Assembly: GCF_001194135.2 (NCBI RefSeq)
Contig: NC_068988.1
Location: 96,720,657-96,754,367 of the forward strand
Reading direction: 5' to 3'
DNA length: 33,711 bases
Origin: Octopus bimaculoides
Lineage: Eukaryota
In this document: in pieces, positions 1-33,711 of the stretch
Layout: the number at the start of each line of letters is the position of its first letter
Numbering within the stretch: the stretch's first letter is position 1
The notes under the pieces: generated by a model
Databases searched by the model: none
Told to the model about the DNA's origin: nothing
What the model saw: the letters and a program-made list of their open reading frames with translations, nothing else
Position numbers and translations under genes: made by a program

Positions 1-107
1 CCTGAGATTGCAGATACTATTTCTGAATCTTTTTGATTCTTTAGATGTGCTGGCCTCCTGATAATTAATCGATATTAATTAATATATGATTAATTACCAG
101 ATTTTAT

Positions 108-139
108 AATTATATATATACATATATATATATATATAG

Positions 140-190
<51 letters not shown>

Positions 191-590
191 TTATCGATCT
201 CTCTATCTGTCTGTCTGTCTGTGTATGTGTGCGCGCGTGCGTGTGTATATGTAACACAGATGTTAGTCAGTTGGACACTATCATTTAAGCGTCGAATTGA
301 ATTCAATGCCAAGCTGTTCGAGATCCCTGCGCTCTGAATTCAAACGTCTGTGTGTGTGTGTGTATTGATGCATGCATGTATGAATGTATGTATTATGTAT
401 GTATGTATTTGCGTATGTATGTATTATGTGTGTGTATGTATGTATGTAGATGGGATATGACGGCAAGAACGGATGTAAATGCTCATGCGTGTTTGCGTGT
501 GTCTATGTATGTATGTATGCGCGTGCGTGCGTGTGTGTGCGTGTGTGCGTGTGTGTGAGCACGTATGTGTGTGTGTGTGTGCGTGTGCGA
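108..590. repeat. Compound microsatellites (TA)n,(TCTA)n,(TCTG)n,(TG)n,(TATG)n
   Basis: Direct reading; interrupted by unique sequence at about 250-348. Confidence 0.95.
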
Positions 591-1227
591 TGTCTGTTTG
601 AGTTAGTCGATGTGTGTAATATCCATTGTTCGCTTGTTTGAAACTTACATAATAGATCGTATCACCAGTTACTAAGAGTGTCGCCATGTAAACCCGACTG
701 AATTACGTGTTCCCTTTTTTTATGCTTTTTACCACTTGTCTTCTTCCCTCTACACGCTCGCCGTTTTATGGAAACACAAATGTGAACATTGTATATATGT
801 GTGTGTGTGCGCGTGTGTGTGTGAATGCGTGTCTGTGTTACATATATATCATATCACACATATATATATCCCATAAAACATATATATATGTATGTATATA
901 TGTATGTATATATGTGTGCATGTGCGTGCGTGTGTGTGTATACATATAGGACACAATGCTTATACATTTATATACCGTCCAACTCGATATCAACGGCAAC
1001 ATGAGTGATGGCGAGAAAAGAAGCTGTTCAGAATCATCATTGTAATTGGATGATCAGAAATGGAAAAGGGTGAGGGGAGAGGAGAAAGGGAGAGAGAGAG
1101 CGATAAAGGGAGGCACAGAGAAAAGGAGGGGAAGAGGAAGAAGAAAGAGTTCTCTGTCATGAATTCGTTTTGTTGGATGGGGATGGGGGGAATTTCAGTA
1201 ACATTTACATCAAGTTGCTGGCTTTTA

Positions 1228-1248
1228 CACACACACACACACACACGC

Positions 1249-1293
<45 letters not shown>

Positions 1294-1327
1294 NNNNNNN
1301 NNNNNNNNNNNNNNNNNNNNNNNNNNN

Positions 1328-1378
<51 letters not shown>

Positions 1379-1510
1379 TATATACATGCATACATTTGTG
1401 TATATGGACGTATATATGTAATATATGTATGTATATATATATATGTGTATGCATGTATATATATATGTATATATATATATGTGTGCGTGTGTGTGTGTAT
1501 TTATGTATAT
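1228..1510. repeat. (CA)n-gap-(TA)n compound microsatellite
   Basis: Direct reading; N gap 1294-1327. Confidence 0.95.
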
Positions 1511-2569
1511 ATTCTTTTGTTCTTTTATTGTATTACATGCTTCAGCCCCAAGGCTGTGGTCATTCTGAACTTTGTAGTGTTTTCATATAATTTTTTCAAG
1601 AAGGCGAATGCCAATATTAAATTTATGATAAGCAATTCTAAAAGGTTCAGAAAGCAACATTTTCAAATAGTTTTCCTTTGTTTCGCTAATGGACCGCAAC
1701 ATCTTCATTTTCTTTGTATTTCTCCCTTTAAAAATGCCATGCATTTTGCCCAGTCGAAATGAAGAAAATATATTTTCTGAGAAAGGTCACAGTTTTATAG
1801 TCAGTGATAAGATAGAAACCACAGTGCTCTTTCAAGCGATAACTGAAGACATTTCTCTTGTCTGCCACCTGCTGTTAATCTTTTAAAGAAGTATCCATGA
1901 TTCAATAGACAATTGTCTTTAAAGGTAAAAGTAAGAGGTTGAAAACCACAACAGACGTATCGTATTTGTAGGCAAAATATTTTATTTGGTTCCCTAAGAT
2001 GTCAACACGCTATACATGTAGCCTCGTATATCACTGCTTCATTCATTATTGGTCTAGGATAACACGGTACGCCCAATTGTGAACCATGTCTTTGATAATA
2101 TAGGTCGGCGATCATACGAAGATTCTACTCGGGCAGCAGAAACAAGCGACGATACCCAGCTTCCCAGAATGCACTTGATTATCACTCGCATTTGCACGAC
2201 TGTGCACCGAGGCTGTGTCGTTCTTATTCGGATTTACATACTCGAACCCACCATGTACAAAGCGGGTGGAGAGGATTAATTTATTACTGAATCTTGAATC
2301 AAATACTCGTGATAAACAGGGATAGATGTAGCTGAGAATCTGAAAATGTTCCTAAAACCAAAGAGAAATTATCTCTCGAATACTTTAAACTACAACACCA
2401 GAGAAATTTCCCTTTTGGTGATTGTTGTTTGAGTTTTACAACTTAATTATTCTGAAACGTTGTTTTGCGGACGAGAACGTGTTTATGCATAAAACATAAA
2501 ACCTTCTCAGTTCCAGCTCGTTGCTTGTCATTCAGGGGATCGATAAATGAAGTTCTGGTCTTGGGTGTT

Positions 2570-2655
2570 GGACTAGTGCGTCAGAGCGTTAGAAGGGATC
2601 TCTTGCCGTGTTTATTCTGGTACTTATTATTCTGAGTTCAAATCCTGTCGTACTC
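2570..2655 (+). mobile_element. Highly diverged SINE head fragment (family-B-like)
   Basis: ...CAGAGCGTTAG...TATTCTGAGTTCAAATCCTGTCG retains the TTCTGAGTTCAAAT B-box segment seen at 27991-28005. Confidence 0.45.
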
Positions 2656-3499
2656 TACTTGAATGCTAAAATGAAACTGTCCTTCGGTTTAACACCTCCA
2701 ACTAGTTGTTCTGTGGCTTTAGTGTTACCCCAACGTTTTTGAAAGCATTAAAACTCTATCGCTGGTTTAAGGATACTCATTTCTCGTTAACCGCGAAAAC
2801 CCTGTAAAAGTTCATGGGTCCTGTCTTTACCCCTTGACAAAGCGATAAAAAATGCGCCCTTCACTTGTTTCCAAAACAGTACAATATGATTTCAGAGATA
2901 TCGGGCTGCTCTTTCTAGCAAACTGAGAGACCCGACTGAAAGACTCCCTCGAATGGTAGTAATGTAATCGCGATTCTTTTAAGAGAACTCGTAAATACAG
3001 TGGCAAATCACCCTTGTACTTTTGGACCAATAAACATTCGCGAACACATCTCATCACACACATATCATGCCAGTCACCAGTGCCACACCTGCAGGAATTG
3101 GATGTTTTATGTTTTATGTGGAAACAAACAAAAATGCCTTGAAACCTTCCTTCCAAAAATCCTGACATTCGATTTTAAAAACATATAAAAACCAAAATTA
3201 ACAAAATAAACCTCGCTGTTAAATTTATTGCGTTAAACAGATATCAATAAAGGAGAATAAAAACAGAACGAATCATGTTCGTGTGTGTATGTGTATATTT
3301 GGGACTGTTTTCGTCTGTCTGTATGTGTGTGTAAACGCATGTGTGGGTGGTGTGTGTACGGAAGAACGTTCTAGTGTATGTGAACGTGTGTTTGTGTATA
3401 CGGTGCGTCTTTGTTGTGTGTGTGTGCGTGTGTGTGTTTCGGGGAAGAGGGCTCCGTGTGTGAATGCAGTATCGTATTTCCTTGATACTTGCTTTATAG

Positions 3500-3514
3500 C
3501 AACAAAATAATGCG
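3500..3514 (+). CDS. Candidate 15-nt microexon (phase 0: QQNNA) of an unidentified host gene
   Basis: atttccttgatacttgctttatag|CAACAAAATAATGCG|gtgagt: pyrimidine tract, AG, consensus donor, length a multiple of 3. Confidence 0.4.
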
Positions 3515-4743
3515 GTGAGTGAGAAAGCTGTTGGGTGGTGAGGGTCACGTTTAGATAGGATGGGAGGAGCGAAGAAGAAGGGGGGGGGAGAACATTGAGT
3601 GTTAACAGAAGGTAACTGGAACCGAACGATTGAAACTTGTTGTTGTTGCTATTTTAACGCTTGTGGTGGCGTTGCTGTTGTTTTGTCTTAAGTCGGACAC
3701 TCGATCGAGTAAATACGTTCCAGATATGACCTTTTCGCCTTTTAGTTCTATTTACGACGCCATTATCTAATGTGTCTTTTCCTTTAAGATATCCGGGTAT
3801 GATTTTGAGATGTATTGGCTTACTCTTTCGAGAAGGTTTGCTCGACCACGTAAACATCTCCCTTCTCGTTAGCTCGAATTACAATCTTTTATTGACATTT
3901 GGCTGGTCACCGTCATGAAGTGGGGTCTCTAACTTTGTCTTAAACAGTTGAATGGAGACGATGAAGAATGATCTGGAGCATAAATATATATATAGCGTTC
4001 GAGATTCACTGACCGAGCAGCTTCAGAATTAAACAAACAAAATGGCCACGAATAAATGAACGCTAAATTTCAGAAATTTCACGAATGACGATGATTTTTT
4101 GTTTTTGTTGTTCTTGTTGTTTAGCCTCAGGTCAGAACTAGTCGACAAGACTTTTGATCAAAGATGCTCCAGTCGTAACCATCATGTCTATTATTCAAAC
4201 ATAGTTTATGTGGGAATACATTATATATTCATATAGGATTTGCTCAACAAGAGCTTCGCTGGTTTCAGGTATCAATCACAAGTTTACTGTATTTATACCA
4301 TTTTATCGGAATGGCCAAGAATTATCCTGCAACACGACGTGAAAGCATCTAGACTTTTGTTTCCTTACTGACACTTATATCTTCCTAAATATCGCTCTTA
4401 AATTAAAATGCACTATCCAGGTCCCTCAGACATCTTAATCACTGAAGTTACCATTCTTAAACGAAATACCTTCTTTGCCAAACTTAGATTTACTAAACTG
4501 TGCACCGACGTCTGGGAACATCTTCATAAAGTTGCACGATTATTTATTCAATCATGTATGTTACTACTCTTTGTTTGGGGCTGGAAATGTATCGATGACG
4601 GCATGGGTTCGTCTACAAGTTCAAGGCTCTGGATAAAGAGGGTGGGAGAGAGATAGAGAGAGAAAGGTAAGGGTACTTCAATCTGTCCATTATATTCTAT
4701 ATTATATCGTCGGGCGTTCTGTACAATCGCTCTTTTCTTATAG

Positions 4744-4749
4744 ACTTCC
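4744..4749 (+). CDS. Candidate 6-nt microexon (ACTTCC)
   Basis: tcgctcttttcttatag|ACTTCC|gtaagt: strong acceptor and perfect donor hexamer 6 nt apart. Confidence 0.38.
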
Positions 4750-5030
4750 GTAAGTTTTACATCTCATTCTTCATTCAGTTCAATGTATATATAATAAATA
4801 TACACATAGATATCTCCCTAAACATACACACCTACACACACACATACAGACATATGTGTGTGTGTGTGTGTGTGTGTGTTTGCGTGTGTTTGCGTGTGTG
4901 TCTGTGCGTATGTGTTGTTATGCTGTCGAAGAGGAAACATTTTGAGGTTTTTCCTATCTAGGATTGTTAACAAAGCAAACCATTCACATTGGCAACCTAC
5001 ACAACGAAAGCCAATGTCTGAATCAACCGT

Positions 5031-5031
<1 letters not shown>

Positions 5032-5069
<38 letters not shown>

Positions 5070-5994
5070 NNNNNNNNNNNNNNNNNNNNNNNNNNNNNNN
5101 NNNNNNNNNNNNNNNNNNNNNNNNNNNNNNNNNNNNNNNNNNNNNNNNNNNNNNNNNNNNNNNNNNNNNNNNNNNNNNNNNNNNNNNNNNNNNNNNNNNN
5201 NNNNNNNNNNNNNNNNNNNNNNNNNNNNNNNNNNNNNNNNNNNNNNNNNNNNNNNNNNNNNNNNNNNNNNNNNNNNNNNNNNNNNNNNNNNNNNNNNNNN
5301 NNNNNNNNNNNNNNNNNNNNNNNNNNNNNNNNNNNNNNNNNNNNNNNNNNNNNNNNNNNNNNNNNNNNNNNNNNNNNNNNNNNNNNNNNNNNNNNNNNNN
5401 NNNNNNNNNNNNNNNNNNNNNNNNNNNNNNNNNNNNNNNNNNNNNNNNNNNNNNNNNNNNNNNNNNNNNNNNNNNNNNNNNNNNNNNNNNNNNNNNNNNN
5501 NNNNNNNNNNNNNNNNNNNNNNNNNNNNNNNNNNNNNNNNNNNNNNNNNNNNNNNNNNNNNNNNNNNNNNNNNNNNNNNNNNNNNNNNNNNNNNNNNNNN
5601 NNNNNNNNNNNNNNNNNNNNNNNNNNNNNNNNNNNNNNNNNNNNNNNNNNNNNNNNNNNNNNNNNNNNNNNNNNNNNNNNNNNNNNNNNNNNNNNNNNNN
5701 NNNNNNNNNNNNNNNNNNNNNNNNNNNNNNNNNNNNNNNNNNNNNNNNNNNNNNNNNNNNNNNNNNNNNNNNNNNNNNNNNNNNNNNNNNNNNNNNNNNN
5801 NNNNNNNNNNNNNNNNNNNNNNNNNNNNNNNNNNNNNNNNNNNNNNNNNNNNNNNNNNNNNNNNNNNNNNNNNNNNNNNNNNNNNNNNNNNNNNNNNNNN
5901 NNNNNNNNNNNNNNNNNNNNNNNNNNNNNNNNNNNNNNNNNNNNNNNNNNNNNNNNNNNNNNNNNNNNNNNNNNNNNNNNNNNNNNNNNNNNNN

Positions 5995-6059
<65 letters not shown>

Positions 6060-6076
6060 TAGATAGATAGATAGAT
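5032..6076. repeat. (TC)n - assembly gap - (TA)n(GA)n(GATA)n
   Basis: Direct reading; N gap about 5070-5994. The long 'ORFs' here are artefacts. Confidence 0.95.
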
Positions 6077-6752
6077 CGAAGAATGAATAGATCTGCAGAG
6101 TGATAGCACGCCATGCAAATGCAAACAAGTAAATAAGAATGTTACGACATGTGACATGCTGCAGCAGTTCCGAATTTAGAAAGACAAGTTGGGAGAAGTA
6201 AACAGGAAGTGACGGTATGGAGTAATTCAAGAAGTATATTGAGATCTCCTTAATGTCTTCGAGTTGTCTTCATTAACGGTCAAGTATGTCCTGCAGACGG
6301 ATGGAGATGAAACCAAACATTCGACGACAGCAACGTGACGGACATGTTTATTTCAAACTGTATTTATGTATCGTCTGAAAATATGAGTAGACTTAGAAAT
6401 ATATATATACGTGAGAATAGACATGCATGTACGCATATATGTATGCATGTATGTATGTATATCTATCTATTTGTCTGTCTGTTTGTTTGTCTGTTTGTCT
6501 GTCTGTTTGTCTGTTTGTCTGTCTGTCTATACGTCTATCAATTTATTTATCTCTCTCTGTCTCTATATATTCTCTCTTAGCCGTAACCTGGTTGGCAAGG
6601 TTGTCTTTCATTGTTTTATACCTTGTGAGAAATTTTTGGTGTTAAATTTTCTTTTTATTCACCTGAAAAAAGCGATTTCTTTCTTTTTCCGCAATGTAAG
6701 ACTTGTGTTCCTCAATAAAGAACAGCTGTAGTGAACCTCAACCCATCTGTGT

Positions 6753-6791
<39 letters not shown>

Positions 6792-7127
6792 AAGGACACA
6801 AGTTTCGTGTGTCACATAGCTAGCTAGAGGCGATGGCTTCTTAGAGCTAATTCACGGCAGCTTTCGTCCTAATTTTGGGACTGCCATGTTGGCTTGGCGA
6901 TAACTATTAATTTCCAGTACCGCTGCCGTAGTCTCCTTTAGAGAGACTTAGAAATATTAATAACTCTCTCTATATATATATATATGTATATGTATATATA
7001 CGAGTGAGTAGACATCCGAAAGAAGGGTACTCAACACATTTACTGAGAGTTATATGTTTAGATCAAAACAGTTCAGACTCCTCGGTACTCTGAGCTTCAA
7101 GCTTCGGCCACTGAGGCTTGAAAAAGA

Positions 7128-7245
7128 GAGATCGATTGAAGAGAGGCAATATTTACTGCTGGACGTTAGCTTGCGAGTGGTCAAGAAAGTCACGCGGTAT
7201 AGCAGTTTGATGTTGGTGTTTCAGCGACAACAATTAGTTGGAAAA
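7128..7245 (+). mobile_element. Possible decayed Tc1-like transposase N-terminal HTH
   Basis: With a frameshift and two stops: RSIEERQ../AGR*LASGQESHAV*QFDVGVSATTISW, loosely like Tc1 starts (EER..AIGRL.AG.S...VAR.F.VS..TIS). Pattern resemblance only; no TIR found. Confidence 0.28.
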
Positions 7246-7620
7246 TACCGCATGGTGAACACACACGCGCGCACACATATACACACATATACACAAACAC
7301 GGACACACACACACATGCATGCACACTTTTATCTCCATGTACAGATGCACACGCACACGCACACGCACACGCACACAAGTGTGCACGTGTACATACATGC
7401 ATACGCACAAGTGCACATGTATATGGGCATAGAGATACATCTAAGCACACACACACAACTAAGAGCATGTATACGATGTGCAGACGCACATGTGCACGTG
7501 TACATATACTCACGTGGTCATGCACAAGGGTTGATGTGCAAGGGGTGAGAGTATGCGGGAAGACAGGCGTGGAGAAGTGTTGGGGATTAAGGATTTGCTG
7601 TACTGTTCATGAGGCTTAAT

Positions 7621-7717
7621 TTGTTACGGTGACCTTGTTACGGTGACCTTGTTACGGTGACCTTNNNNNNNNNNTGTTACGGTGACCTTGTTACGGTGAC
7701 CTTGTTACGGTGACCTT
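7621..7717. repeat. 14-bp minisatellite (TTGTTACGGTGACC)n spanning a 10-N gap
   Basis: Three perfect copies 7621-7662, gap 7665-7674, three more copies to 7715. Confidence 0.97.
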
Positions 7718-8721
7718 GGTGCAGGTGGTGCTAGGGGTGGCTGGTACTAAGGTGGCATAGCCCGGTTGTCGGTGGCCAGTGGCTTGAAATTTACCAGAAG
7801 GCTGGACTTCTGCTGACAGCAATACGATATCTCATATACGCCCAGATATTTGAATAAGAGTTTTGACTGTTATTTCCAGCAGGTAGACATACTTAGTATG
7901 CCCTTTGATTAATTTTAATCCTTCAGCTATTTAATGCTTTTTGGGGGGGGGGGGCCTGCGATTGCCTATATTATTGATCCTGTTAGCACTTTTAAATTGT
8001 TGCACGAGATAATAACAGAGTCAATGGTATCTTCGCAAATTATTTTTTCGTGAATTATTTTTTTCTCGTGAATTATTTGCTCCGTATTGACATACATACA
8101 TACATACATACATACATACATACATACATACATACATACATGTATATATATAGAGAGAGAGAGAGAGAGAAAAAATAAAAAAAGGACGAAAGAAAGAAAG
8201 AAGGAAAGAAAGAGAACAATATCCGTAGGAATTTTTCTGGATACAGACGTGACCGCCATATTCTAAGATGCTGAATCTTGAGGTCTCAAGTTAGTTCTCA
8301 CTTCGTCGGATTTAATTCGGTTGATAAATTATAATCATTCAGAACCTGATGTGAAGGTGACCCAATAACTTAGACTCCTTTCTCACCAACGCAGCGAGTC
8401 GTTAGTTCTTCTTTCTTTGCTTCCAACGCCAGTCTCAGAGACTCGGTACCAAGAGTTATGGGCTCTGCCTTTCCTTCTCTGACTTTGCTATAAAATGAAA
8501 TAAAAAACTGCATAGCTTACATATAAAAGTACGCCAACAGCATTACAGACACAACAGCAGTACATAGAAGGACACAAGGAAAACTGAGTCAAACTGATAG
8601 CAAAGATAAAAAGCCGTATCTGTGTGAGGAGAAGGAGAAAAGAAAGTTGTATAGAGAAGTGAATGGTGAATAGTCAGTTAATGTATTTTCATCTTCGTTT
8701 CCTTTTAATCCTTCCTAACAG

Positions 8722-8760
8722 AGAGACGAAATATGCTTGAGAGCAGAAAACTCCCAATTG
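8722..8760 (+). CDS. Candidate 39-nt exon (phase 0: RDEICLRAENSQL)
   Basis: cgtttccttttaatccttcctaacag|AGAGAC...CAATTG|gtaatt: long pyrimidine tract, CCTAAC branch-like motif, G|GTAAT donor, open in two frames. Confidence 0.38.
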
Positions 8761-8917
8761 GTAATTGTAGAAGCATGGATGGTGGAGTGTCTCCATAAAC
8801 ATTGTGATAGCGGGACAGTGATATCTCTATCTGTAACAATACGAACCAGCGACCAAGCCTCTATCTACTTCCTCGACTGGCACAAATAGCAGCTAAACCG
8901 TTTTCAAATCACGCACT

Positions 8918-9050
8918 GGCATGGGCGTGTGGTTAAGAAGCTTTCTTTGCAGCCAAATGGGTTCAGAGTTCTGTTTCACTATGCTGTACCTTAGGCAAGC
9001 GTTTTCTACTATAGCCTATACTCCTCGGTAGACCAATGGGAAACTACGTG
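8918..9050 (+). mobile_element. Diverged family-A SINE head
   Basis: GTGTGGTTAAGAAGCTTTCTTTGCAGCCAAATGGGTTCAGAGTTC...ACCTTAGGCAAGCGTTTTCTACTATAGCC matches the head consensus seen in the other copies. Confidence 0.7.
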
Positions 9051-9380
9051 GAAATCAGCTGCGCGCGCGCGTGTGCATACATAGTCATATGCATAAAAAG
9101 AATCACATGTATTTTTAAACATGTAAGGAGGTACCCAAAAGAAACCGGAATTTTGCAATATTATTTTATTCCTTTAGTTTTACCTGTTCGCACTTTTATC
9201 GTCTTCAAAGTATTCTCGTTTATATATACGTTTTCTTTAAATTTTGGAATTTATTGCGTTTTTAAATTTTGGAATCTATTTTTTTTCCAGAATTCTATTT
9301 TTGAATCATTTTGGAATCTATCTTGTTTCCTTTATTTTGTTTTTTCCTAGTTAATTTTTGTTTATTTTCAGATCATTAAA

Positions 9381-9600
9381 ATGGAATGTCAAGAAAAACG
9401 AGCATTTTCGACACCCGCTTCTTTTTGCTTTTAATCAAGGTTCTAAGGCCGCAAAAGCTGCTCGCGACATTTGTGCTGTGTATGGATAGGGTGCCATAGC
9501 TGAAAGAACCGCTCGTGATTGGTATGCCAAGTTCAAAAATGGAAATTCTGACCTCAAAGATGCACCTCATTCTGGCCATCCAGTTGAGTTCGATGAAGAG
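9381..9600 (+). mobile_element. Mariner (Tc1/mariner) transposase N-terminal HTH region, pseudogenised; runs into the N gap 9601-10324
   Basis: Manual translation with one early frameshift: MECQ-/KNEHFRHPLLFAFNQGSKAAKAARDICAVYG*GAIAERTARDWYAKFKNGNSDLKDAPHSGHPVEFDEE. This matches the mariner pattern (A..A...I..VYG...I..RT...W...F..G..DL.D.PRSGRP). In-frame TAG at 9487-9489. Confidence 0.92.
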
Positions 9601-10324
9601 NNNNNNNNNNNNNNNNNNNNNNNNNNNNNNNNNNNNNNNNNNNNNNNNNNNNNNNNNNNNNNNNNNNNNNNNNNNNNNNNNNNNNNNNNNNNNNNNNNNN
9701 NNNNNNNNNNNNNNNNNNNNNNNNNNNNNNNNNNNNNNNNNNNNNNNNNNNNNNNNNNNNNNNNNNNNNNNNNNNNNNNNNNNNNNNNNNNNNNNNNNNN
9801 NNNNNNNNNNNNNNNNNNNNNNNNNNNNNNNNNNNNNNNNNNNNNNNNNNNNNNNNNNNNNNNNNNNNNNNNNNNNNNNNNNNNNNNNNNNNNNNNNNNN
9901 NNNNNNNNNNNNNNNNNNNNNNNNNNNNNNNNNNNNNNNNNNNNNNNNNNNNNNNNNNNNNNNNNNNNNNNNNNNNNNNNNNNNNNNNNNNNNNNNNNNN
10001 NNNNNNNNNNNNNNNNNNNNNNNNNNNNNNNNNNNNNNNNNNNNNNNNNNNNNNNNNNNNNNNNNNNNNNNNNNNNNNNNNNNNNNNNNNNNNNNNNNNN
10101 NNNNNNNNNNNNNNNNNNNNNNNNNNNNNNNNNNNNNNNNNNNNNNNNNNNNNNNNNNNNNNNNNNNNNNNNNNNNNNNNNNNNNNNNNNNNNNNNNNNN
10201 NNNNNNNNNNNNNNNNNNNNNNNNNNNNNNNNNNNNNNNNNNNNNNNNNNNNNNNNNNNNNNNNNNNNNNNNNNNNNNNNNNNNNNNNNNNNNNNNNNNN
10301 NNNNNNNNNNNNNNNNNNNNNNNN

Positions 10325-10368
<44 letters not shown>

Positions 10369-11059
10369 ATTATCGAGAGCGATGTCGCCTTGTCGAAAAT
10401 GGAAACTGGCAGAGAATACAAACAATTACATACTTTTGGTTGTAAAAGCAAAAGCGTGAAATTGAAAAATGTCTCGACGGCATTTGCAGGGATGTCTGTT
10501 ACTGGGGGGATTACCAAACACCTGAAGACATGACGCTGCTTCCCAAGGTGAAGAGTGAATCGGTTCTTGTACGCAACAGGAAAATTCACCAAAAATAACT
10601 ACCTGATTAAGTGAAACATATACAGAAATTTGTAGAGAGATTAAAAGAAACTCGTAGAAAAGTTAAAACAGAGTATGTGATGGCTGTAGAAATGGTTCTT
10701 GACTATAGAGAAGCATCAACATTGTGTTTTCTGATTTATGCTCCAAGACATTGATATATGAAAGTCATTTGGTTACACACGCCCAAAAGGTGCGTCGTAG
10801 ACACGAAGCTATCATACAACTGTGATAGAAAGGTTAGCTAACATGGTATCCAACACGGGAATATATATGTTGTTCTACCATGGAAAGTTTACCGATATTA
10901 CCGATTATAAAATGTTGGACAAATAAATTTACGAAACGGCTCCGATGATTGAATTGAAGAATTAAAATGAGTTCTTCTCTGTGTCCCGCAACTTAAAGGT
11001 TCAACGATTAGAGATCAATAAAATTTTATCTGGAACCAATATGATCAGTGAAACCAGTA

Positions 11060-11105
11060 TGGGTGGTGCTCCAGTATGGTCGACGTCTGAAACCACTCAA
11101 AGAAT
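11060..11105 (+). mobile_element. Short family-A SINE tail remnant
   Basis: GGTGGTGCTCCAGTATGGTCG...CTGAAACCACTCAAAGAAT resembles GGCGGTGCTCCAGCATGGCCG...CTGAAACAAGTAAAAGAAT. Confidence 0.5.
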
Positions 11106-11132
11106 GTGTGTATGTATATATACCTACCTTTG

Positions 11133-11210
<78 letters not shown>

Positions 11211-11406
11211 TATACATACGCAAAATTCTTAATAGTGTATATGCCTTTAAGTATATACATTAGAACAAATCTCAGATTAAGCGAAACAAATGCATCTATA
11301 TTTTTACAAGTAGTCGAGGAAATACACTTTCCAAAGGCAACCCTGTGCGTGTGTATATGCGTGGGCAATATAAACACACATACATACACAAACGTATGCA
11401 TTGATG

Positions 11407-11438
<32 letters not shown>

Positions 11439-11922
11439 CATACATATATATGTGTGTATAAATATAAATGATTTTGGTAGTTATATGATATGCTTGATGT
11501 TACGCTCAAGCGCGGTTGTAGAGGCCGACTGAATGGATGCATATTGAGTGTGTCTGGAAGTGATGTGGAAGAACAAGATAACCAGCTTCTAGTTTTGCAA
11601 TTCGGCATTTCTGAAACATCAGTAAGCATGTGTTTTTTTTTAAGCAGAAGTTCTTTATCATTTTTACCAAAGAGCTGCAATTTATTCAAAAGAGGAACTT
11701 TATTCTTGCATGTCATGGCTACAAGTTCCTCCAAATTTCACAGAAATGAGACAGTACCCCAATTTTGTCTTTACCTATTTACAGATATGTAGGCAAACTG
11801 AGGCCTTAGTGTGTTAACAGTCTCGCTACGCCTCTGCCTACTTTTTTTCTTCTCCCTCTAGCAACAGGATAAAAATGTCTGACTTCTCGGTTTATGGACA
11901 GCCAAAGTCCAGCAGTAAACCT

Positions 11923-11991
11923 TGTGTGGCTTAGTGGATAGGGTGTTCGGCTCACGGTCATAAGGTCCTGAGTTCGATACTAGGCAGCGCG
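11923..11991 (+). mobile_element. tRNA-like SINE head fragment (Pol III A/B boxes)
   Basis: TGGCTTAGTGG (A-box, 11927-11937) and GAGTTCGATAC (B-box-like) at tRNA spacing. No pairing acceptor stem, so not a functional tRNA. Confidence 0.55.
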
Positions 11992-12120
11992 GAATACCCT
12001 GTGCGGGTGAAACTCAGAGAAGCAAGAAACTGTTTCAGTCAGAAATAAAAAAATATTATTAATCGCAACCATGGAATCGAGGACTCTTTCTTCCGTCAGT
12101 CAACAGCCAGAATTAAACAA

Positions 12121-12166
<46 letters not shown>

Positions 12167-12172
12167 TAGCAC

Positions 12173-12206
<34 letters not shown>

Positions 12207-12365
12207 TTAGCACCACACATGCATATGTATTAGCACCACACACACACACACACACATATACATTAACACCACACACACGTACATTATCACTACATACACA
12301 CATGTACATTAGCACCACACACACACACCATTATACATTAGCACCACACACACACACGCACACAC
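12121..12365. repeat. Composite minisatellite: CATTAGCAC anchor plus variable (CA)n spacer
   Basis: Seven CATTAGCAC-like anchors (variants TATTAGCAC, CATTAACAC, CATTATCAC) separated by CA runs of differing length. Confidence 0.9.
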
Positions 12366-12459
12366 AGAGTTTACTCGATACAGAAATTGTTACATAAGTT
12401 ACGTACTCATATTAATAACAATTTCGTGCGTAAATATAAATCAGACAATAAAGCAAAAA

Positions 12460-12572
12460 ACAGTCGATTATGTCGATTCCTGTACTTTATTGGTAATATA
12501 TTATTATCGACCCGGTCTCTGGAAGAAAACAAAAGCAAAAGAGTTGACTTGGGTGGAGCTTGATCTCGAAGC
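12460..12572 (-). mobile_element. Diverged family-B SINE fragment
   Basis: GTCGATTATGTCGATTCCTGTAC...TGGTAATATATTATTATCGACCC...AAAGAGTTGACTTGGGTGGAGCTTGATCTC is a degenerate reverse complement of the family-B body. Confidence 0.6.
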
Positions 12573-13102
12573 AAGTGTAATTAAAACAACATAGTTGTTG
12601 ATTTTCGGTCGAGGCTCCCACGGTTCTACGATTCTACCAATTGACCGCGTCATCCAAATGGCAACAGGCATTAATAGCTTTTAGCGGTTCTAACTATGCC
12701 GTGAATGTCACACTAACTCAACCTATATTTTGTAATATGCACAAGGAGAATAAAATGCGTAAACTCGTTGATACTTGATGACTTTCACAGTCTCATGAGC
12801 AACAACATCACATCAAACAATAGAAAGCATGTAACGAAAATAATTCGCTAACGTTTTACTCCTCTTTAGTCACTCGTCTGTTCTCATTGTCATGTCAGCT
12901 TCGAAAGGTTTCAGTGAAACCCGGAGCAGTTGAAATTCGTATTAGCATGAAACCATTCAAGTGTTGTTCTAGAAAGTTGACTTACTTGAGATCACAGCTA
13001 GACGTACTTTTCTGTTAAATAGGTAATCACTTTGTTACGTGACCTACAACACTACAAAATGCCACTGCCGTTTCACTAACATGTTGACCTAGACATACTG
13101 AA

Positions 13103-13171
<69 letters not shown>
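13103..13171. repeat. (AAT)n microsatellite, about 23 units
   Basis: Direct reading. Confidence 0.97.
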
Positions 13172-13359
13172 TGTGACATTTCGTTTTTGGGAATTGCTTC
13201 GAAAATTCATCAGTCATCTGTCTGAAGATTACATGGAACACGGATGGGAATAAAATAGAATCCTTGTGAATATATGCAAGCACGTGCAAGTGCGCGCGTA
13301 CAAACACAAGCATTCGCGTATGCGTGTGGATGTGCTTGAGTATACACACACACACACAC

Positions 13360-13398
<39 letters not shown>

Positions 13399-13467
13399 AA
13401 TGTGTATGTGAATATACATATATTTGTATGTATACACACACAGATACATATATACATATATATACAT

Positions 13468-13585
13468 ACGACGAGCTTCTTCCGGTTTCCGAGGCTATAG
13501 CAGAAGACACTTGCACGCAGTAGGACTGAACCCGGAACCATATGGCTGAGAAGCAACCTTCTTACCACACAGTCACTCCTGCGCC
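13468..13585 (-). mobile_element. Family-A SINE head with internal deletions
   Basis: ACGACGAGCTTCTTCCGGTTTCC...GAAGACACTTGC...GACTGAACCCGGAACCATATGGCTGAGAAGCAACCTTCTTACCACACAG matches 17687-17842. Confidence 0.82.
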
Positions 13586-14050
13586 AATTATATAATTGAT
13601 CTGATCTCTCCTCGTTCCGTAAGATTTTTATCTGATGTCTCCATGCACAACATTTCTGATTGTTTCTTTCTGTCACACGAAATTTGTTTGCAATTGACCT
13701 CATTGATTTTCCTGGATTGTCTTCACTGTTTTGCTTAACTTTCTGAATAAATTCAGGTGTCCTGACGAAATCAGAGCGTTTCGAATGTTTTTAACATTTT
13801 GATACAGGTAACACTCTTCCACCTTCTTACTCTAACTTACACCGAATCTTGCAGACAAAAGATCTTGCAACTTTCAGAAAACGAGAAATTTCTTAATCAT
13901 TATGCTTAGCCTTCAAAGCCACAATTACAGCATTCCTTTCAATTCCATTAGCAAGCATAGGGCCTCGCATTGGAATTTTTTGATATAGAAGTTCAATAAA
14001 GATTAGTCAAATAATGACTAAAAGTGCATGTGTCCTCAAATACTATCCTC

Positions 14051-14084
<34 letters not shown>

Positions 14085-14662
14085 TGGGAAAAAAAAGTAA
14101 AAGACAAGCAATATTATAATAATACTCGAACCATATTCATAAAGGTGACAAGAAAGAAATATAGAGAAATATATTACTTAAATATAATCTATAAAATAAA
14201 AATAATAATAATAATAATAACCAAGAAACAAACCACCTTCATGCAATTTGGCCATCAACAATTGGAAATCCGAATCCTAAAAGCTAAAACAATTCATCCT
14301 GATTTCAATGAGTTTGTTGGGTAAATTCCAATTTATTTTCCTTGCTAGAAGATTATGTAAAATCTTCAGTATTTGGTACCGTAACCAGTAGAAAATAAAA
14401 TATATGAAATATCTGGCGGTGACTATATATCACCATCGCAGTGTAGTGAAATGGAGACCTGTGGGAAAAAATAATAGAAACCTTCTTGGAATATGATATT
14501 TCTTTAAGCGTTTCTCCCTTTTCCCTGCAGAAAATGTGCACTTCTTTGCCTCTTTCGCACTTGTTGCTTTCCTTGATGCTTCTATGTGTATACACTCATA
14601 CACATATATATGTATATAGACGCGCATATACACATACCACACACAAATCCATTTATAGATAG

Positions 14663-14697
<35 letters not shown>

Positions 14698-14763
14698 TAG
14701 AATGAAAAAGTGGGAGTGAGAGAAAGTGAGAGAGAGAGAGTGAGAGAGATAGAATGAGAGAAT

Positions 14764-14810
<47 letters not shown>

Positions 14811-15256
14811 ATGCATATCTGATAAATATGACCTCAATGAACTCGTATTGTCAAGTCGAAATGTATGTATACACATATATAGATATGCCTGCTTATATTT
14901 ATGTATATTTATGCATATATTTGTAATGTTTGTGTGTTTTGTGTTTGTTTGTGTGTGTTTGTATGTGTGTATAAACTAAAACACGCATTTATTTCTTAAC
15001 ATTATATATCCTGAGTACCAAAGCGGGTTTCAAATTGGGCGCAGGACAGTCGACATGTTTTTTTTTTCCATTAAGACCAGTTCATGGCATGACTCGACAT
15101 TATGATAAGATACTTTACATAGTATTTGTAGCTTTATAGAGCTAGAAAACCCATCTAATACTCTGTCCAGAGAGGCGTTCTAGGAAGTTACATCAAATGT
15201 GCGTATTCCAAATAGGATAAATAAAATCAGCATCTTTTTTCCTTTCTTTCTTTTCT

Positions 15257-15292
15257 TCTTTGTTTCATTCTTTGTTTCATTCTTTGTTTCAT
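15257..15292. repeat. 12-bp tandem repeat (TCTTTGTTTCAT)x3
   Basis: Three perfect copies read directly from the sequence. Confidence 0.9.
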
Positions 15293-16250
15293 TCTTTCTT
15301 TCTATTTTTGTTTTCAAGCTGGCTTGATGGCAACTATAATTTTTAATAATCAACGTTTTGATCCTCTTTTTGTTTGAAAGACGCTTAAACAAGATTGTCT
15401 TCTTTCTGATGTTGAAGTATGCTTTTTAGATGATTGTGATGTTAGTATAAATGTCCAATTTCGCTGGAACTCAGATATGAGTTCAATACAAAAATAAAAA
15501 CTCGGCTTCCATGAACACATGAGTTATATTCTGCGGATCACTGAGCGGATCAAATGCAGAATATAACTATGTTTCCTCATTTAAATCGATGATAACCTAA
15601 CCTTGACCCTCAATCTATTTTGCTAACTAAACTCTACCGTACCATCTCAGGTATATACAGACAATTGTTTTCTTTTGCAACTTCTGTTGTATTAAAGAAT
15701 ATTCTTCATAAAAGTTCTACAGGTGGGGTAGAGATGATCCCTCGATAGTCAACATGAAGAGACTTAAAAGAACATGTCACCATACCAAACAAAATCATTC
15801 TGCCAAAATGTACAAATGATAATACTCGTATTATCAACGCAGCAGACTTTTTCCGCGAAGAGAAAGTGAACGACAGGGAACATGACGAGCACAAACAGTA
15901 ACAGACCACCACCACTACGCGGCCATATTGCAACCGCTTAGGATAAGAACAAGTGGGGAATATAAAATAGGAAAATCATACATGCACACATACAAACCTA
16001 TATACTAACATATTCGTATGTGATGTTTGTGTGTGTGTGAGTGTGAATGCGTGCATCTGTATGTATGTGTGCGCGCGTGTGTGTTTGTATGTGTGAAAGG
16101 GGTGGTTCTTGTGAGTGTAAATATGCGTATCTGTTTTGGAAAAGCAAAATATAAATTTGGAGATGAGCAAAAAGTGTATATTTTTTTAACAAAAACAAAA
16201 TGAAATGGGTAGGAAATTATATGAAATATATATATATATAAATATATATA

Positions 16251-16366
16251 TTTAGCGGTTCAGAAACAGAGACCGATAGAATAAGTATTAAACTGGGGTC
16301 GATTTGTTCGAAAAAAAGGCGGTGCTCCAGCATGGCCGCAGTCAAATGACTGGACCAAGTAAAAGA

Positions 16367-16368
<2 letters not shown>
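16251..16368 (+). mobile_element. Family-A SINE tail (orphan)
   Basis: TTAGCGGTTCAG...GAGACCGATAGAATAAGT...CTGGGGTCGATTTGTTCG...AGGCGGTGCTCCAGCATGGCCGCAGTCAAATGACTGG...AAGTAAAAGAAT equals the tail of the 32404 copy. Confidence 0.85.
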
Positions 16369-16404
<36 letters not shown>

Positions 16405-16821
16405 TGTGTGTATATATATATAAATGTACTTATATAAGTATTTAAATATATGTGTACATATATATATATGAGTGTGTATATATGTATATAAATATATATG
16501 CGTGTGTGTTTATATATGTGTGTGTGTGTATGTGTATGTGTTAGTGTGTGTGTGTATGTGTGTATAAGTATGAGTATTGTGCTTGTGAGAACCAGAGAGG
16601 AATCAAACGTTTAAACCTACATAAGTATTCATTCAACAGGATTTCTCTGACCTTTCTTCAGATGTCACAGTAATGATGTACTTACAGCTCCACACAAATA
16701 CGTTTGTTGGTCAATTGGACCGGATTCCATTTCAAATCTCATAAAAACACAATTATAATCTTTAAAAGCAAGGTTCAAAAGCGCTTTAATAGGCTGTCAT
16801 TGATACCTACCGTTCTCACAG

Positions 16822-16879
16822 GTGTTAACTGTCGGCCTGCTTATCGCCAAATTTCCGAAGATAACAAACCATAAAAATG
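16822..16879 (+). CDS. Candidate 58-nt exon (VLTVGLLIAKFPKITNHKN, or a 5'UTR exon ending in ATG)
   Basis: cctaccgttctcacag|GTGTTA...CATAAAAATG|gtgagt: good acceptor and consensus donor; only one frame is open. Confidence 0.38.
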
Positions 16880-17410
16880 GTGAGTATACAGGCCAGCGAA
16901 ACTGTTTCTATGCGGTCAATAAACCTGCTAGAAATAACAGGCAATATGGATGAATATATCATATAGAAATTAGCTTAAGTGAAATAACTGATAGTGGCCA
17001 GTATTTGAAGAACATAGAGAGACAAAGGTTTATCAAATACCACAACAACAAAAAGTCTTGATTTTTTCCTCTCAAGGATGTGTTACAATTACCAAATGGC
17101 AATTAAGTAAAACTCAACTTTAGAAGAGGAAATAATCTCAAGAATCAAGAATCCTCCAAAGTTGACATGTCATTGTGGAAAATGACAGCTTTACCGTCTG
17201 CCGTTAAGAGAGTAGAAGTGAAAACGTATTTCTGTTTCTATATACGTGGTCAGCACGAAGATTATTCTGCCTTCTCTCCAGTAGACAAGAGACTTGTACA
17301 AATTAAGTGTCGAACACATTTGTGGCCGAAGGAATCTGCATAATTTATTTTAAAATGAGTTAAAAGACTTCCCATTAGCTACTGGCGATAAAGTAGGGGC
17401 AATCGTCACG

Positions 17411-17436
17411 CTGATGATGGCTCTTGAGTCAGAAAC
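17411..17436 (+). ncRNA. Hammerhead-ribozyme-like catalytic core (probably degenerate)
   Basis: CTGATGA (17411-17417), stem II TGGCT-CTTG-AGTCA (5 bp including one G.U, tetraloop), then GAAAC (17432-17436). Stems I and III are not intact in cis. Confidence 0.5.
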
Positions 17437-17686
17437 ATTTGAGCAAGACTTATCTTCAGGCAATAACCGTGTCTCCTTCCTTAACGTCATGAAAACTTGG
17501 GAGAAATCTTAGAACTTGAGATTATGTCTCCTTCTCAGATGGATCTAGTCTTCATTGAACGACAACCAAAAAAAAACAAAAAAAAAAAAAACGCCGATTA
17601 ATAAAGCTTTGTTTGAGCCGAGATATGTGCATCTGAATTTAAAGGTTAAAAACTGCAAGAACTTTCTTGTCAACCTAATATATATT

Positions 17687-17842
17687 TACGACGAGCTTCT
17701 TTCGGTTTCCACCTACTAAATCCACTCACAAGACTTTGCTCGGCCCGATGATAAAGTAGAAGACACTTGCCCAAGGTGCTACGCAGAGGGACCGACCCCG
17801 GAACCATGTGGTTGGGAAGCAAACTTCTAACCACACAGCCAT
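17687..17842 (-). mobile_element. Family-A SINE head
   Basis: Reverse complement GGCTGTGTGGTTAGAAGTTTGCTTCCCAACCACATGGTTCCGGGGTCGGTCCC...CACCTTGGGCAAGTGTCTTCTAC...TTGTGAGTGGATTTAGTAGGTGGAAACC. Confidence 0.88.
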
Positions 17843-17844
17843 AA

Positions 17845-18090
<246 letters not shown>

Positions 18091-18726
18091 ACGTTAATAT
18101 ATAATGTATGTATGCTATATGTGTGTGTTGTAGCTTTGTCTATTCTTATTTACGCGAATTGTCCAATCTTTCTTCTCGCCAAAAGTACAAAACATCTGTG
18201 TTTTCCTGTTGTTTTTCTCAACTCTGCTGATATCTATTTTGCTTTTTGTGGCCTTGACTGTGAAGTTCTAATCTAATTCCGGGTCTGCAATGTTATCTTT
18301 AGAAACGGTCAACCATTACCAGTTAACTGCTTACTGAAGAGTGTAGTCTTCTGATGCATACATTGGTAGACGTTTATTATATTTGCTGATCGCTTTACCT
18401 CTGCCGTGTATATTTATTGGTTCCCTCTAAGATAGAGTTGTTTCATCAGGTCATCGTTGATGCTTTACCAGCTGCCTGCTATCAGTCCACATTTGATGGT
18501 GGATTACTTAAGTCAATAAAATGCGTTATCTGTGTTGAGCGAAAGATAAGCTACAGTACAGCCTTTGTTACTACGTTATCCGTGGGATTGGCTAAATCAC
18601 ACGGAAAGAAGAGTGACATTTAAATAAATGGCTCTATATTGAGATTTTGAAACATTACGTAACTAAATTTAAAATATTTTTGCGCTGAAGAAAGCCAACA
18701 TCTATATATATATATGTGTGTATGTT

Positions 18727-18787
<61 letters not shown>

Positions 18788-18990
18788 GCGGTGAGCTGGC
18801 AGAATTGTTTCTATGCCGGACAAAATGCTGAGCGGCATTTCGCCCGTCTTTACGTTCTAAGTCCAAATTCCACTGAAATCGACTTTGCATTTTATCCTTT
18901 CGGGGTCGATAAAAAAAGTACCAGTTGTGTACTGGGGTCGATGTAATCGACTTACCCCTCCCCCAAAATTGCTAGGTTTTATTAAAATTT
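18788..18990 (+). mobile_element. tRNA-derived SINE (family B)
   Basis: GCGGTGAGCTGGCAGAATTG...TTACGTTCTAAGTCCAAATTCC...CCTTTCGGGGTCGATAAAAAAAGTACCAGTTGTGTACTGGGGTCGATGTAATCGAC aligns along its length with 27923-28134. Confidence 0.88.
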
Positions 18991-19011
18991 GAAACCGATA
19001 TAAATAATAAT

Positions 19012-19045
<34 letters not shown>

Positions 19046-19076
19046 GTGTGTGTGTGTGTATGTGTGTGTGTGTATG

Positions 19077-19108
<32 letters not shown>

Positions 19109-19759
19109 TGTATGTATGTATGTATCTATCTATCTATCTATCTATATATATATATATATATATATACACACCCATAAGCATGCGTGTGCTTGTATGTGTC
19201 GCTTGCGTATCCGTGTATGTGCTTTTGTCTGTATCCGTTTTCCTGCTGGAATATTTGACGCTACATTGCCACTTAAAACTGGTTCTGTATCAAAACTGTA
19301 ACTTCTCCATTCGATAAATATAATGCATGAAATAAATTTCAGTTTAAAATCACTAGAAAGAGGAATATGAAAACACACCCCTTCACCATCCCCATTATAA
19401 CTTACTTATTCATTCACATACTTCCAGTTTCTCCGTACTCCTCTGTCTGTCTTTGACCATCACATCATCTCTATCTATCTACTAATTTATCTATCTCCTC
19501 TTTTCTTTCTCGATATCCTTTGCCTCATTATATACGGATGAGTGACTTTAAACTGTCCAATCCGGCACGGTCGTCTCTCATCTCGACTTTTATCTTCATG
19601 GACTTTTTCAGTCGAGGAATGGAAAGTATTTCGGTGCGTGTTTCATAAATACATTTTTGACGATTTTATTGCATTCTTTTTAAACGCAAACACATACAGA
19701 CACGCAAGCATAGCACATTATATTCACATTAAATCTGCACAAACATACAAACATATATG

Positions 19760-19764
19760 CGTGC

Positions 19765-19796
<32 letters not shown>

Positions 19797-19915
19797 TATA
19801 CACACAGAGAGACATACATACAACCATATATATGTATGTATGTTTGTATGTATATGTATATATATGTATATATTTGTATATGTGTGTGTGTATGTATGTT
19901 TGTATGTTTGCATGT

Positions 19916-19995
<80 letters not shown>
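19760..19995. repeat. (TACA)n/(TA)n/(CA)n compound microsatellite
   Basis: Direct reading. Confidence 0.95.
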
Positions 19996-19996
<1 letters not shown>

Positions 19997-20359
19997 TTTA
20001 TGCGCGTGTCCGTGTTTGTATGAGTATGCCTGTTTGCGCTTTAAATGGCTACCACAAGACAGGTGTTTCTGAATATTTTCACTATAAATCTTAAAGTATT
20101 GTTGACTCTATTTAACGTGTCTTTATGTATATATGATTGCATCAATGTATGTTAACGCATTTCTGTTTATGCATTCATATGTAATTATTTATCTTGCTCC
20201 CAATTGTTTTTCTGGGGTGAAATGGCTAATATATTGAACGCTACTTCTACAAGATTCATTGGTTCAAGCTTGTTGCTGGCATTTTTGCGATCTTATTCTC
20301 TGATTGTCATGATTCTAACCATCTTGCTGTCACGGTTTAATGCTCAATGTCCTGCAACA

Positions 20360-20450
20360 GGTGTCGTCGCACAACCTGCTAGAAATAGCAAACAACTCCC
20401 TCTTAGATCAAAATTTTACTGTCTTTAGTAAGAAAAGGACAATATTTTCT
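20360..20450 (+). mobile_element. Fragment of the CTGCTAGAAATAGC repeat family
   Basis: CAACCTGCTAGAAATAGCAAACAACTCCCTCTTAGATCA...CTGTCTTTAGTAAGAAAAGGACA parallels 23945-24140. Confidence 0.55.
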
Positions 20451-21014
20451 AATTGTATTACTTTATCCCAAATGTTCTTTTTATATGCGGCACTGAGCTT
20501 CATTGGCAGATTTTCTGTGGCAACTCAAATCTGATAAGATATGCATTCCGTCTATCAACTAATCAAATACACACTATATATATATATATATATATNNNNN
20601 NNNNNNNNNNNNNNNNNNNNNNNNNNNNNNNNNNNNNNNNNNNNNNNNNNNNNNNNNNNNNNNNNNNNNNNNNNNNNNNNNNNNNNNNNNNNNNNNNNNN
20701 NNNNNNNNNNNNNNNNNNNNNNNNNNNNNNNNNNNNNNNNNNNNNNNNNNNNNNNNNNNNNNNNNNNNNNNNNNNNNNNNNNNNNNNNNNNNNNNNNNNN
20801 NNNNNNNNNNNNNNNNNNNNNNNNNNNNNNNNNNNNNNNNNNNNNNNNNNNNNNNNNNNNNNNNNNNNNNNNNNNNNNNNNNNNNNNNNNNNNNNNNNNN
20901 NNNNNNNNNNNNNNNNNNNNNNNNNNNNNNNNNNNNNNNNNNNNNNNNNNNNNNNNNNNNNNNNNNNNNNNNNNNNNNNNNNNNNNNNNNNNNNNNNNNN
21001 NNNNNNNNNNNNNN

Positions 21015-21046
<32 letters not shown>

Positions 21047-21508
21047 TATATTCAGAGTACTTATTATTATTTTGAGGCATGTATAGTTTCCATAAAAGGT
21101 GCTGTGATAGTTAAAAAAGTGATGATCAAGTATGTGGAAAATGTTGTTCTTCGGCAACCCTCTGGTCTCAAGAAATACTGGAAAGGAGGGATTTTAGTGT
21201 AAGAGAAAAGAAAGGTAAAAGCTAAAGAATATATTTTGCAAAGCGAAAGTATGATGCATGTGCCAGGGTGCATTGCACATAGTCAAGGCACTGTGCACCT
21301 CTCAAGGCAGGAACTTAGCGGCGAAAATACTTATATAGTAAGAAGAGGATGCAGAAGAAGTTAGGAAAAATGATGATAGTGATGATGATGATGATAAAAA
21401 TGGAAATACCGTTAGAAAATAATGTTGTGTACTTTTCGGCCTCAGCCTTGTATTAGAAAAGCTTTCTTGACAACTGGCTGTATGCGTGAGCGCATGTGTG
21501 TGCCCGTG

Positions 21509-21551
<43 letters not shown>

Positions 21552-22093
21552 ATTCCATCTATCAACTAATCATATAAACTGCCAGCTTTATCTTTTTCTG
21601 ATTTCTTCTTAATCTGTTTTCTTATTCCTGAGGTTTTTTTAATTTTTTCAAATATTTTCCCCTCGTTTTAGTGCTTTATTTTTCCCCAGGAAAAAAAAAT
21701 GAGATGTCCACCGAAGCATTAAAATAGATTCCACTCTTCTTCTTTAACTCGGGGCTGAGTAGAGTATTGTATCATTTTAATGGATACAAAATATAGGTTT
21801 TGTATATGTGTGTATGTATATATGTGCGTGCATGTATGTGTGTGCATATTTATGTAGTAGCGAACGGAGGAAAGTATTCATTAAAAATATTTACAGATTG
21901 TTAATTTGATTGCTGAGTCATTAACCATTTAATTATTCAGTGTAAATGAATGGTTAACTAACTAAAAGTAATGTGTAATAATTTCTCAGTTATTAAATTT
22001 ATGTGTGTGTCTGTCGGAACATACATACACTCATATGTATGTATACAAATACATGTACGTATATATATATATAAGTATATTTACATTTATATA

Positions 22094-22622
22094 TGTTCGC
22101 CTTCGCACCTCCGCATTCCACAACCTACCCATCCGTTTCCCACCACTCACAGCCCTCAAACATCTCATCTCAAACGTCTCTGCACCATATAACATTGTAG
22201 GTACAATCACGCTCTCATAAACACCTCCTTTCGCTTTCATACTCAATCTTTTATCTCTCGGGATACCTTTCATAACTCCAAGTCTCTTACTCCACTCTCT
22301 CATCTTATATCCCACCTCGTCAGTCAATCCCCTCATCCACCGTCACATGTAATCTCCGATACTTAAAACCACTCACCTCCTCTAACATCTCACCATTTAT
22401 ACTCACATCCATCCTACTAGCAATTCCATCTCTCGAACATCGCATCACCTTACTCTTAGCTGCATTCACTTTCAGTTTCCTCCCCTCGCACACTCTTCCA
22501 AACTCTACCACCAGTCTCCTCAGTTGCTCTTCCGAATCCGCCACCAGTGCTGAATCATTAGCAAACAACAACTGACTCACCTGCCATTTCTCTCCGTTTT
22601 CTCCCACCATTTCGGCTCCCTT
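22094..22622 (-). mobile_element. RTE-clade non-LTR retrotransposon fragment (C-terminal RT region), inactivated
   Basis: Two overlapping minus-strand frames: GAEMVGENGEKWQVSQLLFANDSALVADSEEQLRRLVVEFGRVCEGRKLKVNAAKSKVM...GEMLEEVSGFKY and ...KRLSMKAKGGVYESVIVPTMLYGAETFEMRCLRAVSG..RMGRLWNAEVRRR. RTE hallmarks: LFADD (here FAND), LKVN..KSKVM, LEEV..FKY, P..LYGAE, EMRCLR, N.EVR.R. Frameshift near 22320-22336. Confidence 0.93.
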
Positions 22623-22721
22623 CTAGCAGGTAGTAGGTAGTAGCAGTCCTAAAAGAATATTTTATATGAGTTCTTAGCTTTGATTGTTTAAGCAGCAGTA
22701 GTAGCCAAGAAAGGAGACAGT

Positions 22722-22795
22722 GAAGAAGAAGAAGAAGAAGAAGAAGAAGAAGAAGAAGAAGAAGAAGAAGAAGAAGAAGAAGAAGAAGAAGAAGA
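22722..22795. repeat. (GAA)n microsatellite, about 24 units
   Basis: Direct reading. Confidence 0.97.
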
Positions 22796-23373
22796 CGGAA
22801 TAATAAAAATACGGGCGTGGTATGACAGTAGTTGGTGGAATCCTCTTAAATGGTCAAGTGACCTAAAAGTGACCTGTTGTGGTTGTAATAGTTGTTATTG
22901 GAATTCTGAATAAATTCATGGGACTCTTCTGAATACATCGTTTTTAATATTTGCGTGGATATTATTCTAAGGCCCTTGTAGTAGGCATTTGTGGTCGACG
23001 CATTCAAAAGGGGTTTATATTTTGTGATAAATTATGACTTTTTGCTAATGCGTTGATTATATGTTGCTCGTCCCTAAATCTATAGAGGGGAAAAATTCGG
23101 AAGTTCTTCACCCTTTATGATGGTGTATGTTTGGAGGATTAAGTTCATTCTGTGATCCCTTTTTAGTAAGGGAATGTTCTGGAGGATGCTAAAATACATT
23201 TCATTTAATTTTTCCACAATTTAATTGTTTTTCATGCTTTACTCTAAGTTGAAAAAATTACAAAGACTGAAACCGGTGCTAAAATATTCTTCATGATAAA
23301 ATTATTTTAGCATTCTCTACCTTGACTTATTTTCCTTATACATATCAACTCGTGTGTTCCTTTTCAACCTTCT

Positions 23374-23430
<57 letters not shown>

Positions 23431-23944
23431 GATCTATGCGTGTGACTAATTAATGTATGTAACAGAAGAGAGGCTTTTTTGCAAAAAGCCTGGCTGGTGT
23501 TTAATTTTGGTTTTTTGTTACGTAATAAATAAACCTGCTTCACACTGCGAATGTAATCTGATGTCGCTGTTTAGCTCGTATTTTTGCCGAATCAAAACAA
23601 GAGGAGCTAAATAAAAAAAATATTGTTATACGTGTTAATGATAATACTAATAATATGTTGACACAGTGATAACGCGGGCATTGTAAAGAATGTAGTAACC
23701 GTGTCTTGTGCCTCATCTGTCGCTTGACAACCAGCAGGCAACTGCGATTCTTTTTCTTCTTTATAACAAATATTGCTTCAGCAGACACAACTACACGTTT
23801 CACTGTCATTCATAAAGAAACGTTTCGCTTTTCTTTTGCTTCTTTTTTCTTTCTTTGTAGCTAAACCTTTTTTAAAATTTTTATTTCATTGACTAATGAT
23901 AAGATTAATGAACATTCATCAACGATATAACCTTTAAATGGTTG

Positions 23945-24140
23945 CTCAACCGGCCAGAAATAGCAATCCAATTTCCCTCACAAACGTTTAAAAAAAGAAT
24001 GGAAACCCTGAGTAATGCACAGTCTGTAAAAAGGATGCGATGGTCATGACTGGAATGCATTTAAATATCGGTCTGATCTGCTAGAAATAGTAACCAAATA
24101 TCACTCAAATCACATTCGTTTTAAAAACAAATGGAAGGCG
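23945..24140 (+). mobile_element. Fragment of a third dispersed repeat family (CTGCTAGAAATAGC motif)
   Basis: CCAGAAATAGCAATCCAATTTCCCTCA... and GATGGTCATGACTGGAATGC...CTGCTAGAAATAGTAACCAAATATCACTCAAATCAC. The same motif recurs at 20375-20395, 16924-16940 and about 8885-8912. Confidence 0.65.
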
Positions 24141-25158
24141 CATCTATTTACCGTTTCGATGGGGTTGCCTTGATCAAAACTATTCTTTCTCTCGAATCTT
24201 TCCCATTTTCCATGACATTTCTCCGGTCTTCTGTTTGTGACTCGACATCGCAAGAGAGTTGACCAGTGTATGCCGTTCTGGACCGTCCGACATCACCAGA
24301 ATTCCAATGGTGTCGGATCCACAGAAGGAGCTCAACACACTAATTCATCTTTAATTCATCTTCAGTTAGCAATCAACGAACGCACAATTAGGATAATAGA
24401 CACACACACACACACACACACGCATATATATGTGTGTGTGTGTGTTATGTACATGTACATATACATACATACATATATACATACATACATACATATATGT
24501 ACCTACATACGTGCTGGGAGAAGAAGTAGAGAGATAGAGAAGCAGGGAGAACGGATATAGTTTTGACTGAGTCATCAGAAACCTTTTCGTTGCACTGAGA
24601 TGTGTTGACCCCAATGCACACAACCTTGAAGCTGAAGTGAAAACCCATTTGTTTGAAGTATAACAGAATAAACTTTATTTCCTTTGCATGAAACAGTAAA
24701 CAATAAGAAGTTGAAGATAATTATTTGTCGCATGTAGCTTTCATATATTTTTCTTAATTCTAATGTTCCGTCATTTTATTTAACTTATATATTTTGTTTC
24801 AACAAATCTTTCAGAAATTGTACAAGATTAAATGTTACTATCTTTGCTGTTGCTGTTCTAAGGGTGGTGTCTGCAGAAATGGTAGAATTCTAATCAAAAT
24901 ATATTGCAGTTTGCAGTTACAATACTTTACTAACCTTTACAGTGTTTTTAGTAATCGATAGGGTCGAACTAACAGTTCATCTTTGCCGATGTCGATAACA
25001 TAGAAAATATCTGTGGGCGATGGGGAAGTCGATATGGTGAACCAAGGCTTGTCTCTTATGTGTGTGTGTGTGTGTGTGTGTGTCTATGTGCGTACGTACA
25101 CGCGCGTGTGTATGTGTTTACATGTTATGGGTCGGCGAATATTTTCAGTTTTTGTTTG

Positions 25159-25190
<32 letters not shown>

Positions 25191-25266
25191 CCCATATACA
25201 ATTGCATGTGTACATATGTGTATATTTTATATATCAAGACCAAGCGTGTGTATCTGCATCACCAGC

Positions 25267-25316
<50 letters not shown>

Positions 25317-25924
25317 CTTATTAGGACAGACGGTGGCAGAGAGGGTTGAGGAACGGTCAGGACTATTTACGGCATTTATTTTCAGGCCTTCGGAATATTT
25401 GGTCAATTCCCATCGAAGTCGACGTTTTTCCCTTTACATTCTGTGATGTCCATCGAATAAACAAAAACCCAATTGATTCTTTTAATTCTTTACTGTTGTG
25501 TTGCATTTGAACCACTTTATAAACGAATTTTTTTTCCCGTTTTCACAATGCCATAAATGTACAAACAAATACATAAATAGATACATACATACATACATAT
25601 TATTCACACATACACATACAGACAGACATACATGCACATGCACACATACATATACATGCATAAAGAAATTAATCGAGTACTTTCGAAAAACTTGCTGTCT
25701 TCTGCCAAATTGTTGTTGGTCGTATTATTGTTGCTGCTGCTGCTACCGCTGCTGCTACTGCTCTGTTGTTGTTGATACTAGTTTCGTAATAAACATACTC
25801 TTATTACCGTTATTGTGACACACCCTTTCGACCAATTCGCCATCATCCTAACGTTACCAAAAATATAAAAAAGATCTATATGTATCTATTTATCTCTCTC
25901 TCTCTCTCCCTTCTCTTTCAATCT

Positions 25925-26119
25925 ATCTATATATTATGCATATATATACATATATATATATGTGTGTGTCTGTCTTTCTATACATTTATATAAATACACA
26001 TATATATACATATGTCTCTCTGTGTCTACGTATACAAACACATACATTCATATATATGTACACATACACATACATTCGCGCGCACACACACACACACATA
26101 CACACACACACACACACAT

Positions 26120-26156
<37 letters not shown>
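25925..26156. repeat. (TA)n/(CA)n compound microsatellite
   Basis: Direct reading. Confidence 0.93.
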
Positions 26157-26585
26157 GGTTGTAACGTACAAAAGTAAGCTTAAATTTTTGAAGACATTTG
26201 GGGATTGCACACGTAGTGTAAATAATATCTCTAATTACAAAGATTTATTAAACTGATTTATTTGCCGTCTTAGAGTATATCTTACAAATGATAAAACACC
26301 ATAATTTAGATTTCTTGTAGACATTACGAAATTTCAGAATTTTCCTATGTGGTCACGTGATCTAAGAACAGCCTTCATATTGTTATAGCATGTAAAATAT
26401 TTCAGTTGTTGAAAACTTGCAAACAAAAGAAGCAAAAAAAAAATAGCATTCATTGAGCGGAGGTAACCTTCTTTTACTCACAGCCAAACACTCATCCTGA
26501 GCATTTTATGTGAACTTTCTGAGTCTATCTTTTCTTCTGTTTAACCCTCTCTCCTACGATGTACAGCCTGAATGCGCAAGTCATT

Positions 26586-26683
26586 CAACCAACCAACCAA
26601 CCAACCAACCAGTCAATCAAAATTTATTTACACACACACACACAAATATATGTATAGATGTCTATATCTATACATATATATGC

Positions 26684-26748
<65 letters not shown>

Positions 26749-26803
26749 CATACATGCATACATACATACATATATATATACATACATATATACNNNNNNN
26801 NNN

Positions 26804-26848
<45 letters not shown>

Positions 26849-26855
26849 CATACAT
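26586..26855. repeat. (AACC)n,(CA)n,(TA)n compound microsatellite with a 10-N gap
   Basis: Direct reading. Confidence 0.93.
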
Positions 26856-27521
26856 GAGAACATAAGCGAAAATCCGAAACCCAGAACGTCAGCAGTTGAA
26901 AGGTAGCCTGGTGTCAGGTCCGATCTCACGTCTGTCTTCTTCACATATTTATGACTGGTAAGATAAGTGTATTTTATATTCTCCCATAATGTCTTCAGCG
27001 ACATTATATCTGCCATTTTAACAACGACTGCTATTCTGTTCTACCAGTTTCGAATACGACCACCCAATTAGTAAAATAATAAAGATTAGTCTGTGAATAT
27101 GATATCTAGGAATACCAGCATCTGGATTGAGGCGTTTTCATTTTTTAATTTATTGAACTGAAACAGTAATGCGAAATTCAAAGTTACGATTAAAGAACTT
27201 TCAACATCAAATAATGTATTTATACACTCACACACATATAAATGTATATGTATATACATATATATGTACACNNNNNNNNNNNNNNNNNNNNNNNNNNNNN
27301 NNNNNNNNNNNNNNNNNNNNNNNNNNNNNNNNNNNNNNNNNNNNNNNNNNNNNNNNNNNNNNNNNNNNNNNNNNNNNNNNNNNNNNNNNNNNNNNNTATA
27401 TATATATATATATGTATATATAGAGATATACAAATATATACATATGTATATGTGAGAGCACATATATATATATCTTAAGCACTATCGGCCACACATAACG
27501 TACGTGTCCTGCGTATTTACT

Positions 27522-27606
27522 AGTAGGCTGCGACTAGCGCGGTGGAAATGACTCTCTGAAAAAATCAGTAGGCTGCGACTAGCGCGGTGGAAATGACTCT
27601 CTGAAA
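27522..27606. repeat. Perfect 40-bp direct tandem duplication (period 45)
   Basis: AGTAGGCTGCGACTAGCGCGGTGGAAATGACTCTCTGAAA at 27522-27561 and 27567-27606. Confidence 0.95.
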
Positions 27607-27831
27607 GCACCAGGTGTGAAAACAGCTGAGAGTGACGGACAGGCGAGACGTCTCACTCCAGATCTCATTCAGGATTGATAGACATCGACGTTTCACCATT
27701 TTTTGTGGCTTCTCAATATCGATGCCCGTCGATGTCCATCACTCCTGAATGGGATCTGGTGTGAGTTGTCTCTCTTGTCCATGACTTTCCGGTGTTTTAA
27801 CACTGCGCGCTTTGAGGCAGTAACAGCCACC
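27586..27831. repeat. Long imperfect inverted repeat (about 105-bp arms, 36-nt loop)
   Basis: Core arms 27637-27690 and 27727-27780 have 46/54 Watson-Crick pairs ungapped. Outer extension 27601-27636/27781-27816 has 25/36 and 27586-27600/27817-27831 has 9/15, all in the same register. Confidence 0.93.
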
Positions 27832-27890
27832 AAATCCACCTCGGCGGGGATGAACCCAGAACGTTCTAGCGATTCCGCCAGTTCGCCGCC
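27832..27890 (-). mobile_element. Internally deleted family-B SINE head
   Basis: Reverse complement GGCGGCGAACTGGCGGAATCGCTAGAACGTTCTGGGTTCATCCCCGCCGAGGTGGATTT matches the start and B-box region of 27923-28020 with the middle removed. Confidence 0.75.
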
Positions 27891-27922
27891 TTAGACAGCA
27901 ATTTAATATCAACACAAATAAA

Positions 27923-28134
27923 GGCGGTGGGCTGGCAGAAGCGGTAGCACACCGGGCGAAATGTTTAGTGGTATTTCGTCTGCCGTTACGTTCTGAGTTC
28001 AAATTCCGCCGAGGTCGACTTTTCATTTCATCCTTTCAGGGTCGATAAATAAAGTACCAGTTGCGTACTGGGGTCGATCTAATCAACTGGTCCTCCCCTT
28101 CAAAATTTCAGGCCTTGTGCCTAGAGCCGAAAAG
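27923..28134 (+). mobile_element. Full-length tRNA-derived SINE (family B) with target-site duplication
   Basis: GGCGGTGGGCTGGCAGAAGCGGTAGC head, GAGTTCAAATTCC B-box-like motif and CCTTTCAGGGTCGATAAATAAAGTACCAG...CTGGGGTCGAT body. Flanked by AATATCAACACAAATA (27905-27920) and AATATTAACACAAATA (28135-28150). Clear paralog at 18788. Confidence 0.9.
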
Positions 28135-28878
28135 AATATTAACACAAATATAATGGTTTCCTGCCACTGTTTATATAGATGTGAAAAAGAGAACTACTGT
28201 ATTTGTTAGTTTTTATTTAATTATGATAAGAAACAAGAATTTTGTTCTGTTACTATAGAAACAACAATAAATATAGAAGTGCTTTTGTGTGCCAAGGTCA
28301 GTGATGGATTGGATATTTTCGTAGAAATAGACAGACTCACCAAATTGCGTGTTGTTTCCAAACTATCATGAGATATAATTTCTCTAAGCAACTTTAAACT
28401 CTTTGTGTATTGAAAGCATTTGACTGATTAGTTGAGCGTCCAATCTTCAGGATTTGTCTCTTGCTGTTAATAACACAAAACATTTATTGTGATGTGATTA
28501 TTATCGAGATTAACTCTCTGTTGGTTAAAGTTAACTAAGAATTTTATCGGGGTGGTGAGTATTTTAAATTCAATATCAGGCAAGCATATGAAAGAAAAGT
28601 AGCCTGGAAGTAAGGCACCCTGTTTGAATGTAATGTAAGTGCGGAAATTCTAGCTTTAACTGCAACAGCAAGTACTTCCAGACAAGTGGAGCCTGTTCTT
28701 GAACTTGCTCTGCTCCGTCTCATTACGAACGTTTTAGAATAAAAAGTAACTAGCTTCCAACCTCTTCGAATAGAGGAACAACAGTTGATGTTTATTAACC
28801 ACACTGTCATGTCTGAGTCGATGAATTTCTTGATAACTTCTATTACTATAAGCAATAATTGTTCAATCTTCTCTTTGT

Positions 28879-28924
28879 CAATATATGCCACTAATAGATT
28901 ACCAATATGTGCCACTAATAGATT
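28879..28924. repeat. 22-bp tandem duplication (period 24)
   Basis: CAATATATGCCACTAATAGATT / CAATATGTGCCACTAATAGATT. Confidence 0.85.
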
Positions 28925-29531
28925 TTCGTATTATGATAAACTGATAATAAGTATTATCATTAAAAAAAAAGAAGCAAACTCAAGATATAGGACGAAACGG
29001 TTAAGATTAACTTTGTCGCTCTTTTAGAAGTAAAGTTCAAAGCTGTTGGAGTTTCTTTCTCTCCTCCTGTATGCCTATAGGCTTTCTGCAGCCTAACATG
29101 GGAAACTTACTGACATAAATCTGTAACGTACGATTCCACAATGATTACACCTTATACGATTAATCGTGGAGCCATCTTCAAAATCTTTCAACAAGTTCAC
29201 AAATTAGAAGTTGTTTTTTTGTTTGTTTTTATCATGACTGCCAGTTTGATATTTTTCTTTGTTTGGTGGCATCTTATTAATTTTGTTTTCAGTATCGGGA
29301 AAATGTTTCTCTTTATTGGACGGTGGGCATTTAGCATTGGCAGAATCTAGCGATCTTAAATGAGATCTATCAAGAGTTGCCTATTTACTGGGACTCTATA
29401 CCTTTCAAAGAATCAGCCTCCACAAAACTTTAGTGAGGTTTGCTCCAAAACTGGGAACTATGAAATGCTGAGTTGATTTGAGGTGAAATTCAGTTCAGGT
29501 CAGATTTCTTATATTTGCTACTTTTGTTTAA

Positions 29532-29543
29532 AATAATAATAAC

Positions 29544-29609
<66 letters not shown>
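29532..29609. repeat. (AAT/TAA)n microsatellite, about 26 units, abutting the R4/Dong-like fragment
   Basis: Direct reading. Confidence 0.97.
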
Positions 29610-29610
<1 letters not shown>

Positions 29611-29768
29611 GGAATCCTGGGTATCAGAAAAGGGATTTTCCAGGGTGACAGTCTATTTCCGTTGCTTTTCGTTCTCTGTATGATACCCCTGACCTTGGTA
29701 CTTTGGAAAATGAACCTGGGGTACCAACTAAAGGAATAACCCCAAACACTCAACCACGCCTCTTCATG
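29608..29768 (+). mobile_element. Non-LTR retrotransposon RT fragment, R4/Dong-like
   Basis: Translates GILGIRKGIFQGDSLFPLLFVLCMIPLTLVLWKMNLGYQLKE*..LNH-LFM (1-nt slip), matching the R4/Dong-type motif RRGIFQGDSLSPLLF...GY.L...INHLLFMDD. It stops just before the catalytic DD. Clade assignment is from recalled motifs. Confidence 0.8.
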
Positions 29769-30160
29769 CCATTTATCATAGGTGAATGTTATGTACACAT
29801 GTTGTCTTTCATCTCCAATTATTTGAATTCTTCTTGAAGAAGAAATTAGTTTCTGAAAAAAAAAAGAAAAATTTCCATTACTTGAAGTTGAATAACAACA
29901 GCATTGAAGGTTTGAACTTGCAGAATTCTTGCCTATTTTCATTGTTCTGCTGACAGATTGCTTTTGCAAAGTGCGTTTTGGCAGATCATTTAGTTTGACT
30001 GACACTCCAGCCTTTGTGATTGACACCTACATGTGCATCCATTTCTGTGCTGTAGTCGCATAGAATCAACTCCTAAGGGAACTTTTATACTAATATTGTT
30101 GTAAAAGAATATAATAAAAGCATTCTTTAAGCTTCAACAATTTTATTAGAAAAGAAGTGT

Positions 30161-30201
<41 letters not shown>
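30161..30201. repeat. (GATA)10 microsatellite
   Basis: Direct reading. Confidence 0.97.
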
Positions 30202-30921
30202 TCGGGCCAGCAGTATTAATAGTAAGATCACATAAAAATGGGAGAGGATCTCTATTCCTTCATAGAGAGAAGCACTTGATATCCAAGTGAATCGTCTTCT
30301 CAGCCAGTAAAGGGTTTATATTAATAAAACCTTGCAAGTGTCGAGAAAATATCGGAGATAAACGTATTTTCCTGCCCCCTTTCTTTACACATCGTCGCTT
30401 ATCACGAACCATAAAAATACAACCCTTATATTCGTATAAAACTGTTGCGTTATTAATTTCCATTTAAGCTACCTTCCATTAAATTAACTCGTTATTCTCG
30501 AACACGTAGATTTGCTCGTTGCTTCTTTCCTATTTTAGTCAATATCTTTATAAAGTCAACATCTTAATGTCTAGATATTCGTGAAAGACGGGGACCTACT
30601 AACTAGTCATTCTAGTTTTCATGCGATGCGTATCATGGTCGATCAGTCAGACAGATTCCCATGTGTGACTTCTTGCGAAAAGTAGTTGCTTGTTTAACAA
30701 GTAAGCAGATATTTCATAGTAAAGAAGATATATCTGGCTCCAAATACTTACATGACACCAGTTAATTGGAGAATCTTGTCTACAACACTTCTATTCATAA
30801 ATAATTATACAGACGTCTTACGCGAAATAACAATTGATGCTGTCAGCTGATTACAAGCTATCAAATAACGTTTTGGGTTATGCTTTACCTATGGCAAAAA
30901 TGAAAGGAAATAAATTACGTT

Positions 30922-31432
30922 GGCACAGGCCTAGCTCAGTGGTTGAGCAGCTCGCTTTGCAACCACGTGGTTTCGGGTTCAGTCCCACCGTGTGGCATTC
31001 TGGGCAAGTACCTTTTTTTTTATAACCTCGGGCGGACTAATGTCTTGTGAGTGAATTTGATAGACGGAAATTATGTGCAAGTCCGTCATATACACACACA
31101 CACTCACACATACTAATACACTTGCTTCTTGTTCCTACACCTATCTTCGTCTTTTTGTTTTTTGTAAATTTGAACTATATATATATATATATTTATTTAT
31201 TTATATATATATATGCACATCCGTACATATATATGTGTCTATGTAGGTACGTGTGCGTATTTTTGAATTTGTTTTTCCACACATACCGCATAGCGTTTTG
31301 GTAAAATAGAAGTGTCACAAAAAGTACCAGAGTTAAAATTAATTACTAAGGTCGATTTGTTTGAATAAAAACCCTTCCAGTCAGTGCTCCCGCATGGCCG
31401 CAGTCCAATGATTGAAACAAATAAAAGAGAAA
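30922..31432 (+). mobile_element. Near full-length tRNA-derived SINE (family A): head, internal microsatellite, tail
   Basis: Head GGCCTAGCTCAGTGGTTGAG...GGTTTCGGGTTCAGTCCCACC...CTGGGCAAGT...GTGAGTGAATTTGATAGACGGAAA. Middle is (CA)n/(TA)n. Tail AAGTACCAG...GGTCGATTTG...GTGCTCCCGCATGGCCGCAGTCCAATGATTGAAACAAATAAAAG. Paralogs at 8918, 13468, 16251, 17687 and 32404. Confidence 0.88.
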
Positions 31433-32403
31433 ACATTCTATTTTTGTCTTTTGTTCTTAATTATTGTCATCCCACGCTCATCCATTGTCTGTTGGGCTGA
31501 AGTTCATATTTACCATACTTACCACTAAATCGAACAAAAATCATTCCTTAGTTAAGGTAGTAGCGCATGGCAAATGAGTATGTTTTGCTGGATTTCATCT
31601 TCGTTATCTTTTGCCTATTACATAATTTTTTTCCTTGGTTAAATTTTATCGTAAAAAGATTCTCTCTTCTGGAGATAATTCTACAAGAAACAATCCTTTT
31701 TCTACTTATATCCTGTTTCCGTTTCATCACATTTTCTCCTACAAAAGAATACCCAATCGTCAGTTATGCAGTAAAAGGTCAAATGATTATTCATTGAGAA
31801 TCTTTCTGCAAATCATTCCATCCGATCAACAGTTGACTGAACACATCTCATCCAATATTTCAATTGGTTTTTCAAATTAAGGATCATAAAAGGGTCGCAA
31901 AAGGATCACCATTAAATGAACTACATAAAAATAAAGACGAAGAATTCACACTATATTTATACACAAACTAAACAATTTCTTTCCTTTTTTAAAATATTTA
32001 TAAAACTTCAATAAAATTTATTCTTAGATCTGTTCCCACTTACATTCTCCATGCAAACATGCCCTTCCTCCGAAACAAGGGTGTATTTTTCGACTGAACT
32101 TTATTCGTAAATTCATTTTATACCTTTTTTTGTCTTTTTTCCCCTCCTATTTTCAGGCAAGTGGTATCTACTGTTTTTATCTTTTCATTCACTGCAAGAT
32201 TTTACTCAGAATTTCCTGTACATTTATTATGTTCAGCAATGACTAACTCGTTATATCTTCTCTGCATACATACTTTAATGCGCTAAAATCTTTCCCTCCT
32301 TTTCAAAGCTGAAACTGGGGCAGAATGGCTTTGTACTTAGTCCTGGCTCCTTTGTACACTCTCAAAAAAGAAAAATGACCATCCCAAAATACAATGTTCT
32401 TTC

Positions 32404-32619
32404 ATTCTTTTACTTGTTTCAGTCATTTGACAGCGGCCATGCTGGAGTACCACCTTTAGTCGAACAAATCGACCACAGAACTTATTCCTTGTAAGCCAAG
32501 TACTTATTCTATCGTTTTCTTGTTACCGAACCGCTAGGTGACGGGGACGTATACACACTGACATCGGTTGTCAAGCGATTTTGTGGGGAGAAACACAGGC
32601 ACAGCATACATACATACAT

Positions 32620-32674
<55 letters not shown>

Positions 32675-32793
32675 ACGGGCTTCTTTCAGTTTCCGTCTAC
32701 CAAATCCATTCACAACGCTATAGTAAAAGATACTTGGCCAAGGTACCACGCAGTGGGACTGAACCTGGAACCATGTGGTTGGGAAGCAAGCTT
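32404..32793 (-). mobile_element. Family-A SINE, 5'-clipped, with internal microsatellite
   Basis: Reverse complement reads AAGCTTGCTTCCCAACCACATGGTTCCAGGTTCAGTCCCACTGCGTGGTACCTTGGCCAAGT...TTGGTAGACGGAAACTGAAAGAAGCCCGTTG-(TA)n-...CGCTTGACAACCGATG...GGTCGATTTGTTCGACTAAAGGTGGTACTCCAGCATGGCCGC...AAACAAGTAAAAGAAT. Confidence 0.9.
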
Positions 32794-33711
32794 ATAGATA
32801 TATATATATATGAAATTAATTAACAATAATTCTTGGATGGAATTTTGACATCAGAGTCGGTTTCTTTGGGATTGGTACAATACAGTCCGTATTAGCCGTG
32901 GGCATCCGGGGCATCCGGTTGACCATCATTGATTCATTTCATCAGGTGATACTAGCAAGAGTGGACGAATCAGAGAGGGATGTTTATACCTTCTTGCCAG
33001 TATGAAAGCCAATCTAGCTCGATAAACAACCATCTGTGATTCCGATATATACCACAACGCTTGAATATACACACATGCACAGACACATACGCTCATACCC
33101 GCCTACTCCCACTATATATGTATTATTTTCGTCCTTACACTTATACCTCTGCGTACATTTGCGAATGTAGAAGGGGACAAACAGATACACACGTACAATA
33201 ATGACTTAGATACATCTATTCACAGAGGTATGCATACATATCCATTTATACACATATACATATATACCTTCATATATACATACCTTTATACATACACGTC
33301 TTTAGACATACATACACACACAAACCGTGTTTGCGTGCGTGTGTGTGTGTGTACGTCTATATGTATACGTGTTGCATAGTTTCTCACCCGCGAGGGATCG
33401 ATACAGGATGGGTCGAACCGAACGTTGCGAGAAATAAAGTTTCCCGTCTATTCCATTTTCTGCCTCATCATTTGTTTTATATTCAATGTACGCCGAGGAA
33501 TTCCTGATGTAGATCCAGCGACAATTGTGTAATTACCGTAGATGACGCCAAGTAGCCATATTTAGTGAACGTGCTTGGAATGACCACCAACGTGGACTCC
33601 TAATATGCTAAAGGTAGACGTTAAATCGCCTTACCACGAAGAGTATGTTCTCAAGAAAAATTTCAGCAAAATGCCAGAATGTAAAAATGCTCATTTTATA
33701 TATATATATAT

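What the first reader, a model, noticed from the sequence alone, without database searches (positions are those of the whole stretch)
27586..27831. Large RNA fold-back with an ideal ADAR-type site; candidate editing element, novel miRNA hairpin or MITE
Seen: ungapped inverted repeat with 80/105 Watson-Crick pairs and a 36-nt loop. The 54-bp core GGACAGGCGAGACGTCTCACTCCAGATCTCATTCAGGATTGATAGACATCGACG pairs with CGTCGATGTCCATCACTCCTGAATGGGATCTGGTGTGAGTTGTCTCTCTTGTCC. Of its 8 non-WC positions, 3 are G.U wobbles on the plus strand but only 1 on the minus strand, favouring a plus-strand RNA (the same strand as the candidate exons). One mismatch is A27680 opposite C27737 in a U-A-G context. Established: UAG with an opposing C is the preferred ADAR target; coleoid cephalopods have exceptionally extensive A-to-I editing and many lineage-specific miRNAs. 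The arms are not part of any SINE seen in this window. Inference: a structured RNA element, or an old MITE that now supplies dsRNA.
Basis: partly seen in the sequence, partly recalled or inferred. Interest (0 to 1): 0.72.

Follow-up and report, generated by a model that had tools for sequence, protein, structure and literature searches.

The report
Old repeat-derived DNA palindrome (fold-back)
The 246-base fold-back is real, but it looks like an old, decaying inverted duplication of repeat-like DNA in transposon-rich non-coding sequence, a common kind of hairpin in octopus-type genomes, and nothing shows it is a microRNA gene or a dedicated RNA-editing element.

Summary
Arms 27586-27690 and 27727-27831 pair at 80 of 105 positions around a 36-nt loop. 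RNA folding gives -129.8 kcal/mol on the + strand and -120.1 on the - strand, far beyond shuffled controls.

The arguments for a dedicated function do not hold.
- Strand preference: 6 versus 4 G·U pairs (p=0.75), or 3 versus 1 in the core (p=0.63).
- The A:C mismatch in a UAG context arises by chance in about 20-23% of simulated decayed palindromes.
- The arms differ by 10 transitions and 15 transversions, about as diverged (76%) as two SINE copies in the window (80%).
- A 105-bp stem is not animal pre-miRNA geometry, and no Rfam family reaches threshold.

The MITE reading could not be settled.
- No target-site duplication flanks the symmetric ends, and the window holds no second copy.
- None of the searchable public collections returned even the abundant SINE, so genomic copy number is untestable here.

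The element is GC-rich (49%, top 1% of the window). It abuts a 3'-truncated tRNA-like SINE head on the minus strand.

Verdict: a neutral, repeat-derived palindrome that would be a passive ADAR substrate if transcribed. Interest is low.

The parts
27586..27690 (.). Left arm of the palindrome (105 nt, GC 50.5%)
   Evidence: A gapped local alignment does not extend the homology beyond GGTGG.
27691..27726 (.). 36-nt spacer/loop. It holds a T6 run (27699-27704) on + and a partial direct copy (ATCGATGCC) of the inner end of the right arm.
27727..27831 (.). Right arm of the palindrome (105 nt, GC 51.4%)
27637..27780 (.). Better-preserved inner hairpin: the 54-bp core stems (46/54 WC) plus the loop. 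The outer 51 positions have 17 mismatches against 8 in the core.
   Evidence: Fisher p=0.038
27680..27680 (+). A opposite C27737 in a U-A-G context. It is one of four A:C mismatches on the + strand RNA; six exist on the - strand RNA.
   Evidence: chance expectation
27522..27611 (.). Recent 45-nt tandem duplication (27522-27566 and 27567-27611) spanning the left flank/arm boundary. The first 40 nt are identical and the last 5 differ (AAATC vs GCACC).
   Evidence: D2
27832..27890 (-). Fragment of a tRNA-like SINE head on the minus strand. It has a ~39-nt internal deletion relative to the full copies and is 3'-truncated exactly at the end of the palindrome.
   Evidence: alignment; (score 20 vs 10.0 +/- 1.8, 0/1000 shuffles)
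27921..28134 (+). Full tRNA-like, CORE-like SINE copy flanked by a 16-bp target-site duplication (27905-27920 / 28135-28150). It is a neighbour, not part of the hairpin.
   Evidence: (D3)
27559..27564 (-). T6 run on the minus strand, 21 nt downstream of the minus-strand hairpin. It is relevant only to the speculative Pol III reading.
   Evidence: read directly from the sequence

Best explanation
The feature is an old DNA palindrome. One inverted-duplication event made two 105-nt copies of GC-rich, repeat-like sequence around a 36-nt spacer. The copies have since decayed roughly neutrally to 76% arm identity.

It sits in transposon-rich, microsatellite-rich non-coding DNA, inside a ~660-bp GC-rich block of interspersed-repeat material.

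It has no dedicated function. If the locus lies within a Pol II transcript (intron, UTR or lncRNA) on either strand, the RNA folds back on itself. It then becomes an ordinary promiscuous substrate for ADAR hyper-editing, like the very many such hairpins described in octopus non-coding RNA.

Shown: the structure, its significance, the lack of strand bias, the lack of wobble-preserving substitutions, and the composition and neighbours.

Inferred: neutrality, repeat origin and the ADAR fate.

The origin is not resolved. I lean slightly towards a decayed copy of a palindromic (MITE-like or fold-back) interspersed repeat over a one-off local fold-back duplication.
For: - Structure and significance.
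- Arm differences are 10 transitions and 15 transversions. G·U-compatible changes are 6 on + and 4 on -, so there is no enrichment of pair-preserving changes and no strand preference.
- Arm identity of 76% (JC distance 0.29) is similar to the 79.6% identity of the two SINE copies in the window, as expected for neutral decay.
- The longest perfect helix is only 10 bp.
- GC is 49% against a window mean of 36.5%, the top 1% of 246-nt windows. The left flank (50%) and neighbouring SINEs (46-58%) are equally GC-rich. This points to repeat-derived sequence.
- The window is full of TE debris: a mariner HTH_48 fragment, an RT fragment, several SINE families.
- No Rfam family reaches its gathering score, and ARAGORN finds no tRNA.
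- Literature:
  - Octopus and frog have the exceptionally high fractions of loci able to form long dsRNA among 19 species, and octopus has over 1 million hyper-edited sites. [quoted passage not shown]
  - Most octopus editing is in introns and 3'UTRs, which are rich in hairpins (PMC9699675).
Against: - Neutrality is inferred from a single locus, with no orthologue or paralogue to compare.
- The inner 54 bp are better preserved than the outer 51 (8 vs 17 mismatches, p=0.038). This could reflect weak constraint on the inner hairpin, although arm-to-arm gene conversion or a mis-registered outer alignment would also explain it.
- Transcription, editing and copy number could not be examined at all. 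The protein and DNA collections available returned nothing even for the abundant SINE used as a control.
- No TSD supports a transposon origin.
Confidence: 0.75

Rival explanations
1. It is a bona fide MITE: a copy of a multi-copy, palindromic, non-autonomous DNA transposon mobilised by a transposase that recognises its ends. This is a sub-case of the best explanation as to function, and differs only in origin.
For: - Size (246 bp), near-complete palindromic architecture with a short loop, and no coding capacity.
- GC-rich, repeat-like composition.
- Sharp ends of the inverted repeat.
- Class II transposase debris in the same window (mariner HTH_48, E 3e-8).
- Precedent: the palindromic Harbinger repeat of Xenopus (PMC5625713).
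Against: - No 2-9-bp direct repeat flanks the symmetric ends. There is no TA, TTAA or TWA at the boundaries.
- No second full or half copy in 33.7 kb by blastn, nhmmer or gapped alignment.
- The SINE that is interrupted on the right does not resume on the left, so a simple insertion into that SINE is not supported.
- Termini of the form GGTGG...CCACC match no TIR superfamily signature that I know of (own knowledge).
Confidence: 0.35
2. It is a one-off local inverted duplication, made by fold-back or template-switch repair of a break. The left arm is the original sequence and the right arm is the inverted copy, joined to a broken SINE.
For: - No TSD.
- The outer end of the right arm coincides with a rearrangement breakpoint. 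The adjoining minus-strand SINE head is 3'-truncated there. Retroposition does not produce that: target-primed reverse transcription truncates 5' ends (established knowledge).
- The left arm is contiguous with its flank.
- The short 36-nt spacer is typical of fold-back events (own knowledge).
Against: - Such events are, to my knowledge, rarer than TE-derived hairpins.
- The GC-rich composition suggests the duplicated DNA was itself a repeat.
- No microhomology signature can be assigned confidently at the junction.
Confidence: 0.3
3. The hairpin is the body of a minus-strand tRNA-derived SINE-like retroposon. The layout would be head 27890->27832, palindromic body 27831->27586, a 3' region, then a (TA)n-type tail at 27473->27397.
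For: - The SINE-head homology abuts the palindrome with no gap.
- A GC-rich 112-nt segment and then a microsatellite follow on the 3' side.
- Families with related heads and different bodies are common among SINEs (PMC4758252, PMC4824008).
Against: - No second copy of head plus hairpin in the window.
- I know of no SINE with a long palindromic body.
- The head carries a ~39-nt internal deletion that puts the box A-like and box B-like motifs only ~12 nt apart.
- The upstream TSD cannot be checked, because the far side runs into the N gap at 27272-27396.
Confidence: 0.12
4. It is a functional small-RNA precursor: a novel lineage-specific miRNA hairpin, or a long hairpin RNA (hpRNA) processed by Dicer.
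For: - A very stable hairpin.
- The inner 54-bp core is better preserved than the outer stem.
- Octopus has 90 novel miRNA families (PMC9699675).
- Weak covariance-model matches to miRNA models, best MIR2118 at E 0.0013.
Against: - A 105-bp stem with a 36-nt loop lacks the ~33-35-bp stem and basal junction of animal pri-miRNAs (established knowledge).
- All Rfam matches are far below gathering (29.7 vs 85 bits) and go to an unrelated plant family, which reflects generic hairpin shape.
- No excess of pair-preserving substitutions.
- A survey of 32 molluscs found no evidence of an endogenous siRNA pathway; O. bimaculoides was among the species it compared for Dicer-like read pairs (PMC12479628).
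- The sequence is absent from the held supplements of PMC9699675, but those hold no precursor sequences, so this is uninformative.
Confidence: 0.03
5. It is a dedicated site-selective editing element, built so that A27680 (UAG opposite C) is edited for a regulatory purpose.
For: The context matches the mammalian ADAR preference: 5'U, 3'G, A:C mismatch (PMC12940819).
Against: - At least one such site arises by chance in 20-23% of simulated decayed palindromes.
- It is one of four A:C mismatches on +, and six exist on -.
- Octopus is among the species with the most reduced 3'-G preference (PMC5625713).
- No exon or ORF of recognisable function contains the site.
Confidence: 0.02

Closest known systems
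Palindromic Harbinger-derived repeats of Xenopus tropicalis (~200-221 bp), the most hyper-edited repeat family in frog (PMC5625713)
   Same: A ~200-250-bp element whose two halves are reverse complements. It folds on itself with a short loop and needs no neighbouring inverted partner to make a long dsRNA that ADAR can edit.
   Different: The frog element is a defined multi-copy family with a palindromic consensus. Here copy number, consensus, TIR type and TSD are unknown or absent. Pairing is looser (76% WC), and editing has not been observed.
Inverted pairs of SINEs (for example inverted Alu pairs) in introns and 3'UTRs as ADAR substrates (PMC5625713)
   Same: Imperfect duplexes of 100 bp or more, ~75-85% paired, formed by decayed repeat copies in non-coding transcript regions, with promiscuous clustered editing.
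   Different: Those are two independent insertions, usually hundreds of bases apart. Here the two arms end at the same internal point around a 36-nt spacer, which indicates a single event. The arms are also not related to the SINEs in the window.
MITEs (Stowaway/Tourist-type and other palindromic non-autonomous DNA transposons)
   Same: Small, non-coding, terminal inverted repeats, hairpin-forming.
   Different: No target-site duplication and no recognisable superfamily terminus. Multi-copy status was not demonstrated.
Drosophila hpRNA loci (long inverted repeats giving endo-siRNAs; own knowledge)
   Same: A long intramolecular RNA hairpin from a genomic inverted repeat.
   Different: hpRNAs need a dedicated siRNA Dicer and Argonaute. 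These and their products were not found in molluscs (PMC12479628).
Animal pre-miRNA hairpins (MirGeneDB-type criteria; octopus novel families in PMC9699675)
   Same: An RNA hairpin with a few mismatches and G·U pairs.
   Different: The stem is about three times too long, there is no defined basal junction, no family match, and no evidence of conservation.

Membership tests
Animal microRNA precursor | Hairpin with a ~33-35-bp stem (pre-miRNA ~55-70 nt) flanked by single-stranded basal segments | tested here: not met
   The stem is 105 bp (the core alone is 54 bp), the loop is 36 nt and the total is 246 nt. The helix continues without a clear basal junction.
Animal microRNA precursor | Match to a described miRNA family | tested here: not met
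   No Rfam family reaches its gathering score. The best sub-threshold hit is plant MIR2118, 29.7 bits vs 85.
Animal microRNA precursor | Reads of ~22 nt from both arms with 2-nt 3' overhangs and homogeneous 5' ends | not testable with these tools
   No small-RNA data are accessible. The supplements of PMC9699675 hold no precursor sequences.
Animal microRNA precursor | Presence of the hairpin in a second species (criterion used for octopus novel miRNAs, PMC9699675) | not testable with these tools
   The searchable collections returned nothing for either the hairpin pattern or the SINE control.
MITE | Terminal inverted repeats, small size, no coding capacity | tested here: met
   The arms are 105 nt at 76% identity and the element is 246 bp. 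Only short ORFs of 63 aa or less lie within the element; one 95-aa ORF merely overlaps the right arm. The two ORFs searched have no homologue.
MITE | Target-site duplication flanking the termini | tested here: not met
   There is no direct repeat of 4 bp or more at the ends of the inverted repeat or outside them. Symmetric boundaries (+/-3 nt) give at most 3-4-bp matches, the only 4-mer lying ~50 nt inside the arms. No TA, TTAA or TWA is present. AAATC (27562-66 / 27832-36) fits only asymmetric ends.
MITE | Many dispersed copies with consistent ends | tested here: inconclusive
   There is no other copy in the 33.7-kb window. A collinear weak match at 29346-29424(-) is not significant window-wide, since 38/60 shuffles score as high. 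Genome-wide copy number is not testable.
ADAR hyper-editing substrate (long intramolecular dsRNA) | Stable intramolecular duplex of many tens of bp in the RNA | tested here: met
   In silico only. MFE is -129.8 on + and -120.1 on - with z below -10, and 86/105 (+) or 84/105 (-) positions pair including G·U. However, the longest perfect run is 10 bp.
ADAR hyper-editing substrate (long intramolecular dsRNA) | The locus is transcribed and shows clustered A-to-G RNA/DNA differences | not testable with these tools
   No RNA-seq access. No host gene was identified.
tRNA-derived (CORE-like) SINE present in the window | Sequence homology of the arms to the SINE | tested here: not met
   Arm versus SINE alignments are not significant: 23-277 of 300 shuffles score at least as high. 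Only the right flank 27832-27890(-) is SINE-head-like.
hpRNA / endo-siRNA locus | Host has a dedicated siRNA Dicer/Argonaute pathway | not tested
   Literature only. A survey of 32 molluscs found no such pathway; O. bimaculoides was among the species compared for Dicer-like read pairs (PMC12479628).

The most novel reading that the evidence does not exclude
On the minus strand the layout is a tRNA-like SINE head with box A-like and box B-like motifs (27890->27832), then immediately the 246-nt hairpin (27831->27586), then 21 nt and a T6 run (27564->27559). This could be a Pol III-transcribed hairpin-RNA unit whose stem is processed into small RNAs or serves as a regulated dsRNA. It would resemble the tRNA-pre-miRNA units of murine gammaherpesvirus 68 (own knowledge), in a phylum reported to lack endogenous siRNAs. 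My evidence does not exclude this, but nothing positively supports it. The head has a ~39-nt deletion that leaves the two boxes only ~12 nt apart. The T6 arises at the junction of a recent tandem duplication. The arms show no pair-preserving evolution.
Probability: 0.02. Interest if true: 0.6.

Novelty: new member of a known kind. Interest (0 to 1): 0.12.

Why it matters
As it stands it matters little. It is one more example of the inverted-repeat hairpins that make cephalopod non-coding transcripts rich in dsRNA and so in promiscuous A-to-I editing.

Its practical value is cautionary. Long hairpins of this kind give sub-threshold covariance-model hits to miRNA families, and by chance they carry 'ideal' ADAR contexts. 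Neither should be read as evidence of a gene.

It would become interesting only if orthologues showed compensatory conservation, or if discrete small RNAs came from it.

Tried and rejected
1. Other copies through proteins.
- ORFs across the hairpin (63 aa) and across hairpin plus SINE (95 aa) found no homologues.
- Five window ORFs are not on record as exact products.
- The SINE-containing ORF also found nothing, so the protein collection does not sample this genome's non-coding DNA and the negatives carry no weight on copy number.

2. Other copies through DNA.
- A two-arm consensus pattern gave zero hits in the metagenome, GTDB genome and viral collections.
- A control pattern from the abundant SINE also gave zero, so these scans are equally uninformative.

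3. A third copy in the window.
- blastn at word size 7, an nhmmer profile of both arms, and gapped alignment were all tried.
- A collinear match at 29346-29424(-) looked suggestive locally (1/500 shuffles).
- It is not significant against the whole window (38/60 shuffles), so I rejected it.

4. Extending the palindrome into the flanks, or relating the left flank to a SINE head. Neither is significant.

5. The interrupted SINE resuming left of the hairpin, which would show an insertion. Not found.

6. TIRs of the mariner fragment at ~9.4 kb as a possible source of the hairpin ends. No TIR was found; only simple-repeat matches appeared, and a 724-nt N gap (9601-10324) interrupts the element.

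7. A host gene. Pfam on concatenated + strand ORFs and on selected - strand ORFs found only transposon remnants. The full - strand set was not scanned.

8. Octopus miRNA supplements. They hold no precursor sequences.

9. Assembly artefact. Rejected because the arms are 24% diverged.

Full report
**Observation.** The region was read directly. An ungapped inverted repeat was recovered independently: arms 27586-27690 and 27727-27831, 105 nt, 76% complementary, 36 nt apart.
- A position-by-position count gives 80/105 Watson-Crick pairs.
There are eight non-WC positions: three G·U on the plus strand, one A·C (A27680:C27737, in a T-A-G context) and four true mismatches.
- As RNA the 246 nt fold to -129.8 kcal/mol on the plus strand (shuffles -71.4 +/- 4.7, z -12.4) and -120.1 on the minus strand (z -10.8).
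- The same hairpin dominates folds of 447-nt and 346-nt contexts.
I would expect an assembly or chimeric-read palindrome to be near-perfect, so the 24% arm divergence argues that this is real, old sequence.

**Anatomy and surroundings.**
- A gapped local alignment of the extended flanks stops exactly at GGTGG...CCACC, so the palindrome is 246 bp.
- The left boundary is overlapped by a recent 45-nt tandem duplication, 27522-27566 and 27567-27611. Forty nucleotides are identical and the last five differ.
- Further left lie a TA-rich microsatellite and an N gap at 27272-27396.
- The right flank, read on the minus strand (27890->27832), is homologous to the tRNA-like head of a SINE.
  - Full copies of that SINE lie at 27921-28134(+) and 18783-18963(+).
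  - Alignment is; the score is 20 against 10.0 +/- 1.8, with 0/1000 shuffles as high.
  - The fragment has a ~39-nt internal deletion and is 3'-truncated exactly where the palindrome begins.
  - The rest of that SINE does not reappear on the other side of the palindrome.
- The arms are not related to the SINE, and the left flank is not related to the right flank.
- The hairpin has 49% G+C against a window mean of 36.5%, the top 1% of 246-nt windows. It forms part of a ~660-bp GC-rich block (27474-28134) made largely of repeat material.
- The window as a whole is a gapped draft scaffold with seven N runs. It is full of microsatellites and transposon debris:
  - a mariner/Mos1-type transposase N-terminus at ~9355-9600 (Pfam HTH_48, E 3e-8);
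  - a weak reverse-transcriptase fragment at 22323-22622(-);
  - at least two further dispersed repeat pairs.
- No coding exon of a host gene was recognised.

**Is there evidence of function?** Four arguments were tested.

1. Strand.
- G·U-compatible differences number 6 on the plus strand and 4 on the minus (binomial p=0.75). In the core the counts are 3 and 1 (p=0.63).
- The number of paired positions is 86 versus 84 of 105.
- There is no strand preference.

2. Substitution pattern.
- The 25 arm differences are 10 transitions and 15 transversions. Most changes destroy pairing rather than convert it to wobble.
- The longest perfect helix is 10 bp.
- Arm identity (76%, Jukes-Cantor distance 0.29) is comparable to that between the two SINE copies in the window (79.6%).
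- This is what neutral decay looks like.
- The one irregularity is that the inner 54 bp have 8 differences and the outer 51 have 17 (Fisher p=0.038). It is borderline and could come from arm-to-arm gene conversion, weak constraint, or alignment register.

3. The 'ideal ADAR site'.
- The rule itself is correct for mammalian ADARs: 5' U>A>C>G, 3' G>C~A>U, A:C favoured (PMC12940819).
- In simulations of a perfect palindrome given 25 random differences, 20-23% carry at least one UAG/A:C site on the plus strand.
- This site is one of four A:C mismatches on plus and six on minus.
- Octopus is among the species with the most reduced 3'-G preference (PMC5625713).

4. Known RNA families.
- Nothing reaches an Rfam gathering score, and ARAGORN finds no tRNA.
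- At permissive thresholds the hairpin hits the plant MIR2118 model at 29.7 bits (gathering 85). Neighbouring microsatellite hairpins hit mir-297, mir-1277 and mir-3149 at similar scores. These are generic hairpin-shape matches.

**What it most likely is.** It is a repeat-derived DNA palindrome created by a single inverted-duplication event, since both arms end at the same internal point. It is now decaying without constraint.
- If it lies in a Pol II transcript, it would fold into a ~105-bp imperfect duplex and be promiscuously edited. This is the well-described fate of such structures.
  - Octopus and frog have the exceptionally high fractions of loci able to form long dsRNA among 19 species, and octopus has more than a million hyper-edited sites (PMC5625713).
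  - Most octopus editing lies in introns and 3'UTRs, which are rich in hairpins (PMC9699675).
- The nearest described analogue is the palindromic ~200-bp Harbinger repeat of Xenopus (PMC5625713).

The origin is unresolved between three options.
- A decayed copy of a palindromic MITE-like family.
  - For: architecture, composition and the presence of class II elements.
  - Against: no TSD and no second copy in the window.
- A one-off fold-back duplication.
  - For: the breakpoint in the SINE at the right end, and no TSD.
- The body of a minus-strand SINE-like retroposon.
  - For: the head abuts the hairpin.
  - Against: no precedent that I know of, and a damaged head.

**Rejected or disfavoured readings.**
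- A canonical miRNA is disfavoured by geometry and by the lack of any family match.
- A Dicer-processed long hairpin is disfavoured because a survey of 32 molluscs found no endogenous siRNA pathway; O. bimaculoides was among the species it compared for Dicer-like read pairs (PMC12479628).
- A dedicated site-selective editing element has no support beyond a context that chance supplies one time in five.

**Limits.** None of the public collections reachable here samples this genome's non-coding DNA.
- A hairpin ORF and a SINE-containing control ORF that also spans the right arm both found nothing in the protein collection.
- DNA scans for the hairpin and for the abundant SINE found nothing.
- Five window ORFs are not on record as exact products.
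- Copy number, orthology, transcription, editing and small RNAs therefore remain untested. The decisive experiments are listed separately.

**Verdict.** The feature is real and the explanation is ordinary. It is a new instance of a known kind of element, and interest is low.

Noticed in passing
27905-28150: The plus-strand tRNA-like, CORE-like SINE (27921-28134, 214 bp) is flanked by a 16-bp target-site duplication, AATATCAACACAAATA / AATATTAACACAAATA. A second copy at 18783-18963 is ~80% identical.
   Followed up: partly
27832-27890 (-): A SINE-head fragment with a ~39-nt internal deletion, 3'-truncated exactly at the palindrome boundary. Its box B-like motif (GGTTCATCCCC) is closer to the tRNA consensus than that of the full copies. 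With the plus-strand SINE it forms a head-to-head pair (I12).
   Followed up: partly
27522-27611; 27562-27566 and 27832-27836: A 45-nt tandem duplication in which 40 nt are identical and all three differences cluster in the last 5 nt (AAATC vs GCACC). The pentamer AAATC also directly follows the right end of the palindrome. The mechanism is unexplained: possibly a deleted tandem dimer, ectopic repair, or coincidence.
   Followed up: partly
27586-27636 vs 27637-27690: Arm divergence is uneven: 17/51 mismatches in the outer part against 8/54 in the inner core (Fisher p=0.038).
   Followed up: partly
9355-9600 (+): An N-terminal fragment of a mariner/Mos1-type transposase (Pfam HTH_48, E 3e-8; the ...ARDWYAKFKNGNSDLKDAPHSGHPVEFDEE motif is in another frame). 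It has frame breaks and runs into the N gap at 9601-10324. No TIR was found.
   Followed up: partly
22034-22622 (-); 29515-29739 (+): Reverse-transcriptase-like fragments of non-LTR retrotransposons. RVT_1 scores E 2.8e-4, below the Pfam cut-off, at 22323-22622. An FQGDSL-type motif at 29515-29739 has no Pfam hit.
   Followed up: partly
16293-16368 / 32404-32478; 30949-31016 / 32725-32792: Two further pairs of dispersed repeats in inverted orientation (88% and 79% identity), probably other SINE families.
   Followed up: no
27400-27475: TA/TATG microsatellite hairpins give sub-threshold Rfam hits to mir-297, mir-1277 and mir-3149 at E ~0.003. This shows how low-complexity hairpins mimic miRNA models.
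   Followed up: yes
29346-29424 (-): A collinear weak similarity to the left arm (GTGGAGGCTGATTCTTTGAAAG ... AGATCTCATTTAAGATCGCTAGA). It is locally suggestive (1/500 shuffles) but not significant against the whole window (38/60 shuffles).
   Followed up: yes
whole window: Seven N runs (10-925 nt), G+C of 36%, and very dense (TA)n, (CA)n, (GA)n and (TATG)n microsatellites. This is a gapped draft scaffold, consistent with a cephalopod genome, though the organism was not verified.
   Followed up: no
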